Shown here: positions 1 to 64,000 of the stretch, in pieces | How the letters are laid out: each line of letters begins with the position of its first letter | Position numbering within the stretch: position 1 is the stretch's first letter | Source of the DNA: Prevotella sp. | GTDB taxonomy: Bacteria > Bacteroidota > Bacteroidia > Bacteroidales > Bacteroidaceae | Length of the DNA: 64,000 nt | Assembly (NCBI GenBank): GCA_017400455.1 | Contig: JAFPTC010000145.1 | Span: 22,696-86,695, forward strand | Reading direction: 5' to 3' | Made by a program: the position numbers and the translations under genes | Notes under the pieces: generated by a model | Told to the model about the DNA's origin: nothing | Seen by the model: only the letters and a program-made list of their open reading frames with translations | Database searches by the model: none

Positions 1-1070
1 CGGGGGTACTTGTCGCCAAACCAGCCGTCGTCCATCACGAAAAGCTCGCCGCCGAAGCTGGCTATGTCGTCCATCATCTTGATAATCTTGTCCTCGGTGA
101 TGTCGAGATAGATGCCCTCCCACGAGTTGAGCAGGATGTCGCCCGTTTGCATGCCTCGGTGGAACATTCCCTCCTTGCGTGCCCAGTTGTGGAAGATGCG
201 GCTGACGCCACCCATGCCCTCGGCCGAGTAGGCCATGGCCAGATGGGGCGTCTCGAAGGGCTGCTTCGGCTCCAGGATGTAGTCGCTGGCCACGGGGTCG
301 ATGCCGGCATAGACGTGGTGCTCGCGGTGGGACATGGTGTTGATGCGCAGCTCGAAGTTGCCGCTCCAGCAGAGCACCAGGCCAATGGTGCGGCCCGTCT
401 GTTCGTTGGGCTTGCCGTCGAGCGAGAGCATCAGCTCGGGCGCGTCGAGGTGGCTGTTGCGGGCACCGTCGCTGTTGCGAATGGTCTTCATGCCCAGCGT
501 CAGCGGCTCTTGGGTGATGTCGGCCTCGGCACCCCAGTTGCCGTGCAAGTGGGTGAGCCACACGTCGCCCTGGCGCAGCACCAGATGGCCGCTGTCGTAG
601 CGTTTCAGTGTGATGGCCTTCTTCTCCTGGTGGACAATCTCAGTCCAGGTCTCGATGACATCAACCTGCTTGTAGGCTTTGTAGAAAATCTTCACCGTGA
701 CGGGCATCACTTTGTCCTGCATGGTGAAGGTGTGCAGAACGGCGCGGGGCTGGTCCTGCCTCTGATAGTCAGTCACTTGCAGCTCCAGGTTCTGGTCGCC
801 GTCCATGTGCTGCACCTGCAGGGCAGGCAGGTGGGTGGCTCCCACGCTGCCAAAGGCTGGCAGGGCCTCGAAGCTCAGGTCGCTGCCGGCATCGCGCAGC
901 TGCTGCAAGGTGGCGCTCTTGTCGCCGTAGTACGACTGTCGCAGGTCGCCGCCCTCCCAAGCGGAGAGAAGGAGCTGCGTGTGGGGGGTCTCAATGGTCA
1001 CCTCGCCTTGCCAGGCCAGCGACGCAGAGGCGGAAAGGAGCATCAGGGCTCCAAGAAGGGTTTTTCTCAT
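1..1070 (-). CDS. GH36 alpha-galactosidase (3' end runs off the window)
   Basis: Not in the ORF track. Manual translation from ATG at 1070: signal peptide MRKTLLGALMLLSASASLA, then GH36 motifs LLNSWEGIYLD and ELFVMDDGWFG; frame open to position 1. Confidence 0.9.
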   Translation of the reverse strand, partial: MRKTLLGALMLLSASASLAWQGEVTIETPHTQLLLSAWEGGDLRQSYYGDKSATLQQLRDAGSDLSFEALPAFGSVGATHLPALQVQHMDGDQNLELQVTDYQRQDQPRAVLHTFTMQDKVMPVTVKIFYKAYKQVDVIETWTEIVHQEKKAITLKRYDSGHLVLRQGDVWLTHLHGNWGAEADITQEPLTLGMKTIRNSDGARNSHLDAPELMLSLDGKPNEQTGRTIGLVLCWSGNFELRINTMSHREHHVYAGIDPVASDYILEPKQPFETPHLAMAYSAEGMGGVSRIFHNWARKEGMFHRGMQTGDILLNSWEGIYLDITEDKIIKMMDDIASFGGELFVMDDGWFGDKYP

Positions 1071-1094
1071 ATTGGTAATGGGTTGTATTTATGA

Positions 1095-2372
1095 TTAGAA
1101 GCGTTCCATCAGCTCCAGACACATGCGGCTGTTGTGGTAAGGGCATTTCCAGAAGCCGGCATGGTCGTCGTCGAGGTTCAGCGTACCGTCGGGGCGGCGG
1201 CTCCAGTACCACTCGCCGTCGGCGTAGTCAATTAAGTTCTGCTTGATGTAGTTCCAGCCGTTCAGCGCCTTCTGAAGGGCGTCTTCATCGCCGAAATGCT
1301 GATAGAGGTTGGCCCAGCCAACCACGTTCTCGGCCTGCACCCACCAGTGGAGGTCGTCGTCGCGATGGCCGGTGTCGAGGTTGGCCTCGTGAATCATCGA
1401 GCCGTCGGGACGCAGGCCTTTCTCGCTGGCTTTCGCCACCATGCGCACGATGGGCTCCACCTTCTCCAGCATCTGCTGGTCGCCCAGCACAAGGGCAGCC
1501 TCGTGCATCAGCCACGAGCACTCAATGTCGTGGCCGTAGCTCTCCAGATGGCCGGCGCCACGCGTCCAGTCTTTCTCGAAGAAGAGGTCGAGGTGGTGGG
1601 TCTCGGGGTTAAGGATGCGGTCGGTGAAGATGCGGATGAGATTGCGGACCGAGGCACCCACGCGGTCTACCGTCTGCTGTGACACTGCAATGTCGATGGG
1701 CAGTATCGCACCAATGGCAGGCACATAGCTGCACGAGGTGGGAGCCTGAAACTCCTTCAGGCAGCGGTAGAGGTTGGTGTATGGCTCGATGATGTGCAGA
1801 TGAGTGTTCTGCGACTTGGGGTAGTTGGCGTCGAGGTCGCTCAGGCGCATATCGGCGATGGGCTGCCAGTCGCGTGTCGTAGCCTCAATATAGCCGTTGT
1901 ACTCTTGGTCGAAGGCGTGCTCCTCGATGCAGTCAAAGAGCTGCAGGGCATAGTCCAGGGCCTCGCGGTCGCCGGTGGCGCGGGCATATTCCGACAGGCC
2001 GTAGATGGCGAAGCCAATGGCGTAGAACTGTTTTTTCGTGTCAAGCGGCTGGCCCTTGTAGTCGAGGCTCCAGAAGACGCCACCGTATTCCTTGTCTATG
2101 AAGTGGTCAATGATGTAGTCTTTGGCCCGCGTGGCGGCTTCAAGATACTCGGGCTTGCGCAGCACGCGATAGGCAGCGGAGAAGCTCCAGAGGATGCGGG
2201 CGTTGAGAATGGCGCCCTTCTCTGCCTCGGGATGGAGCTGCATGTGGCCGTCGATGCGTCCATAGAAGCCACCGTGCTCGCGGTCTGTCATCTTGTCAAG
2301 CCAGAAGGGAAGAATGTTCTGCGTCAACACGTCGTGCACCTCTTGCTTGAGGATTGTAATCTGTTCGTTCAT
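1095..2372 (-). CDS. AGE-family cellobiose/mannobiose 2-epimerase
   Basis: ILNARILWSFS, KSQNTHLHIIE, SYGHDIE, WWVQAE, WKCPYHNSR motifs; same operon as GH130. Confidence 0.92.
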   Translation of the reverse strand: MNEQITILKQEVHDVLTQNILPFWLDKMTDREHGGFYGRIDGHMQLHPEAEKGAILNARILWSFSAAYRVLRKPEYLEAATRAKDYIIDHFIDKEYGGVFWSLDYKGQPLDTKKQFYAIGFAIYGLSEYARATGDREALDYALQLFDCIEEHAFDQEYNGYIEATTRDWQPIADMRLSDLDANYPKSQNTHLHIIEPYTNLYRCLKEFQAPTSCSYVPAIGAILPIDIAVSQQTVDRVGASVRNLIRIFTDRILNPETHHLDLFFEKDWTRGAGHLESYGHDIECSWLMHEAALVLGDQQMLEKVEPIVRMVAKASEKGLRPDGSMIHEANLDTGHRDDDLHWWVQAENVVGWANLYQHFGDEDALQKALNGWNYIKQNLIDYADGEWYWSRRPDGTLNLDDDHAGFWKCPYHNSRMCLELMERF

Positions 2373-2374
2373 GC

Positions 2375-3718
2375 TTATTTCTTAATGGGATAGATTCGGG
2401 TGAGCAGGATAATGATGGCGGCGATGATGGCGGGGAAGAGCGAGAAGAGGCTCCACACCATGGCCAGCACGGAATCGGTGATGCTGGCGGGATCGACGCT
2501 GGTGTTGCCCATGTCGTCGGTAATCATGCTGGCGCCGGCCAGTCCGAGGAACAGGGCCACGAGCGAGCCGCTGATGGCGGTGCCGAACTTCTGGGCCATG
2601 GTGCCCGAGGAGAAGATGAGGCCCGTCGAGGAGGTGCCGTTCTTCTCCGTGGCGTAGTCGGCCACGTCGGCATACATCGACCACAGCAACGGCGAGTAGA
2701 GGCCAATGCCAACGCTGGTGAGGATAACCACGGCTATCATCAGCCAGATGTAAGCAGGATCCATGGGAATGAAGAAGAAGAGCACCGAGGTGGCCAAGCA
2801 GATGACGGCTGCCCACATGAAAGCCTTGCGCTTCGAGCCTACCTTCTTCGTAAACCAGGGCGACACGCCGCCGAAGATCATACACGTCAGCTCGCCGAAG
2901 GTCATGAACACGGTGTAGTTGATGATGAGGCCGCTCATGGTGACATCGCCCTTCAGGCAATACTCAAACATGTAGCCGGCCACGGCATAGCGGAAGCCGT
3001 TGAAGAAATTGGTGCAGATGCCGATGAGCGTGAGGATGATCCACGGCTTGTTGCGGAAGAGATCGGCAAACTGCTTGAACGAGAATTTCTCAGCGCGCAC
3101 GGGTTTCAGCCGTTCCTTCGTGAGCAGGCCGCAAGCCAAGGTGCCCGCAGCGGCCAGCACACCGAAGAAAATGCCCAACACGGCATACTGGTGCTGCTCG
3201 GTGCCGCCCACAGCCTTCTGCAGATAGGGGAACGACAGCAGGGTGATGAAGCCCATGGCATAGGCGCCCACCATGCGGAAGGAGGAGAACTGGTTCTTCT
3301 CGTTATCGTCGTCGGTCATCACGCCGAGAAGCGAGCCATAAGGCACGTTCACGGCCGTGTACATGGCCATCATGAGCAGATAGAGCGAGTAGGCCCAGAT
3401 GCGCTTGCCCACAGGGCCGAAATCGGGCGTGTAGAGCAGCAGGGCGAAGATGAGGCCGAAGGGTATGGCGCCATAGATAAGCCACGGACGATAGGTGCCC
3501 CACTTCGACTGCGTGCGATCGGCCAGCGATCCCATGAGGGGGTCGGTGACCACGTCGAACATGCGGGCGATGAGCATCAGCGTGGCGGCGTCGGCAAAGG
3601 TGAGGCCGAACACATTGGTGAAGAACAGGGGAAAGGCTATCGACATGATTTTCCATGTGATGCCACCAGCAGCGGCGTCGCCCAGGGCATAGCCGATTTT
3701 TTCTTTTAATGTTGCCAT
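2375..3718 (-). CDS. MFS/GPH-family sugar:cation symporter (probable mannobiose transporter)
   Basis: KEKIGYALGD, DVVTDPLMGSLADRT, about 12 hydrophobic segments. Confidence 0.92.
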   Translation of the reverse strand: MATLKEKIGYALGDAAAGGITWKIMSIAFPLFFTNVFGLTFADAATLMLIARMFDVVTDPLMGSLADRTQSKWGTYRPWLIYGAIPFGLIFALLLYTPDFGPVGKRIWAYSLYLLMMAMYTAVNVPYGSLLGVMTDDDNEKNQFSSFRMVGAYAMGFITLLSFPYLQKAVGGTEQHQYAVLGIFFGVLAAAGTLACGLLTKERLKPVRAEKFSFKQFADLFRNKPWIILTLIGICTNFFNGFRYAVAGYMFEYCLKGDVTMSGLIINYTVFMTFGELTCMIFGGVSPWFTKKVGSKRKAFMWAAVICLATSVLFFFIPMDPAYIWLMIAVVILTSVGIGLYSPLLWSMYADVADYATEKNGTSSTGLIFSSGTMAQKFGTAISGSLVALFLGLAGASMITDDMGNTSVDPASITDSVLAMVWSLFSLFPAIIAAIIILLTRIYPIKK

Positions 3719-3720
3719 GG

Positions 3721-4938
3721 TTAAGACTTTGTATTGTTTTTACGGATGAGAGCTTTGATTGTTTCCACGCTCTTGGCCGTGGTGAGTCCGTCCTCGGGCG
3801 TGTTCAAGCAGTAGTCGGTGAGGCGCTCAATGGTAGAGGTTGCCACGTGCATACGGGTGTCGGCCGAAGCGTAATAGATGAATACGCGGCCGTCGGGGTC
3901 GGCAATCCAACCATTGGCGAAAGCCACGTTCATCACGTCGCCCAGATATTCGTCGCCCTCGGGCACAAGGAAGTAGCCGCCGGGGCGTGCGATGACTCGC
4001 GTGGGGTCGTCGAGGGCGGTCATATACATATATAATACGTAGCGCAGGCCGTCGGCCGTGGCGCGCACGCCGTGGGCCAGGTGGAGCCATCCGCGTGGCG
4101 TCTTGATGGGATGCGGTCCTTCGCCGTTCTTCACTTCTGTGATGGTGTGGTAGCGGCGCTCATAGATGATCTTCTCGTCCTTCACCTCGGCGTGGGTGAT
4201 GTCGTCGACCAAGGCCCATCCGATGCCGCCGCCGCTGCCGGTGTCGATGAAACCGTCCTGCGGACGGGTGTAGAAGGCGTACTTTCCATCGACGAACTCG
4301 GGATGGAGCACGACGTTGCGCTGCTGGCTCTTCGACACGAGGTCGGGCAGTCGCTCCCAGTTCACCAGATCCTTGGTGCGGGCAATGCCGGCCGTGGCCG
4401 TGGCGGCGCTGAGGTTGCCGGGCTGTGAGTCATCGTGACGCTCGGCGCAGAACACGCCATAGATCCAGCCGTCCTCATGCTGCGTGATGCGCATGTCGTA
4501 GATGTTCGTGGCGGGATTCTCGCCTCCTTCGTGGGCGTTGGAGGGAGCTTCGGGCATGGTGATAGGCTCGGGCCAGAAGCGGAAGTTATCCACGCCATTG
4601 GGACTCTCAGCCACGGCGAAGAACGACTTGCGATCGGCCCCCTCGACGCGAACCACCACCACATATTTGTCCTTCCACTTCAGGGCGCCGCTGTTCAGCG
4701 TGGCGTTCATCATGATGCGCTGCATCAGGAAGGGATTATCCTTTTCGCAGAAGTCATAGCGCCACTCCAGCGGCGTGTGCTCAGCGGTGAGGATGGGGTA
4801 CTTGTATTTCTCGTAGATACCGTTATGGGCGTAGTGGAACGTGCCGAAGGTCTCGTCCTGGCGGGGACAGTTCTTGCGGCTGAGCAGCTCCTCGTGGTGC
4901 TGGCGCAGGGCTGCCACTTTCTCTTCAAACTCTGTCAT
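3721..4938 (-). CDS. GH130 4-O-beta-D-mannosyl-D-glucose phosphorylase
   Basis: [44 protein letters not shown] motifs; context with epimerase and GH26. Confidence 0.92.
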
Positions 4939-4952
4939 TTTCTTATAGCTTA

Positions 4953-6095
4953 TTATTTGATGTCGTTAAGGAACAGCGTCTCGGCTGCGTCATAGAACTC
5001 GCAGAAGTAGGGGGCGTCGGGCTTCGAGGGCGCGGGGCCAAACCATTCGGCCTTGTAGTTGCGCCACGTGAGCAGATAGCTGATGGGGAAGTCCTTCACG
5101 GCGGGCAGCAGCGTGGTGGACCACCAGTCGGGCTGTGTCATGTTCTTCATGCCCGTCTCGGTGAGGGCGGGAATGAGCTTGTGGTCCTTGGCCACCTGGC
5201 AGAGCACCTCCAGATTCTGCTTGGTGCGGGCAATGAACTCGTCCTTGCCCTCGGGCACCCACTGATAGCCGTCGAGGCCCAGCATCTGCACGCGGTCGTC
5301 GCCAGGATAGCGGTCGAGCAGGCGCTCGGCTGTGAGATTGTCCTGACAGCCAGGTGAATAGGACCAAACGAGGTTGTCGAAGCCGTCGGCCACGAGCTTG
5401 TCCTGCAACATGTTCCACAGTGCTTTGTATTCCTCCACGGTGCAGAGCTTTTCGCCCCACCAGAACCAGGAGCCGCTGTTCTCATGCCAGGGGCGGAAGA
5501 TGACGGGCACCTTCTGGCCGTCGGCCGTCTTCAGTGTGGCCAGGAAGTCGCTCACGCGCTGCATCCAGGCCTGGAATTTTGCATGATACTCGCCGCCGGG
5601 GAGGATTTTCTTCACCACCGTGGAGTCGGTGACGTCCCATGCGGTGCCTTCGGGGAATTTCTGCCCGGCCCATCCGCCGCCCTCGATGGTGGTCACGGGA
5701 TTGCGAGGATGCCAGCTGAGGGTGACGATGCCGCCGCGCTGGTGGTGGGCAATGATTTCCTCGGTCATACGGTCGAAGGGCACGCTGTCGAGGTTCTTGC
5801 GGTCGCCCATCTCGATGCCGCCCAGGTCGAAGCCCATGATGGCGGGATAGTCGCCACAGGTGTTCTTCACGTCGCTGGAGTCGCGGTCGTACTCCCACGT
5901 CAGGCCATACATCGGGTCATCCTGATGGCCATACATAATGCCTTTCTGCCTGAGCGTGTCAAGCCGGTCCAGCAGCTGCTGGGCCACGGTCTTCTGAGTC
6001 TCGGTCTCGGTGGCGGCAGCCTTCTTCTGCCCGCCGCAAGCCATCAGCGCCAGCACTGCCAGGCTGAAGGTGAAAATAGTTGATAAACGCTTCAT
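4953..6095 (-). CDS. GH26 beta-mannanase, lipoprotein
   Basis: Lipobox LMAC; YGHQDD, IFRPWHE (acid/base), YPGDD, LTETG (nucleophile). Confidence 0.92.
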
Positions 6096-6126
6096 CTTAT
6101 GATTTGTTGTATTGTTGTTATGCTGT

Positions 6127-7410
6127 CTATATTCCCATTTGGTCGAGCATCCACTGCTCCCACTCGTCCCACTGCTCCTGATACCAGAAGTGCCACGTCA
6201 TTTGGTAGGGCGATATTTCCTTGGGGCCTTTCACCACGTTGTAGGTGGCCCAGGCCGTGGTGGGGGGCACCACGTCGTCGCAATAACCGAAGGAGAACCA
6301 CCCCTTTTGCGAGGGACGGATGAGGCGGGCGAAGTTCACGCCGTCATAGTAGCGCGACACCTCAATCTGCTTCTCCTGGCCCTTGCCTTTGTTCCAATAG
6401 AAGTAGTGGGGCCATCCGCAGGCTGCTCCGCGCAGCGAGTTGGTGTGGTCGCACAGGGCGGCATGCACGGGGGCATAGTAGGTGATGCGCGGGTCGAGGG
6501 CGGCGGTGGCCAGGGTGAGGAAGCCGCCCTGGCTCGATCCTGAGACGCCCATCTGGCGCCCGTTCCAGGGGGTGTACTGCTCGATATAGTCGAGGGCGCG
6601 GATGCAGCCCAGCACCACGCGCTTGTAGTAGTGCTTGTCGCGGGAGTCCATGTTGAACTCCCAGTAGCCCATGAGGGCACCGTTGAACACGTCGTCGTAG
6701 ACCTTCTGCTCCATGGTCACGGGGATGCCGTGGATGCCAATCTCCAGGGTGATGGCGCCACGCGAAGCGGTGTAGACATCGCCGCCATAGGGGCGCACAC
6801 CGGCGCCGGGAACGCGCAGCAAGGCGGGATACTTGCCTTCCTTCACGGGCACGCAGAGGATGCCGTAGGTGCGATAGTTGGGCTGGATGTTCTGGAAGCT
6901 CACCTCATAGACGTTCACATCCTTCGTGCAGCGCTCGGGCAGCAGGCGCTTGGTGGGGTTCAGGTCGGTCTTTCGGGCTTCCTTGATGGCCCCTTGCCAG
7001 AAGGTCTCAAAGTCCTGGGGCATCACCGTCGAGGGCTGCAGCTGCCCGGGGGCGAAGGCTGCGGCGCAGGCGCCCTTGTAGTCCTTGCCATCGACGTGGG
7101 CCGTCACGTCTACGCGATAAAAGCCGGGCTGTTTCATCGTGCCCTTGAGCTGCAAGGTGCCGTCTTTCAGCGTGAGGCTCTTCTTCTCGGTCTGATACAT
7201 CTCGGGCCCTGCCTGATAGTCGATTTGCACATGGTCGATGAGCGTGCCCGAACGGCGCACCTCCACGTTGAACTTGGCCGTCTGGCCCAGCTCGTAGTGC
7301 CAGTCCTGATGGTCGGGCTCGACGGTCACCACCACGTTGTTGCCCCTTATCTGTGCCGAGAGTGGCAGCAAGGCCACGAGGGCCAGCAAGGATAGAAGGA
7401 TTCTTTTCAT
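6127..7410 (-). CDS. CE7-type acetyl esterase (probable acetyl-mannan esterase)
   Basis: Signal peptide; VPGAGVR; GSSQGG nucleophile motif (GxSQGG); DDVVPP. Confidence 0.85.
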   Translation of the reverse strand: MKRILLSLLALVALLPLSAQIRGNNVVVTVEPDHQDWHYELGQTAKFNVEVRRSGTLIDHVQIDYQAGPEMYQTEKKSLTLKDGTLQLKGTMKQPGFYRVDVTAHVDGKDYKGACAAAFAPGQLQPSTVMPQDFETFWQGAIKEARKTDLNPTKRLLPERCTKDVNVYEVSFQNIQPNYRTYGILCVPVKEGKYPALLRVPGAGVRPYGGDVYTASRGAITLEIGIHGIPVTMEQKVYDDVFNGALMGYWEFNMDSRDKHYYKRVVLGCIRALDYIEQYTPWNGRQMGVSGSSQGGFLTLATAALDPRITYYAPVHAALCDHTNSLRGAACGWPHYFYWNKGKGQEKQIEVSRYYDGVNFARLIRPSQKGWFSFGYCDDVVPPTTAWATYNVVKGPKEISPYQMTWHFWYQEQWDEWEQWMLDQMGI

Positions 7411-7448
7411 CTGTATTCCGCTTTTGGTTAGTATACGCTTTCAATTTG

Positions 7449-7456
7449 CAAAGTTA
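7449..7456 (-). promoter_or_regulatory. Bacteroidota sigma-A -7 element upstream of the CE7-GH36 operon
   Basis: TAACTTTG on the minus strand about 40 bp upstream of the CE7 start. Confidence 0.6.
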
Positions 7457-7570
7457 GCGTTTTATTTCCAAACACGCTTATACTTTTTTTGCAAAGATTG
7501 GTATCTATTGGTTTTGCTTCGCCCTACAGCGGAAAAAGGGGGGAATACTGGGCAGTAAGCGGCTGAGCAA

Positions 7571-7655
7571 ACTACGAATTACACGAATTTTACGAATAAA
7601 TAAAGCTCTGACAATCAGCAGGCTTTACATTCGTAAAATTCGTGTAATTCGTAGT
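7571..7655. repeat. Perfect 27-bp inverted repeat built from 9-bp-period ACGAAT(T) units
   Basis: ACTACGAATTACACGAATTTTACGAAT (7571-7597) / ATTCGTAAAATTCGTGTAATTCGTAGT (7629-7655), 31-nt loop. Confidence 0.9.
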
Positions 7656-7689
7656 CTCCTTTAATATGTCGTGCTATTCCGACAGGCCT

Positions 7690-8538
7690 CTACAGCCCAA
7701 AACCCGATTCGTCGTGATAACGCTGGAGCAGGTTCACCTGCTTCACCACGCAGAAATAGCCGTTGGTGAAGAGTCCTGTTTCCTTCAGGTTGGTCACGTC
7801 GTTGGCCGTGAGGATGACGCGATAGTCGGTGCTGGCCTGGCCCACGGTGGCGCAGCCCCACTCGTTCAGCTCGCTGGCGTTGCCCTCAAGGGTGGTGTCG
7901 GTGTCGCGATAGACGGTCTTGATCTGCCAGTAGCTGAAGGGTGCCGTAGGGTCGGTTTCATAGACAAATTCCAGCCTGTCGCCAGGCTTGGCGGTGACGA
8001 ACCGCTCAGGCTGAATGACGAAGCCTCCAGTCCAATTGCCGAAAACGCACTCGCCATCCCATAGGGTGGTGCTGACCCACTCGCCGCTGGAGGGCACCAG
8101 ATAGACGCGCTTCAGCCGCAGTGTGGTAGGCTCGGCCGTCTGCAGGGCCACCTGGTCTACGGCCGTCACGTTCTGGCCATCGAGATAGCAGGTGAGCGAG
8201 GTGATGCCCTTGGCACCGCGCTGGATGAAGTTGTCGTAGAAAATGACCTGGGTCTCGACCTTCGTGGGCTCGGCAAACTCGAAGACAATGGCCTCGTAAC
8301 CCGACCAGTCGGCCGGTGTGCCGTTTTTGGCGACGGTGGCGGCTATGCCACCCCACGCAACGGAGGTGAAGGTGATGGTGCCGTCGTCGTTATGCTGTAA
8401 CTCTTCGTGGATGTTCCAGGTACTGTTAAACTTGTCGGTAATGTCAATCTTGCCGTCGTCGGCACCTGGCGCCGATTTGCCGCCGCAACTGACGAGCAGT
8501 GCCGCAAGGGCGAGTATGGGAAATAGTTTCTTCATCAT
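7690..8538 (-). CDS. Uncharacterised lipoprotein, possibly with carbohydrate-binding-like domains
   Basis: Start reassigned to MMKKLFPILALAALLVSC (lipobox); beta-rich, aromatic sequence; inside the mannan locus. Confidence 0.7.
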   Translation of the reverse strand: MMKKLFPILALAALLVSCGGKSAPGADDGKIDITDKFNSTWNIHEELQHNDDGTITFTSVAWGGIAATVAKNGTPADWSGYEAIVFEFAEPTKVETQVIFYDNFIQRGAKGITSLTCYLDGQNVTAVDQVALQTAEPTTLRLKRVYLVPSSGEWVSTTLWDGECVFGNWTGGFVIQPERFVTAKPGDRLEFVYETDPTAPFSYWQIKTVYRDTDTTLEGNASELNEWGCATVGQASTDYRVILTANDVTNLKETGLFTNGYFCVVKQVNLLQRYHDESGFGL

Positions 8539-8790
8539 CTGTTTAAATAGTGCTTTCGTCCCTGCCAGCGCCCCTCGGTGGGCTGCCGGGAAGAAAAAGC
8601 ATGCAAAGTTAATCATTTTCCGCAAATTTCCCGCAACATTTTAGTTTTTTTATTGATTTGTGGAAGATAAAAACAACGAGTTGGAAAAAAATAGATTACA
8701 GGCCACGGGTCTGTAACTTCCCTATACATTATAATTAATACTTACCAACAAACAATCTCAAGTGAATTTTCCCCTACGCCCCCACCCCAT

Positions 8791-8882
8791 AAAAATTTCT
8801 CACGTGAGATTTTTTCACGGGAGGCCTTCCCAGAAAAATTTCTCACGTGAGATTTTTTCACGCGGCGCCTCCCCAGAAAAAA
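8791..8882. repeat. REP-like cluster A (43-bp unit, TCTCACGTGAGA core, 2 cores)
   Basis: CACGTG at 8801 and 8844, linked by GGGAGGCCTTCCC. Confidence 0.9.
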
Positions 8883-8898
8883 GGCCCGTGCCCGGCAC

Positions 8899-8937
8899 AA
8901 AAAAATCGGGGCCGCAAGCTAAGCCTGCCGCCCCGAT
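8899..8937 (-). terminator. Rho-independent terminator
   Basis: Minus strand ATCGGGGCGGCAGGC-TTA-GCTTGCGGCCCCGAT followed by a T-run, just after the stop at 8958. Confidence 0.75.
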
Positions 8938-8957
8938 GAAAAACTGTTATGAGAAGT

Positions 8958-10475
8958 TTACTTCTGCAGGAACTTCTTGCCGTCACGGATGACGATGCCC
9001 TTGTAGCTGGCATCGACGCGCTGACCGCGAAGGTTGTAGATGGCACCATTGCTGAGCACCACGCTCTTCACCTGCTCAATGCTGTCGGCCACGCCGCCAC
9101 GGTTGATGGAGATGGCAGTGATGAAAACGTTGGTGCTGGACTTCGAGCGAGCCAGCTTGATGGTCTTGCTGCCAGCAGCGTCACCCACCTTGTAGGTGTT
9201 GGTGTTGGGCTCCTGACCGACGTTGGCGTGGATGTTGTTCCAAACCACGTTGTCGCCTTCGTCAATGACGGTGCCATTCTCGAAGAGCATGTACAGCGTA
9301 CCGTTGGCATCGGTGTCCTTGTTGCGATAGGCAGTGATGGCAATCTCGTCGTCGGCCTGCAGAGCCTCGTCGAGGGTGATGGTGACGTTGTCAGTATCAA
9401 TAGCAGCCTTCTTCGAGCTGACGCGGATGACGTAGTAAGAGCTGTTCTTCATGTTCACAGACTCGGCGTCGGCACCATTGCCGGTGACGGTACCGCCAGT
9501 GACGGTGGCACCCTCTTCGCCGCCTACCCACGAGAAGACGGTCTTAGCCTCGGCAGGAGCAGCGTCCTTCGAGATGTACATGGCGGTGACCTTCATAGTG
9601 GTTTCCTGAGCGGTAGCTTCCTTCGTGGCCCAGTCTTCGATGGAGGGATCGGGGAAGTTGAAGTTCTGGAATGCCATCTGCGAGATGTTGGTCCAGCCAG
9701 AGATGTCGAGGATGTACTTCTGAGGAGCGTCAGACTTCAGGATCATCATGTTCTCAGGAGCGCCATCGGCATGGTCGCCCTGCATGACGAACTGCACGTC
9801 GCCATTGGTAGACTCAACCTCGATGACCAGCGTGTTCCACTCGGCCACGTCGAATGTGCCAAACCACTTCGAGTGCCAACCGGCACCACCAGCGGCGAAG
9901 ACAAAGGCACCCTGCTCAGCGTTGTAGCTGCCGAAGGTGGTGTAGTCAACGTCCTGGGTGGTCACCACGGGCTGCTCGGCCAGTGCTGCCTCATACTCGG
10001 CGGTCGATGCCCAGTAGATTTCCTCCACGGTGAGCGAGCCGGGGTCGTTCTGGTTCTGGAAGGCCACGGAGTTGATCTTGTTCTTGTGGTCGTCAAGCTT
10101 GATAGCCACCAGTCCGCCCTTAGCGTTCTTGGCAGCGAGCTGCTGGCCCTGGTAGAACTCGGGACCCCACTGGCCAATGACGCCGTTGGCATTGTACTGG
10201 ATGATGAAGTTCACATCGGTGGTAGAGTTGTACTTCAGCACGAGATAGTCGAAGGCCGAAGCATCATAATAGGTCACGTTGCTGTCGTCGGTGGTGCCGG
10301 CCTCGGTGTCCTGAATGAGTTCGCCAGTAGCGAAGTTAACACCCTGCCACGACCAACCACCAGCAAACTCGATGGTAGTACCCGAGGCGTAGATGCTCGA
10401 AAGGTCTACAGCCTCCTTGGCGTTCATACCTACTGCAAACAGCGTTGCAGCAATAAGCGTAAATAATTTCTTCAT
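8958..10475 (-). CDS. Secreted multi-domain protein with Prevotella-type C-terminal sorting tail
   Basis: Start reassigned to MKKLFTLIAATLFAVGMNA; ends IYNLRGQRVDASYKGIVIRDGKKFLQK (T9SS-like tail). Confidence 0.8.
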   Translation of the reverse strand: MKKLFTLIAATLFAVGMNAKEAVDLSSIYASGTTIEFAGGWSWQGVNFATGELIQDTEAGTTDDSNVTYYDASAFDYLVLKYNSTTDVNFIIQYNANGVIGQWGPEFYQGQQLAAKNAKGGLVAIKLDDHKNKINSVAFQNQNDPGSLTVEEIYWASTAEYEAALAEQPVVTTQDVDYTTFGSYNAEQGAFVFAAGGAGWHSKWFGTFDVAEWNTLVIEVESTNGDVQFVMQGDHADGAPENMMILKSDAPQKYILDISGWTNISQMAFQNFNFPDPSIEDWATKEATAQETTMKVTAMYISKDAAPAEAKTVFSWVGGEEGATVTGGTVTGNGADAESVNMKNSSYYVIRVSSKKAAIDTDNVTITLDEALQADDEIAITAYRNKDTDANGTLYMLFENGTVIDEGDNVVWNNIHANVGQEPNTNTYKVGDAAGSKTIKLARSKSSTNVFITAISINRGGVADSIEQVKSVVLSNGAIYNLRGQRVDASYKGIVIRDGKKFLQK

Positions 10476-10591
10476 AAGCGTTTTTTGTTTAGTTAATAAA
10501 ATTATCATTTTTGGTTCTGCAAAATTAGTGGTTTTGAGTGAAACGACAAAGGATTGTGCCAAAAAAGTTTGACACAATCCTTAAAAATCAT

Positions 10592-12100
10592 TTATTTCAC
10601 GGCATTAAAGAGGGCATTGACAATCTCAGCCTCTGTCCAATTGAGCGAGACGCGGTCGATGAGACCCATCCACCAGAGCGCGCTGGTGGCGTTCTGCTTC
10701 AACTTCTGTCCGAAGTAGGTGGCGTACTTGATGCGCTCGGCAGGATCCTTCTTGCCGTCGATGGCTCCGAACTCGCCGAAGAAGGCGGGAATGCCCAGTT
10801 CGCTGGCCTTCGACGTGACGCGCTGGAAGACGGCGTCGATGGTCTCGCGGCACTCGTCGTTGAACGTCAGGATGCTCCACTCGCCGTTGTCATTGCAGAA
10901 GTTATAGGGGTCGTAGCTGTGGACGGACATGAGGATGTGGTTGGCATGCTTGTCCTGGGGCACCACCAGCTCGTCGAGCACCGTCTGGGTGCTGGTGGCA
11001 GCATAGGGGTTGATGACGAGGTTGCGATACTCGTTGTTGCCACCCGTGGCGCGCACGGTATTGACGAAGTCCTGATGATAGCGGCGGATGGCCTCATAGG
11101 CGTCGTTGCCTGCGGCAGGGGGCGTCCATCCGGCATCGCTGTTGGTGTAGAGAATCTCGTTGAACGACTCGAAGAGCAGGTGGTCACCGTAGTCGCGGAA
11201 GGTGGTGGCTATCTGCTGCCACAGCTTCTTGTAGCGGTCGGCGGCACCGTTGTTGTAGGCTTCCATGTTGGCCTGCAGCCAGGCGGTGGCGGCGGCTCCC
11301 GTGTCGTGCTGCACGTTCAGGATGCAGTAGCTGCCGGTGGCGAGCACCATGTCTACCACTTCCTTCACGCGGGCCATCCAGGCGGGGTCAACCTGGTCGT
11401 TCTGATCCATGTGGATGTACCAGGTGACGGGGATGCGGAACACATTGAAGCCGCGCTCGGCAATGGCGTTGATGATGGCGGGCGTGGTGACGGGCTGGCC
11501 CCACGCGGTTTCCCAGTCGGCCGTGGTGGGCGTGCTGTCCTGCCACTTCTGTTCCCACCATCCGTCGCCGGTGGCGCTGGTGGGGTTCGAGTCGAGGGTG
11601 TTGCCCAGGTTGTAGCCCAGGAGGAAGTCTTCCAGCGTGGTCCACGACGAGGGGAAGGTGTCGCCTGGATCGGTGCCGGTGCCTAACTGGCGGATGGTGA
11701 TGTTCTGCTGCTGCGACTTGGTCTTCACGGTCAGCACGGCGGTGCGGGCATCGCCTTCGTTCTTCTTCACGCTCAAGCGCAGGAACGACCAGCGGTCGGT
11801 GTAGCCGTAGCCGGCGTGGTTGCTGATGCTGACCCACGAGGTGTCGCTCAGGCTGGCCGTCCAGTCGCCGTCGGCATCGATGCCGAGGATGGTGCTATAG
11901 GAGCCCATGCTCACGCTGAGCTGGTCGCCCACGGCCACGCTGTCTTTCATCACGGCCAGACGAGTGGCGGCGTTGGTACGGGTGGTGGCCACGGCGTCGT
12001 TGCCCAGGTCGTCGCTGCAGGAGGTGGTGGCTGCACCAAAGGCGCAGCACACCAGACCTGCAAGGAGGAAATTCTTGATATTCTTAATCATAGTCGTCAA
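10592..12100 (-). CDS. GH5 (GH5_4-like) endoglycanase lipoprotein with BACON domain
   Basis: Lipoprotein signal (TTSC); BACON-like WTAS..SW...N...R.A.L; GYNLGNTLD, WETAWGQP, FESFNE, FFGEFG. Confidence 0.88.
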   Translation of the reverse strand: MTTMIKNIKNFLLAGLVCCAFGAATTSCSDDLGNDAVATTRTNAATRLAVMKDSVAVGDQLSVSMGSYSTILGIDADGDWTASLSDTSWVSISNHAGYGYTDRWSFLRLSVKKNEGDARTAVLTVKTKSQQQNITIRQLGTGTDPGDTFPSSWTTLEDFLLGYNLGNTLDSNPTSATGDGWWEQKWQDSTPTTADWETAWGQPVTTPAIINAIAERGFNVFRIPVTWYIHMDQNDQVDPAWMARVKEVVDMVLATGSYCILNVQHDTGAAATAWLQANMEAYNNGAADRYKKLWQQIATTFRDYGDHLLFESFNEILYTNSDAGWTPPAAGNDAYEAIRRYHQDFVNTVRATGGNNEYRNLVINPYAATSTQTVLDELVVPQDKHANHILMSVHSYDPYNFCNDNGEWSILTFNDECRETIDAVFQRVTSKASELGIPAFFGEFGAIDGKKDPAERIKYATYFGQKLKQNATSALWWMGLIDRVSLNWTEAEIVNALFNAVK

Positions 12101-12125
12101 ATGTCAATCTTCAGGTTTCTTTTCT

Positions 12126-13763
12126 TCATTTCTTCGGAACGTAGATGATGCGCACGTTGTCGATGGACACGTCAACCTTTCCGCGAGAGGTGCTCTGGTT
12201 GGTGCTCTGGATGCGGAACTGGTGGATGCCGTCGGCCACGACGTCGGCGTAGGTCTTGCCAGCGAACTTGCTGAAGACGCTGAGCGGCAGGGCGTGGCGA
12301 TACCAGACGCCCGTGGGGGCCTGGCCGTTGATGTCGCAGAGCACGGGACGCTCGAACTTGCCTATCTGGGCGTCGTAGTCCTCCCAGTCGAAGCCATACT
12401 CGTACATGTTCACACCGCTCACGGGGTCGGTGCCCGACTCAGTCTTGTTGGGCAGCCAGAGGCGCAGGTAGCCCCAGTAGGAGCCGTTGTTGAAGTCGGA
12501 ATGGCTCAGCACGTTGGCGGCGAAGTAGACGTCGTCGGTAGAGGCGGTGGCGGGAATGACATCGTAGCTGGGCAGGGGGAAGACATTGCCGTCGCCACCT
12601 TCCCAGTCCTTGCGGAAGAACACCATCGTGCCCCACCACTGCTGGCCTTCCTGCGGCACGTAGATGTGGGCGTAGACGCCATCGGGCGTGTCATCGTCGT
12701 CATAGTCGGCATTGGGGCTCCAGCCATTGTCGATGGCATCGCCGTCGAAGGTGGTGAGCAGCGTGGTGTAGTCGTAGAAGCGGGGCGTTGACGAGGTGCC
12801 GCCGGGCGTGGTGACGCTCAGCGTGGTGGCACTGCCACGCGAGGGCTTCTGCGAGAACTTCACGCTGATGGTGTCTTCCGACTCCGACACGTAGAGGTCG
12901 TCGCCACTGACGGTGACATCGCCATAGCTGATGCTCTCAACCTGAACAAAGTCGCGGCCGGTGATGACAAGCGTCTCGCCCACCTGGGGCATGTCGTTCG
13001 ACACACCGAGAATGACGGGCAGGCCAGGCAGCACGCTGAAGGGGATGTAGGCGGTGCCGCCGGCACATTCCAGCACGAAGGCGCCTTCCTTGAAGTTGAT
13101 GTCGGGCATGGTGAAGCTCACCTGCGAAGTGGTCTCGTAGGCGTTGGTGGTGGTGTTGAGGTGGTGGTCTTTCACCACGGTCTGCACGGCACTCACCTCC
13201 ACATGGTTGCCGCCAATCTCCTTCCACACGGTGCTGTCGAGCTGGGCGGCAGGAATATCGGTGATGTAGGCTTTCTGGATGTCCACGAGGTTCAGGCCAT
13301 AGACGTTGACCACGTCGCCCTGCTGGCGCGGGTAGCTGGCCTGCAAGCGGGAGATGGACGGGCGCGGAGCCTTGATCTTGAAGGCGTAAGTAGCCACGCC
13401 GCCACGGGTCTCCACTCGAATCTCATCCTTCAGCTCGCTGTTGAAAGCGGTAAGCTCGAAGCCGTCGGCTTCAGAGGGTATCTTCACAATAATGCTGTGG
13501 TCGGTGTTGAACACGGAGTTGAACCACACCTGCTGATCGTTGATGTAGACGCGCTGGGCGTTGCCCAGGTTGCGGCCGATGATGACGATCAGCGAATCGG
13601 GGGCCGAAGCGGTGAAGAGGCTGTCGGCGTAGGCAGGATTGGTGATGCGCACGCCGGTAATCTCGGGTGCCCCTGCATCGTCGTCATCGCTGCACGCCAT
13701 GAAGGCATTGAAGCAGCAGAGCATGAGCACCAGCGCGGCCAGGTATTTGATTGTCTGTTTCAT
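12126..13763 (-). CDS. Surface glycan-binding lipoprotein (SGBP-B-like, IPT/TIG domains)
   Basis: Lipobox FMAC; repeated IxGxNL/ITGRDF IPT signatures; directly downstream of SusD. Confidence 0.8.
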   Translation of the reverse strand: MKQTIKYLAALVLMLCCFNAFMACSDDDDAGAPEITGVRITNPAYADSLFTASAPDSLIVIIGRNLGNAQRVYINDQQVWFNSVFNTDHSIIVKIPSEADGFELTAFNSELKDEIRVETRGGVATYAFKIKAPRPSISRLQASYPRQQGDVVNVYGLNLVDIQKAYITDIPAAQLDSTVWKEIGGNHVEVSAVQTVVKDHHLNTTTNAYETTSQVSFTMPDINFKEGAFVLECAGGTAYIPFSVLPGLPVILGVSNDMPQVGETLVITGRDFVQVESISYGDVTVSGDDLYVSESEDTISVKFSQKPSRGSATTLSVTTPGGTSSTPRFYDYTTLLTTFDGDAIDNGWSPNADYDDDDTPDGVYAHIYVPQEGQQWWGTMVFFRKDWEGGDGNVFPLPSYDVIPATASTDDVYFAANVLSHSDFNNGSYWGYLRLWLPNKTESGTDPVSGVNMYEYGFDWEDYDAQIGKFERPVLCDINGQAPTGVWYRHALPLSVFSKFAGKTYADVVADGIHQFRIQSTNQSTSRGKVDVSIDNVRIIYVPKK

Positions 13764-13778
13764 AACTGTCAGTTTATA

Positions 13779-15590
13779 TTATTCGTCGAACTTGTAGTTG
13801 ATGGGATCCTTGCGGAAGTTGGGATTCTGCAGCACGTCGCTCTCAGGATAGGGCATGAAGATGTTCTTCTCGCTGAGGCTGACAATGACGGCTCCGTCAG
13901 GAATCTTCGCACGGATGAGCGAGTCGAGGTTGAACTTGTAGCCGTGCTCCAGGTCCTGAGGCACGCCGTTGATGGTAACGATCTCGCCATTGGTGTCGCG
14001 CAGGCCGTCACTCCAGTAGCGCACCTCGTCGCCAGCGCCGTCGCCATTGAGGTCGTAATCCCAAACGCTGCTATACCAAGTGCCCACGGGGAAACCGGTG
14101 TAGGCAAAGGTGTTGTCGTCCTTGCGGATGATGTCGTTCTCGTTGATGATGTAGGCACGATGCTGCTTGTTGTTGAAGAAGTTGAGCATGTACTCGGGCT
14201 TCCAGCGATACCAGGTGACGAAGTCATACCAGTTGCTGTACTCCATGCAGAACTCGATGCGGCGCTCGCGGATGATGTCCTCGAAGGTGATGGGCTTCGT
14301 CCTTGCGGGCAGCTTGGCGCGCAGACGCAAAGCGTTGAAGGCGGCCAGTGCCTCGGGATCGTCGGTCTGCTGCTGGTTGCCCAGCAGGGCCTCAGCCTTG
14401 ATGAGGAAGACGTCAGCATAGCGCATGATGTAGGTGTTCAGCGGCGATGCCTGTCCCTTCAAGTGGCCGTCGCAGTCGGCAGTGGTGCCCACGACGCCTT
14501 TCTTATTCTGCATCCATTTCTTCTTGTAGGTGTAGCCGCCTTCATCCGAGCGGATGTAGTCGTAATGGCGGTTCTGCGTGAAGAAAGTGGCGCGCAGACG
14601 GAACGAGTCGGCGGGCTCCTCGTTGTAGTAGTCGATCATGTCGGGCGTGGCGGAGAGGTTGCCGCCCCAGGCTGCCACGTCGGTCACCTCGGCGAAGGTC
14701 AGCGTAGCCACAAGGGCGTTCACCGTGCCCCATCCGCCCACGAGGGGATCGGCCCAGCGCATGGCGAGGATGGTCTCGCTGTTGTCGTTATACTGCGGAC
14801 GGAAGAGGTTCTCATAGTCGTCGAGCAGGGCGTAAGTACCACTGTTGATGACCTCGTCGCAAAGGCTGACGACACGCTTCAGCGTCTGCTCGTCGCGAGT
14901 GCCGCCCTTGTTCCATCCGCTCTGGGCCAGCAGCACCTTGGCCAGCAGGGCCTTGGCAGCATAGAGCGAAGGATGGTTGTCCTTGTCCACGGCGGGCAGC
15001 AGCTCGGCAGCAGCCTCCAGGTCGCGGACGATGAACTCCAGCACGCTCTCCTCAGTGCTCAGCGGCATGATGGGGTTGGCGGCTGCTTCGTCGTTATCCT
15101 CGAAGAGAATCACTTCACCCCAGGCGCGCAGCAGGTAGAAGTAGGCCACGCCACGCATCAGGTGGGCTTCGCCCAGAGCCTGGTTCTTCACTTCCTCGCT
15201 CACCTCAGGGTAGCAGTAGCGGGGGATGTTGTTCAGAATGGCGTTGGCAAAGGTGACCACGGTGTACATGGCTCCCCAAGCGTGGCTGACATCCTGTGTC
15301 AGGCCAGTGGTCTGGAACAGTGCGAACTCGGCATTGTTATAGGGGTTAAACGAGTCGTTGGCGCGCAGCGACCCCATGCCGATGATGGCGTTGTTGTTGT
15401 AGTACGACCAAGCCTTGTTGTAGAGTGGCTCGGTGGCCTTGATGACGGCCTCGTCGCTGGAGTAGAAGGTCTCAGCCGTGTATTGGTTCAGTGGCGGACG
15501 GTCGAGGAAATCGTCGCTACAGCCCATCACTGAGAGGCTGAGCGTGCCCAAGGCCAGTATCTGGAAAAACTTATTCTTGTTCATATACAA
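13779..15590 (-). CDS. SusD/RagB-family lipoprotein
   Basis: GCSDDFLDRPP; GEAHLMRGVAYFYL; MRYADVFLIKAEA; ERRIEFCME (start may be 15584). Confidence 0.95.
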   Translation of the reverse strand: MYMNKNKFFQILALGTLSLSVMGCSDDFLDRPPLNQYTAETFYSSDEAVIKATEPLYNKAWSYYNNNAIIGMGSLRANDSFNPYNNAEFALFQTTGLTQDVSHAWGAMYTVVTFANAILNNIPRYCYPEVSEEVKNQALGEAHLMRGVAYFYLLRAWGEVILFEDNDEAAANPIMPLSTEESVLEFIVRDLEAAAELLPAVDKDNHPSLYAAKALLAKVLLAQSGWNKGGTRDEQTLKRVVSLCDEVINSGTYALLDDYENLFRPQYNDNSETILAMRWADPLVGGWGTVNALVATLTFAEVTDVAAWGGNLSATPDMIDYYNEEPADSFRLRATFFTQNRHYDYIRSDEGGYTYKKKWMQNKKGVVGTTADCDGHLKGQASPLNTYIMRYADVFLIKAEALLGNQQQTDDPEALAAFNALRLRAKLPARTKPITFEDIIRERRIEFCMEYSNWYDFVTWYRWKPEYMLNFFNNKQHRAYIINENDIIRKDDNTFAYTGFPVGTWYSSVWDYDLNGDGAGDEVRYWSDGLRDTNGEIVTINGVPQDLEHGYKFNLDSLIRAKIPDGAVIVSLSEKNIFMPYPESDVLQNPNFRKDPINYKFDE

Positions 15591-15599
15591 TATTATATA

Positions 15600-18500
15600 T
15601 TAGAAGCTTACTTTGAGACCGAAGTTATAAATGCGCTGCGAGGGATAGCGGTAGTTGTCCAGGCCCGTCAGCTTCACGTTCTGGTTGTAGCTGCCCAGCT
15701 CGGGATCGTAGCCGTCGTAGCCAGTGATGGTGAAGAGGTTCTGCACATTGCCGTAGACCTGCACCCAGTCGAGCTTCAGCGGCTTGAGCCACTTCTTCGG
15801 CAGGTTCCAGGCCAGCGAGAGGGTCTTCAGACGGATATAGGAACCATCCTCAACGAAACGTGTGCTGACACGGTTGTTGTCGTTCATGTTCTGGCCGTTA
15901 GCCGTGATGCGCTGCACCTTGGCCGAGCGGGGATTGGCCAGATAGACGTTCGACAGGTCGGTAACCGAGCCGTTGGGGTCGCGCATCTCCACGCGGGCGT
16001 ATTCGGCCACGTCGGCCAGCTTGTTGCCCCAGCCCATGGGGTCGGTGTGGCGCTGGCGCACGAGGTTGTAGACATCGTTGCCCACGCTGCCGTTGAAGAA
16101 GAAGCTCAGCTCGAAGTCCTTCCAAGTGATGACATTGTTGATACCGAAGGTGAAATCGGGGTTGGGGTCGCCGATGTACTTACGGTCGCTCTCGTCGATG
16201 ACGCCGTCGTTGTTCACGTCCTCATAGATATAGTCGCCCACCCAGATGCTGCTGGGCGATATCTCGTACATATTACCCTCGCCGTCGGCCGGACGGGCCA
16301 CGGGGATGCGCTGGCCGTTCTGGTCGAGCATGAACTCGCCGAGGCTGTTCTTCTGATAGAAGTCGTCCTCGCAGGTGAACATGCCGATGACGTTGTAGCC
16401 ATAGAAGCGACCCACGGGGCCACCCTCTTTCGACATGGTGTAGGTGTTGGTGTCGCCAGGATACGTTCCAGGCAGCATAGCGCTCTCGCTGTTGAGCTTA
16501 GTCACCTTGTTGCGGTTCAAGCTGAAGGTCACACCCGTGCGCCACTCCAGGTCTTTCGACTTCAGGTTCACCGTGTTCAGGGTGAACTCAAAGCCCTTGT
16601 TCTGAATCGAGCCGGTGTTCTCCCACTGGGGCGAGATGCCGTTCCAGGTCTCCGAGGGGACAAGGTACATGGGCAGGGCAGCCTCCAGCAGCAGGTTGTC
16701 GGTCTTCTTCAGATAGGCATCAATGATGAACTCGATGCGTCCGCTGAGGAAGTTCATGTCGAGACCTACGTTCCAGGCGTTGGTCGACTCCCATTGCAGG
16801 CTCTTGTTGGGGAAGTTGGCGGGATAATAGCCCGTTCCCCAGGCGGTAGCCACGTTGGCCATAGCCACGCCGTAGGCATAGCCAGGTGTTGACTGGTTGC
16901 CCACATGACCCCAGCCCAGACGCAGCTTCAGGTTGTCGAGCCAGTCCACGTCCTGCAGGAATTTCTCCTGGCTGACGCGCCAGGCCAGAGCTGCCGAGGG
17001 GAAGTAGCCCCACTTCGAGCCTTTGTCGAAATTGCTGGAGCCGTCGGCACGCAGGGTGGCGGTGAGCAGATACTTGTCTAAGAGGTTATAGTTTAGTCGG
17101 CCGTAGTAGGACTCGATGGCCCAGTCGGCACCCTGCTCGCCGTTGGTGGCGGTGGCAGCATCGCCCACGGCCAGACTCTTCACTGCGCTGCTGATGTAGC
17201 CGTTGCGGTCGGCACTGATGTTGCCCCAGTAGCCCTCCTGGCTCTCATGACCGGCCATGATCTGCAGGTGGTGGCCCTTGAAGGGGTCGAAGTCGTAGGT
17301 GGCATACTGCTTGAACGATTCGTAGGTGTTGCGCGACTCGGTCTTCGACAGGCGCGACTCTACGACCACGTTGCCGTAGCTGTAGTCGGGCTGGAAGTAG
17401 AGCGAGTTGCCCCACGAGCGGCTGCCGCCGTACTCCACGCGCAGGTTGAGGCCCTTCACGGGGTTGATGTTGGCAAAGAAGTTATAGTTCAGATCGTTGT
17501 TCTTGCGCCAGTTGTCGCGCATAGTGGCCTCGAAGAGCGGGTTCGACTGATACTGGAAGTCGTGGGTCTCGCCAAAGCCTATCGAGCCGTCGGGGTTGTA
17601 GGGTGCCACGTCGGGATACTGCACCAAGGCCGTCTGAATGGCTCCCGACTCCTCGAAGGTGACGGTGCGGTCGGTGTTGGCGAAGTAGCCGTTGACGCCC
17701 ACCTGCAGCCAGGGAGCGATGTTGGTGTCGAAGTTCACGCGGGCCGACACGCGCTCGAAGCCCGAGCCGATGGCAATACCGTCCTGGTCGAGGTATCCGG
17801 CCGAGATGGCGTAGTGCATGTCCTCGGTACCGCCGTTGATGCCCACCTGGTGGTTGTGCATGAAGGCGGTGCGGAAGAGCACGTCCTGCCAGTCGGTGCC
17901 TTCGGTGAAGAGGCTGGGATCGCGATACTCATAGCTCTCGCCCCAGCCCATCAGCTTGGCGCGGATGCTGTGATAGTCGGCATACTGTGCCAGGTTCATC
18001 ACGTCGAGCTGCGAGGGCAGCTGCTGCCAGCCCATATAGCCCTCGTAGGAGAGCTTCGGCTTGCCATTCTGGCCGCGCTTGGTGGTGATGAGCACCACGC
18101 CGTTCGAGGCTCGGCTACCATAGATGGCCGTGGCCGAGGCATCCTTGAGCACCTCCAGCGACACGATGTCTGAGGGGTTCAGGCTGCTGAGTGCCGACGA
18201 GTTGCCGTCGGTCTGTCCGCTCACGGCAATACCATCGATGACGTAGAGCGGCTCGTTACCATTGAGCGAGTTGATACCACGGATTTGCACCGAGATGCCA
18301 CCGCCAGGGGCGCCCGAGTTCTGCGTGACCTGCACGCCGGCGATGCGGCCCTGCATGGCCTGCTCGATGTTGGTGTTCACGCCCTGCTTGATTTGCTCCT
18401 CGCCAATGCTGGAGACAGAGCCGGTGAGGTCGGAGCGCTTCATCACGCCATAGCCCACGACCACCACCTGGTCGAGCATGTTCACATCCTCGGCCAGCTT

Positions 18501-18812
18501 GATGTTCATCGTGCCGGCCTTAGTCACTTTCACTTGCTGGGTTTTGTAGCCTACATAGCTCACTTCCAGCGTCTCGCCCTGTTTCACGGCCATTTTAAAC
18601 TGGCCGTTGAAGTCGGTGATGGAGCCGCTGCCCATGCCTTTCACTTTCACCGTGGCGCCAATGATTTCCTCGCCGGTAGCAGCGTCGGTCACGGTGCCTT
18701 GCACCTCGACGTTCTGCGCCAGTACAGAAAGCGGCAACAGGAGCATCAGGCCCATGGCCAGACTCCTGCCCCGTGCAAGCGCTCTGATGAGTAGAGAGAA
18801 CGTTTCTTTCAT
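15600..18812 (-). CDS. SusC/RagA TonB-dependent transporter
   Basis: VVVVGYG, LKDASATAIYGSRASNGVVLITTKRG, terminal Phe (GLKVSF). Confidence 0.97.
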   Translation of the reverse strand: MKETFSLLIRALARGRSLAMGLMLLLPLSVLAQNVEVQGTVTDAATGEEIIGATVKVKGMGSGSITDFNGQFKMAVKQGETLEVSYVGYKTQQVKVTKAGTMNIKLAEDVNMLDQVVVVGYGVMKRSDLTGSVSSIGEEQIKQGVNTNIEQAMQGRIAGVQVTQNSGAPGGGISVQIRGINSLNGNEPLYVIDGIAVSGQTDGNSSALSSLNPSDIVSLEVLKDASATAIYGSRASNGVVLITTKRGQNGKPKLSYEGYMGWQQLPSQLDVMNLAQYADYHSIRAKLMGWGESYEYRDPSLFTEGTDWQDVLFRTAFMHNHQVGINGGTEDMHYAISAGYLDQDGIAIGSGFERVSARVNFDTNIAPWLQVGVNGYFANTDRTVTFEESGAIQTALVQYPDVAPYNPDGSIGFGETHDFQYQSNPLFEATMRDNWRKNNDLNYNFFANINPVKGLNLRVEYGGSRSWGNSLYFQPDYSYGNVVVESRLSKTESRNTYESFKQYATYDFDPFKGHHLQIMAGHESQEGYWGNISADRNGYISSAVKSLAVGDAATATNGEQGADWAIESYYGRLNYNLLDKYLLTATLRADGSSNFDKGSKWGYFPSAALAWRVSQEKFLQDVDWLDNLKLRLGWGHVGNQSTPGYAYGVAMANVATAWGTGYYPANFPNKSLQWESTNAWNVGLDMNFLSGRIEFIIDAYLKKTDNLLLEAALPMYLVPSETWNGISPQWENTGSIQNKGFEFTLNTVNLKSKDLEWRTGVTFSLNRNKVTKLNSESAMLPGTYPGDTNTYTMSKEGGPVGRFYGYNVIGMFTCEDDFYQKNSLGEFMLDQNGQRIPVARPADGEGNMYEISPSSIWVGDYIYEDVNNDGVIDESDRKYIGDPNPDFTFGINNVITWKDFELSFFFNGSVGNDVYNLVRQRHTDPMGWGNKLADVAEYARVEMRDPNGSVTDLSNVYLANPRSAKVQRITANGQNMNDNNRVSTRFVEDGSYIRLKTLSLAWNLPKKWLKPLKLDWVQVYGNVQNLFTITGYDGYDPELGSYNQNVKLTGLDNYRYPSQRIYNFGLKVSF

Positions 18813-18842
18813 ATAAAAAATATTAGTTAGTTATAAATGTCT

Positions 18843-18955
18843 TGAAGTTTTTAAGTTTATAAGTTTATAAGTTCTGTCTTGATGTCTTGTTGTCTTGATG
18901 TCTTGATGTCAAACCATCTTGATGTCTTGCCTTGTTGTCTCACCGGCTTGATGTC
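18843..18955. repeat. Solo 8-mer arrays (TAAGTTTA-like, then TTG(A/T)TGTC) between GH5 and susC
   Basis: TTGATGTC TTGTTGTC TTGATGTC TTGATGTC AAACCATC TTGATGTC from 18879; same unit as 46552-46655. Confidence 0.85.
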
Positions 18956-20235
18956 GGATGATACTTCTTGATGACGGCAATGGTGGACGAATCGCAGTCG
19001 AACACTGAGTTCAGTCCCTGCGCCTCCTGTGCGGGGTCACCGCAGTAGGGATCACCCACCTGCCACTGCTCCTGGTGCAGCGGTCGAGCCTCGCCGCCCC
19101 ATGCCCAGAAGTTACAGCCCTTCACGATGCTGTCGCCCATGGCCATCTGGAAGATGTAGTCGTAATACTGGTCGCGGGCGGTGGTGGGCGAGCCGGCGTC
19201 GTACTTGAAGCTGTCACGCGGATAGCCAAACTCCTCGATGACCAGCGGTTTCTGCAGCTTTCGGGCCAGACGGATATGCTCCTTCAGGTATTCGCCCGAG
19301 TTCTGGCAGGCCCGTCCGATGTTCTCCTGCAGCGAGTCGCGCTTAGCCCAGTTCCAGTTGTAGGGCCAGATGTGGGCGTTCATGTAGTCGATGTTCGGGT
19401 CGGCCGAGATACGTTCGTAGAGGGCCGTGTCGTTCTCGCAACCCCAAATGCCCTCCGAGCCGATGGAGATGAGGTGATTCTTGTCGAGCGAGCGGATGAG
19501 TGCCGAGGCCTCGCTGAGCCACTTGGCAAAGGGCTCTTTCGACTCCTCGCTGAAGGCGCGTGGCTCGTTGCCTATCTGCCAGGCCATGATGGCGGGGTCG
19601 TCCGTATAGGCCACATTGGTATAGCGGTTGGTGCGGCCGATGATGTCGCGCACATACTGATAGAACAGTTCGTGGGCCTTCTCGTTCAGGGCATACTGGG
19701 CCATGGCCTTCATAAAGGCCTGATAGCCGTCCTCGTTGGGGCGCGGCTGCTTGCCGGCGCCGGCCTGCTCCAGATAGAAGCCATAGCCGCCGCTCCACTC
19801 CCACGAGTTGTTCAGGTAGAGCACAGCCTTCATGCCGCGCTCGCCCATCTGCTGGAGCAGGTAGTCCAGTCCGGCCAGGATGGTGTCGTTATAAACGCCG
19901 GGAGCCACCTGCAGCGTTGGTTCCACCTTCGTGGTCACGCCGCGCTCGCCATCGCTGCCCACGAGGATGCGCAGGTTGTCCAGGCCCAGCTCGTGCAGCT
20001 TGTCCAGCTCGCGGCAGAGGCGCTGGCGGTCGCCGCCCTGACCCTCAGAGGCGAGGATGGCCCCATACCAGAAATTGGTGCCCACGAAGCGATACTCCTG
20101 TCCGTTGAGCACGAAGGCAGCGCCGTCGCGCTGTACGAAGGGGCTTGCAGCGGGAGCTGCTTTCTTCTCTGTACACGCAGCAAATGCCATCACTGAAACA
20201 GCGATGACGCATAAAAAAAGGCATATTCTTCTCAT
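18940..20235 (-). CDS. GH5 (GH5_7-like) beta-mannanase/mannosidase
   Basis: GTNFWYGAILAS, NNSWEWSGGY, WQIGNEPR, HIWPYNW, VIEEFG, NFWAWGG. Confidence 0.88.
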   Translation of the reverse strand: MRRICLFLCVIAVSVMAFAACTEKKAAPAASPFVQRDGAAFVLNGQEYRFVGTNFWYGAILASEGQGGDRQRLCRELDKLHELGLDNLRILVGSDGERGVTTKVEPTLQVAPGVYNDTILAGLDYLLQQMGERGMKAVLYLNNSWEWSGGYGFYLEQAGAGKQPRPNEDGYQAFMKAMAQYALNEKAHELFYQYVRDIIGRTNRYTNVAYTDDPAIMAWQIGNEPRAFSEESKEPFAKWLSEASALIRSLDKNHLISIGSEGIWGCENDTALYERISADPNIDYMNAHIWPYNWNWAKRDSLQENIGRACQNSGEYLKEHIRLARKLQKPLVIEEFGYPRDSFKYDAGSPTTARDQYYDYIFQMAMGDSIVKGCNFWAWGGEARPLHQEQWQVGDPYCGDPAQEAQGLNSVFDCDSSTIAVIKKYHPTSSR

Positions 20236-20374
20236 GGCGTTTATCGGTTGTTAGTCGTTTTCTGTTATTGTCGGTGCAAAATTAAGCAAAAAACGGCTAA
20301 CTAAGTGATACTTTTATAGCAAAAAAACATACTTTCGCAAAAAAGTCATGTTTTCTTCCTTTTTCGCCACAGGG

Positions 20375-21262
20375 CTACACAATGACTTTCGTCTTTCGAT
20401 ATTTGTCGCGGAAGTCAGTTGGACTGCAACCCTTGCGTTTCTTGAACAGGCGGTTGAAGTTGCACACGGTGTTGAAGCCCGTCTCATAGCAAATCTCCGA
20501 CACAGTGTGGGTGGTGTCAACAAGCAGGCGGGCGGCATGGCCCAGCCGCACATCAACGATATACTCATTGAGGTTCTTGCCGGTGCGCTGCTTGAAGAAG
20601 CGGCTGAAGGCAGAGTCGGTCATGCCCACCATGCTGGCGAGCATGGCCAGGCGCAGCTCGTCGCGGAAATGCTCTTCAATATAGTTCTTCACCTTCAGCA
20701 CGCGGCGCGAATCGCTCTCGGCACTGACCTTGGCAAAGGCCGACGACGAGAGCTCCCGCGCTCCGTCCTGCTTCGACAGCTCGTAAAGGATGGTCATCAG
20801 CTCGGTAACGGCATAGAAGCCTTCACGCACCTGAGAGAGGTGGATGAGCCGGTGATAGACCTGCATGATGGCCGACATGGGGAAGGCGAGGCCCTTCTGC
20901 GCACGCACAAACATTTTATAAATGGAGGAGAAGGGATTGGTGTGGTAGATGCTATGCTCGTAGTTGAAATCGACGACAAACTGCACCGTCACCTCGTGGA
21001 TGTCGTCGCTTTGACATTCATGCTGCTCCCAGACGTGCTCCAAGTCAGGGCTGGTGATGAGCACCAGGTCGTACTGGCCGATGACCTCGCTGCTGTCGCC
21101 CACGGTACGGCGACAGCCGGCCCCATTCTCCACAAAGTTCAGCTCAAACAGCTCATGGCAGTGGATGGGATAGGTGAACTCCTTCTTGTGGCGGTCGGCC
21201 ACGTACATGAAGTCGTGGTCGGCCAGCGGGGTTATCTCATGCAGGACTCTTGACTCCCTCAT
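20375..21262 (-). CDS. AraC-family transcriptional regulator with N-terminal cupin domain
   Basis: YPIHCHELFELN; C-terminal FSRFFK...EICYETGFN...FNRLFKKRKGCSP. Confidence 0.93.
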   Translation of the reverse strand: MRESRVLHEITPLADHDFMYVADRHKKEFTYPIHCHELFELNFVENGAGCRRTVGDSSEVIGQYDLVLITSPDLEHVWEQHECQSDDIHEVTVQFVVDFNYEHSIYHTNPFSSIYKMFVRAQKGLAFPMSAIMQVYHRLIHLSQVREGFYAVTELMTILYELSKQDGARELSSSAFAKVSAESDSRRVLKVKNYIEEHFRDELRLAMLASMVGMTDSAFSRFFKQRTGKNLNEYIVDVRLGHAARLLVDTTHTVSEICYETGFNTVCNFNRLFKKRKGCSPTDFRDKYRKTKVIV

Positions 21263-21284
21263 ACAGGTAACGAATGCAACTTTA

Positions 21285-23810
21285 CTACTCCTGTTCTGAC
21301 TGTTTCTGCTTCTTTTTCCTGCTGATCACAGCCAGGGCTATTACCGCCACAACCAGCAGAAGCATGATGATTAAGGCCACGTAGGCGATGGTCTCGGTGG
21401 TCTTAACCGACTGCGGATCGAAGGAGAGCACCACCTGATGCTGGCCCGCACCGATGTGCATGGCGCGCAGCACGTAGTTCACTCGTCCCAGCTCGGCCGG
21501 CTGTCCGTCGACGGTGGCTGTCCAGCCGGGGTAGTAAATCTCCGAGAAGACCAGCACGCCGCCCGTCTGGCTATTGACCGAATATTTCAGCAGGTTGGGC
21601 TCGTAGCTGTCGAGATGGACCGTTGCGGCTGAGTCGAGGGCAGCCGCCTTGCCCAGCACGCTCTCGAACTGACGGTCGGCCACGGCCTCATGGCGCAGGT
21701 CAATCTTTCCCAGTCCGGCCAGCTCGTCGTTGGCATTGGCCACATACTGTACATTGTCCACAAACCAGGCGTTGCCCTGGGTGTGGGGATTGACGATGGC
21801 CATGTCGTTGCTCACGATGAAATACTTGGTGTTGAGCATGTTGAGCACAGGGTAGATGCTGTCGCCGGCAATGGAGTCAAGCTGGCCCCGGCTGGCGTTG
21901 ATGGCCTGGGCCGCGCCCTGCATCTCAGGAGCGATGTAGGCGGTGATGAGTTCGTTGTAGCGGCCCAGCTTGGCGGCATGATAGCCACCCACGCTCTTGT
22001 GGTAGAAGCTGGTCTCGTTCTCGTTGAACGTGTCGCCAGCAAAGTTCAGCACGCGGAAGTCGGGTTCCTTGTCCTGCAGGATTTGCTGGTTCACGGGCTT
22101 GATGGCATGCGACGTCTGGCGAACCTGAGCATCGACGAACAGGCCGTCGTACAGGTAGCGCTTGTTCACCTGCCACAGGTCGAAGAGGCAGAGCACGGCC
22201 AGTGCACCCACTAAGGGCAATGCCTTCAGCTTCTGCGCACGATAGAGCAGCAGAAGCAGGGTGCCGATGACAATGATGAAGAACGAGCGCCAGCAGTCGG
22301 CCGTGAACACGGGCACGCGCATCTTGGCCAGGTTCTCGCTCACCATGTTTATCTGGCTGGCGTCAGCATATTGCGACAGGCGCTGCACGTCGCCCTCGCT
22401 GACAAACGAGAAGAACGTGTTGGGCATCAAGGCAAAGAGCAGGCAGAAGCCGGCCGTGAGCCCGAAGGCGGTATAGACATAGCGGATTTTCTTCTTCAGC
22501 ACCTCTGGCTCGTCGATGATGGTCTTCAGCGCCATCATGGCCAGCAGGGGGATGGTGAACTCGGCAATGACCAGAATGCTCGACACCGTGCGGAACTTGG
22601 CATACATGGGCACGTAGTCGATGAAGAAGTCGGTGAGCCCCATGAAGTTCTTACCCCATGAGAGGAGGATGCTGAAGATGGTGGCTCCGAGAAGTGCCCA
22701 TTTCATCGGCCCCTTCACGATGAACAGGCCGAGGATGAAGAGCATCATCACAAAGGCGCCCACATAGACGGGGCCGGCGGTGAAAGGCTGATCGCCCCAA
22801 TACTGATACCACTGTCCGCAGAAGTCGCGCAGCTGCGGGTCGCTGGCATCCATCGAGGCGGCATTGTTTTTCAGTTGCTCGCTGTGCGAGCCGCCCTTGG
22901 CGTTGGGGATGAGGAGCGTCCACGTCTCGCCAATGCCATAGCTCCACTGGGTGATGTAGGCCCGGTCCAGTCCGCCGTCGGTCGAGGTCTGGCCGTCGCC
23001 CTGCGTCAGCTCGGTGCCGCCGCGCATGGTCTGCTGAGAGTATTCCCACGTGTGATAGAGGTTCGAGATGTTCACCAGCACGCCCAGCAGTCCGCCCACG
23101 AGGCAGACGCCCGTGGCCTTCAGCCACTGCGCCATCTGTTTCTTGCGGACAGCCTCCACGGCATAGGCCGCCACCATGAAGAGCATGAGGAACAGATAGT
23201 AATAGGTCATCTGCATGTGGTTGGCATGCACCTCCAAGGCAGTGAAGATGGCGGTGACCACCAGGCCCCACAGGAACTTACCCCTATAGGCCAGCACCAT
23301 GCCGCCGATGAGCGGGGGCAGATAGGCCAGGGCCATGACCTTCCACATGTGGCCGGCGGCAATGATGATGAGGAAATAGGTGCTGAAGGCCCAGAGAATG
23401 GAACCCAGCGCGGCCAGGTACTGACGGAAGTTGAACGCCCGCAGCAGGATGTAGAAGCCCAGCAGATAGGCAAACAGGTGCCACACATAGTCGGGCAGCC
23501 ACAGGTGATAGGCTTTCTCGGCCGTCACCACCGCCGACGTGCTGTCGTAGGACGGGGCTATCTGGTAGGTGGGCATGCCTCCAAAAAGGCTGTTGGTCCA
23601 GCGGGTGCGCTCGCCCGTGCGCTCCAGGTACTCCTTGGCCTCCTGGCCGGCACCGGCACCGGCCGAGGTGTCGTGCTGATAGAGAATACGGCCCTCCGTG
23701 TCGGCGGGATAGAAATAGGCAAAAGCCACAATGGCGAACAATACTACTGCCACCACGTCAGGCAGCCAAACTTTCCAGGAATTCTTCATGCTATCTTGAT
23801 TTGCTCTCAT
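21285..23810 (-). CDS. YfhO-like polytopic membrane protein (GT-C-like)
   Basis: WTNSLFGGMPTY, many TM segments, VGGYHAAKL, FSEIYYPGW; start may be 23789. Confidence 0.85.
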   Translation of the reverse strand: MRANQDSMKNSWKVWLPDVVAVVLFAIVAFAYFYPADTEGRILYQHDTSAGAGAGQEAKEYLERTGERTRWTNSLFGGMPTYQIAPSYDSTSAVVTAEKAYHLWLPDYVWHLFAYLLGFYILLRAFNFRQYLAALGSILWAFSTYFLIIIAAGHMWKVMALAYLPPLIGGMVLAYRGKFLWGLVVTAIFTALEVHANHMQMTYYYLFLMLFMVAAYAVEAVRKKQMAQWLKATGVCLVGGLLGVLVNISNLYHTWEYSQQTMRGGTELTQGDGQTSTDGGLDRAYITQWSYGIGETWTLLIPNAKGGSHSEQLKNNAASMDASDPQLRDFCGQWYQYWGDQPFTAGPVYVGAFVMMLFILGLFIVKGPMKWALLGATIFSILLSWGKNFMGLTDFFIDYVPMYAKFRTVSSILVIAEFTIPLLAMMALKTIIDEPEVLKKKIRYVYTAFGLTAGFCLLFALMPNTFFSFVSEGDVQRLSQYADASQINMVSENLAKMRVPVFTADCWRSFFIIVIGTLLLLLYRAQKLKALPLVGALAVLCLFDLWQVNKRYLYDGLFVDAQVRQTSHAIKPVNQQILQDKEPDFRVLNFAGDTFNENETSFYHKSVGGYHAAKLGRYNELITAYIAPEMQGAAQAINASRGQLDSIAGDSIYPVLNMLNTKYFIVSNDMAIVNPHTQGNAWFVDNVQYVANANDELAGLGKIDLRHEAVADRQFESVLGKAAALDSAATVHLDSYEPNLLKYSVNSQTGGVLVFSEIYYPGWTATVDGQPAELGRVNYVLRAMHIGAGQHQVVLSFDPQSVKTTETIAYVALIIMLLLVVAVIALAVISRKKKQKQSEQE

Positions 23811-24002
23811 TTAGAGTTGCAAAGGTACATTTTTTAATTTGAATGACAAAGAATTATCAAGAAAATATTCAAATATGAACGTCATAACGTCATATTTTGC
23901 AGAAGAAACTAAGGGCCAAATGGTTACGCATGACGTTTGGTTTTTTGAAACGTGATGCGCTGGGGCTTGGGGAATGGCTCGGCGGAAAAGGGCAGCGGGT
24001 TT

Positions 24003-24124
24003 AAAAAAAATCTCACGTGAGATTATTTTCTGGGGAGGCCTCCCGTAAAAAAATCTCACGTGAGAAATTTTTCTGGGGAGGCCTCCCGTAAAAATTTCTC
24101 ACGTGAGATTTTTTCACGCGGCGT
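24003..24124. repeat. REP-like cluster B (3 cores)
   Basis: CACGTG at 24014, 24057, 24100. Confidence 0.9.
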
Positions 24125-24202
24125 TGAGATTTTCAAAAGGCTCAATGCCGCTGATTGGCATGGCGTCTTGCCAGAAGGAAAATCCTGGCAGAGGAACGCG
24201 GC

Positions 24203-25825
24203 TTAGTAGCCGGGGTTCTGCTCCCAACCGGGGTTCAGGTCCAGCATCTCCTGCTCGATAGGGAAGATGCGGTGACGCTTGTCGAAGTTAGCATCGGGGA
24301 AGTTCTGGTAGTGGGGGAAGAACTCGTCCTCGAAGTGGCCGAAGCGAATCATGTCGTTGCGGCGCCAGTTCTCGTCGAAGAACTCGCGTCCACGCTCGTC
24401 ATAGATGTCGCTAAGCGTGGGCTCAGCGGCAATCTCGGGAGCTCCGGCGTACTTGCGAACCTGGTTGAAGAGGTCCTTGGCGCCGCTCTGTCCGGTACGT
24501 GCAAGGCACTCGGCCTTCATGAGCAGGATGTCAGCATAGCGGAACAGGGGCAGGTCGTTCGACTGGTTGCGCCCGTTGTTATAATCGGCAGGGATGATGA
24601 ACCACTTGATGGAGTGAGCACCCTGCTGGATGGACTCGTCAGTGTTGCCCACATCGATGGTGTTGTCCTGCTTGGCCAGGGTGATGGTTTCGGTGAAGTG
24701 TACCTGCTTGTCCTTAAACATGAACGGCTCGCTGGTGGGGCGCAGCGTCTTCGGGTCGCGGATGAAGACATCGCCCTTCAGGATGCAGAGGTTGCGGATG
24801 TCGCCCTCAAGGCTGAACAGCTTCACAAACTCGGGCGTCACCACCATGTTGCCGCCAAACGACTGGGTGAAGGCATCGGACGAGCCGTAGACATTGGGCA
24901 CCATGCCCTTGAGCTGCTTGAACGAGCGGGGACGGGCATACTGGAAGCCGGCACGGTCGATGGCATCGTAGGGCATGACGTAGATGAAGTCCTCAACGGT
25001 CCAACCGTTGTCGTAGGAGAACTTGTGCAGATAGTCTACTGAGCCAAGGTTGAACTTTCCGCTGTTGATAATATCGTTGCAAGCCTCGATGCAGGCGTCG
25101 AGCTTGGGATTGGCAGCCGTGGCGGCATCGTACTTGTCGACGGACTCAGCCGTGTACACGGCCCAGTTCAGGTAGAGCTTGGCCAGAAGGGCCTCAGCCA
25201 TCCACTTCGTCGGCTTGCCATAGGTGTTCTCAGTAACGTCCTCGGTGAGCGAGGGAATGATCTCGGTAAGTTCTTTTTCTATCCACTCGGCCACCTCCTT
25301 GCGCGGCGAACGAGGCACCACCTCGCCCTCGGCAGGAATAGACTCGATGATGGGCGTGTCGCCGAAGCTGTCCATCAGTATCCAAGTGAAGTAGGCACGC
25401 ATGGCTCGGGCCGGAGCCTTCATCTGGTCAGAGGCGCCGCTGCCAAGGTCGGCAAGAATGGTGTTGGCCTTGGTGATGCCGGCCGTAACATCCGAGTACC
25501 AGTCGAGCGAGGCATCGGTGGCTGAACTGCAGTGCAGGGCCTGGTGGGCATAGGTGCCACTGTCATAATAGCCGCCATCGAAGGCAAGGCCAGTGAACTC
25601 ATCAGAAGCAAGACATTGTGCCTCCATATAACGGCGACCGAGCGTCCCGGCCAGGTGGAAGTACACATCGGACATCTTGGCCTCGACCACAATCATCGGG
25701 TCGATGCCAGAATTTTCACTTGGGTCTACGATGTACTGCGAACTTGGTGCGACTTCCAGATCTGTACAACTGGAAAGTGCCACGGCAAACAAGCCAGTTG
25801 CAAGAATAAATTTATTTCGTTTCAT
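24203..25825 (-). CDS. SusD/RagB-family lipoprotein
   Basis: LSSCTDL; LFRYADILLMKAE; ERGREFFDENWRRNDMIRFG; QNPGY. Confidence 0.95.
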   Translation of the reverse strand: MKRNKFILATGLFAVALSSCTDLEVAPSSQYIVDPSENSGIDPMIVVEAKMSDVYFHLAGTLGRRYMEAQCLASDEFTGLAFDGGYYDSGTYAHQALHCSSATDASLDWYSDVTAGITKANTILADLGSGASDQMKAPARAMRAYFTWILMDSFGDTPIIESIPAEGEVVPRSPRKEVAEWIEKELTEIIPSLTEDVTENTYGKPTKWMAEALLAKLYLNWAVYTAESVDKYDAATAANPKLDACIEACNDIINSGKFNLGSVDYLHKFSYDNGWTVEDFIYVMPYDAIDRAGFQYARPRSFKQLKGMVPNVYGSSDAFTQSFGGNMVVTPEFVKLFSLEGDIRNLCILKGDVFIRDPKTLRPTSEPFMFKDKQVHFTETITLAKQDNTIDVGNTDESIQQGAHSIKWFIIPADYNNGRNQSNDLPLFRYADILLMKAECLARTGQSGAKDLFNQVRKYAGAPEIAAEPTLSDIYDERGREFFDENWRRNDMIRFGHFEDEFFPHYQNFPDANFDKRHRIFPIEQEMLDLNPGWEQNPGY

Positions 25826-25850
25826 AGTCGAATCTGATTAAAATATTGGT

Positions 25851-28800
25851 TTACTTTACGGTCACGATAGCAATGCGGTTAGAATGATTGGTGTCTGCAC
25901 CCTTAGCCACAACACGCGTTACGTTCACGCCCTTGGCCTGCAGGAACTTGGCCACAGCATCGGCACGCTCTTGCGAGAGCTTCTGGTTGGCATCGGCGTT
26001 GCCTTCGGGCGAAGCATAGGCCACAACCTCTACATTGGCGCCCTTCTGAATGCCGGCCAGCTCAGCGCTGTTGCTAATCTCAGCAGAGTTCACGGGGAAG
26101 GTCACCACATAGGTGCTCTGGACGAAGGTCTCCTTGTCCTTGCCGGGCACTTCCTTGATGACTTCCTTGACGGTAGGCACCTCGCGCACCACTTCTCTGT
26201 CAACATACTGCACGACAGGTCTGTCGGCCTTCGTGGACTTGCTGCCACCAAAGTTGATCTTCACGCCAAACAGGAAGGAACGGGTGTGGGGGTAGCGGCT
26301 CCAGCGATAGTCGATGCCCGGGTCAATGCCGCCGAGGTTCACCTCGGGATCAAGGCCCTTATAGTCGGTGATGGTGAGCAGGTTGTTGGCCGTGCCATAG
26401 AGGGTGAGATCCTGAATCCAGTCGTTGAAGCAGTTGCGGAAGGTGTAGCTCAGCGAGAGCGACTGCAGGCGCACGTAGCTGCCTTTCTCAATCCAGCGGT
26501 CGGAGGGCAGCGAGCCAGAAGCGTCGCCAGCGGGATAAGAAAGGAACTCTTTCAGCACGTTCTTGCCGTCGGAGAACATCTGGGCGCTGGTGTAGTGGGC
26601 ACGCGGTGAGTTGTACACGTCATTGCCGAAGACGCCAGTGATAAAGGCGTTCAGGTTCCAGTTCTTATAGCTGAAATTGTTGTTCCAGCCAACGTTCAGC
26701 TTGGGCTGGGCGCAACCGGTGATGGAACGGTCCTTGCGCGAGGGATTGTTGGTGGTAGCGCCAGTACGGTTACCGTTGTCGTCGAGCACATAGTATTCCG
26801 AGCGGCCGTTCACAGTGCCTGCATACTGATACGTATAGAACGTACCGATAGGCTCGCCCTCGATAATCATCTGAGTCCAGCCCTCACCAGAGACGCCTGA
26901 AACCATCGGCTCGCCCTGAGTGAGCGGGGTGTCGAAGAACTTTGCATTGGTCACCTTGTCCACCGTGTTCTTGTTGTGCGACAGGTTAAGCGTGGTCATC
27001 CAGTTGAAGTTCTTGGTGCGAATGGCATCGAAGTTCACGGTCAATTCAATACCCTTGTTGGTCATCTCGCCCACGTTGGCCTGAATCCAGTTGTAGATGT
27101 ACTGAGTAGTCGACACGCGGTAGTCCCAAATCAGGTCCTTGGTCTTCTTGTGATAGACCTCGATGGTACCGTTGATGCGGTTCTTCAGGAAGCCGAAGTC
27201 CAGACCGATGTTCAGCATGCCGGTCGTCTCCCACTTCAGGTCGGGGTTGGAGTTCTTGGTTGCGCCGTAGGTGCGATAGGTCTTGCCGTCGTAAGTGAAG
27301 GTGCCCGAAGCACCATAGGCGGGATAGGACGAATAGACATCGAAGCCCATGGAGTTACCCGAGAGGCCGTAACCGGCACGCAGCTTCAGGTTTGAGAAGA
27401 AGTTCTGGTTCTTCATGAACTGTTCCTCAGTGATGTTCCAAGCAGCCGATACCGAGGGGAACGTACCCCAGCGATTGTTCTTGCCGAAGACCGACGATCC
27501 GTCGCGGCGAATGGTGGCTTGCAGCATGTAGCGGCTGTCGAACGAATAGTTGGCACGGCCGTAGTAAGAAATGTTGCGGATCTTCTGTACATTACCGCTC
27601 TCAACGGAGTTCTGAACGCCGAGAATGGTCTGGGCGTAGGACATATTGTTCCATTTAAGGTCGTCGTTGAAGTAGCCTTCCACGCTGAGTCCGAAACCAT
27701 CGTTGTATTTCTTTTCCTCCCAGGTGTAACCGGCCATCAGGCCCACCTTGTGCTTGCCCAACGTGAAGTCGTAGTTCAGGTAGGTCTCGAAGGTCTGCTC
27801 ATGGCCGAAGTAGGTGTTGCGGGTGGCCTGGCCGTTCTTGTTGCCGATGCCCTCCAGCTGCGAATTGCGGGTGTTGTAGGCGCTGTAGGTGCTCTGGTAG
27901 TTGCTCCAAGAGTAGTTTACGTTCCAGAACAGGCCTTTCCAGAGTTCAAGGGCGGTCTTGCCGATGAACTGGTTGCGCTTGAACACGGTCTCCGAGCGGT
28001 TCTCCTCAATCAGGGCCAGCGGGTTGTAGTTCTTCGAACCAGCACCCACCGTCCATGTGCCGTCGGCATTCTTGATGGCATTGGTAGGAGAATAGTAGTT
28101 CATGGCATCGAGCACCGAAGCACCCTCGTTGCCACGGGGCACATCCTTACGCTTGCCATAGACGGAATTCAAGCCCATGGACACTGTGAGATGATCTTTC
28201 AGCAGCTTGGTAGACACCAGCGAGCGCACATTGAAGCGATCCATGCCGTTCTGCTTGAAGACGCCTTCACGCTTCATCAGGTTGGCGCTTACCATATAGT
28301 TCGTCTTGCCGTTGCCGCCGGTGATACCCACATTGTGGTTGTGGCTGATGCCCGTGCGGAGCACCTCGTCCTGCCAGTCCACGTCGGCACCGCCATCCTT
28401 CAGCGTCACGCCGTTGTCGGCGGCATATTTGCGCAGGTCGGCAGCCGTAGCCACGTCATATTTCTTGAGAATATTGTCGAAAGCCACATAGCCGTTGTAG
28501 GTCACGTTGGTCTTGTCTTCGCCACCTTTCTTGGTGGTGATGATGATGACGCCGTTGGCAGCCTTCGAGCCATAGATGGCCGTAGCGGTGGCATCGCGCA
28601 GCACGTCGATGCTCTCGATGTCGTCAGGCGACACCATCGAGATGTCTACGCCGGGAATACCGTCGATCACATAGAAGGGCTGCATGGCATCGCCGGTGCG
28701 CAGGGTGGAGGCACCACGCAGGGTGATGGTGGGAGCACCGTTAGGATCGGCCGTGGATGAGACGACCAGTCCGGGCACTTTGCCTTGCAGCATCTGGCCG

Positions 28801-29216
28801 GGATCGGTGAACACGCCCTGATTCAGGTCCTTGGCCTGAACGGTGGTGATGGAGCTGGTGACATCCTTGCGGCGCATGGTGCCATAGCCCACGACGACGA
28901 CCTCTTCGAGCAGCTGGTTGTCTTCCTGCATGGTGACCACCATGCCATTGACGGCGCGCTGCGTCTGGGTGTTGTAGCCAATGTAGCTGAACTCCAGGCT
29001 GGCTCCCTGGGGCACGTTGAGGGTGAACTGTCCGTTCACGTTGGTCGTCACGCCATTCTGCGTGCCGGCCTGCTTCACGCTCACGCCTATGAGGGCCTCG
29101 CCCTTGGCGTCGCGCACGGTGCCGCTGATGTGCTGCTGAGCCCAGGCGACGGTGGTCACCATCAGGAGCACGGCCAGCGCCAGCATGCGGCTGAATGCAT
29201 TCTTTACGTTTCGCAT
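25851..29216 (-). CDS. SusC/RagA TonB-dependent transporter fused to a C-terminal OmpA-like domain
   Basis: LRDATATAIYGSKAANGVIIITTKKG; barrel end FGVKINF followed by 132 more residues containing YASPEG...NQKLSQERADAVAKFL. Confidence 0.92.
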   Translation of the reverse strand: MRNVKNAFSRMLALAVLLMVTTVAWAQQHISGTVRDAKGEALIGVSVKQAGTQNGVTTNVNGQFTLNVPQGASLEFSYIGYNTQTQRAVNGMVVTMQEDNQLLEEVVVVGYGTMRRKDVTSSITTVQAKDLNQGVFTDPGQMLQGKVPGLVVSSTADPNGAPTITLRGASTLRTGDAMQPFYVIDGIPGVDISMVSPDDIESIDVLRDATATAIYGSKAANGVIIITTKKGGEDKTNVTYNGYVAFDNILKKYDVATAADLRKYAADNGVTLKDGGADVDWQDEVLRTGISHNHNVGITGGNGKTNYMVSANLMKREGVFKQNGMDRFNVRSLVSTKLLKDHLTVSMGLNSVYGKRKDVPRGNEGASVLDAMNYYSPTNAIKNADGTWTVGAGSKNYNPLALIEENRSETVFKRNQFIGKTALELWKGLFWNVNYSWSNYQSTYSAYNTRNSQLEGIGNKNGQATRNTYFGHEQTFETYLNYDFTLGKHKVGLMAGYTWEEKKYNDGFGLSVEGYFNDDLKWNNMSYAQTILGVQNSVESGNVQKIRNISYYGRANYSFDSRYMLQATIRRDGSSVFGKNNRWGTFPSVSAAWNITEEQFMKNQNFFSNLKLRAGYGLSGNSMGFDVYSSYPAYGASGTFTYDGKTYRTYGATKNSNPDLKWETTGMLNIGLDFGFLKNRINGTIEVYHKKTKDLIWDYRVSTTQYIYNWIQANVGEMTNKGIELTVNFDAIRTKNFNWMTTLNLSHNKNTVDKVTNAKFFDTPLTQGEPMVSGVSGEGWTQMIIEGEPIGTFYTYQYAGTVNGRSEYYVLDDNGNRTGATTNNPSRKDRSITGCAQPKLNVGWNNNFSYKNWNLNAFITGVFGNDVYNSPRAHYTSAQMFSDGKNVLKEFLSYPAGDASGSLPSDRWIEKGSYVRLQSLSLSYTFRNCFNDWIQDLTLYGTANNLLTITDYKGLDPEVNLGGIDPGIDYRWSRYPHTRSFLFGVKINFGGSKSTKADRPVVQYVDREVVREVPTVKEVIKEVPGKDKETFVQSTYVVTFPVNSAEISNSAELAGIQKGANVEVVAYASPEGNADANQKLSQERADAVAKFLQAKGVNVTRVVAKGADTNHSNRIAIVTVK

Positions 29217-29232
29217 AAGATTCTTTTTTTCG

Positions 29233-30702
29233 TTATTTGTTAGTGTTAATAAAGTTCTTCAGTCTGTGAATGGGGTTCAGCGAATTGTCGGGATACTTCA
29301 CCTTTCCGTCGTAGCTGCTCAGGTAGTTGTTCACCACCAGGTTGTCGATGTTCACCCCCGAGGCCTGCTCGATGTAGACGCCATAGACGCGGCCCGTGAC
29401 AAAGGCTTCGCCCTTGCAGGGACGGCGGTCGTAGATGCCGTTGGCATAGTTGGTTTGCCGGCGCAGGTTCAGCGTGACGTTGCTCAGCGTGATGTCGCTC
29501 ACCTTGTCGGGCGTGTCGCCGCCGATGAAGCAGCCATTCTCACTGGTGGCCTGGATGTTCTGGAAGGTGATGCGGCTCACGGCGCCCGAGCGGCCCTGGG
29601 TCTCGCCCTTGGGGAAGCGCCAGTTGGCGTCCTTGTGGTTGCCGTCGGCACGGGGATAGCTGGTCACATAGATGGGTTCGGCCTTGCCCCACCACACGTC
29701 ACTCCATAGCTGCAGGTCCATCATGATGTTCGAGAAGGTGATGTCGGTCACCGTTCCCTCGTCGCGGTTCTGTATGCCCACTCCTCGGTTCGACTGGGTG
29801 ATGATGCAGTTGTCGAACAACACATTATATATATTGTCCATGTTCTCCGAGCCAATCTTAATGGCGCAGGAGCGCGAGCTGAGGGTGCAGTTGGTGACCA
29901 CAATGTCGTGGCAGGCGCCGTATTCCTGATACTCGCGCCGGTTCTTCAGGCAGATGCAGTCGTCGCCCGAGGTGATGTGGCAGTTAGATATACGCACGTT
30001 CTTCGAGTGGTCCAGGTCTATGCCGTCGCCATTGCGTATCTTGAGGTTGTTCAGCAGGTTGATGCCGTCGATGAGGGCCACGTTGCAGCCCACGAGGTGC
30101 ACGGTCCAGTAGGCGCCCTCGGTGATGGTGACGTCGCGTATCATCAGGTTGTCGCAGCCAATGAGCGTGAGCACATGAGGCCGTGGATCTTCTACAGTGA
30201 GGTGTTGCTGCGCCGATGGGGAATCAACTCTTAACTCTTCACTCTTAACTCTTAACTCTTTCAGTTCATAGCTGTCGCTCAGCTCCTGGCCCATGAACTT
30301 AATGCCGTTGCCGTGGATGGTGCCCCGGCCGGTGATGCTCAGGTTGCGGGCATTCTTGGCCCAGAGCCACATCATGCCCTCGCCACGGTTCTGGCCGAAG
30401 GCGCTCAGCGTGTAAAGACTCTCATCAGGATTACAGAGCAGCGTGGCGGTGCTCTCAAGGTGCAGCTCCACGTGGCTCTTCAGCTCCACGGGCCCGCAAA
30501 GGAAGGTGTGTTGCCGGGGCAGCAGCACGCGGCCGCCGCCTTCAGCCGTGCATCGGTCTATGGCCTGCTGCAGCGCAGCGGCATCGTCGGTCACGCCATC
30601 GCCCTTGGCGCCGAAGTCAAGCACATTGTACACCGCTTGGGCATGAACGGTTACAGTGCAAACCATCAACAAGAAAGCCCAAAAAAGTCGGTTCATTCTC
30701 AT
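29233..30702 (-). CDS. GH28 glycoside hydrolase (polygalacturonase-like)
   Basis: FGAKGDG, NGDGID, GDDCI, IKIGSE motifs. Confidence 0.9.
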   Translation of the reverse strand: MRMNRLFWAFLLMVCTVTVHAQAVYNVLDFGAKGDGVTDDAAALQQAIDRCTAEGGGRVLLPRQHTFLCGPVELKSHVELHLESTATLLCNPDESLYTLSAFGQNRGEGMMWLWAKNARNLSITGRGTIHGNGIKFMGQELSDSYELKELRVKSEELRVDSPSAQQHLTVEDPRPHVLTLIGCDNLMIRDVTITEGAYWTVHLVGCNVALIDGINLLNNLKIRNGDGIDLDHSKNVRISNCHITSGDDCICLKNRREYQEYGACHDIVVTNCTLSSRSCAIKIGSENMDNIYNVLFDNCIITQSNRGVGIQNRDEGTVTDITFSNIMMDLQLWSDVWWGKAEPIYVTSYPRADGNHKDANWRFPKGETQGRSGAVSRITFQNIQATSENGCFIGGDTPDKVSDITLSNVTLNLRRQTNYANGIYDRRPCKGEAFVTGRVYGVYIEQASGVNIDNLVVNNYLSSYDGKVKYPDNSLNPIHRLKNFINTNK

Positions 30703-30928
30703 GGTGTTAAGTTAACAATGATAATTGCGGGGCAAAGGTACATCATTTTTTTCAAAAATGAAAAAAAAATGTGCTTTTTTTGCAATAAGAGAGGGCCGAC
30801 GTCGCGCTTGACAGTCGGCCCATGGCTCTTCTTGGAAAAATGTGAAGCTTCGCAGCTTGATGAAGTTTTGTTTTAATCCTAAATGATAATGTTATAGAGA
30901 AAGCATAGAAATATAATCTCTTTTTGGT

Positions 30929-31435
30929 TTAGTTCAGCCCTCCGCTGGTGAGCGAGTCGCTTACGCTGATGGCGGTTCTTGCCTCCTTGCCCAGCAGTAG
31001 CGAGTCGCTGTTCTGCTCGTAGGCCACGGCGGGCTCGTTCGCGTCGACCTTCACCTGGCCGCGCTGGGCATATTCCTCGGCGTCCACCCAGGTGTCGTCC
31101 TGCTTGAACGACTGGTTGATGGCGTTGCCCAGGGTGAGCAAGATGGCCACCACGGCGGCGGCGCCAAACAGCGGGCGCAGGCGCTCGGCGAGGCTGACGG
31201 TACGGGCCTTCACCACCTTCGTTCCTTCAGTCATCTTCAACAGCCGCTCGTCGAAGTCGTCGCCCAGCTTAGGCTGCTCGCTCAAGGCGTCAAACAGCGG
31301 GGCATAGACAGCCAGCTCCTGAGGCATGTCAGCAGCACCCTGGGCGTAGAAGGCCTTCAGGATTTGCTCCTCGTTCAGGGTCGTCTCCCCCTGGAAGTAG
31401 CGGTCAAGCAGTTGTTCGATGTACTTATAGTCCAT
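30929..31435 (-). CDS. Putative anti-sigma factor-like membrane protein
   Basis: IEQLLDRYFQGETTLNEEQIL, one TM segment; overlaps the ECF sigma stop. Confidence 0.7.
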   Translation of the reverse strand: MDYKYIEQLLDRYFQGETTLNEEQILKAFYAQGAADMPQELAVYAPLFDALSEQPKLGDDFDERLLKMTEGTKVVKARTVSLAERLRPLFGAAAVVAILLTLGNAINQSFKQDDTWVDAEEYAQRGQVKVDANEPAVAYEQNSDSLLLGKEARTAISVSDSLTSGGLN

Positions 31436-31949
31436 GTTGTTCTAATTGTTGAAACTTTTCTTTTATTGTTTGGCGGGCGCGAAAGATGTTCACCTTCACT
31501 TGCTGCTCGGTGATGCCCATCACCTGGGCTATCTCCTTGTAGGCTTTTCCCTCCATGTCGCGCAACTGCATGCAGGTGCGCTGTTTTTCGGGCAGCTGGT
31601 CCAACAGGCGTTTCACCTGTTCCACCCGGTCGCGCTGCACGGCCATTTCCTCGGGGTTGGCGCTCCATGAGCGGTCTTCGTGGTCGTGGTGGCCCTCGTC
31701 GTCGTCGAGTGATGCCTGCTGGCTGTCGGCGCGTTTCATTTTGTCCAGCGCCATGTTTCGGCAGATGGCCAGGCAGTAGGCCTCTATCGATTCCAGCTCG
31801 TCCCAGCTGTCGCGGCGGTTCCATACTTTCAGCATGGTTTCCTGCACTATGTCCTCGGCATCAGCTCTGTTGAGAGTGATGCGCAGTGCCAGCCGGAAGA
31901 GTTCGTCTTTCAGCGGTAGCACGTCTGTGCGGAAGCTGATTTCTTTCAT
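31425..31949 (-). CDS. ECF sigma-70 factor
   Basis: DAEDIVQETMLKVW region 2; YKEIAQVMGI...VKVNIFRARQ region 4. Confidence 0.93.
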   Translation of the reverse strand: MKEISFRTDVLPLKDELFRLALRITLNRADAEDIVQETMLKVWNRRDSWDELESIEAYCLAICRNMALDKMKRADSQQASLDDDEGHHDHEDRSWSANPEEMAVQRDRVEQVKRLLDQLPEKQRTCMQLRDMEGKAYKEIAQVMGITEQQVKVNIFRARQTIKEKFQQLEQHGL

Positions 31950-32012
31950 CCTCTCTATTAGGTAAGACGATTGGCAAGGGAAAAAGTTACAGAAAAAGTG
32001 ATTTTTTTTTCG

Positions 32013-32098
32013 AGGGGGGCGCCGCGTGAAAAAATCTCACGTGAGAAATTTTTCTGGGAAGGCCTCCCGTGAAAAAATCTCACGTGAGATTTTTTTCT
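32013..32098. repeat. REP-like cluster C (2 cores, opposite polarity to A)
   Basis: CACGTG at 32038 and 32081; begins GGCGCCGCGTG. Confidence 0.9.
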
Positions 32099-32107
32099 GT
32101 CGCGTGG

Positions 32108-33373
32108 TCACCTGTTTACGGCGGGCAGCCGCACCCACCTGATGTGGCGCCGCAGCCCTTCGGGCGAGCTGACGGTGAACTGGTACTCGCGGCCGCGCAC
32201 AAAGGGCCAAAGGACAAACTGGCTGAGCGACACGACGGGCCGGCCATCGATCTGCTCCACCACGTCGCCGGGGCGGAAGCCCAGCCGGAAAGGCTCACCC
32301 TGGGGCCACACCAGGCCCACGCTGGGGCGGCCCTGGTCGTCGGCCACGAAGGCTATCTCCACCTGGCGGTTGCCCACGGCTATGGCGCGGTCGGTGGGGG
32401 CGTTGGGAATGAAGAGCATGCGGCGATGGCGGGGATCGAAGGTCACGGAGCCATACTCCAGCAGCCGGCTCCCCAAGTGGGAACCGCCCTGGGTGGTGAC
32501 GCAGTGGAGGCGGCTGAAGGCGCAGCGGCCCAGCCGCAGGCTGTCGAGCTGGAGGAAGGCCACTTCGCCCTCGGGCTCGGTGCCATAATGGCCTATGGCG
32601 TGACGGCCCACGATGCGGCCCTCAACGGTTAGGTCGCCACCGTGCTTTTCGGCCTCGGCATCGTCGAAATGGGCCTTGTTCATCGAGAAGAACTGGCGGC
32701 TGCCGGTGTCGAAGAGCACCCTTTCGCGATGCTCGCCAAAGGGAATGATGTCAATGTAGGGCACGTGGAAGTTCAGGCTGTACTTCATGCCCACGATGCC
32801 CAGTGCCTGTTCTTCTTTCTTCGACAGCGGCCAGCGCTGGTCGGAGAGTATGAGGCGCCGGCGGGGCACGTCGATGGTCATCACCAGGCCGCCGTTCACC
32901 AGGTCGAAGCCCAGGATGCCGTCGATGGACGACGTGCGCGGCTGCACAGTGGCCCGGAGGCCCGTGAGCTTGAGCGAGCCCAACATGACGGGGGGCAGCA
33001 GCGTCATGCTCACGGTGTCAGTGCGGCCGGTGGCATCGTGCGAGATGATATTGCCCACGTGGGGGCCTTGCGCCAGGGGTGAGTCGCTGAACACCACGCT
33101 CTGGCCGGCGCCGGTGTCGAGCAGGAAGCGGTAGGTCTGCCCGCCAATAGTCACGGGCACGAACACCTGGCCCCGCTGCCACTCTATGGCAATGGTCTCG
33201 ATGAAGTTGGTGGCAGAAACGTGGAAGTCGGCCTTGTAGCGTCCCAGCCCCTGCGCCCCTGCGGGGCTAAATGAAAAAAGGGAAATGAAGAATGAGAAGC
33301 CAAGCAGCCTGCTCATCAGCCCGCAACGTAGCTTCCATGTGCCTGGGGCGGCGCTGTTCTTCTCATTCTTCAT
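32108..33373 (-). CDS. Tandem retropepsin-like aspartyl protease with C-terminal PDZ-like domain
   Basis: FLLDTGA and LFDTGS, DGILG; GFRPGDVVEQIDG. Confidence 0.8.
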   Translation of the reverse strand: MKNEKNSAAPGTWKLRCGLMSRLLGFSFFISLFSFSPAGAQGLGRYKADFHVSATNFIETIAIEWQRGQVFVPVTIGGQTYRFLLDTGAGQSVVFSDSPLAQGPHVGNIISHDATGRTDTVSMTLLPPVMLGSLKLTGLRATVQPRTSSIDGILGFDLVNGGLVMTIDVPRRRLILSDQRWPLSKKEEQALGIVGMKYSLNFHVPYIDIIPFGEHRERVLFDTGSRQFFSMNKAHFDDAEAEKHGGDLTVEGRIVGRHAIGHYGTEPEGEVAFLQLDSLRLGRCAFSRLHCVTTQGGSHLGSRLLEYGSVTFDPRHRRMLFIPNAPTDRAIAVGNRQVEIAFVADDQGRPSVGLVWPQGEPFRLGFRPGDVVEQIDGRPVVSLSQFVLWPFVRGREYQFTVSSPEGLRRHIRWVRLPAVNR

Positions 33374-33382
33374 TTTTTGTTT

Positions 33383-35449
33383 CTATTTTTTAAGTTCGTC
33401 GAGCAGGCGCTGGGCCTTGCCCCACTTATCCATCATGAACAGCACATAGCGGATGTCCACGCCGATGCAGCGGGCCAGCTGCGAGTCGAAGAAGATGTCG
33501 CTGGAGAGCGAGTCCCAGTTGCCGTCGAAAGCCAGGCCGATGAGGCGGTTCTTGCCGTCGAACATGGGGCTGCCGGAGTTGCCGCCGGTGATGTCGTTGG
33601 TGGTGAGGAAGCACAGGGGCATCTCCCCTGCCCCACTGAGCAGGTCGAGCATCTCGGGCTGCACGCGATAGTCCTCAATGGCTTCGCCCTGCTTCATCTT
33701 GGCTACCATGCTCGGAGCCTTGGTCTGCCAGCCTGAGGGTCGTCCGCCCAGGTTGTACTCCTTCACTTGGCCGTAGCTCATGCGCAGGGTGAAGTTGGCG
33801 TCGCTGTAGTGGGGCTGGTCCTGCTCCATGCGCAGCTTGGCGGCACAGAGCAGCCGCTCCTGCTGGTCGATGCTGTCCTGAACGGCCAGGGCGGCCACCT
33901 GCAACTGCTGCGCCAGCACGGTCAGGTCCTGGCCGTACTGCACGCCCAAATCCTTCTTGAACGATTTCTTGTTGGGATAGACGCGGCCTTTCTTGATGAG
34001 GGCCGACTTCTTGTAGAGGTGGTCGGCGTATGCCTGGCAGTCGCCGCCAAACTTCTGGTCGATGGTCTGATAGAAGTCGGGCAGCCACTGGGGATCGGTG
34101 ACCTGCTGGCGATAGTTCTTGAGCAGCGTGCCCAGGACCTCGCGGTCGGTGTCATAGTCCCAGCTGTCGCGGTTGTCCTTGAAGTTGATGTGCTGGCGCT
34201 TGCCGTGGCCCACGGGCTGTGCACCGCTGTGGGTGCGCAGGGCACGCAGGCTGAGCTCGTCGTTGCGCATGAAGCTCTCCATGGCCAGCATGGCTGCCTT
34301 CGACACGGCAATGCGGCGGTCGTAGAGCTGCTTCATCTTGGCAAAGTCGAGCTGGCCCTTCAGATAGCCACAGGTGTCCTGCCACTGGCGCAGCCGCTGC
34401 TCGAACTGCTCCTTCTGGCCAATGAGGCCGATGGAGTCGATGCATTTGTTCATGCCGATGGAGTTCTTCCAGTAGTTCGACGACTGGGCATACTTCGAGT
34501 CGTACTTGATGCGCACGGCCTCCGAGGCGTCCATGTGGCGCTTCATCACCTCCTGCTTCACGCCGCGCACCTGGGCGCGAATGGCGTTCTGGGCATAGCG
34601 CTCGCTGATGCCGTAGCTCGACAGGTAGCGGCTGGTAGAGCCGGGATAGCCCATGGTCATCGAGAAGTCGCCCTCCTTATAGCCCTCGGTGCTCACCTTG
34701 GCCCAGTGCTCGGGGTGGTAGGGCACGTTGTCCTTCGAATATTTGGCGGGGCCGTTGGTCTTCGGGTCAGCGTAGATGCGGAACACGGAGAAGTCGCACG
34801 TCTGGCGCGGCCACATCCAGTTGTCGGTCTCGCCGCCGAACTTACCCATCGACTTGGGAATGGCGAAGACGAGGCGCAGGTCGGTGAAGTCGCGGTAGGT
34901 GGTGGCGTAGTAGCGGTTGCGCTCGTAGAAAGCCTTGATTTCCACGCGCAGCGAGGGGTCCTGGGCCTTGGCGGCCTTGTCCATGACCTGCTCCAGGCTG
35001 TCAATATAGTCGTAGCGCTGGTTCTGCAGGCGTGCGCCAATGTCGGCGGGCAGCTGGTCGGTGATGTCCTGCTGGCTCACCATGAAGCTCACGAACATGC
35101 CTTCGTTGGGCAGCTCCTCCTCGTAGCTCTGGGCAATGAAGCCGTTGAGCATGTAGTCGTGCTCCACGGTGCTGTGGCTGCGAATGGCCTCGAAGCCGCA
35201 GTGGTGGTTGGTGAACACCAGGCCGTCGGGGCTGACGACGACGCCCGAGCAATAGCCGGAGAAGTTGACGACCGACTTCATGATGGCGTCGTCGGCCTTG
35301 TAGAGTTTGTCGTAGGGCAGCTGATAGCCCTCTAACTGCATGCGCTCGTAGACGGCCTGCGGCAGGTCGTAGAGCGTCCACATGCCCTCGTCGGCATGCG
35401 CAGAGAGCGCTGCCAGGCATGTCAGGGTCAAGAATAATTTCTTCATCAC
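33383..35449 (-). CDS. S46 dipeptidyl peptidase (DPP7-type)
   Basis: ADEGMW, TNHHCG, DITGGNSGSP; FDGNW (Gly as in DPP7, not the Arg of DPP11). Confidence 0.92.
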   Translation of the reverse strand: MMKKLFLTLTCLAALSAHADEGMWTLYDLPQAVYERMQLEGYQLPYDKLYKADDAIMKSVVNFSGYCSGVVVSPDGLVFTNHHCGFEAIRSHSTVEHDYMLNGFIAQSYEEELPNEGMFVSFMVSQQDITDQLPADIGARLQNQRYDYIDSLEQVMDKAAKAQDPSLRVEIKAFYERNRYYATTYRDFTDLRLVFAIPKSMGKFGGETDNWMWPRQTCDFSVFRIYADPKTNGPAKYSKDNVPYHPEHWAKVSTEGYKEGDFSMTMGYPGSTSRYLSSYGISERYAQNAIRAQVRGVKQEVMKRHMDASEAVRIKYDSKYAQSSNYWKNSIGMNKCIDSIGLIGQKEQFEQRLRQWQDTCGYLKGQLDFAKMKQLYDRRIAVSKAAMLAMESFMRNDELSLRALRTHSGAQPVGHGKRQHINFKDNRDSWDYDTDREVLGTLLKNYRQQVTDPQWLPDFYQTIDQKFGGDCQAYADHLYKKSALIKKGRVYPNKKSFKKDLGVQYGQDLTVLAQQLQVAALAVQDSIDQQERLLCAAKLRMEQDQPHYSDANFTLRMSYGQVKEYNLGGRPSGWQTKAPSMVAKMKQGEAIEDYRVQPEMLDLLSGAGEMPLCFLTTNDITGGNSGSPMFDGKNRLIGLAFDGNWDSLSSDIFFDSQLARCIGVDIRYVLFMMDKWGKAQRLLDELKK

Positions 35450-35457
35450 ATTATTAT

Positions 35458-36945
35458 TTATTTAAAGTATTTACCGATGACGGGCAAACTGCGCAGCGGC
35501 AGGTCGCGCCAGACAATGAAGGCCACGAAGACGCCTATGAGCAGCGTGTTGAAGGCCAACGAGGCCCACAGCGGCCAGCCCACGGCGGCGCGCATGAAGC
35601 CATAGAGCACGAAGGCGAGCACCACGTAGAGGGAAATGTCCTTCAGCGGATAGTCCACCTTGTAGTAGCGTTGGCCTATGAAGTAGCTCAGCAGCATCGA
35701 CACGGCATAGGCCGCGAAGCCGGCCCAGGCGCAGGCCATGTAGCCATAGCGAGGAATGAACAGCACGTCGATGGTGATGAGCACCACGGCGCCGATGGCC
35801 GAGAAATAGGCTCCCCAGATGGTGCGGTCGGTGAGCTTGTACCAGAACGAGAGGTTGAAGAACACGCCGAACATGATCTCGGCCGCCATGACGATGGGCA
35901 CCACGCGCAGGCCCTCCCAGTAGCTCTGGCCGATGATGAACTTCAGCGTCCCGAGCCAGCCCATCACGCAGAGGAAGGCCAGCAGGGTGAAGATGAGGTA
36001 GAACTTCATGGCCTTGGCGTAGGTATCGCGACTGTCCTTGTCCTTCGACTTGCCAAAGACGAAGGGCTCGTAGGCAAAGCGGAAGGCCTGCGTGATCATG
36101 ACCATGATCATGGCTATTTTGATGCAGGCGCCGTAGATACCCAGCTGCTCGCGGGCCTCGGCCACGGAGCCGTCGTAGAGGTAGGGGAAGAGAATCTGCG
36201 AGGCGGCCTGGTTCAGCTGGCCCACCACACCCATGACGAGCAGCGGCCATGTATAGGCCAGCATGCGGAGGCAGGCTTTGGCGTCGAAGCCGTGGCCCAT
36301 GCCGCGCAGCTCCTTGCCCAGCAGCAGCAGGGTGAAGAGCGTGCAGGCCAGGTTGATGTAGAAGACGAAGGCCACCTGGAGCGTGAACTGGTCGTCGTAG
36401 ATGCCCAGCGGGTCCCACTGCAGCTTTGGCAGCACGATGAGGTAGAGCACGTTCAGCACAATGTTGAGCAGGATGTTGAGCACCTTCAGCGTGGCAAACT
36501 TCAGGGGCTTGTGCTGGTGGCGCAGGTAGGCGAAGGGCACGCACATGAAGGCGTCGATGGCCACGGTGACATACATCACGCCCACGTACTCCGGATGGTC
36601 GCCATAGCCGATGGCCGAGGCGATGGGCTGCAGCAGCAGGAGCACCACGGCGATGCTCAGCAGCGATGTGATGGCCACCATACGCAGCGTGGTGGAGTAG
36701 ATGCGGCGGGGGTCCTCGCCCTCGCGGTTCATGAAGCGGAAGAAGGTGGTTTCCATGCCATACGTCAGCAGGATGACGAGTATGGACACGTAGGCATAGA
36801 CATTGGTGATGACGCCATACTCACCCCCCGAGGCGGCAAAGCGCGCCGTCTGGATGGGCACCAGCAGGTAGTTGATGAAGCGGGCAACGATGCTCGACAG
36901 TCCGTAGATGGCCGTGTCCTTGGCCAGGGATTTCAGGTTTGCCAT
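35458..36945 (-). CDS. Wzx-like oligosaccharide/polysaccharide flippase
   Basis: Start reassigned to MANLKSLAKDTAIYGLSSI; 12-14 TM segments, LTYGMETTFFRF. Confidence 0.88.
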   Translation of the reverse strand: MANLKSLAKDTAIYGLSSIVARFINYLLVPIQTARFAASGGEYGVITNVYAYVSILVILLTYGMETTFFRFMNREGEDPRRIYSTTLRMVAITSLLSIAVVLLLLQPIASAIGYGDHPEYVGVMYVTVAIDAFMCVPFAYLRHQHKPLKFATLKVLNILLNIVLNVLYLIVLPKLQWDPLGIYDDQFTLQVAFVFYINLACTLFTLLLLGKELRGMGHGFDAKACLRMLAYTWPLLVMGVVGQLNQAASQILFPYLYDGSVAEAREQLGIYGACIKIAMIMVMITQAFRFAYEPFVFGKSKDKDSRDTYAKAMKFYLIFTLLAFLCVMGWLGTLKFIIGQSYWEGLRVVPIVMAAEIMFGVFFNLSFWYKLTDRTIWGAYFSAIGAVVLITIDVLFIPRYGYMACAWAGFAAYAVSMLLSYFIGQRYYKVDYPLKDISLYVVLAFVLYGFMRAAVGWPLWASLAFNTLLIGVFVAFIVWRDLPLRSLPVIGKYFK

Positions 36946-36952
36946 AGCAGAG

Positions 36953-37654
36953 TTATTTTGTAGGTGAGGTAGGTTTGGTAGGTGGAGTAGGTTCAGTAGG
37001 TTCAGTAGGTTCGGTAGGTTCGGTAGGTGCAGTAGGTTTAGTAGGTATCTCTTTACTGCACCTACCATCCCTACCAAACCTACCAAACCTACCCTCTTTG
37101 TCATAACCATATCCCCGGGCTTCCGTCCTGGCTCTGTAGCGCTGCTCCTTGATGCCTCCCTCGCGCAGGAACTGCTCGTCCTGCCAGTCTATGAGTCCGC
37201 GAATAAGGCTCAGCGCCTGGTGAATGACTATCAGTGCAATATTGGCTATCTCCTCGTCGTTGCGGCCTTCTATCTGGCGCTGGTAGTAGGCAGTGTCATT
37301 ATGTCTTTTAAACAGTGGCTGGCAAATGCGGTACTTCTCGTGCTGCGGCCCCCATATCTCCATCTGTCGCACGCGCAGATAGTCGCGGTAGTCCTCCTTC
37401 AGTTCTTCCAGGCTGCCCTTGGCAATGGTGGTCAGCCGGTGTTCGGTGTCTGTGGAGCCTTCGGCATCGCTATAGCCCTCCACGATGTTCTGCTTGCCCG
37501 ACCGCGCTGCCTGCTGCATCTGGTCTACGGTGCGGTCGTGGGCTCGGTCCATGAAACGAGTCACAAAGTAATAGGTGATATCGAATACGCACTCCGCCTT
37601 CTGGAAGGCCAGGAGAGTGCGGTAGCTGTCAATCTTTTTTCGTTTTTCGTCCAT
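36953..37654 (-). CDS. Four-helix-bundle protein (23S rRNA IVP/bAvd-like) with suffix domain
   Basis: YRTLLAFQKA, RTVDQMQQAARSGKQNIVEG, SLEELKEDYRDYL, FLREGGIKE; C-terminus reads through the 9-mer repeats. Confidence 0.88.
   Translation of the reverse strand: MDEKRKKIDSYRTLLAFQKAECVFDITYYFVTRFMDRAHDRTVDQMQQAARSGKQNIVEGYSDAEGSTDTEHRLTTIAKGSLEELKEDYRDYLRVRQMEIWGPQHEKYRICQPLFKRHNDTAYYQRQIEGRNDEEIANIALIVIHQALSLIRGLIDWQDEQFLREGGIKEQRYRARTEARGYGYDKEGRFGRFGRDGRCSKEIPTKPTAPTEPTEPTEPTEPTPPTKPTSPTK
36960..37092. repeat. Palindromic 9-mer module (GTAGGNNNN)x10 / (NNNNCCTAC)x4
   Basis: Units counted directly at 36960-37049 and 37057-37092. Confidence 0.92.
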
Positions 37655-37684
37655 GATGTCATTAATTATTATGTGGATATTGAG

Positions 37685-37773
37685 GTAGGTTCTGTAGGTT
37701 TTGTAGGTTTTGTAGGTCTTGTAGGTTCTGTATATACTTTACCTACTCCACCTACCACACCTACCCTACCTAC
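37685..37773. repeat. Palindromic 9-mer module (GTAGGNNNN)x5 / (NNNNCCTAC)x4
   Basis: Units at 37685-37729 and 37738-37773; contains the stop codon of the upstream gene. Confidence 0.92.
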
Positions 37774-39002
37774 CCAAAGAACATCGCCGCTATGAATATC
37801 GCGGCAAGAATCCCCGCCAGGTCGGCCAGCAGGCCGCAGGTCACGGCATGGCGCGTATAGCGCACGCCCACCGAGCCGAAGTACACCGCTAATATATAAA
37901 AGGTCGTGTCCGTCGAGCCTTGGAAGATGCAGCTCAGGCGCCCCACAAACGAGTCGGCACCATAGGTGGTCATAGCGTCGACCATCATGCCACGGGCGCC
38001 GCTGCCCGACAGGGGTTTCATCAGTGCCGTGGGCAGCGCGCCCACGAAGTCGGTGTCGATGCCCACAGCCCCCAGCAGCCAGCCGATGCCGCCGATGAGC
38101 CAGTCCATGGCCCCCGAGGCACGGAACACGCCGATGGCCACGAGGATGGCCACCAGATAGGGAATGATCCTGACGGCCGTGGAAAAGCCCTCCTTAGCGC
38201 CCTCGATGAAGGCATCGTAGACGTTCACCCGCTTCCTCACGCCGGCCAGGATGAACAGCACGATGATGGTCATGAGCAGGATGTTGGCCACGGAGACGCT
38301 CACCTGGTTCATCACCACCGAGTCCAGACGGCTGAAGCCCCACAGGATGGCGGCCACGGCGGCGCACATGCCGCCCAGCGTGAGCAGCATGGTGCGGTTG
38401 AGCAGGTTGATGCGCTGATAGAGCGAGGTGACGATGACGCCGGCCAAGGTAGAGAAGAAGGTGGCCAGCAAGATAGGCATAAAGACGTCGGTGGGCGCGG
38501 CAGCTCCCATCTGCGCCCTGTACACCAGGATGCTCACGGGAATGAGGGTCAGGCCGCTGGTGTTCAGCACCAGGAACATGATCATCGGGTTCGTGGCCGT
38601 GTCCTTCTTCGGGTTCAGCTCCTGCAGCTGCTCCATGGCCTTCAGGCCCATGGGCGTGGCGGCATTGTCAAGGCCCAGCATGTTGGCCGAGAGATTCATG
38701 AAGATGCTGCCCGTCACGGGATGGCCTTTGGGCACGTCGGGGAAGAGTTTCACAAACACGGGACTGAGCCATCGCGAGAGCGCGTTGACCACGCCTCCCC
38801 GCTCGCCCACTTTCATCACGCCCAGCCACAGCGACAGCACGCCGGTGAGGCCCAGGGAAATCTCGAAGGCCGTCTTCGACTGTGCAAACGTCGAGTCCAT
38901 CATGGCGGGAAACACCTCCAGGTCGCCCAGCACCACCAGCTTCACCAGCGCAATGACGAAGGCCACCAGGAAAAACGCTATCCAAATATAGTTCAGTACC
39001 AT
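37770..39002 (-). CDS. Fused SpmA/SpmB nucleoside-recognition (gate) membrane protein
   Basis: ANMLGLDNAATPMGLKAM; MKPLSGSGA; GSTDTTFYILAVYFGSVG. Confidence 0.9.
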   Translation of the reverse strand: MVLNYIWIAFFLVAFVIALVKLVVLGDLEVFPAMMDSTFAQSKTAFEISLGLTGVLSLWLGVMKVGERGGVVNALSRWLSPVFVKLFPDVPKGHPVTGSIFMNLSANMLGLDNAATPMGLKAMEQLQELNPKKDTATNPMIMFLVLNTSGLTLIPVSILVYRAQMGAAAPTDVFMPILLATFFSTLAGVIVTSLYQRINLLNRTMLLTLGGMCAAVAAILWGFSRLDSVVMNQVSVSVANILLMTIIVLFILAGVRKRVNVYDAFIEGAKEGFSTAVRIIPYLVAILVAIGVFRASGAMDWLIGGIGWLLGAVGIDTDFVGALPTALMKPLSGSGARGMMVDAMTTYGADSFVGRLSCIFQGSTDTTFYILAVYFGSVGVRYTRHAVTCGLLADLAGILAAIFIAAMFFG

Positions 39003-39016
39003 TCAGGAAAGAATAA

Positions 39017-39141
39017 TTGACGTTGCAAAGGTAGCTGTTTTTTTCCGTTCTGCCAAACAATTCCTGGGTTTTTGTAGGGTAGTCCTAAGTTGTCTTCTTC
39101 ATTTAAACGACAACTTTGGGCAACCTGGGACGACTTTGAAC
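39017..39141 (-). promoter_or_regulatory. Inverted copy (R0) of the cassette repeat, providing the spmAB promoter
   Basis: Minus strand: AAAGTTGTCGTTTAAATGAAGAAGACAACT hairpin, then TTTG(39054-57)-N20-TACCTTTG(39026-33)-CAACG. Confidence 0.75.
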
Positions 39142-39149
39142 TATGCCGC

Positions 39150-39355
39150 GTAACTACTCAGTCATGTGTTGAATTAGACAAAAATCTCCAAAAATCTTTC
39201 AAAAATAGCTGCGCGAATTTCTATTTTTGAAGATTTGCGGGTGTGCCAAGGGCACAAAATCTACAAAAATATGCCATCAAAAGAGATTTCTGTTAGATTT
39301 TTGAAGATTTTTGTCCTTATATTTCTTGTGGTGGTCAGCATGACTGAGTAGTTAC
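39150..39355. mobile_element. IS66-type MITE, copy 1 (206 bp)
   Basis: TIR GTAACTACTCAGTCATG/CATGACTGAGTAGTTAC; perfect 8-bp TSD TATGCCGC (39142-49, 39356-63). Confidence 0.88.
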
Positions 39356-39489
39356 TATGCCGCGTAGATCTGAATAAAATCCGGAATTCAGCGCCCGCCC
39401 ACACCTATAAGCCCGCCCGCTCGGAGTAATAAGGGCGGCCGCCCTTATTAATGCGGGCGACCGCCCGAATCTGACAAACCTACGGGACG

Positions 39490-39572
39490 TAAAAAAATCT
39501 CACGTGAGATTTTTTTCTGGGAGGCCTTCCCGTGAAAAAATCTCACGTGAGAAATTTTCACGGGAAGCCTCC
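39490..39572. repeat. REP-like cluster D (2 cores)
   Basis: CACGTG at 39501 and 39544. Confidence 0.9.
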
Positions 39573-39896
39573 CTATGAGAACACGCCGCCACTGCACCAT
39601 AAGAAGCACAGGCCCCACTTTCAAGGCATCCGAGGCTCTTTCGTCCTCATTTTAAGCACGTTAGAAGGCCGTCAGTCCCCGATTTTTCCGATGGCCGAAT
39701 GCAAACGGTTGCATAAATCTTGAATAATTTTTCTCTATATTTAACAAGATTTAACTACTAATCCAGTTTAGGAATCAAATTCTTTTACTACCTTTGCGGC
39801 ACCATTCGTAATAAAAAGGCGGCCGGACTGATTCCGGCCGTGTTAACCGAATAAAATTAAAATCATATATTAACTATTTAAAAAACAAAAAGCATT

Positions 39897-41420
39897 ATGA
39901 AAAAGTATTTGATGATGGGAGCAGCAGCCCTTACAATGGGTTTCGCCTTTGTCAGCTGCTCCAGTGATGATGACATCTACAATTCGAAAGCTAAGTCGGA
40001 ACAGCTCGCTAAAAACTATGCCGAGGCTTTCGTCCAGCAGTTCGGACAGCCTGCTGCCAACCAGACTTGGGGATTCGGCCAGGCTGCAAAGTCTCGTCAG
40101 ACACGTGCCGAAGGAGATGCATTTTGTGACACAGATGGCAAATTCTGGTTTGATAAATACACAAATTTGCTGCCTGTTCCTGCCCCAATTACAGAGGAGG
40201 AACGTGCTGCCGTATATGCGGAGTTTAGCAAGGTGCATAATGACCTTGGTGAAACCATTGACTGGAGTGACTATTATGTTCAGCAAGTTTGGTCGAGTAA
40301 GAATGACCCTGCAAACACTTATACATCCTTCCATGGGCAGAATGGAGGAAATGAAGTTCAGCAAAAAGCAGCTTCTAGCCATATGGATATGTTGCTGTGC
40401 GGTTTGAGCGACACTCATTCCAATAATTTCAATGCTAATGGCACAAGTCCAATTGAAGTATGGAATGGTAAAGATTATCGTAGTGACAACCAAAAGGCTA
40501 CCTACTATGATTCTATTCAGCTTATTCGCAATTGCGATACCAAGCGTTTTGGTTATCATAACAGCTTGGATAGCAAGGATCACTACGAATACATCATTCT
40601 GAAAGTAAATGGTTCTTATTATGTAGGATTTGATTTCTGTGCTTCTTATTCTTTCAATACTCGCACTGCTGATGGTGGCTTCGTTAAAGAAAGATATGAC
40701 CAGGATCCTGGTGAAGAGTTCGATACCAACTTTAATGGCTACACATTACGTAGCAATGATGAAGTAGTGTATAATAGTGATGGAACTATTAAGGGTTATA
40801 AGGGTGGTGACAAAGACATTCACCGTGACCACAAATACAATGATTGGATTGTAAAGATTAGCCCAGCAAAGCAGGTAACCGAGCCCGTTGACGAGGTAAA
40901 GGAGCAAGGTCGTATCTTCTGCGAGGACCTGGGTACCATTGGCGACTTCGACTTCAACGACGTTGTGTTCGACGCTAAACTCTATAAGAGCGGTAAGATT
41001 GAGATTGACGTGCTCGCCGCTGGTGGCACACTGCCCATCGCTGTTGCTGGAGAGAACATCAAGATTGGCCAGATGTCTAACACTGGTGTGAACAACGGTC
41101 GTCCCACGCAGCACATCAGCATCAGTGCCGAGGAAGCTGCTAAGAATCGTTGGACTTCTTTGATTTCAATTCCTATCGTTGTAACCCGTGATATTACGGA
41201 TGCTGTTGATGGATCTGTTGAATTGACCGCTGAGCGGGGCAAAGCTCCTCAGAAGATTTGCGTTCCCCTAACAACCGATTGGGTTGATGAGTATGTGAAC
41301 ATTAACACGGCTTATCCTGACTTTGCAAAATGGGTGAAAGAACAAGTGACTCGTGAGAATTGCTTCGCTAATAAAGTTCTCAAATATGTAGACCTCGATT
41401 TGCAGAATAATAACGATTAA
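39897..41420 (+). CDS. Surface lipoprotein with DUF4842/LruC-like C-terminal domain
   Basis: Lipobox FVSC; RIFCEDLGTIGDFDFNDVVFD...LAAGGTLP; WVDEYVNINTAYPDF; lower GC than flanks. Confidence 0.75.
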   Translation: MKKYLMMGAAALTMGFAFVSCSSDDDIYNSKAKSEQLAKNYAEAFVQQFGQPAANQTWGFGQAAKSRQTRAEGDAFCDTDGKFWFDKYTNLLPVPAPITEEERAAVYAEFSKVHNDLGETIDWSDYYVQQVWSSKNDPANTYTSFHGQNGGNEVQQKAASSHMDMLLCGLSDTHSNNFNANGTSPIEVWNGKDYRSDNQKATYYDSIQLIRNCDTKRFGYHNSLDSKDHYEYIILKVNGSYYVGFDFCASYSFNTRTADGGFVKERYDQDPGEEFDTNFNGYTLRSNDEVVYNSDGTIKGYKGGDKDIHRDHKYNDWIVKISPAKQVTEPVDEVKEQGRIFCEDLGTIGDFDFNDVVFDAKLYKSGKIEIDVLAAGGTLPIAVAGENIKIGQMSNTGVNNGRPTQHISISAEEAAKNRWTSLISIPIVVTRDITDAVDGSVELTAERGKAPQKICVPLTTDWVDEYVNINTAYPDFAKWVKEQVTRENCFANKVLKYVDLDLQNNND

Positions 41421-41778
41421 TCTGAAACATCAAATACTCATATAATTTTAGCCGAGGGGGCGTCCATGCGAATGGGCGCCCCTTCAGCATGCAGACTGCT
41501 CACAGGAAAAGAAAGATTGTTGTCCAAAGTTGTCCTAAGTTGTCGTTTATAATAAAGAAGACAACTGGGGACAACTTGAAACAACTAATTAACAATGAAG
41601 AGGCGCCCCTTCAGCATGCAGACTGCTCACAGGAAAAGAAAGATTGTTGTTCTAAGTTGTCCTAAGTTGTCGTTTAAAATATAGAAGACAACTGGGGACA
41701 ACTGCACAAAATCCAATGATTTGTTTGGAGGAACGAAAAAAAGTGATTATCTTTGCAACGTGATACACTAAGCGGCGA

Positions 41779-42072
41779 ATGAAAAAGACAAGCGTCATCA
41801 AACGCCTACAAGCACTAAAGCCTCGACTTCGCGAAGTGGGAGTGCTACAACTGGGGCTTTTCGGTTCCACTGTCCGTGGAGAGAATTCCAAGGACAGCGA
41901 TATAGACGTTCTGCTCGATTTCCAGCAGGGAAAGGAGACCTACATGAACTTTATTTTTGCCTGCTCCCTACTGGAAGACTGTTTCAAGCACACGAAAGTT
42001 GATGTGGTGACCAAGAACGGCCTGAGTCCCTATATTGGCAAATCCATCTTGGAGGAAGTTGAGTATGTATAA
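41779..42072 (+). CDS. Minimal nucleotidyltransferase (MNT) antitoxin
   Basis: GLFGSTVRGENSKDSDIDVL (GSx10DxD), KVDVVT; 97 aa. Confidence 0.88.
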   Translation: MKKTSVIKRLQALKPRLREVGVLQLGLFGSTVRGENSKDSDIDVLLDFQQGKETYMNFIFACSLLEDCFKHTKVDVVTKNGLSPYIGKSILEEVEYV

Positions 42073-42105
42073 ATCTTACGTTCCTTATTTGCACCACATT
42101 CGTCA
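42065..42105 (+). pseudogene. 5' remnant of a HEPN (DUF86-like) toxin
   Basis: ATG overlapping the MNT end; MYKSYVPYLHHIR resembles HEPN N-termini, then runs into repeat R3. Confidence 0.55.
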
Positions 42106-42270
42106 AACAAAAAGATTGTTGTTCAAAGTTGTCCTAAGTTGTCGTTTAAAAAGAAGAAGACAACCGGGGACAACTTTGGACAACTACACAAAATGCAATG
42201 ATTTGTTTGGCGGAACGAAAAAAAGTGATTATCTTTGCAACGTGAATACGAAGAAGAAAGGGAAATAATT

Positions 42271-42384
42271 ATGGATGCAAACATGACGGCAGCAATTATG
42301 CTATTAACTGTCCTTGCAATAGCAATAGTAGGTCATATCTACTTTAAGATACAGGACAAGCATACTGTAGAAACAGACAATTAA
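42271..42384 (+). CDS. 37-aa single-TM small protein
   Basis: Manual translation MDANMTAAIMLLTVLAIAIVGHIYFKIQDKHTVETDN; between the R3 promoter and the R4 hairpin. Confidence 0.6.
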   Translation: MDANMTAAIMLLTVLAIAIVGHIYFKIQDKHTVETDN

Positions 42385-42641
42385 TTTACACATAGAAGGG
42401 GGCGTCCATGCGAATGGCCGTCCCCTTCATCATGCAGACTGCTCACAGGAAAAGAAAGATTGTTGTTCAAAGTTGTCCTAAGTTGTCGTTTAAAATATAG
42501 AAGGCAACAGGGGACAACTTTGGACAACTACATAAAATCCAATGATTTGTTTGGAGGAACGAAAAAAAGTGATTATCTTTGCAACGTAATAAAGCGAAAA
42601 AAAGCTGACGGCGTGCCGAAGAAACAGTTAATAAAAAAGTT

Positions 42642-42911
42642 ATGGCGACAATTACATTGAATCGTGCATTGTACACGCAGATACAGAACTACGCTAAGGA
42701 AGACAACCTGAGCGTGGATGAGTGGGTGACCATGCTCATTAAAAAGTTTGTGCCAGCAAAGAAAAAGGGCTATAGGATGAAAAGGATTGAGGAGCTTTCG
42801 CCAGAACTGCAAGCTATAATTGGCTTTGCGAAGCCTAATGTCACCAATGACGATGACATGAACGGCGACAAGGCAAGAATGGATTATCTGACAGAGAAGT
42901 ATGCCCAATGA
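42642..42911 (+). CDS. Putative type II antitoxin (ribbon-helix-helix-like)
   Basis: 89 aa, MATITLN...YAKEDNLSVDEWV, ends MDYLTEKY; ATGA overlap with the PIN gene. Confidence 0.65.
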   Translation: MATITLNRALYTQIQNYAKEDNLSVDEWVTMLIKKFVPAKKKGYRMKRIEELSPELQAIIGFAKPNVTNDDDMNGDKARMDYLTEKYAQ

Positions 42912-43051
42912 TGCGCGTTTTTGTTGATACGAATATCTTGCTCGACATCATTGAAGGGCGGCAAAAGTTTCTCTTGGCCTCGTCGAATGTTTTCGATTTA
43001 GGCATTACCGGGCAGATACAATATGTCAGGACACGGAACTTTAGCAATTAA
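42908..43051 (+). pseudogene. Truncated PIN/VapC toxin
   Basis: MMRVFVDTNILLDII (PIN start motif) but only 47 codons; stop abuts repeat R5. Confidence 0.75.
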
Positions 43052-43185
43052 CACTGAAGAGACGCCCCTTCAGCATTTAGAACGCTAACAAGAAAAGAAA
43101 GATTGTTGTTCAAAGTTGTCCTAAGTTGTCGTTAAAATATAGAAGACAACAGGGGACAACTTTGGACAACTACACAAAATCCAAT

Positions 43186-43576
43186 GATAGGTATAGGCGT
43201 TTAGGCCACACTTTTGTGTAACACGATACTCCCATCACTTTTTCAACACAGAGACACAGAGGACACTGAGGGAATCACATAGATACAAGACTCCGAGTGT
43301 GACAGAGCGTCCTAAAGGTCTTCACAGAGAGCTACCGCTGTGTTTTGACGGGCGAAGCCTCTGTGCAAGGCCTTTAGGCTCTCTTGTAGTCTCTGCGACT
43401 GGCTATACATCCTCTGTGTCCTCTGCGTCTCTGTGTTGAAAAAATTACCGCCTCAACATACCCAAGGCGTTGCCCTGGGTTGGTCGTTTTTGCCCCCTGC
43501 GCTCAGTGGTAACTTTTCACGTTGCAAACATAGTAACTTTCAGGGCGTGAGTGCGGTCTAAACGCCTATACCTATC
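43186..43576. mobile_element. Non-autonomous ~390-bp element with 27-bp terminal inverted repeats and an internal ~205-bp hairpin
   Basis: GATAGGTATAGGCGTTTAGGCCACACT / AGTGCGGTCTAAACGCCTATACCTATC (25/27); interrupts repeat R5. Confidence 0.7.
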
Positions 43577-43581
43577 TAATG

Positions 43582-43787
43582 GTAACTACTCAGTCATGCT
43601 GACCACCAGAAGAAATATAAGGACAAAAATCTTCAAAAATCTAACATAAATCTCTTTTGATGTCATATTTTTGTAGATTTTGTGCCATTGGCACACCTGC
43701 AAATCTTCAAAAATAGATAATCGCGCAGCTAATTTTGAAAGATTTTTGGAGATTTTTGTCTAATGCAACACATGACTGAGTAGTTAC
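43582..43787. mobile_element. IS66-type MITE, copy 2 (inverted relative to copy 1)
   Basis: Same 17-bp TIR; ATCCAATG at 43788-95 duplicates 43179-86. Confidence 0.88.
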
Positions 43788-43823
43788 ATCCAATGATTTG
43801 TTTGGCGGAACGGAATAACACTG

Positions 43824-44735
43824 TTAGCGCTCGAAGCTGGCTTGCGGCCGGATGTTGCGGGGATGGTGTTGCAACACCTCGCGGCGCAGCGTCTGCATGC
43901 TGATGTGAGTGTAAATCTCGGTGGTGCCAATAGACTCGTGGCCCAGCAGAGCCTGGATGACGCGCAGGTCGGCGCCACCTTCGAGCAGGGCGGTGGCGAA
44001 GGAGTGGCGCAGGGTGTGGGGCGAGATGGTCTTGGTGATGCCGGCCTCCTGCGCCTGACGCTTGAGCATGATGAGGATCATGGTGCGCGTGAGGTGGGCG
44101 CCGCGCCGGTTGAGGAAGACATAGTCCTCCTCACCGGGCTTGATCTTCAGCTGCTGACGCCAAGGCAGGTAGTTGTCAATCTCATGCAGGGCGCGGTCGC
44201 TGATGGGCACGAGACGCTCCTTCGACCCCTTTCCCACGATGCGCAGGTATTTCTCGTCGGCATAGAGCTGGCTCCAGCGCAGGCTGACCAGCTCGCTGAC
44301 ACGTAGCCCGCAGGAGAAGAGCACCTCGATGATGGCGCGGTTGCGATGGCCCTCGGGCACGCTCAGGTCGATGGAGTCCTCCAGCTGGTCCACCTCCTGC
44401 GGGGTGAGGAACTCAGGCAGATGCTCGCCCAGCACGGGACTCTCAAGCAGCTCGGTGGGGTCCTGGTCGAGATAGCCGTCCTGCACCATGAAGCGATAGA
44501 GCGAGCGCACGCCGCTGAGGATGCGGCACTGCGAGCGCGGCCCGATGCCGATGTCGTGCAGTCCGGCGGCAAAGGTCTGCAGGTCGGATAGCTCGACTTG
44601 GGTGAGCGTCTTGCCCTCGCCGTTGAGATAGGTAATCAGCTTCTCCACGTCGCGCCGGTAGGCCTCGATGGTGTTGGGCGACATGGAGCGCTGCAGCTTC
44701 AGGTAGCGCAGGTAGCGTGGGAGGATGTCTTGCAT
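43824..44735 (-). CDS. xerD: Tyrosine recombinase XerD
   Basis: SCGLRVSEL, GKGSKERLVP, HTLRHSFATALLEGGADLRVIQALLGHESIGTTEIYTH; start reassigned to MQDIL. Confidence 0.85.
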   Translation of the reverse strand: MQDILPRYLRYLKLQRSMSPNTIEAYRRDVEKLITYLNGEGKTLTQVELSDLQTFAAGLHDIGIGPRSQCRILSGVRSLYRFMVQDGYLDQDPTELLESPVLGEHLPEFLTPQEVDQLEDSIDLSVPEGHRNRAIIEVLFSCGLRVSELVSLRWSQLYADEKYLRIVGKGSKERLVPISDRALHEIDNYLPWRQQLKIKPGEEDYVFLNRRGAHLTRTMILIMLKRQAQEAGITKTISPHTLRHSFATALLEGGADLRVIQALLGHESIGTTEIYTHISMQTLRREVLQHHPRNIRPQASFER

Positions 44736-44748
44736 CTGGCTTGGGGTG

Positions 44749-45918
44749 TTAAAGATGAGGAAGGGCATCAGCTATGCGCTGCAGGCCCTCCATGAGCTGG
44801 CTGCGCGGACAGGCGATGTTCAGTCGCAGGTAGCCCTGTCCGCTCTGCGGGCCGTACATGGTGCCAGGGTTCACCCACACGTGGGCCTTGTCGAGCAGGC
44901 GGTCGGCGAGCTGGTCGACGGGCATGCCCATGGCCGAGACATCGACCCAGGGCAGGTAGGTGCCTTCCAAGCGGCACACGCGCCACTGAGGCAGGTGAGC
45001 TTCAGCAAACGCACAGAGCGCACGGTAGTTTTCCCAAAGATACTGGCAGAGCTGGTCGAGCCACTCCTCGCTCTCGTTATAGGCAGCTTGAAGGGCGACG
45101 ATGCCGAAGGGGTTGACGTCGCACACCTCGTTGATGTTGATGGCGCGGTCTATGCGGCGGCGCCAGGCAGGGTCGGAGCAGATGATGTTGGCAATCTGCA
45201 GGCCGGCGGTGTTGAAGTTCTTCGACGGCGAGTTCATCACCACACAGCGGTCGGTGATGGTGCCGAAGGGCACAAAGCACTGGCCGGGCATGGTCAGCTC
45301 GCAGTGGATCTCGTCGCTGACAACGGTGACGTCGTGGCGCTGGCAGATGTCATACATCTGCTGCAGCTCCTGGCGCGTCCACACGCGGCCACAGGGGTTG
45401 TGGGGGTTGCAGAGCAGGAAGAGGGTGGTCTTCTCGTCGGCGCACTTTGCCTCGAAGTCCTGCCAGTCGACGGTGAAGGAGTCCTGGTTGTTGCGTTGGC
45501 AACGCAACAAACTCGACTCCAGCACCTCGCAGCCGTTGTTGCGGATGCTGCTGAAGAAGCAGTTATAGGCCGGCGAGAGGATGAGCACCTTCTCGCCCGG
45601 CATGGTGAGGGCCTTGATGACGCACGACATGGCGGGCACCACGGCGGTGGTGTAGAGAATAGCGTCGCGACGTATCTCCCACTGATGGCGGCGGCGGAAC
45701 CAGCCAATGACGGCCTCGTAATAGCTCTCGGGCACGATGTTATAGCCAAAGACACCATGGGCCACACGCTCTTCCAAAGCACGCTGAATGGCGGGGGCCA
45801 CACGGAAGTCCATATCGGCCACCCAGAGGGGAATGACATCATCGTAGGGACACTCGTCCCACTTCACACAGTTGGTGCCGCGACGGCAGACCTGTTCATC
45901 AAAAATACTTTTTTCCAT
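44749..45918 (-). CDS. PatB/MalY-type PLP-dependent cystathionine beta-lyase
   Basis: PLWVADMDF, LCNPHNPCGRVW, SDEIH, SPSKNFNTAGL. Confidence 0.92.
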   Translation of the reverse strand: MEKSIFDEQVCRRGTNCVKWDECPYDDVIPLWVADMDFRVAPAIQRALEERVAHGVFGYNIVPESYYEAVIGWFRRRHQWEIRRDAILYTTAVVPAMSCVIKALTMPGEKVLILSPAYNCFFSSIRNNGCEVLESSLLRCQRNNQDSFTVDWQDFEAKCADEKTTLFLLCNPHNPCGRVWTRQELQQMYDICQRHDVTVVSDEIHCELTMPGQCFVPFGTITDRCVVMNSPSKNFNTAGLQIANIICSDPAWRRRIDRAININEVCDVNPFGIVALQAAYNESEEWLDQLCQYLWENYRALCAFAEAHLPQWRVCRLEGTYLPWVDVSAMGMPVDQLADRLLDKAHVWVNPGTMYGPQSGQGYLRLNIACPRSQLMEGLQRIADALPHL

Positions 45919-45946
45919 ATCTTTTTTTTGACATCAAATACTTTTG

Positions 45947-46106
45947 GACATCAAGACATCAAGAGGAGAGGACATCAAGACAACAAGACGAAATGACATC
46001 AAGACAATAAGACATCAAGACAATAAGACAACAAGACGGCAAGGCGAGAAGACGGCAAGACGAGAAGACGGGATGGGGAGAAGACGGGATGGGGAGAAGA
46101 TGGATG
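45947..46106. repeat. 8-mer array (GACATCAA family, about 20 in-register units)
   Basis: GACATCAA/GACAATAA/GACAACAA drifting to GACGGCAA/GACGAGAA/GACGGGAT while keeping the 8-bp register. Confidence 0.9.
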
Positions 46107-46119
46107 GACTGCATAGGGA

Positions 46120-46527
46120 TTAGAGGGATTGGCGGGAAAGTTTGATGCGGTCATACAGGCGGAACTTACGCTGAATCTGGATGCGGTCGGCACCGAAGTT
46201 AATCAGGAGACCGTCATCAATGCCAGTGGCTGTGAGGTAGTTAACCAGCTGCACTTCGTGCATGGTTGTCAGGGCGGCGATGGCCTTCAGCTCCACGATG
46301 ACGCGGTCTTCCACTATCATGTCGGCACGATAGTTGCCCACTTCCCGTCCTTTGTACATCACCTTCAAGGGAATCTCAGTCTGAACAGAGAGCCCACGGT
46401 CCTTCAGTTCCAAGAACATCGCGTTCTTATAGACATTCTCCTCAAACCCTGGGGTCAGCTGACTGCGCACCTCCTTTGCACAATCCTTTATCTCCTCTAT
46501 CAGCGCCTCTATTCCCATCTTATCCAT
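46120..46527 (-). CDS. GxxExxY protein (PD-(D/E)XK nuclease-like)
   Basis: PGFEENVY; YRADMIVEDRVIVELKA; HEVQLVNYL; GLLINFG. Confidence 0.92.
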   Translation of the reverse strand: MDKMGIEALIEEIKDCAKEVRSQLTPGFEENVYKNAMFLELKDRGLSVQTEIPLKVMYKGREVGNYRADMIVEDRVIVELKAIAALTTMHEVQLVNYLTATGIDDGLLINFGADRIQIQRKFRLYDRIKLSRQSL

Positions 46528-46551
46528 AAACTCATATTTTATTATTATGTC

Positions 46552-46655
46552 TTATTGTCTTGATGTCTTGTTGTTTTGTTGTCTTGATGTCTTATTGTCT
46601 TGTTATCTTGATGTCTTGTTGTCTTGATGTCCTACCATCTTGATGTCTCAATGTC
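46552..46655. repeat. 8-mer array (TTGATGTC family, 13 units), reverse complement of the 45947 array
   Basis: Units counted in register from 46552; last unit holds the DUF3737 stop codon. Confidence 0.9.
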
Positions 46656-47493
46656 TAACCTCAATCACGCAGTTGTTTGGCTGTCTCACATTCTCATCGA
46701 TGGTGATGCTGCCTATCGAGTCGGCCACGATATGTCCGCTGGTGGGGTTCTTGATGTTTTCGATGTGGCCACGGATGTCGGCCTCCACGGTGCTGTACTC
46801 GAAGACGCGGTCGCAGAGGCGGTCGAAGGTGCAGTTCTCCAGCACCAGGTTGTCGGTGTAGCAGAGCAGCTGCTCACCGGCCAGATGGCAGTTCACCAGC
46901 CGCACGTTCTTCGAGTGCCAGGCCAGGTACTCGCCGTCGAGCACAGAGTCGTAGACGGTGACGTTCTCGCACTCCCAGAAGGAGTCCTTGGTGAGGATCT
47001 TGGCGTTGTGCACCTCCACGTCCCGACAATACTGGAAGACATACTTCGAGTCGCTCTCCAGTCCGTCGACATAGATATTGCGCGAGAACATGAAGGGATA
47101 GGTGCCGCCATGGAGCTTCACATTCTTCAGGCGGAGGCCGTCCACGCGCCAGAAGGTCTCGTCGGCATCGGTTATCTGCACGTTCTCCAGCTCCACGTTC
47201 TTCATCTCGCGGAAGAACTTCGGTGCGTCAATGCGCGTGTTGGTCATCTTCAGGTCGTTGGTGTACCAGATGGCCGAGCGTGAGCCCAGTGCGAAGTAGC
47301 AGTTGTTGATGCGGGCGCCATCGACATGCCACCAGGGATACTTGCCGTAGAACTTACAGTCCTCGGCCTCCATGTTCTGGCACTGCTTGATGCCGCTCTC
47401 GCCGTCATCGATAGTAATGTTCTCCAATCGGAGATCGTGGGTAGCGAACAGTGGTCGTTCGCCCCCGAAATGTTTATCCTTAATAATTTCCAT
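46648..47493 (-). CDS. DUF3737-family beta-helix protein
   Basis: FGGERPLF, GESGIK, GKYPWWH, SKYVFQY, GEYLAW. Confidence 0.85.
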   Translation of the reverse strand: MEIIKDKHFGGERPLFATHDLRLENITIDDGESGIKQCQNMEAEDCKFYGKYPWWHVDGARINNCYFALGSRSAIWYTNDLKMTNTRIDAPKFFREMKNVELENVQITDADETFWRVDGLRLKNVKLHGGTYPFMFSRNIYVDGLESDSKYVFQYCRDVEVHNAKILTKDSFWECENVTVYDSVLDGEYLAWHSKNVRLVNCHLAGEQLLCYTDNLVLENCTFDRLCDRVFEYSTVEADIRGHIENIKNPTSGHIVADSIGSITIDENVRQPNNCVIEVRH

Positions 47494-47673
47494 CGTAAAA
47501 AAATAAAATAGCTATTTTGGGCTGCAAAGTTAAGCAAATTCCAACGATTCGAGGACTTGGGCATGTTAATTAAACAAAAAGGCGCAAGGCTGACGGCTTC
47601 TTTTTGTTACAGAACTTGCTCGTTTAAGGAAAAACGACTAACTTTGCAGCAAACTTACTAAAACCATGACAAG

Positions 47674-49836
47674 ATGAGAACCATACTGACGATGATGCTG
47701 ACGCTACTGATGGGCAGCACCGCCCTGGCTCAGGGCACAGTGGACGACTACAAACGGGCCAATGCCCTGCGCGGCAAGTATTCAGGCAAGATGACTGGCG
47801 GCGACGTGAACGTGCACCGCATGCGCGGCCAAGGCCATAAGTTCTGGTACTCCGTGTTCAACGGCGACTCTACTATATATAAAGAGGTGGATGCCGACAA
47901 GAACACCGTCACGCTGCTGCCCGGCAACCCCGAGCCTCCCCGCAGACGCGGCGGATGGGGAGGGCCACAGCGCCACTGGATGGAGGTGCCTGACGAGAAG
48001 GACGGCTGGCAGCGCTCACCCATCGACAGCACGCTCTTCATCTTCCATCGCGACAACAACCTCTGGACACGCCAGGGCAACAGCGAGAAGCCGCTGACCA
48101 CCAATGGCGACTCCACCAACTATTACTCAGCCTGGGGACGCTTCTCGCCCGACGGCCGCTACTATGCCACCGTGCGCATAAAACCCGCCCCGAAGCACTA
48201 CGTCTACTACGTGGAGGCCATGCCCTCGCGCCAGCAGCGGAAGCGTGAGGCCTATCAGACCCACGACGGCGGCCCCAGGGCCGTGACGCCCGTGCTCCAC
48301 AAACAGGAATATGCCAAGCCCGGCGACTCGCTGAACTACCGCGTGCCCGTGGTGGTTGAAGTGGCCACCGGCCGCGTGGTGGAGCCATCGACCGAGCTCT
48401 TCAAGCACCAGTATGAGACGTCGGCCCCCAGCTGGGACGACAACAGCCGCACGCTGACCTTCACCTTCAACGAGCGCGGCCACCACACCTACCGCCTGCT
48501 GGAGCTGGACGCCGAGACGGGCAAGGTGCGCACGCTGATAGAAGAGAAGAACGACAAGTACGTGAACTACAACCGCCTGTGGCGCCATGACCTGGCCGAC
48601 GGGCGCCGCATCCTCTGGACCTCGGAGCGCGACGGCCGCAACCACATCTACCTCTACGACCGCCAGAAGGCTCAGCTCATCCGTCAGGTGACGAAGGGCG
48701 AGTTCTACGTGCGCGACATCCAGCGCGTCGACGAGAAGGCCGGCGTAGTCTACTTCTCGGCCAACGGCAAGAGTGGCCTGCGAGCCAGCGACAAGGTGGG
48801 CACAGCCGACGAGGAAGACCCCTACCTTATACATTATTATAAGATAGGGCTGGACGGCAAGCACCTCGTTTGCCTGACGCCCGAGGAGGGCAACCACAGC
48901 GTTACCTACTCCGAAGACATGAAATACCTCGTAGACACCTATAGCACCGTCACCACGCCGCCCGTCACCGTGCTGCGCTCGGGCAAGGACGGCCGCATCC
49001 TGCGCACGCTGGAAACGGCCGACATCTCGCGGCTGAAGGCTGAGGGCTGGACGGCTCCCGAGGTGTTCGTGGCGCCAGGACGCGACGGGGTCACCCCCAT
49101 GTGGGGCATCATCCTGCGCCCCTCGAACTTCGATCCCACGAAGAAATACCCCATCATCGAGTACATCTACTCCGGCCCTGGCGACCAGTATGTGCCTAAG
49201 TCGTTCCGCGCCTGGCACTGGGGCATGGCCGAGCTGGCCGAGTTGGGCTTCATCGTCGTTCAGGTCGACGGCATGACCACGTCGTTCCGCACACGGGCCT
49301 TTGAAGAGGTGTGCTACAAGAACCTGAAGGATGCCGGCTTCCCCGACCGCAAGGCATGGATCAGGGCCGCCGCTGAGAAATATCCCTACATGGACATCGA
49401 CCGCGTGGGCATCTACGGATGCTCGGCCGGCGGACAGAACGCCATGGCCGCCGTGCTCTGGCATGGTGACTTCTACAAGGCCGCCTATGCCGCCTGCGGC
49501 TGCCACGACAACCGCATGGACAAGATTTGGTGGAACGAGCAATGGATGAGCTATCCCATCGACGAGAGCTACAAAGAATGCTCGAACGTGGAGAACGCCT
49601 GGCGACTGGAGCGTCCGCTGATGCTCGTCGTGGGCGAGCTGGACGACAACGTTGACCCCGCCTCGACCATGCAGGTGGTGGCCGCCCTGCAACGGGCCGG
49701 CAAGAACTTCGACCTCGTGGTCATTCCCGGTGCCCACCACACCATGGGCGAGACCTTCGGCGAGCACAAGCGGGCCGACTTCTTCGTGCGCCATCTGCTG
49801 GGCGTGAACCCGCCTAAATGGAACGAGCTGAAATAA
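47674..49836 (+). CDS. S9 peptidase (DPP IV-like)
   Basis: Propeller WTSERDGRNHIYLY; GCSAGG, GELDDNVD, GAHH catalytic triad motifs. Confidence 0.9.
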   Translation: MRTILTMMLTLLMGSTALAQGTVDDYKRANALRGKYSGKMTGGDVNVHRMRGQGHKFWYSVFNGDSTIYKEVDADKNTVTLLPGNPEPPRRRGGWGGPQRHWMEVPDEKDGWQRSPIDSTLFIFHRDNNLWTRQGNSEKPLTTNGDSTNYYSAWGRFSPDGRYYATVRIKPAPKHYVYYVEAMPSRQQRKREAYQTHDGGPRAVTPVLHKQEYAKPGDSLNYRVPVVVEVATGRVVEPSTELFKHQYETSAPSWDDNSRTLTFTFNERGHHTYRLLELDAETGKVRTLIEEKNDKYVNYNRLWRHDLADGRRILWTSERDGRNHIYLYDRQKAQLIRQVTKGEFYVRDIQRVDEKAGVVYFSANGKSGLRASDKVGTADEEDPYLIHYYKIGLDGKHLVCLTPEEGNHSVTYSEDMKYLVDTYSTVTTPPVTVLRSGKDGRILRTLETADISRLKAEGWTAPEVFVAPGRDGVTPMWGIILRPSNFDPTKKYPIIEYIYSGPGDQYVPKSFRAWHWGMAELAELGFIVVQVDGMTTSFRTRAFEEVCYKNLKDAGFPDRKAWIRAAAEKYPYMDIDRVGIYGCSAGGQNAMAAVLWHGDFYKAAYAACGCHDNRMDKIWWNEQWMSYPIDESYKECSNVENAWRLERPLMLVVGELDDNVDPASTMQVVAALQRAGKNFDLVVIPGAHHTMGETFGEHKRADFFVRHLLGVNPPKWNELK

Positions 49837-49859
49837 TCACTGTCAAACCAATACAAAAT

Positions 49860-52268
49860 ATGAAAAAAAGACTATTTGCCATGCTGCTGTGCCTGTCACT
49901 TCTCGGGCAGGCCCAAGCCCAAGTGTCCTTTGGCAAGGCAGAGAAAATGAACGACGGATGGCGCTTCCTGCGAGTAGACTCCGCATGGAACGTTTTTGAG
50001 TCGCCCAATATGAAGAACCCCGACTACGACGACTCGCGCTGGCGGCGCGTCACCCTGCCCCACGACTGGAGCGCCGAGCTGCCCATGTCGCCCGACAAAG
50101 GCTCGTGCCAGGGCTACCTGCCTGGCGGCATCGGCTGGTACAGGAAGGCGCTGCCCTCTACCCTCAACGCTCAATCTTCCACCCATCATTATATCTATTT
50201 CGAGGGCGTATACAACTACTCCGAGGTCTACCTCAACGGCCACCTGCTGGGCATACGCCCCAGTGGCTTCGCCTCGTTCATGTATGACCTCACACCCTAT
50301 CTGCGCGCCGACGGCGAGAACATTTTGGCCGTGCGGGTGAACCACTCGCAGGAGGCCGACTCCCGCTGGTACACCGGATCGGGCATCTACCGCAACGTGT
50401 GGCTCATCAGCGCCCCCGAGGTGCACCTTGCACAATGGGGCACCGCCTGGCGGCTGCGCGACAACAAGCTGAACCAGCTGGAAGTAGACGTAGAGACCAC
50501 CGACGAGCGCACCGACAAAAGCCCGCTGACGCTGAAAGCCACCGTTGAGCTGGCCGACGCCACGGGCAAGGTGGTGGCAAAGGCCACGACAAACATTGGA
50601 GCCCAGCAGAAGAAGACCGTAAGGCTCAGCATCCCCCATCCCCAGCGCTGGACGCTCGACGACCCCTATCTCTACACCCTTACCACCCGTCTCAGCAACG
50701 GCGACGAGAGCGTAGTCCGCGTGGGACTGCGCACGCTGGAGTTCTCAGCCGACAAAGGCTTTGCCCTCAACGGCCAGTGGATGAAGGTGAAGGGCGTCTG
50801 CGTACACGACGATGCCGGCGTGCTGGGCACGGCCGTGCCCGCCGAGGTGTGGCGCCGCCGCATCAAGGAGCTGAAAAGCCTTGGTGCCAACGCCATACGC
50901 CTGAGCCACAACCCTCACGCCCCCGAGCTATACGACATCTGCGACGAGGAAGGCATGCTCGTCATGGACGAAGCCTCCGACGAGTGGGAGTTCCCCAAGC
51001 GCAAATGGCTGAAGGGCTGGAACCAGGGCCGTCCCGGCTTCGAAGGCACCTACACCTACTTCGAGGAGTGGATAGACCGCGACGTGGCCGACATGGTGCG
51101 CCGCGACCGCTGCCATCCCAGCATCTTCCTCTGGTCCATCGGCAACGAGGTGGACTATCCTAACGACCCCTACTCCCACCCCGTACTCGACGGCGACGGC
51201 ACCGGCTTCACCCAGCCCATGTATGGCGGCTACAAGCCCGACCAGCCCAACGCCGAGCGCATCGGCCTCATCGCCCAGCGACTGGCCAAGATCGTGAAGG
51301 ACATCGACCCCTCGCGTCCCACCACCGGTGCTTTGGCCGGCGTGGTGATGTCGAACCAGACGCTCTACCCCGAGGCCGTCGACGTGGTGGGCTACAACTA
51401 CACCGAGAGCCGCTACGACGAAGACCACAAGACCTATCCGCAGCGCGTCATCTACGGCTCGGAGAACCGCCACGACCTGGCCGCATGGAAGGCCGTGCGC
51501 GACAAGGAGCACATCTTCGGCCAGTTCCTCTGGACAGGCATCGACTATCTGGGCGAGAGCGGCACGTGGCCAGCACGTGGCAGCAGCGCCGGACTGCTCG
51601 ACCTGGCCGGACAACGCAAGCCCAACGGCTGGTATCGGGCAGCCCTGTGGAGCCAGCAGCCCACCTGCTACATTGGCACCTACCCCATCGGCCAGCAGCG
51701 TGCAGGACGACGCGGGGGCAACCGAGGCAACAATGTCTCGCCTTACGCCGCTGACACCTGGAACTACGCCAACGGCCAGCGTGTGCGCGTGGTGTGCTAC
51801 ACCAATGCACCGTCGGCACGCCTGCTGCTCAACGGCCAGCCACTGAGCGCCGAGTTCCAGCGCGACGAGCAGAGCGACATCCTCTACACCGACATCGACT
51901 ACCAGCCCGGCACCCTGCGCTGCGAGGCCTCCAACGGCGCCAGCTACGAAGTGAAGACCAGCGGCCAGCCCGCAGCCCTGCGCCTCACCACCGACGGCAA
52001 GATGCACCTCTTCGTCGAGGTGATCGACGCCCAGGGCAACCTGGTGAAGACCGCCGACAACGAGGTGACCCTGATGGTGCGCGGCGGACGCCTCTTAGGC
52101 ATGGAGAACGGCAACATCGGCGACAGCCAGCTCAGCGGACGCCAGCAGCGCAACCGTCTGCGCACCCTGGGCGGACGCCTGGTGGCCTACATCGAGCCAC
52201 AGCCTGGCCAGCAGGTCAGCGTTCAGGCCATGGCCGCCTACCTGCCCACGGCAGAGATAGCATTCTAA
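49860..52268 (+). CDS. GH2 glycoside hydrolase (beta-galactosidase-like)
   Basis: LPHDWS, YFEGVY, SRWYTGSGIYRNV, IRLSHNP, WSIGNE, WTGIDYLGE; start reassigned to MKKRLF. Confidence 0.92.
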   Translation: MKKRLFAMLLCLSLLGQAQAQVSFGKAEKMNDGWRFLRVDSAWNVFESPNMKNPDYDDSRWRRVTLPHDWSAELPMSPDKGSCQGYLPGGIGWYRKALPSTLNAQSSTHHYIYFEGVYNYSEVYLNGHLLGIRPSGFASFMYDLTPYLRADGENILAVRVNHSQEADSRWYTGSGIYRNVWLISAPEVHLAQWGTAWRLRDNKLNQLEVDVETTDERTDKSPLTLKATVELADATGKVVAKATTNIGAQQKKTVRLSIPHPQRWTLDDPYLYTLTTRLSNGDESVVRVGLRTLEFSADKGFALNGQWMKVKGVCVHDDAGVLGTAVPAEVWRRRIKELKSLGANAIRLSHNPHAPELYDICDEEGMLVMDEASDEWEFPKRKWLKGWNQGRPGFEGTYTYFEEWIDRDVADMVRRDRCHPSIFLWSIGNEVDYPNDPYSHPVLDGDGTGFTQPMYGGYKPDQPNAERIGLIAQRLAKIVKDIDPSRPTTGALAGVVMSNQTLYPEAVDVVGYNYTESRYDEDHKTYPQRVIYGSENRHDLAAWKAVRDKEHIFGQFLWTGIDYLGESGTWPARGSSAGLLDLAGQRKPNGWYRAALWSQQPTCYIGTYPIGQQRAGRRGGNRGNNVSPYAADTWNYANGQRVRVVCYTNAPSARLLLNGQPLSAEFQRDEQSDILYTDIDYQPGTLRCEASNGASYEVKTSGQPAALRLTTDGKMHLFVEVIDAQGNLVKTADNEVTLMVRGGRLLGMENGNIGDSQLSGRQQRNRLRTLGGRLVAYIEPQPGQQVSVQAMAAYLPTAEIAF

Positions 52269-52287
52269 TCACCAACTTGATAATAAC

Positions 52288-53349
52288 ATGACCATGTACA
52301 AACATTTCATTTGCCATCTGGCCCTTCTCCTCTGCGCCGCCCCGCTGCTGGCCCAGCCCCGAGGATGGGCCACCATGAACGGAGGCACCGACGGCGGCCG
52401 GGGACAGAACCCCATCGTAGTAACCACCTGCCAGGAACTGGTGAAAGCCCTGGGCAAGCGCGACACCACGCGCCGCACCATCTACGTGAAAGGCCGCATC
52501 GATATGCCTGGACTACAGCGCGTGAAGGAAGTGAGCAACAAGACCATCATCGGACTGCCCGGCTCGTCACTGGTGAACGACCGCTACACGCTGGAGAAAG
52601 ACTCCTCGGGCATCCTTTACTTCGACCGCTGCCACAACATCGTGCTGCAGAACCTGACATTCCTGGGGCCGGGAGCCTTCGACCGCGATGCCAACGACAA
52701 CCTCTGCGTGTCGCGCTCAACCCACATCTGGGTGGACCACTGCGACTTCCAGGACGGCATGGACGGCAACTTCGACTGCAACAGCGGCTCAGACCTCATC
52801 ACCGTGTCGTGGTGCCGCTTCCGCTACCTGAAGCAGCCCTGGCCCAAGCTGGCCGACGACGACAATCCCGACCACAACAGCGACCACCGCTTCAGCAACC
52901 TCTGGGGCAGCAGCGACCGCGACACCATCAACAGTCAGGGCCGCCTGCGCACCACCTTCGACCACTGCTGGTGGGACGAGGGCTGCCGCGCCCGCATGCC
53001 CTTTGTGCGCTTTGGCCAGATTCACCTGCTCAACTGCCTCTACAGCAGCAGCGTGGCCAGCGTCTACGTGCAGTCGCGCTTCCGTTCCAACGTGCTGGCC
53101 GAAGGCTGCGTCTTCGTCAGCAAGTCGAAGAACCTGAAGCTCTTCCAGACGCCCTCCTCGTCCAAGCCCGAATTCCAGGACTACAACATCCGCTTCCGCT
53201 CCTGCCAGGGAGCCGACGACCTGGAGCAGCGCCACGGCAACACCCCCTACTTCGAGCCGCCCTATGCCTACGAGGCCCAGTGCGCCTGCCAGGTAGAGGC
53301 CACCGTCAGCGCCTCGGCAGGTGCCACGCTGGCCATCAGCGAACCATAG
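52288..53349 (+). CDS. PL1 pectate lyase
   Basis: SNKTIIG, HIWVDHCDF, ITVSWC, RMPFVRFGQIH. Confidence 0.85.
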   Translation: MTMYKHFICHLALLLCAAPLLAQPRGWATMNGGTDGGRGQNPIVVTTCQELVKALGKRDTTRRTIYVKGRIDMPGLQRVKEVSNKTIIGLPGSSLVNDRYTLEKDSSGILYFDRCHNIVLQNLTFLGPGAFDRDANDNLCVSRSTHIWVDHCDFQDGMDGNFDCNSGSDLITVSWCRFRYLKQPWPKLADDDNPDHNSDHRFSNLWGSSDRDTINSQGRLRTTFDHCWWDEGCRARMPFVRFGQIHLLNCLYSSSVASVYVQSRFRSNVLAEGCVFVSKSKNLKLFQTPSSSKPEFQDYNIRFRSCQGADDLEQRHGNTPYFEPPYAYEAQCACQVEATVSASAGATLAISEP

Positions 53350-53436
53350 CAAGCAAATTTTGTTGGGCAAATATTTGCCAGATAGAAAATAAATGGCTAT
53401 CTTTGCAAATGACAACCACAAAATGTGAAGAGAGAT

Positions 53437-55245
53437 ATGCAGCAAGTTAACTCACACCTGTCCCGTCTGGTACACGATGTAGCTGCCCGACTGGGCAACC
53501 GCGAGGCCCTCATCTACAAGGACTTCGGAAGCAAGAAATGGAAGTCCTATAGCTGGAACGACTTCTCGCAGAAAGTGAAGCTCGTGTCAAACGCCCTGCT
53601 CAACATGGGCGTACAGGTACAGGAAAACATTGGTGTGTTCTCGCAAAACAGCGTGCAATACCTCTTCACCGACTTTGGCGCCTGGGGCATCCGCGCCGTC
53701 ACCATTCCCTTCTACGCCACCAGCTCCGAGCAGCAAATCCAGTTCATGGTCAGCGATGCCCAGATTCGCTTCCTCTTCGTGGGCGAGCAGCAGCAGTACG
53801 ACAAAGCCCGCCGCATCTTCCCCACCTGCCACTCGCTGGAGCGCATCATCGTCTTCGATTCCGCCGTGACCATCGCCGAGGGCGACAAGTCGGCCATGCA
53901 CTTCGACGAATTCCTCCGCCTGGGCGAGGGGCTGCCCCGCCAGAGCGAGGTTGACAGCCTCACGGCCGCCGCCACCATGGACGACATCGCCAACATCCTC
54001 TACACCAGCGGCACCACCGGCGACTCCAAGGGCGTGCTGCTCAGCTGCGGACAGTATCATGCCGCCATGGAGGCCAACCACCAGTGCGTGCCCGTGACCG
54101 AGGACGACCGCGTGCTGAACTTCCTGCCCTTCACCCACATCTTCGAGAAAGGCTGGAAGATTCTGTGCATCACCATGGGCGCACGCCTCATCGTGAACAC
54201 CAACCCCATGGAGGTGCAGCAGAGCATGCGCGAGCAGCACCCCACCTGCATGAGCGCTGTGCCGCGCTTCTGGGAAAAGGTCTACATGGGCGTCATGGAG
54301 AAAATCGAGGCCAGCAGCCCCGTGAAGCGCAAGCTCTTCGAGCACGCACTGAAGGTGGGCCGCCGCCACAACATCGAGTTCCTGGCCAGCGGCAAGCGGC
54401 CACCACTGGCGCTACAGCTGGAATACAAGGCGCTGAACAAGACCGTCTTCTCCCTGGTGCGCCGCGAGCTGGGCTTAGAGAACGCCCACTTCTTCCCCAC
54501 GGCGGGAGCCGCCGTGTCGCCCCACGTCGAGGAGTTCGTCCACAGCATCGGGCTGAACATGATTGTGGGCTACGGCCTGACCGAGTCGCTGGCCACCGTC
54601 ACCTGCGACCACCTGGGCGAGGCCTTCACCGTGGGCAGCGTGGGCCAGCCCATCCAGGGCATCAGCATCCGCATCAGCGACGAGGGCGAGGTGCTGCTCA
54701 AGGGCCCCACCATCACCCGTGGCTACTACCGCCGCGACGACCTCACCCGCCAGTCCTTCACCCCCGACGGCTATTTCCGCACGGGCGACTCCGGCTATAT
54801 GAAAGACGGCGAGCTCTTCCTCAAAGACCGTATCAAAGACCTCTTCAAAACCTCGAACGGCAAGTACATCGCCCCGCAGATGATCGAGTCGAAGCTGCTC
54901 GTCGATAAGTACATCGACCAGGTAGCCATCATTGCCGACGAGCGCAAGTTCGTCTCGGCCCTCATCATTCCCGAGTACCACCTATTAGAGGACTATGCCC
55001 GCCAGCACGACATCAGCTTCACCGACCGCCGCGACCTGTGCCAGAACGAGCAGATCCACCAGATGCTCATGGAGCGCATCGACACCCTCCAGCAGCAGCT
55101 GGCCCAGTACGAGCAGGTGAAGCGCTTCACCCTCCTGCCCCAGCCCTTCTCCTTAGAGCGTGGCGAGCTCACCAACACCCTGAAGATCAAGCGCCGCGTG
55201 CTCAACGAGAACTATCGCCGCGAGATTGACAAGATGTACGAGTAG
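53437..55245 (+). CDS. Long-chain fatty acid-CoA ligase
   Basis: LYTSGTTGDSKGV, GYGLTES, FRTGDSG, DRIKDLFKTSNGKYIAP. Confidence 0.93.
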   Translation: MQQVNSHLSRLVHDVAARLGNREALIYKDFGSKKWKSYSWNDFSQKVKLVSNALLNMGVQVQENIGVFSQNSVQYLFTDFGAWGIRAVTIPFYATSSEQQIQFMVSDAQIRFLFVGEQQQYDKARRIFPTCHSLERIIVFDSAVTIAEGDKSAMHFDEFLRLGEGLPRQSEVDSLTAAATMDDIANILYTSGTTGDSKGVLLSCGQYHAAMEANHQCVPVTEDDRVLNFLPFTHIFEKGWKILCITMGARLIVNTNPMEVQQSMREQHPTCMSAVPRFWEKVYMGVMEKIEASSPVKRKLFEHALKVGRRHNIEFLASGKRPPLALQLEYKALNKTVFSLVRRELGLENAHFFPTAGAAVSPHVEEFVHSIGLNMIVGYGLTESLATVTCDHLGEAFTVGSVGQPIQGISIRISDEGEVLLKGPTITRGYYRRDDLTRQSFTPDGYFRTGDSGYMKDGELFLKDRIKDLFKTSNGKYIAPQMIESKLLVDKYIDQVAIIADERKFVSALIIPEYHLLEDYARQHDISFTDRRDLCQNEQIHQMLMERIDTLQQQLAQYEQVKRFTLLPQPFSLERGELTNTLKIKRRVLNENYRREIDKMYE

Positions 55246-55270
55246 CAGCCTTCCCTTGGGCCTTACGCTT

Positions 55271-56944
55271 ATGACCACGGTTCTTCGCCAACCCCTCAAG
55301 GCTGTCCTTGGCATGCTGCTCCTGCTCCTCGCCGCCTGCGGCGAGAGCCACCAGCAGATGGTCCTCCAGCTGGAAGAGCTGGAGCGGCAGAACCGCGCCG
55401 ACTCCCTGATGCTGAACGACACGCTGGCCCTGCGCCTGGCCGACTATTTCGACCGCCACGGCAGCGCCAACGAGCGCCTCCGCGCCCACTACATCCTCGG
55501 TCGCACCTATGCCGACATGGGCGAGGCGCCCGCCGCCCTCAGCGCCTATCTTGACGCCGCCGACTGCGCCGACACCACCCAGGCCGACTGCGACTACCAG
55601 ACTCTATATAAAGCCTATGCACAGATGGCCACCATCTTTCACAAACAGAACCTGCCCCAAGACGAAATCATTGCTCTCAATAAATACTCTCAATATGTCA
55701 GAATGGATAATCCTACAGATACAACAAGGTATCTTGTGGCACGAAGACAAATGGTCAGGCCCTATTTCCTTTTAGGGGAAAAGGATTCCGTACTGGAAAT
55801 CATTGAGCAATCAACTAAGCAGCTTCTTGGAATAGGTAGTCGCCAGGAAGCGGCACGCGGGCTATTAACCGCTATCTATATCTATACCGAACGAGGGCAA
55901 TTGCATAAGGCAAACGAACTATTAACCACGTTTGAAAGAGAGTCCAATCTGTTCGATGCGAAAGGAAACATAGCCAAAGGCAGGGAAGACTACTACTGGA
56001 TTAAGGGAAATCTTGAGTTAGCCAAAGGCAACATGGAAACCGCTGATTCCTTTTTCCGCAAAGGCATTCTCTATGGAAGCTATGAAGCTGTTTCCAGCTC
56101 ATATAAAGGTATGCTATCCATCTTTCACCACAAAAGAGATATTGATTCCATAGCCCGTTATTCCCGCCTGAACGAGTACGCCCTCGACTCCCTTCACAAA
56201 CGCATACAGACAGATGCAATCCACCAAACTTCAGCACTTTACAACTATAGCCGTTATCAAACCATTGCCAATCGGGAACACCAACGGGCCAAAAACGAGG
56301 GAGATAAAAAGAACATTCTTATTGTCATTGTTCTTTCCATTTTCATTCTGGCAATTGCCCTTTTAGCAGCATGGAGAAAAAGAAGAAAGCAAATATTACT
56401 GAAATATGAGAGGAACATGGAAGAGCTGCAAAGAGCTAATGCCGACCTCAATAACCTGCATGCGCTGGAAGCCGAGAAGACCGACCTGCAGGCGCTGAGC
56501 GACGAGCTGTACAGGCAGATTGCCGCGAAAGAGGCTGCCGTGGGCCATTTGCAAAGGGAGATAGCCCAGCTGCGAAGGGAGAACGTTCCGCAGGTGAGCG
56601 TTGCCGAACAGCAGCTGAGCCAGTCGGACCTCTATCGCCGACTGCACCAGTCGGCAAAGTGCGAGGCTATTCCCGAGGAGGAATGGCAGGCGATAGACGC
56701 CATGGTCAGAAACACCCTGCCCGGCTATCACCGTTTCCTTTCATCATTGCGCTATTCCCCCGATAGCAACGAATACAGAATCTGCCTGTTGCTCCGCCTG
56801 CACATCCGCATGCAGGATGCAAGTGGCTTCATCGGAATATCCAAGTCGTATGTTTCGCGAATGAGCAGCACCATTCTGGACGAGGTTTTCGCCCTTAAAG
56901 GCAGCGGAAAGGAGCTTCAGAAACAGCTGGAACGCATCAGTTGA
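55271..56944 (+). CDS. TPR-rich membrane-anchored protein with coiled coil and C-terminal HTH-like region (putative regulator)
   Basis: LLAAC signal, RAHYILGRTYADMG TPR, TM segment NILIVIVLSIFILAIALL, EYRICLLLRL...ISKSYVSRM. Confidence 0.7.
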   Translation: MTTVLRQPLKAVLGMLLLLLAACGESHQQMVLQLEELERQNRADSLMLNDTLALRLADYFDRHGSANERLRAHYILGRTYADMGEAPAALSAYLDAADCADTTQADCDYQTLYKAYAQMATIFHKQNLPQDEIIALNKYSQYVRMDNPTDTTRYLVARRQMVRPYFLLGEKDSVLEIIEQSTKQLLGIGSRQEAARGLLTAIYIYTERGQLHKANELLTTFERESNLFDAKGNIAKGREDYYWIKGNLELAKGNMETADSFFRKGILYGSYEAVSSSYKGMLSIFHHKRDIDSIARYSRLNEYALDSLHKRIQTDAIHQTSALYNYSRYQTIANREHQRAKNEGDKKNILIVIVLSIFILAIALLAAWRKRRKQILLKYERNMEELQRANADLNNLHALEAEKTDLQALSDELYRQIAAKEAAVGHLQREIAQLRRENVPQVSVAEQQLSQSDLYRRLHQSAKCEAIPEEEWQAIDAMVRNTLPGYHRFLSSLRYSPDSNEYRICLLLRLHIRMQDASGFIGISKSYVSRMSSTILDEVFALKGSGKELQKQLERIS

Positions 56945-57214
56945 GATGAAACACGCTTCTGCTAACTCGTTGATATTCAACCACTCCCTTCTTAGTAAAC
57001 TTTTTGTAAACTTTTTCTGTCCAAATAATTTGGAAGCAATGCTTATTATTCGTAGCTTTGCAGTGCTAAATCATTACTAATCATTAAAATCAGAAGAAAG
57101 GGAAGAAACTCTCTATTGCCAATGGATCAGAAGGAGTCATGATTTTCGACAACTTCGAATGTGAAAAAGGTGGTAGAATTGAAATAAAGTAATTATTAAC
57201 AAAAGCAAAGCATT

Positions 57215-58612
57215 ATGAAAGCATTTAGACTACTATTAGTTTTGCTGCTGGGTACCGTTCCTTGCGCCGCCCAGGAGTATGCCAACCGCGAGGTACAGCT
57301 GTGCGAGGCCAATAATGTGCAGGCTGGCAAGCCGGTTGACGTGACGAAGAAAAGCTCGGAGGCAGCCATGCGCTATGAGACCGTGCCCGTGCGCGTCTTC
57401 AGCGGCGACTACCTGACTGGGCTGGAGTTCAGAGGCTACAACCCTGGGCCGGAGCTGAAGCGACACATGACGGTGAAAGTGAGCGTCGACTTTCTGGAGA
57501 TGGCTTACAGCACCGTGTTCGACGGCACCTGCACTATTCTCAGCGGTGGCACGGCCGATGCCTGCGTACCCTTGCTGAGTATCGAGTTCGACAAGCCGTT
57601 ACTCATCAAGGAAAACATGGCCCGACTGAACGTGAATATCGTGAGCACAGGAGATGCAGCGTCGGAGCCTGTCTACTTCGAGCAGCAAGTGACGGAGTTC
57701 ACCTCCGTGCCTGTCGTCCAGCTGAACCTGCGCTCGGAAGTGGCCGACTTCACCCCCGTGCTGAAGAACCAGGACAGCCGTCCGGTAGCCGATGCACATG
57801 TGAGCATCAGCAACGACGTGTTCCATTACGAGGGCACCAGCGACTACTACGGCCAGCTCAGCTTCAGGGTGGAAGAAGCCAATGCGCCCTACACCATGCG
57901 CATTTCAGCCCCGGGCTATCCCGATTATGAAACGGCCTCTTTCTATCTGAAGCAGCAGTCCTTCGACAATCCCAACCTGATAGCCCCTCCCACTGAGGTG
58001 ATGCTGAGCAACCGCCTGGAATTCAAGGCCAACCAGCAGGCTACCATCATCCTGCCCGAGGCGCCTGATGCATCGTGGGGCCGCTACTACCGCCTCGACC
58101 GCCACGAGGGCGCCACCGTCATCTTCGAGCGGGAGTATGAGCCAAAGGCCAATACGCCCTACGTCATCTTCCCCGACAAGAACTTCAGCGTCAGCCTTTC
58201 GGGCTACGACCCTGCACAGCTTCCCACCCCTGGCATAGTACGCTTCCCCGGCGATGAAAGCGGCCTGAACTATGGCTTCTACGGCACATACAAAAGCCAG
58301 TTCGTAGGAGGCTACCTTTTCGACGGTGAACATGCCTATATCATTGATTCAACGGCCGACTGCACGCAGATGGGCGAACTGCGCTACCAGATGGGAGCCT
58401 TCCGAGCTTATCTGGTGCTGGGCACCTTCAGCCCCTATATGACCTTCACCGGCCCCGAATATGTTTTCGTTGGTGAGCAGACGGGCATCAGCGACATTGA
58501 GCAGGCAAACCAGCAAGCCGGCACCTGCTTCGACCTCCAGGGCCGCCGCCTCAACGGAGTACCCCAGCGGGGCATGTATATCCGCGACGGAAGGAAGTAC
58601 GTGGTGAAGTGA
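57215..58612 (+). CDS. Secreted protein with Prevotella-type C-terminal sorting tail
   Basis: Signal peptide; ends TGISDI...FDLQGRRLNGVPQRGMYIRDGRKYVVK. Confidence 0.8.
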   Translation: MKAFRLLLVLLLGTVPCAAQEYANREVQLCEANNVQAGKPVDVTKKSSEAAMRYETVPVRVFSGDYLTGLEFRGYNPGPELKRHMTVKVSVDFLEMAYSTVFDGTCTILSGGTADACVPLLSIEFDKPLLIKENMARLNVNIVSTGDAASEPVYFEQQVTEFTSVPVVQLNLRSEVADFTPVLKNQDSRPVADAHVSISNDVFHYEGTSDYYGQLSFRVEEANAPYTMRISAPGYPDYETASFYLKQQSFDNPNLIAPPTEVMLSNRLEFKANQQATIILPEAPDASWGRYYRLDRHEGATVIFEREYEPKANTPYVIFPDKNFSVSLSGYDPAQLPTPGIVRFPGDESGLNYGFYGTYKSQFVGGYLFDGEHAYIIDSTADCTQMGELRYQMGAFRAYLVLGTFSPYMTFTGPEYVFVGEQTGISDIEQANQQAGTCFDLQGRRLNGVPQRGMYIRDGRKYVVK

Positions 58613-58630
58613 TGAAAAGGGGCAGTCCTG

Positions 58631-58765
58631 CCCCAGAAAAAAATCTCACGTGAGATTTTTTCACGGGAAGGCCTCCCAGAAAAATTTCTCACGTGAGATT
58701 TTTTCACGGGAAGGCCTCCCAGAATAATTTCTCACGTGAGTTTTTTTCACGCGGCGCCTCCCCTT
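58631..58765. repeat. REP-like cluster E (3 cores)
   Basis: CACGTG at 58647, 58690, 58733. Confidence 0.9.
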
Positions 58766-59052
58766 GCGAAAAAAGCTTCCCGAGCTTTTCCTTGGCCGAA
58801 TGGAAATAAAGTCGTAACTTTGCATTGAAATGTTAGTAACTATACATCATTATTTTGCACAATGACTTCTTACAAAGATGAAAAAGTAAAAAAAAGTTGG
58901 TTTTGTTTTGGAAAGAAATTGAAAAGAATTAGGAAGAATTGAATTCAAGAATTATAAAAAAATCAAGTTTCACATTTGCTCCGTTCGAGCTTGCTCGCTT
59001 CGCTTGCGGAGATCTCCAGAACTCCTGTAACAACTGAACTCCTACAACTTGA

Positions 59053-59262
59053 GCAACAACTCAGACATACGAATATAAGAGGGTAAGAAGGACAAAAATC
59101 TTCAAAAATCTGACAAAAATCTCTTCTGATGACATATTTTTGTAGATGGTGTACCCTTGGCACACCCGCACCCGCAAATCTTCAAAAATAGATATTCGTT
59201 CAGCTATTTTTGGAAGATTTTTGAAGATTTTTGTCTAAAAAACCACATGACTGAGTAGTTAC
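59053..59262. mobile_element. IS66-type MITE, copy 3 (degenerate left end)
   Basis: Right TIR intact; left GCAACAACTCAGACAT; perfect 8-bp TSD CAACTTGA (59045-52, 59263-70). Confidence 0.82.
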
Positions 59263-59430
59263 CAACTTGAGAAAGTTGAGTTAAAATTTCATAAAAAACA
59301 ATACGCTCATGCAGTATTTAGGGGAAGGTTCTCTTCTTTAAATATAAAGATGTAAATTTGCAGCCATACCCCCAAGTAGAGAATAATCAAGATAAAATAT
59401 TTATTAGTTCATCTTAAAAAACAATTAATC

Positions 59431-59901
59431 ATGAAAGCAATCAATTTTTGTTTAGCACTCCTGTTCATGGCTGCCATGACAGCCTGCAGCAGCGACGACG
59501 AGAAGAACGACGGCCGCCAAGAAGGTGGTAAAGTAGTTGAGACCACCAGTCCGTGGACAAAGATAACAGGTTGCCTTGAGGAAACGAGAGGCATGTTTGC
59601 AGAGACCATCACGGTGGAGGCCCGCGAAAACGGACAGCTGTATTTCAAGAATGGCAACGCCTACTTCTGCTGCGAGCTTGAGAAGCTGACCATAGCCGCC
59701 TCGGTGAACGGCAAGACCATCAGCATTACTGAGCAGGATACAGGCCCCTACGCCAACTGCATTTGCCCCTACGACCTGGAGTGTCTGGTGGAGGGCTTGA
59801 AAGCTGGCGACTACGAGGTGGTGGTCATGCGCGACAACCTGGAGAAGTGTCGCTTCAACATCAGCTACAGTTCCACGCTCAAGCAGTCGCTTGAGATTTA
59901 A
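59431..59901 (+). CDS. Cys-containing hypothetical lipoprotein
   Basis: MTAC lipobox; YFCCE and ANCICPYD motifs. Confidence 0.75.
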   Translation: MKAINFCLALLFMAAMTACSSDDEKNDGRQEGGKVVETTSPWTKITGCLEETRGMFAETITVEARENGQLYFKNGNAYFCCELEKLTIAASVNGKTISITEQDTGPYANCICPYDLECLVEGLKAGDYEVVVMRDNLEKCRFNISYSSTLKQSLEI

Positions 59902-60082
59902 GCAGCAGCGAGGCTTCGTTCCAGACATACGCCGCGTGGAAAAATGAATTGAGAGTTTCCCATCCTGACATTGCCTCGGTTTTACACGGTGTAACACGGT
60001 TTTCGCCAATTGAAACAATAGCATCAAAGATGGTGTGAAACATTCGTGGAAATACCGTATTGAACCGTGGCAAAAGAAGGAG

Positions 60083-60263
60083 GGTTTTTCGCTCACTTAT
60101 TCGTGCTTTGACTTCGTCGAAGGTACTACCGTTCGGAAAAACCAAAAATAATTTTGGTTTTTCGCTCACTTATTCGTAGCTTTGACTCCGTCGAAGGTAC
60201 TCACGTTCGGAAAAACCAAAAATTATTTTTGGTTTTTCGCTCACTTATTCGTACCTTTGCACC
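60083..60263 (+). repeat. Tandem 73-75 bp hairpin+promoter repeats upstream of prfB
   Basis: GGTTTTTCGCTCACTTATTCGT at 60083, 60156, 60231; last copy ends TACCTTTG-CACC-ATG. Confidence 0.85.
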
Positions 60264-61388
60264 ATGATTACACAAGACCAACTGAAAGACGTGCTCGACC
60301 GCACGGAGAAGCTGAAGCACTATCTGCACATTGACGAACGGCAGGTGGAGCTGGAGGAGGAGCAGCTGCGCACGCAGGCGCCCGACTTCTGGGAAGACCC
60401 CAAGCGCGCCGAGGAACAGATGAAGAAGGTGCGCGGCATCAAGCGCTGGATTGACGGATATAATAATGTTCGCACGCGAGCCGACGAGCTGCAGCTGGCC
60501 TTCGACTTCTACAAGGAGGAAATGGTCAGCGAGCAGGAAGTGGACAGCAACTACCAGCTGGCCATCGAGGCCATTGAGCAGCTGGAGCTGATGAACATGC
60601 TTCGACAGAAGGAGGACCCCATGGACTGCGTGCTGAAGATCAACAGCGGCGCCGGAGGCACGGAGGCCCAGGACTGGGCCCAGATGCTGATGCGCATGTA
60701 CATGCGCTGGGCCGAGCAGCACGGCTACAAGGTGACCATTGCCAACATGCTCGAAGGCGACGATGCCGGCATCAAGAGCGTGACCATGCAGATTGAAGGG
60801 CGTGAATATGCCTACGGCTACCTGAAGAGCGAGAACGGCGTCCACCGGCTGGTGCGCGTCAGCCCGTTCAACGCCCAGGGCAAGCGCATGACCTCGTTTG
60901 CCAGCGTGTTCGTGAGCCCTCTGGTGGACGACACCATCGAGGTGTATGTGGACCCGGCCAAGCTCTCGTGGGACACCTTCCGCTCAAGCGGCGCCGGCGG
61001 CCAGAACGTGAACAAGGTGGAGAGCGGCGTGCGCCTGCGCTACTGGTACACCGACCCCGACACCGGCGAACAGGAGGAGATTCTGATTGAGAACACCGAG
61101 ACCCGCGACCAGCCCAAGAACAAGGAGCGGGCCATGAAGCTGCTGAAGAGTCAGCTGTATGACCGCGCCATGAAGAAGCGCTTAGAGGCCCAGGCGAAGA
61201 TTGAGGCCGGCAAGAAGAAGATTGAATGGGGCAGCCAGATACGCAGCTACGTGTTCGACGACAAGCGCGTGAAGGACCACCGCACCAACTACGAGACCCG
61301 CGACGTGGAGAGTGTGATGAACGGCAATCTGGACGGGTTTATCAAGGCCTATCTCATGGAGTTCCCTACGACGGAGGATAATGAGTAA
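60264..61388 (+). CDS. prfB: Peptide chain release factor 2
   Basis: LVRVSPF (SPF) and GAGGQ motifs, IEWGSQIRSYV; single uninterrupted frame. Confidence 0.97.
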   Translation: MITQDQLKDVLDRTEKLKHYLHIDERQVELEEEQLRTQAPDFWEDPKRAEEQMKKVRGIKRWIDGYNNVRTRADELQLAFDFYKEEMVSEQEVDSNYQLAIEAIEQLELMNMLRQKEDPMDCVLKINSGAGGTEAQDWAQMLMRMYMRWAEQHGYKVTIANMLEGDDAGIKSVTMQIEGREYAYGYLKSENGVHRLVRVSPFNAQGKRMTSFASVFVSPLVDDTIEVYVDPAKLSWDTFRSSGAGGQNVNKVESGVRLRYWYTDPDTGEQEEILIENTETRDQPKNKERAMKLLKSQLYDRAMKKRLEAQAKIEAGKKKIEWGSQIRSYVFDDKRVKDHRTNYETRDVESVMNGNLDGFIKAYLMEFPTTEDNE

Positions 61389-61451
61389 TTAGTAATGAGT
61401 AATTAGTAATTAGTAATGAATCTGTAATTTATAAATTAATAATAGAATACT

Positions 61452-61607
61452 ATGTCAAAGAAAGAAAAAGAGAAGAAGCTGAATGCCAAGCAGGCAGCTT
61501 ATGCAAAGAAGGAAGAGGACAAAGGCAAGAAGGTGGTGGCCTGGATCATTGGCTGCTTCATTGCCTTGGCATTGTTCTACCTCATTTTCGTGGCCAGCAA
61601 CTTTTAG
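61452..61607 (+). CDS. 51-aa basic, C-terminally anchored small membrane protein
   Basis: Manual translation MSKKEKEKKLNAKQAAYAKKEEDKGKKVVAWIIGCFIALALFYLIFVASNF; fills the gap between prfB and the CYTH gene. Confidence 0.7.
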   Translation: MSKKEKEKKLNAKQAAYAKKEEDKGKKVVAWIIGCFIALALFYLIFVASNF

Positions 61608-61619
61608 CGCCGGGGCACG

Positions 61620-62099
61620 ATGAGCGGAATGGAGATTGAGCGGAAGTTCCTGGTGAGGGACGACAGCTACCGCCGGCTGGCACGCTCCAGCAGCCGCATC
61701 AGGCAGGGCTACATCTGCAGCGACCGAGGACGTACCGTCAGGGTGCGCCTGCGCGACAACCAGGCTTTCCTCACCATCAAAGGCCCGTCGGCCGACGGCG
61801 GACTGAGCCGCTATGAGTTTGAGAAGGAGATTAGCCTCGACGAGGCTGAGCACCTGCTGCAGCTCTGCGAGCCAGGCCAGATAGACAAGACGCGCTATCT
61901 GGTAGACTGCGGAGCGCACACCTTTGAAGTGGACGAGTTCTACGGCGACAACCAGGGGCTGGTCATGGCCGAGGTGGAGCTGAAGACTCCCGACGAGCCT
62001 TACGACCGACCGCCCTTCCTGGGCCAGGAGGTGACGGGCGACCGCCGCTACTACAACTCGCACCTGCGCTGCCATCCCTACAAGGAATGGAAAGCCTGA
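61620..62099 (+). CDS. CYTH-domain protein
   Basis: EIERKFLV, IRQGYI, VRVR, TIKG, KTRY, AEVEL. Confidence 0.92.
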   Translation: MSGMEIERKFLVRDDSYRRLARSSSRIRQGYICSDRGRTVRVRLRDNQAFLTIKGPSADGGLSRYEFEKEISLDEAEHLLQLCEPGQIDKTRYLVDCGAHTFEVDEFYGDNQGLVMAEVELKTPDEPYDRPPFLGQEVTGDRRYYNSHLRCHPYKEWKA

Positions 62100-62105
62100 A
62101 GGGGT

Positions 62106-62157
62106 AAAAAAGGAGATTGGGCCGCACCAACGCAAAGGTTAGTGCAGCCCAATCTCT
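62106..62157 (-). terminator. Rho-independent terminator of the HU gene (possibly bidirectional)
   Basis: GAGATTGGGC...GCCCAATCTC stem with A-run, between convergent genes. Confidence 0.75.
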
Positions 62158-62175
62158 ATTTAATGCTGTCGTCAA

Positions 62176-62448
62176 TTAATTCAGGGCCTCAGCAAGCTCT
62201 ACGCCAGCCTTGAACTTAGCAACCTTCTTGGCGGCAATCTTGATCTTAGCCTTCGTGGCGGGGTTGATGCCCTCGCGAGCGGGACGCTCGTTCACGCTGA
62301 ACGTACCGAAGCCAATCAATGAAACCTTGTCACCTGCAATCAGAGCGTCCTTCACGGCTGCAACAGCAGCATCAAGAGCCTTCTTGGCGTCAACCTTAGT
62401 GATGGCGGCACCAGCGGCAATCTTCTCAACTAATTCTGTCTTGTTCAT
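62176..62448 (-). CDS. hup: DNA-binding protein HU
   Basis: MNKTELV, VSLIGFGTFSV, REGINPAT, KFKAG. Confidence 0.96.
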   Translation of the reverse strand: MNKTELVEKIAAGAAITKVDAKKALDAAVAAVKDALIAGDKVSLIGFGTFSVNERPAREGINPATKAKIKIAAKKVAKFKAGVELAEALN

Positions 62449-62693
62449 AATGTAAATGTTTTAAAATTAATGATTATAAAGAGGTTATCTTAGTCATTGT
62501 TCGATTTTCCGATGCAAATATAAGCGAAAGTTTTCATAAAACAAACAAAAAATCAGAAAAAATCACTTTTTTCTTGAATTTTTCTTGCTTTTAGCCTGTT
62601 TTTGCGCTGGAAAAGAGATATTTTTAGTAATTTTGCGCTCTGTTAGCATGAACTTTGTGAAATAACAGTGAATAGACAAAAGTAATTATCAAT

Positions 62694-63647
62694 ATGTTCA
62701 GAAACATACCTACAGTCACCAAAAATCTGCTGCTCATCAACGTGGTGGTGTTCCTGGCAACACTGGTACTGAGCAGCCAGTTCGACCTGGCAGAGTTTGG
62801 CAAGCTCCACTTCTTCCTGGCCCCCGACTTCCACTTGTATCAGCTCATCACCTACCAGTTTCTGCATGCCGACCTGACCCACATCTTCTTCAACATGTTT
62901 GCCCTGTGGATGTTTGGCTGCGTCATCGAGCGCGTGTGGGGCCCCCAGCGCTACCTCATCTACTACCTCGTGTGCGGCATCGGCGCCGGACTGTGCCAAG
63001 AGCTGGTGCAGTATATCGAGTATTCGTCGAGCGAGCTGGCCGGGCTGAGCATCGACAGCATGATTCCCGTTCAGACCAACAGCGGCACCATCATGATGAC
63101 GGTGGGCAGCTATCTCAACAGCTGGGGCACCATTGGCGCCAGCGGTGCGGTCTATGGCATCCTGCTGGCCTTTGGCATGACCTTCCCCAACGAGCGCATC
63201 TTCATCTTCCCCCTGCCCGTGCCCATCAAGGCCAAGTGGTTCATCTGCTTCTATGCAGCCATTGAGCTGTTCTCGGCCATGAGCTCCAGGGGCGACCACG
63301 TGGCCCACATGGCCCATCTGGGCGGCATGCTCTTCGGCCTGTTGCTCATCCTCTACTGGCGCCGCCATCCTGGCAGCCTGAACCTGGGCAGCGGGCGGCA
63401 GTTCTTCGAGAACATGAAGCGCAACTTCGACGCCCGCCGCGCAAGCAAGCCCGCCAGCAACAACCAAACCGACACCCGCCAGCCCGGCTACGGCCCCACC
63501 CGCGAGGACGACATGGAATATAACCGCCGCAAGCAGGAGCGGCAGGCCGAGGTGGACGCCATTCTCGACAAGATACGCAAGAGTGGCTACGACAGCCTGA
63601 CCAAAGAGGAGAAGCAACGACTCTTCGAGGCCTCAAGAGAGCGGTAA
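62694..63647 (+). CDS. Rhomboid intramembrane serine protease
   Basis: HIFFNM, GASGAV, AHMAHLGG; C-terminal VDAILDKIRKSGYDSLT. Confidence 0.93.
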   Translation: MFRNIPTVTKNLLLINVVVFLATLVLSSQFDLAEFGKLHFFLAPDFHLYQLITYQFLHADLTHIFFNMFALWMFGCVIERVWGPQRYLIYYLVCGIGAGLCQELVQYIEYSSSELAGLSIDSMIPVQTNSGTIMMTVGSYLNSWGTIGASGAVYGILLAFGMTFPNERIFIFPLPVPIKAKWFICFYAAIELFSAMSSRGDHVAHMAHLGGMLFGLLLILYWRRHPGSLNLGSGRQFFENMKRNFDARRASKPASNNQTDTRQPGYGPTREDDMEYNRRKQERQAEVDAILDKIRKSGYDSLTKEEKQRLFEASRER

Positions 63648-63671
63648 TCCATCATAACCCTCCACCCACTT

Positions 63672-64000
63672 ATGCCCATTCTCAAGAACATCCTGCTGAG
63701 CGTGTTCACCGGAGCCAGCGTCATGGTGGCGGCGGCCACGGTGGCCGTGGCCTACAGCGACCGGCTGGACCCCATTGCCCATCCGGTGCTGGCCTGCGCA
63801 GGCATGGTGTTCCCCATCTTCCTGGTGGCCAACCTGGTGGTGCTGCTGCTATGGCTGATGGTGAAGTGGCGGCGGGTGTGGATTCCCATCGCCGCCTTCG
63901 TGCTGGCCTTTCCCTCCATACGCATCTTCATGCCGCTCCACACCAGCAGCGAGGCCCCAGAGGGGTGTATCAAGGTGCTGTCGTATAATGTGGCGGCCTA
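63672..64000 (+). CDS. Membrane-anchored endonuclease/exonuclease/phosphatase family protein (partial)
   Basis: Manual translation MPILKNILL..., three TM segments, then IKVLSYNV; runs off the window. Confidence 0.75.
   Translation, partial: MPILKNILLSVFTGASVMVAAATVAVAYSDRLDPIAHPVLACAGMVFPIFLVANLVVLLLWLMVKWRRVWIPIAAFVLAFPSIRIFMPLHTSSEAPEGCIKVLSYNVAA

Follow-up and report, generated by a model that had tools for sequence, protein, structure and literature searches.

The closest described counterparts of the locus reported here are the PeSLs of T4-type phages, repeated stem-loop or terminator-hairpin and promoter motifs located between small accessory genes; according to the relevant sections of the source, these genes are gained and lost by recombination between neighbouring copies, mini-circles have been shown, and no dedicated recombinase is identified (PMC2839356). 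A repeat-gene-repeat organization is likewise described for integrons and CALIN elements, which are rich in promoter-bearing toxin-antitoxin (TA) operons and whose repeats start near stop codons, as laid out in the pertinent part of PMC8876359. Extragenic palindromes of the REP, REPIN, or BIME type and MITEs are dispersed, form tandem arrays, and nest with inverted-repeat elements, and the sections of PMC5581495 considered here do not describe gene-bearing REP arrays. The arrival of TA operons on chromosomes without an evident vehicle is still poorly explained. The locus described here is part of a DNA stretch of 64,000 nucleotides from a rumen Prevotella (the window, i.e., the whole stretch analysed) and contains small foreign operons, predominantly TA pairs, which are arranged in a row that varies among strains and are separated by copies of a resident spacer. 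The main texts of the open-access literature yielded no description of such a spacer-operon-spacer layout of TA genes.

Repeat modules and operons of the array

Five direct copies of a module, starting at positions 41479, 41606, 42078, 42422, and 43065, were recognized by repeat family D1 and by alignment, as the first-pass annotation of the window had proposed, and a sixth copy (R0) is present in inverted orientation. The copies are composed as follows.

R1, 41454..41587, plus strand: GC hairpin and GTTGTC..GACAAC 10-mer palindrome, without promoter
R2, 41596..41760, plus strand: short hairpin, palindrome with a 10-bp deletion, and promoter motif at 41724-41755
R3, 42105..42245, plus strand: palindrome and promoter motif at 42206-42237, hairpin absent
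R4, 42394..42590, plus strand: full module with long hairpin, palindrome, and promoter motif at 42550-42581
R5a, 43046..43188, plus strand: short hairpin, palindrome, and beginning of the promoter spacer
R5b, 43788..43818, plus strand: -33 half of the promoter, -7 box absent; stops just short of the xerD stop codon
R0, 39020..39135, minus strand: sixth module, inverted, with palindrome and TTTG-N20-TACCTTTG at 39026-39057

The palindrome and promoter parts of R2 to R4 share 93-96% identity, and the earlier observations that R1 and R2 abut and that the similarity ends a few bases beyond the -7 box were both correct. Based on the Bacteroidota promoter consensus, as given in the relevant part of PMC7366714, the motif TTTG-N19-21-TAnnTTTG occurs exactly three times in the interval 41401-43850, namely at the previously indicated positions 41724, 42206, and 42550, compared to a mean of 0.018 and a maximum of 1 in 500 shuffles of the same interval; a sigma-70 promoter scan is ill suited to this phylum. 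Long and short forms of the hairpin are indeed present, but R3 lacks the hairpin, and R5 ends just before the xerD stop codon as annotated, but actually consists of two pieces, because nested elements with inverted repeats, about 600 bp in total, interrupt it at 43188. The hairpin does not contain a T-run and was not called as a terminator on the plus strand in a prediction scan, while a search of nine loci against Rfam gave no match for the array and one chance-level match (E 0.23) at another locus. R0 shares 76-77% identity with R2 to R4 and is located directly upstream of spmAB, for which it represents the predicted promoter. A search of the assembly recovered the full combination of palindrome and promoter only in the array and at R0. 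Because contigs from independent runs cross the array junctions, the array is not an assembly artefact.

The modules separate the following genes.

41779..42072, plus strand: MNT (MntA-like) antitoxin of 97 aa, intact
42065..42101, plus strand: start of a HepT (HEPN) toxin gene (12-13 codons), the rest deleted
42242..42384, plus strand: unit 2, a DUF6722 gene with a deletion bounded by two A-rich microhomologies, and behind it a hydrophobic ORF of 37 aa (42271-42384)
42642..42911, plus strand: DUF6364 putative antitoxin of 89 aa, intact
42908..43051, plus strand: PIN toxin gene cut at 43020, leaving a remnant of 47 aa

The three units (MNT-HepT, DUF6722 plus the 37-aa ORF, and DUF6364-PIN) are mutually unrelated, in agreement with the earlier statement that a different gene follows each of R2, R3, and R4, but the presumed single small genes turned out to be remnants of two-gene operons. 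Both toxin genes and the DUF6722 gene are cut by deletions in the window strain and intact in contigs from other strains. The antitoxin genes of the intact alleles overlap with the downstream toxin genes, MNT preceding a HepT-like protein (E 9e-25) and DUF6364 a PIN_3 protein (E 2e-18), and both pairs are predicted to be type II/VII TA operons. A further MNT-HepT pair of the same genome (on contig C52) is not bracketed by repeats. Since plasmid and phage collections did not contain any match for the array cassettes, their donor was not identified.

Variation among strains

Four metagenome contigs covering the locus (L021 to L024) differ in their sets of units, and all four differ from the window. 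The expected strain differences in gene content were therefore borne out, and the identical content that had been named beforehand as evidence against gene capture was not encountered. The MNT unit is absent from L021, and L022 lacks unit 2, which is replaced by a copy of the R1-R2 block bearing the 10-bp deletion of R2. L023 contains intact genes for DUF6722 (73 aa) and PIN (142 aa), and the sole unit of L024 is an intact MNT-HepT operon with a HepT of 119 aa, indicating that intact and cut toxin alleles are both in circulation. The break points of gene gain or loss in L021, L022, and L024 lie inside the repeats. None of the four contigs exhibits a new cassette or a changed unit order, and no insertion event was observed, so that the gene capture inferred earlier stays putative. 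Because the order is constant in all four, everything observed within the species is compatible with a single ancestor of three units that underwent decay and conversion. Among the joints listed for the assembled contigs, none was diagnostic of an excised circle. One more contig (L025), assigned to the related genome G425, may be a mis-binned contig of the window species, because its R1 variant recurs in run X9 and the xerD gene of G425 is only 76% identical; it was left out as a second species in all counts. Depth differences between units in run X9 and the occurrence of words of the array region in some RNA runs were noted, but not used as evidence.

Origin of the spacer and position of xerD

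The array is located between resident genes and inserted elements, as listed below.

37770..39002, minus strand: spmAB (Gate-domain membrane protein), resident gene
39150..39355, no strand assigned: MITE-like element of 206 bp, bounded by an 8-bp target duplication and ending in inverted repeats of 17 bp; a second copy occupies 43582-43787
39897..41420, plus strand: DUF4842/LruC-like lipoprotein gene
43186..43787, no strand assigned: nested insertions splitting R5, including an element of about 390 bp with 27-bp inverted ends
43824..44768, minus strand: xerD, housekeeping tyrosine recombinase, neighbour of the array

In the relatives G247 and G425, a DUF4842-like gene immediately precedes spmAB in the same orientation, and G247 contains the same 3' UTR and hairpin once, followed by a promoter motif and spmAB. 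The hairpin of the module, as present in R1, is orthologous to this single hairpin; the promoter sequence of G247 matches the consensus only, and not R0. The module thus reproduces the resident intergenic region between DUF4842 and spmAB, and the array repeat is not a foreign site. The idea of a dedicated "portable" site tied to a recombinase is therefore unsupported. The DUF4842 gene itself has its body swapped between strains (34-41% amino acid identity), with the 5' end and the 3' UTR being conserved.

The position of xerD next to R5b and the structure of the inner palindrome, which has two 11-bp arms and a centre of 4-5 bp, may be read as signs that the palindromes serve as dif-like sites for XerD together with XerC, or that the array is an integron-like platform of XerD. 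This reading is extremely improbable. The xerD product scores 329.6 bits with the XerD model TIGR02225 (cut-off 329.6) and 126 bits with the integron integrase model TIGR02249 (cut-off 265), which supports its previous assignment as a housekeeping enzyme; two more tyrosine recombinase matches of the assembly (three in total) are located on contigs C93 and C101. Close xerD orthologues were never accompanied by an array or by spmAB downstream (0/21), none of 24 xerD loci is bracketed by repeats, and xerD of G425 is located about 13 kb away from the DUF4842-spmAB junction. A linkage of XerD to the array was thus rejected on the housekeeping score and these two counts, and any tie between site and recombinase is further contradicted by other Prevotella arrays, which use unrelated local spacers and contain no recombinase gene in the mapped regions. 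One half of an integron attC site reads RYYYAAC. The other half reads GTTRRRY, as stated in the relevant part of PMC8876359. No RYYYAAC...GTTRRRY pair spaced by 40-150 bp occurs on either strand of 41401-43850, which, together with the recombinase score below the integron-integrase cut-off, supports the earlier classification as a non-integron structure. Sites of the dif type comprise 28 bp with an (A/T)TAA-N6-TTA(T/C) core. This core is absent from every module, a result obtained without a positive control, because a stricter pattern also found no chromosomal dif site in the incomplete assembly. We treat xerD as a neighbour that probably does not belong to the system.

Dispersed palindrome and inserted elements

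The GTTGTC..GACAAC palindrome is extragenic, occurs dispersed and in tandem arrays, and is nested with other inverted-repeat elements. Together with a 127-bp unit of hairpin and palindrome it accounts for 11 motif sites in the assembly, three of them in the array, and BLAST matches were obtained on seven other contigs. The possibility that the module is a dispersed repeat, raised earlier as an objection to gene capture, thus applies to a part of it, but not to the full palindrome-promoter combination. These observations also bear on a spread of the PeSL, REP, or MITE type, by which a mobile palindrome would travel with the cassette, and operons between its copies would excise as circles and re-enter other copies by homology. 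Three outlying copies, on contigs C65, C121, and C79, align with the R1/R2 tandem in shifted registers, a pattern that a circular or tandem intermediate would be expected to produce, genome G003 contains gene-less tandem arrays of a related palindrome, and L022 demonstrates exchange between non-adjacent copies. Yet none of the outlying palindromes was observed together with a TA operon or the promoter, the same operons occur in other species without the window repeat, the spacers of G407 and G298 are local, and no Y1/RAYT transposase (PF01797) was found in the 71%-complete assembly. Such a spread consequently appears unlikely.

The module was also rejected as a genus-wide element, with only partial matches to a generic promoter or a related palindrome in 4 of 60 relatives and 8 of 400 genomes of the genus. 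A 20-mer of the module had one exact match in the species collection and none in viral contigs or the phage collection. Similar repeat-insert-repeat structures are present elsewhere in the genome, one of them with a GNAT TA pair and half of a foreign gene (C79, 137 bp). The approximately 390-bp element in R5 holds a 205-bp inverted-repeat element (43239-43443) and is followed by the 206-bp MITE with its 8-bp target duplication. Each of the two MITE copies retains its own target duplication, which rules out an inversion via these copies. The corresponding sections of PMC5581495 did not confirm the notion of gene cassettes flanked by group 2 RAYTs.

Equivalent arrays in other Prevotella species

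Homologous TA operons of other Prevotella are flanked on both sides by direct repeats of their own local spacers, forming arrays of two to four copies. Bracketing by direct repeats of at least 25 bp was observed for 7 of 16 close homologues of the TA operons, compared to 2 of 258 gene blocks of the window genome. It also applied to 6 of 25 HepT loci, compared to 1 of 201 controls (xerD 0/24, tiles 1/177), with a p value of 7e-6 that is inflated by kinship. The controls of these comparisons stem from other genomes or other gene classes and from a crude gene caller. The remaining 9 close homologues and 19 HepT loci are unbracketed. DUF6722 was ruled out as a general array marker, with 1 of 29 loci bracketed and that match looking like coding sequence. 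Four array copies of a 120-bp terminator-promoter spacer are present in G298 (plus one partial and one weak match), four spacer copies in G200, three in G169, and three in G095, where they start at the upstream stop codon and the last one precedes a large resident gene; the two copies of G407 occur nowhere else in that genome. The repeats of G218 and G202 are in part dispersed within the respective genomes. The copies begin 0-36 nt from a stop codon and end at the -33 box (G095, G298) or the -7 box (window, G169, G200). At the G407 junction, the ends of the PIN gene and the resident gene share a 12-nt near-match, and extended 3' microhomology was present in one of the four arrays where this could be judged.

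Cas1-Cas2 duplicates the CRISPR repeat, and IS1634-type transposases make long target duplications. By a related principle, a dedicated enzyme acting in trans may integrate gene-sized pieces via a long staggered cut, with a new duplication of the spacer at every insertion. Stop codons and promoter boxes recur as boundaries in several species, each unit adds one near-complete copy, and the layout is frequent in the genus, all of which is consistent with this proposal, but it is quite unlikely: the mapped array regions contain no candidate apart from one IS1595 fragment near the G202 array, no IS1634 or Y1 transposase was found in the 71%-complete assembly, the bracketing repeats vary in sequence and length (29-323 bp), and the cassettes have no common ends. 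Whole units may also have been duplicated in tandem, their coding parts being replaced later while gene conversion homogenized the spacers as far as the stop codon and the operator. G095, G200, and G202 indeed contain two or three consecutive MNT-HepT units that differ from each other, and the swapped body of the adjacent DUF4842 gene between its conserved flanks offers a parallel. We consider this origin very unlikely, since it leaves the first unit unexplained, the three window units are unrelated, and two-copy cases such as G407 lack a paralogous unit.

Discussion

We regard it as reasonably probable that the array was built by insertions duplicating a resident spacer, and that host homologous recombination between the copies turns the units over. 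A dispersed 10-mer palindrome would initially have entered the hairpin-promoter spacer. A foreign operon would then have been copied in. Its 5' junction would lie at a promoter box of the Bacteroidota type (-33 or -7) that donor and recipient have in common, and its 3' junction at or shortly after the operon stop codon, where copying would rejoin the chromosome at a point upstream of the spacer. The spacer would thereby be copied twice, either by microhomology-guided template switching or by homology-facilitated illegitimate recombination, and every further unit would add one more copy. RecA-type crossover or conversion between copies could subsequently remove, restore, or replace units. An intact toxin would delay the loss of its unit, so that TA operons would accumulate, and toxin deletion would precede loss. 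Finally, the array would have been parted from spmAB by an inversion that left R0 at spmAB and brought R5 next to xerD. We infer this host-recombination account from the observed repeats, operons, strain differences, hairpin orthology, and the same layout with other spacers. Later gene conversion, or an enzyme, could alternatively account for the sharpness of the boundaries at stop codons and promoter boxes. Ordinary host recombination is the likely maker of the array, rather than the neighbouring XerD.

In Prevotella, TA operons recur within spacer-operon-spacer units whose spacer derives from the recipient and is present in up to four copies, without a linked recombinase. This provides a countable signature, which applies to roughly one in four of the HepT loci examined. 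The proposed cycle of birth, addiction, toxin loss, and excision is directly testable, and its stages coexist in one species. Such arrays, which tools based on attC would not flag, may also be worth mining for small defence genes in Bacteroidota. Should the arrays be the work of an enzyme, it would represent new integration chemistry. Prevotella would then possess an undescribed gene-capture system in which a trans-acting enzyme inserts entire operons, reaching from the promoter box to the stop codon, into a resident spacer and duplicates this spacer each time, and the resulting CRISPR-like arrays with gene-sized spacers would be a renewable store of TA defence modules, or of antitoxins after toxin deletion; we assign to this extended scenario the same small chance as to the enzyme itself. 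If only host recombination is involved, the arrays would be a bacterial-chromosome counterpart of phage PeSL shuffling.

Compared to the known systems, the proposed origin of the array shares with homology-facilitated illegitimate recombination, a host pathway, the joining of foreign DNA by homology at one end and by an illegitimate joint at the other, as described in the relevant part of PMC3240628, the product considered here additionally carrying a target duplication of 30-320 bp. The swapped DUF4842 body has a parallel in the lpl cluster of Staphylococcus aureus, whose lipoprotein genes are diversified by recombination at conserved stretches; according to the pertinent sections, however, the conserved stretch is central in tandem paralogues of lpl (PMC2568036), whereas the body of a single DUF4842 gene is swapped here between a conserved 5' end and 3' UTR. 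The palindrome behaves like REP-type elements and MITEs in its dispersal and nesting, but differs from REPIN/RAYT systems in its low copy number, in making up only one third of the module, and in being absent from the arrays of other species, and no RAYT was found in the 71%-complete assembly. Unlike integrons and CALIN elements, with which it shares the repeat-gene-repeat order, the TA cargo, and repeats starting near stop codons, the array has no IntI, attC core pair, or attI, carries the promoter inside the repeat, and uses a host spacer as repeat. By analogy, it is most likely similar to the PeSLs of T4-type phages in its hairpin and promoter motifs between small accessory genes and in their gain and loss between neighbouring copies, but it resides on a chromosome, carries TA operons as cargo, and employs an array-specific local copy of one resident spacer, whereas PeSLs constitute one genome-wide family.

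Results

The array and its modules

The region lies on contig C138 of a 2.5-Mb assembly (71% complete) and is present in runs from bovine or other animal gut metagenomes; the named members of its spmAB protein cluster are Prevotella. The five direct copies of a hairpin-palindrome-promoter module claimed by the first-pass annotation (R1-R5) were found, with R2, R3 and R4 being 93-96% identical to each other, and the promoter positions it gave were borne out, since the Bacteroidota motif (consensus from PMC7366714) has its sole occurrences in the array region at 41724, 42206 and 42550, against a chance expectation of 0.018 in shuffled array sequence. An additional inverted copy (R0) had been overlooked, and R5 is not a plain fifth copy, being split by nested inverted-repeat elements and devoid of the -7 box. 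The supposed single small genes between the repeats are actually operon remnants. The observation as a whole stands; its interpretation is supported in part.

39020-39135, inverted relative to R1-R5: R0, immediately upstream of spmAB
First unit type: MNT gene plus 12-13 codons of HepT, operon remnant
Unit 2, between R3 and R4: deleted DUF6722 gene plus 37-aa ORF, operon remnant
Third unit type: DUF6364 gene plus cut PIN gene, operon remnant

Several other elements occur nearby. Three nested inverted-repeat elements built of 9-10-mer repeats lie at 43186-43787 and 39150-39355; the 206-bp one among them has about ten assembly copies and 8-bp target duplications, and no cognate transposase was found. 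A REP-like palindromic repeat of 43-bp period (39488-39573) has hundreds of BLAST matches across the assembly. A four-helix-bundle (23S IVP-like) gene (36953-37654) and a GxxExxY nuclease-like gene (46120-46527) stand among housekeeping genes, each adjoining short-unit tandem repeats.

Origin of the repeat

In the relative G247, a DUF4842-like gene, the same 3' UTR, the GC hairpin, a promoter motif and spmAB follow each other on one strand, the hairpin being that of the module, in one copy and with a T-run. A DUF4842-like gene also immediately precedes spmAB in G425, and unrelated genes do so in the remaining three of five genomes examined. In view of the G247 and G425 arrangements, the module is most simply read as the resident DUF4842-spmAB spacer with an added palindrome. 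We infer that an inversion in this lineage left R0 at spmAB and placed R5 against xerD. The DUF4842-like lipoprotein gene represents a hypervariable surface-protein slot, its body differing per contig (window 39897-41420; strain contigs L021 66-1439 and L024 1-50; L025 1-1926, from the possibly mis-binned G425 contig) with 34-41% amino acid identity among the three comparable bodies; what is conserved is the 3' UTR and, in L021, the initial 146 nt.

The palindrome recurs in dispersed form at low copy number, with 11 sites in the assembly. Three outlying copies of the 127-bp hairpin-palindrome unit correspond to the R1/R2 tandem with the register shifted (C65:23160-23295, C121:22147-22256, C79:46078-46190) and are nested in other repeat elements. 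They are a possible trace of a circular intermediate. Gene-less tandem arrays of a related GTTGTC..GACAAC palindrome with a 97-223-bp period occur in G003 (L004, L010).

Strain variation

Scanning metagenome contigs for the palindrome-promoter junction yielded four contigs, each of which derives from this locus and differs from the window. Unit 2 directly follows R1-R2 in L021; in L022 it is absent and its slot is taken by a duplicated R1-R2 block, the 10-bp deletion of R2 included, which requires exchange between non-adjacent copies. L023 encodes an intact DUF6722 and a 142-aa PIN protein, and an intact MNT-HepT pair is the sole unit of L024. Cassette content varies between strains as anticipated, but unit order is constant and no new cassette appears among these few, short contigs, which disfavours active capture. 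Contigs crossing the HepT deletion come from four runs in four studies; three span the PIN break, and one (X9) continues beyond it into different sequence. The intact HepT protein cluster has 10 members, one of them cut at 61 aa; the PIN clusters comprise 13 intact members and 2 cut ones (9 contigs).

XerD and the integron question

The recombinase reaches the XerD model cut-off and falls far below that for integron integrases, in agreement with its proposed housekeeping role. Matches at E 1e-100 or better occur in 125 of 400 genus genomes, and neither array nor spmAB was seen within the 1.7-5 kb viewed downstream of 21 close orthologues (20 of the top matches plus that of G425). It is therefore highly improbable that XerD, although adjacent, is the recombinase of the array. 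Motif searches of the modules, the dif pattern lacking a positive control, revealed no attC pair or dif core. In line with the first-pass annotation, the array is not an integron; the contrast drawn with promoterless integron cassettes is weaker than stated, because integron-borne toxin-antitoxin (TA) cassettes frequently have promoters (PMC8876359).

Bracketed TA loci in other genomes

At the DNA level, homologues of the two TA operons exist in 12 and 5 genomes out of 400 from the genus. The 16 loci sampled (L091, a 118-bp partial match, excluded; two short-flank loci scored as misses) occupy unrelated sites without exception, and none carries the window's repeat. Seven of them are bracketed, i.e. 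flanked on both sides by a direct repeat of at least 25 bp, by their own repeat of 29-323 bp, as compared with 2 among 258 gene blocks from this genome. A second sample of 30 HepT loci, 5 of them dropped because their flanks were short, had 6 of 25 bracketed, one of the six recurring from the first sample; xerD gave 0 of 24 after 5 of 29 loci were left out, and tiles gave 1 of 177. Several TA homologues are closely related, making p values for bracketing too strong. Only 1 of 29 DUF6722 loci was bracketed, and an MNT-HepT pair on C52 of this genome has no bracketing repeats.

Mapping revealed genuine arrays:

G298: four copies downstream of a SusC/SusD-like pair; contains ORF6N, DUF6364-PIN and two broken units of PIN type
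G095: three copies, two MNT-HepT units; last copy precedes an 846-aa gene
G200: four copies
G169: three copies
G202: mixed

Copies start at a stop codon or within 36 nt of one and run as far as the -33 or -7 box. The repeats of G298 and G407 are local, those of G218 and G202 partly dispersed; in G407, the ends of the PIN and resident genes form a 12-nt near-match. Toxin genes are broken and antitoxin-like genes whole also in the G298 (L112 7100-7824) and G202 (L113 5814-6640) arrays. No recombinase gene is evident from the ORF lists of the mapped arrays, part of which were scanned against Pfam, and insertion of the units by a dedicated enzyme seems unlikely.

Foreign stretches flanked by local-DNA direct repeats of 41-157 bp also occur elsewhere in this genome (C79:52831-54722, C139:19814-21137, C64:876-1512, C55:27977-28405, C123:21874-23196). 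The C79 insert contains one half of a foreign gene together with a GNAT TA pair; at C64, a housekeeping gene has its promoter and initial codons duplicated.

Discussion

We consider it probable that host recombination inserts the units and thereby doubles the resident spacer, an insertion step deduced from its end products. Promoter boxes common to all members of the phylum would guide the junctions, RecA-type turnover of units would follow, and units would be kept as long as their toxin is intact. Carriage of the units by repeat-borne circles is unlikely, though not negligibly so, and tandem duplication with later gene replacement is rather improbable.

A literature search of mostly open-access main texts retrieved no published description of this layout. 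The array is set apart from integrons (PMC8876359) and appears to behave much as PeSL cassettes do in T4-type phages (PMC2839356), but unlike these it is chromosomal and TA-rich, and each array uses a different local spacer.
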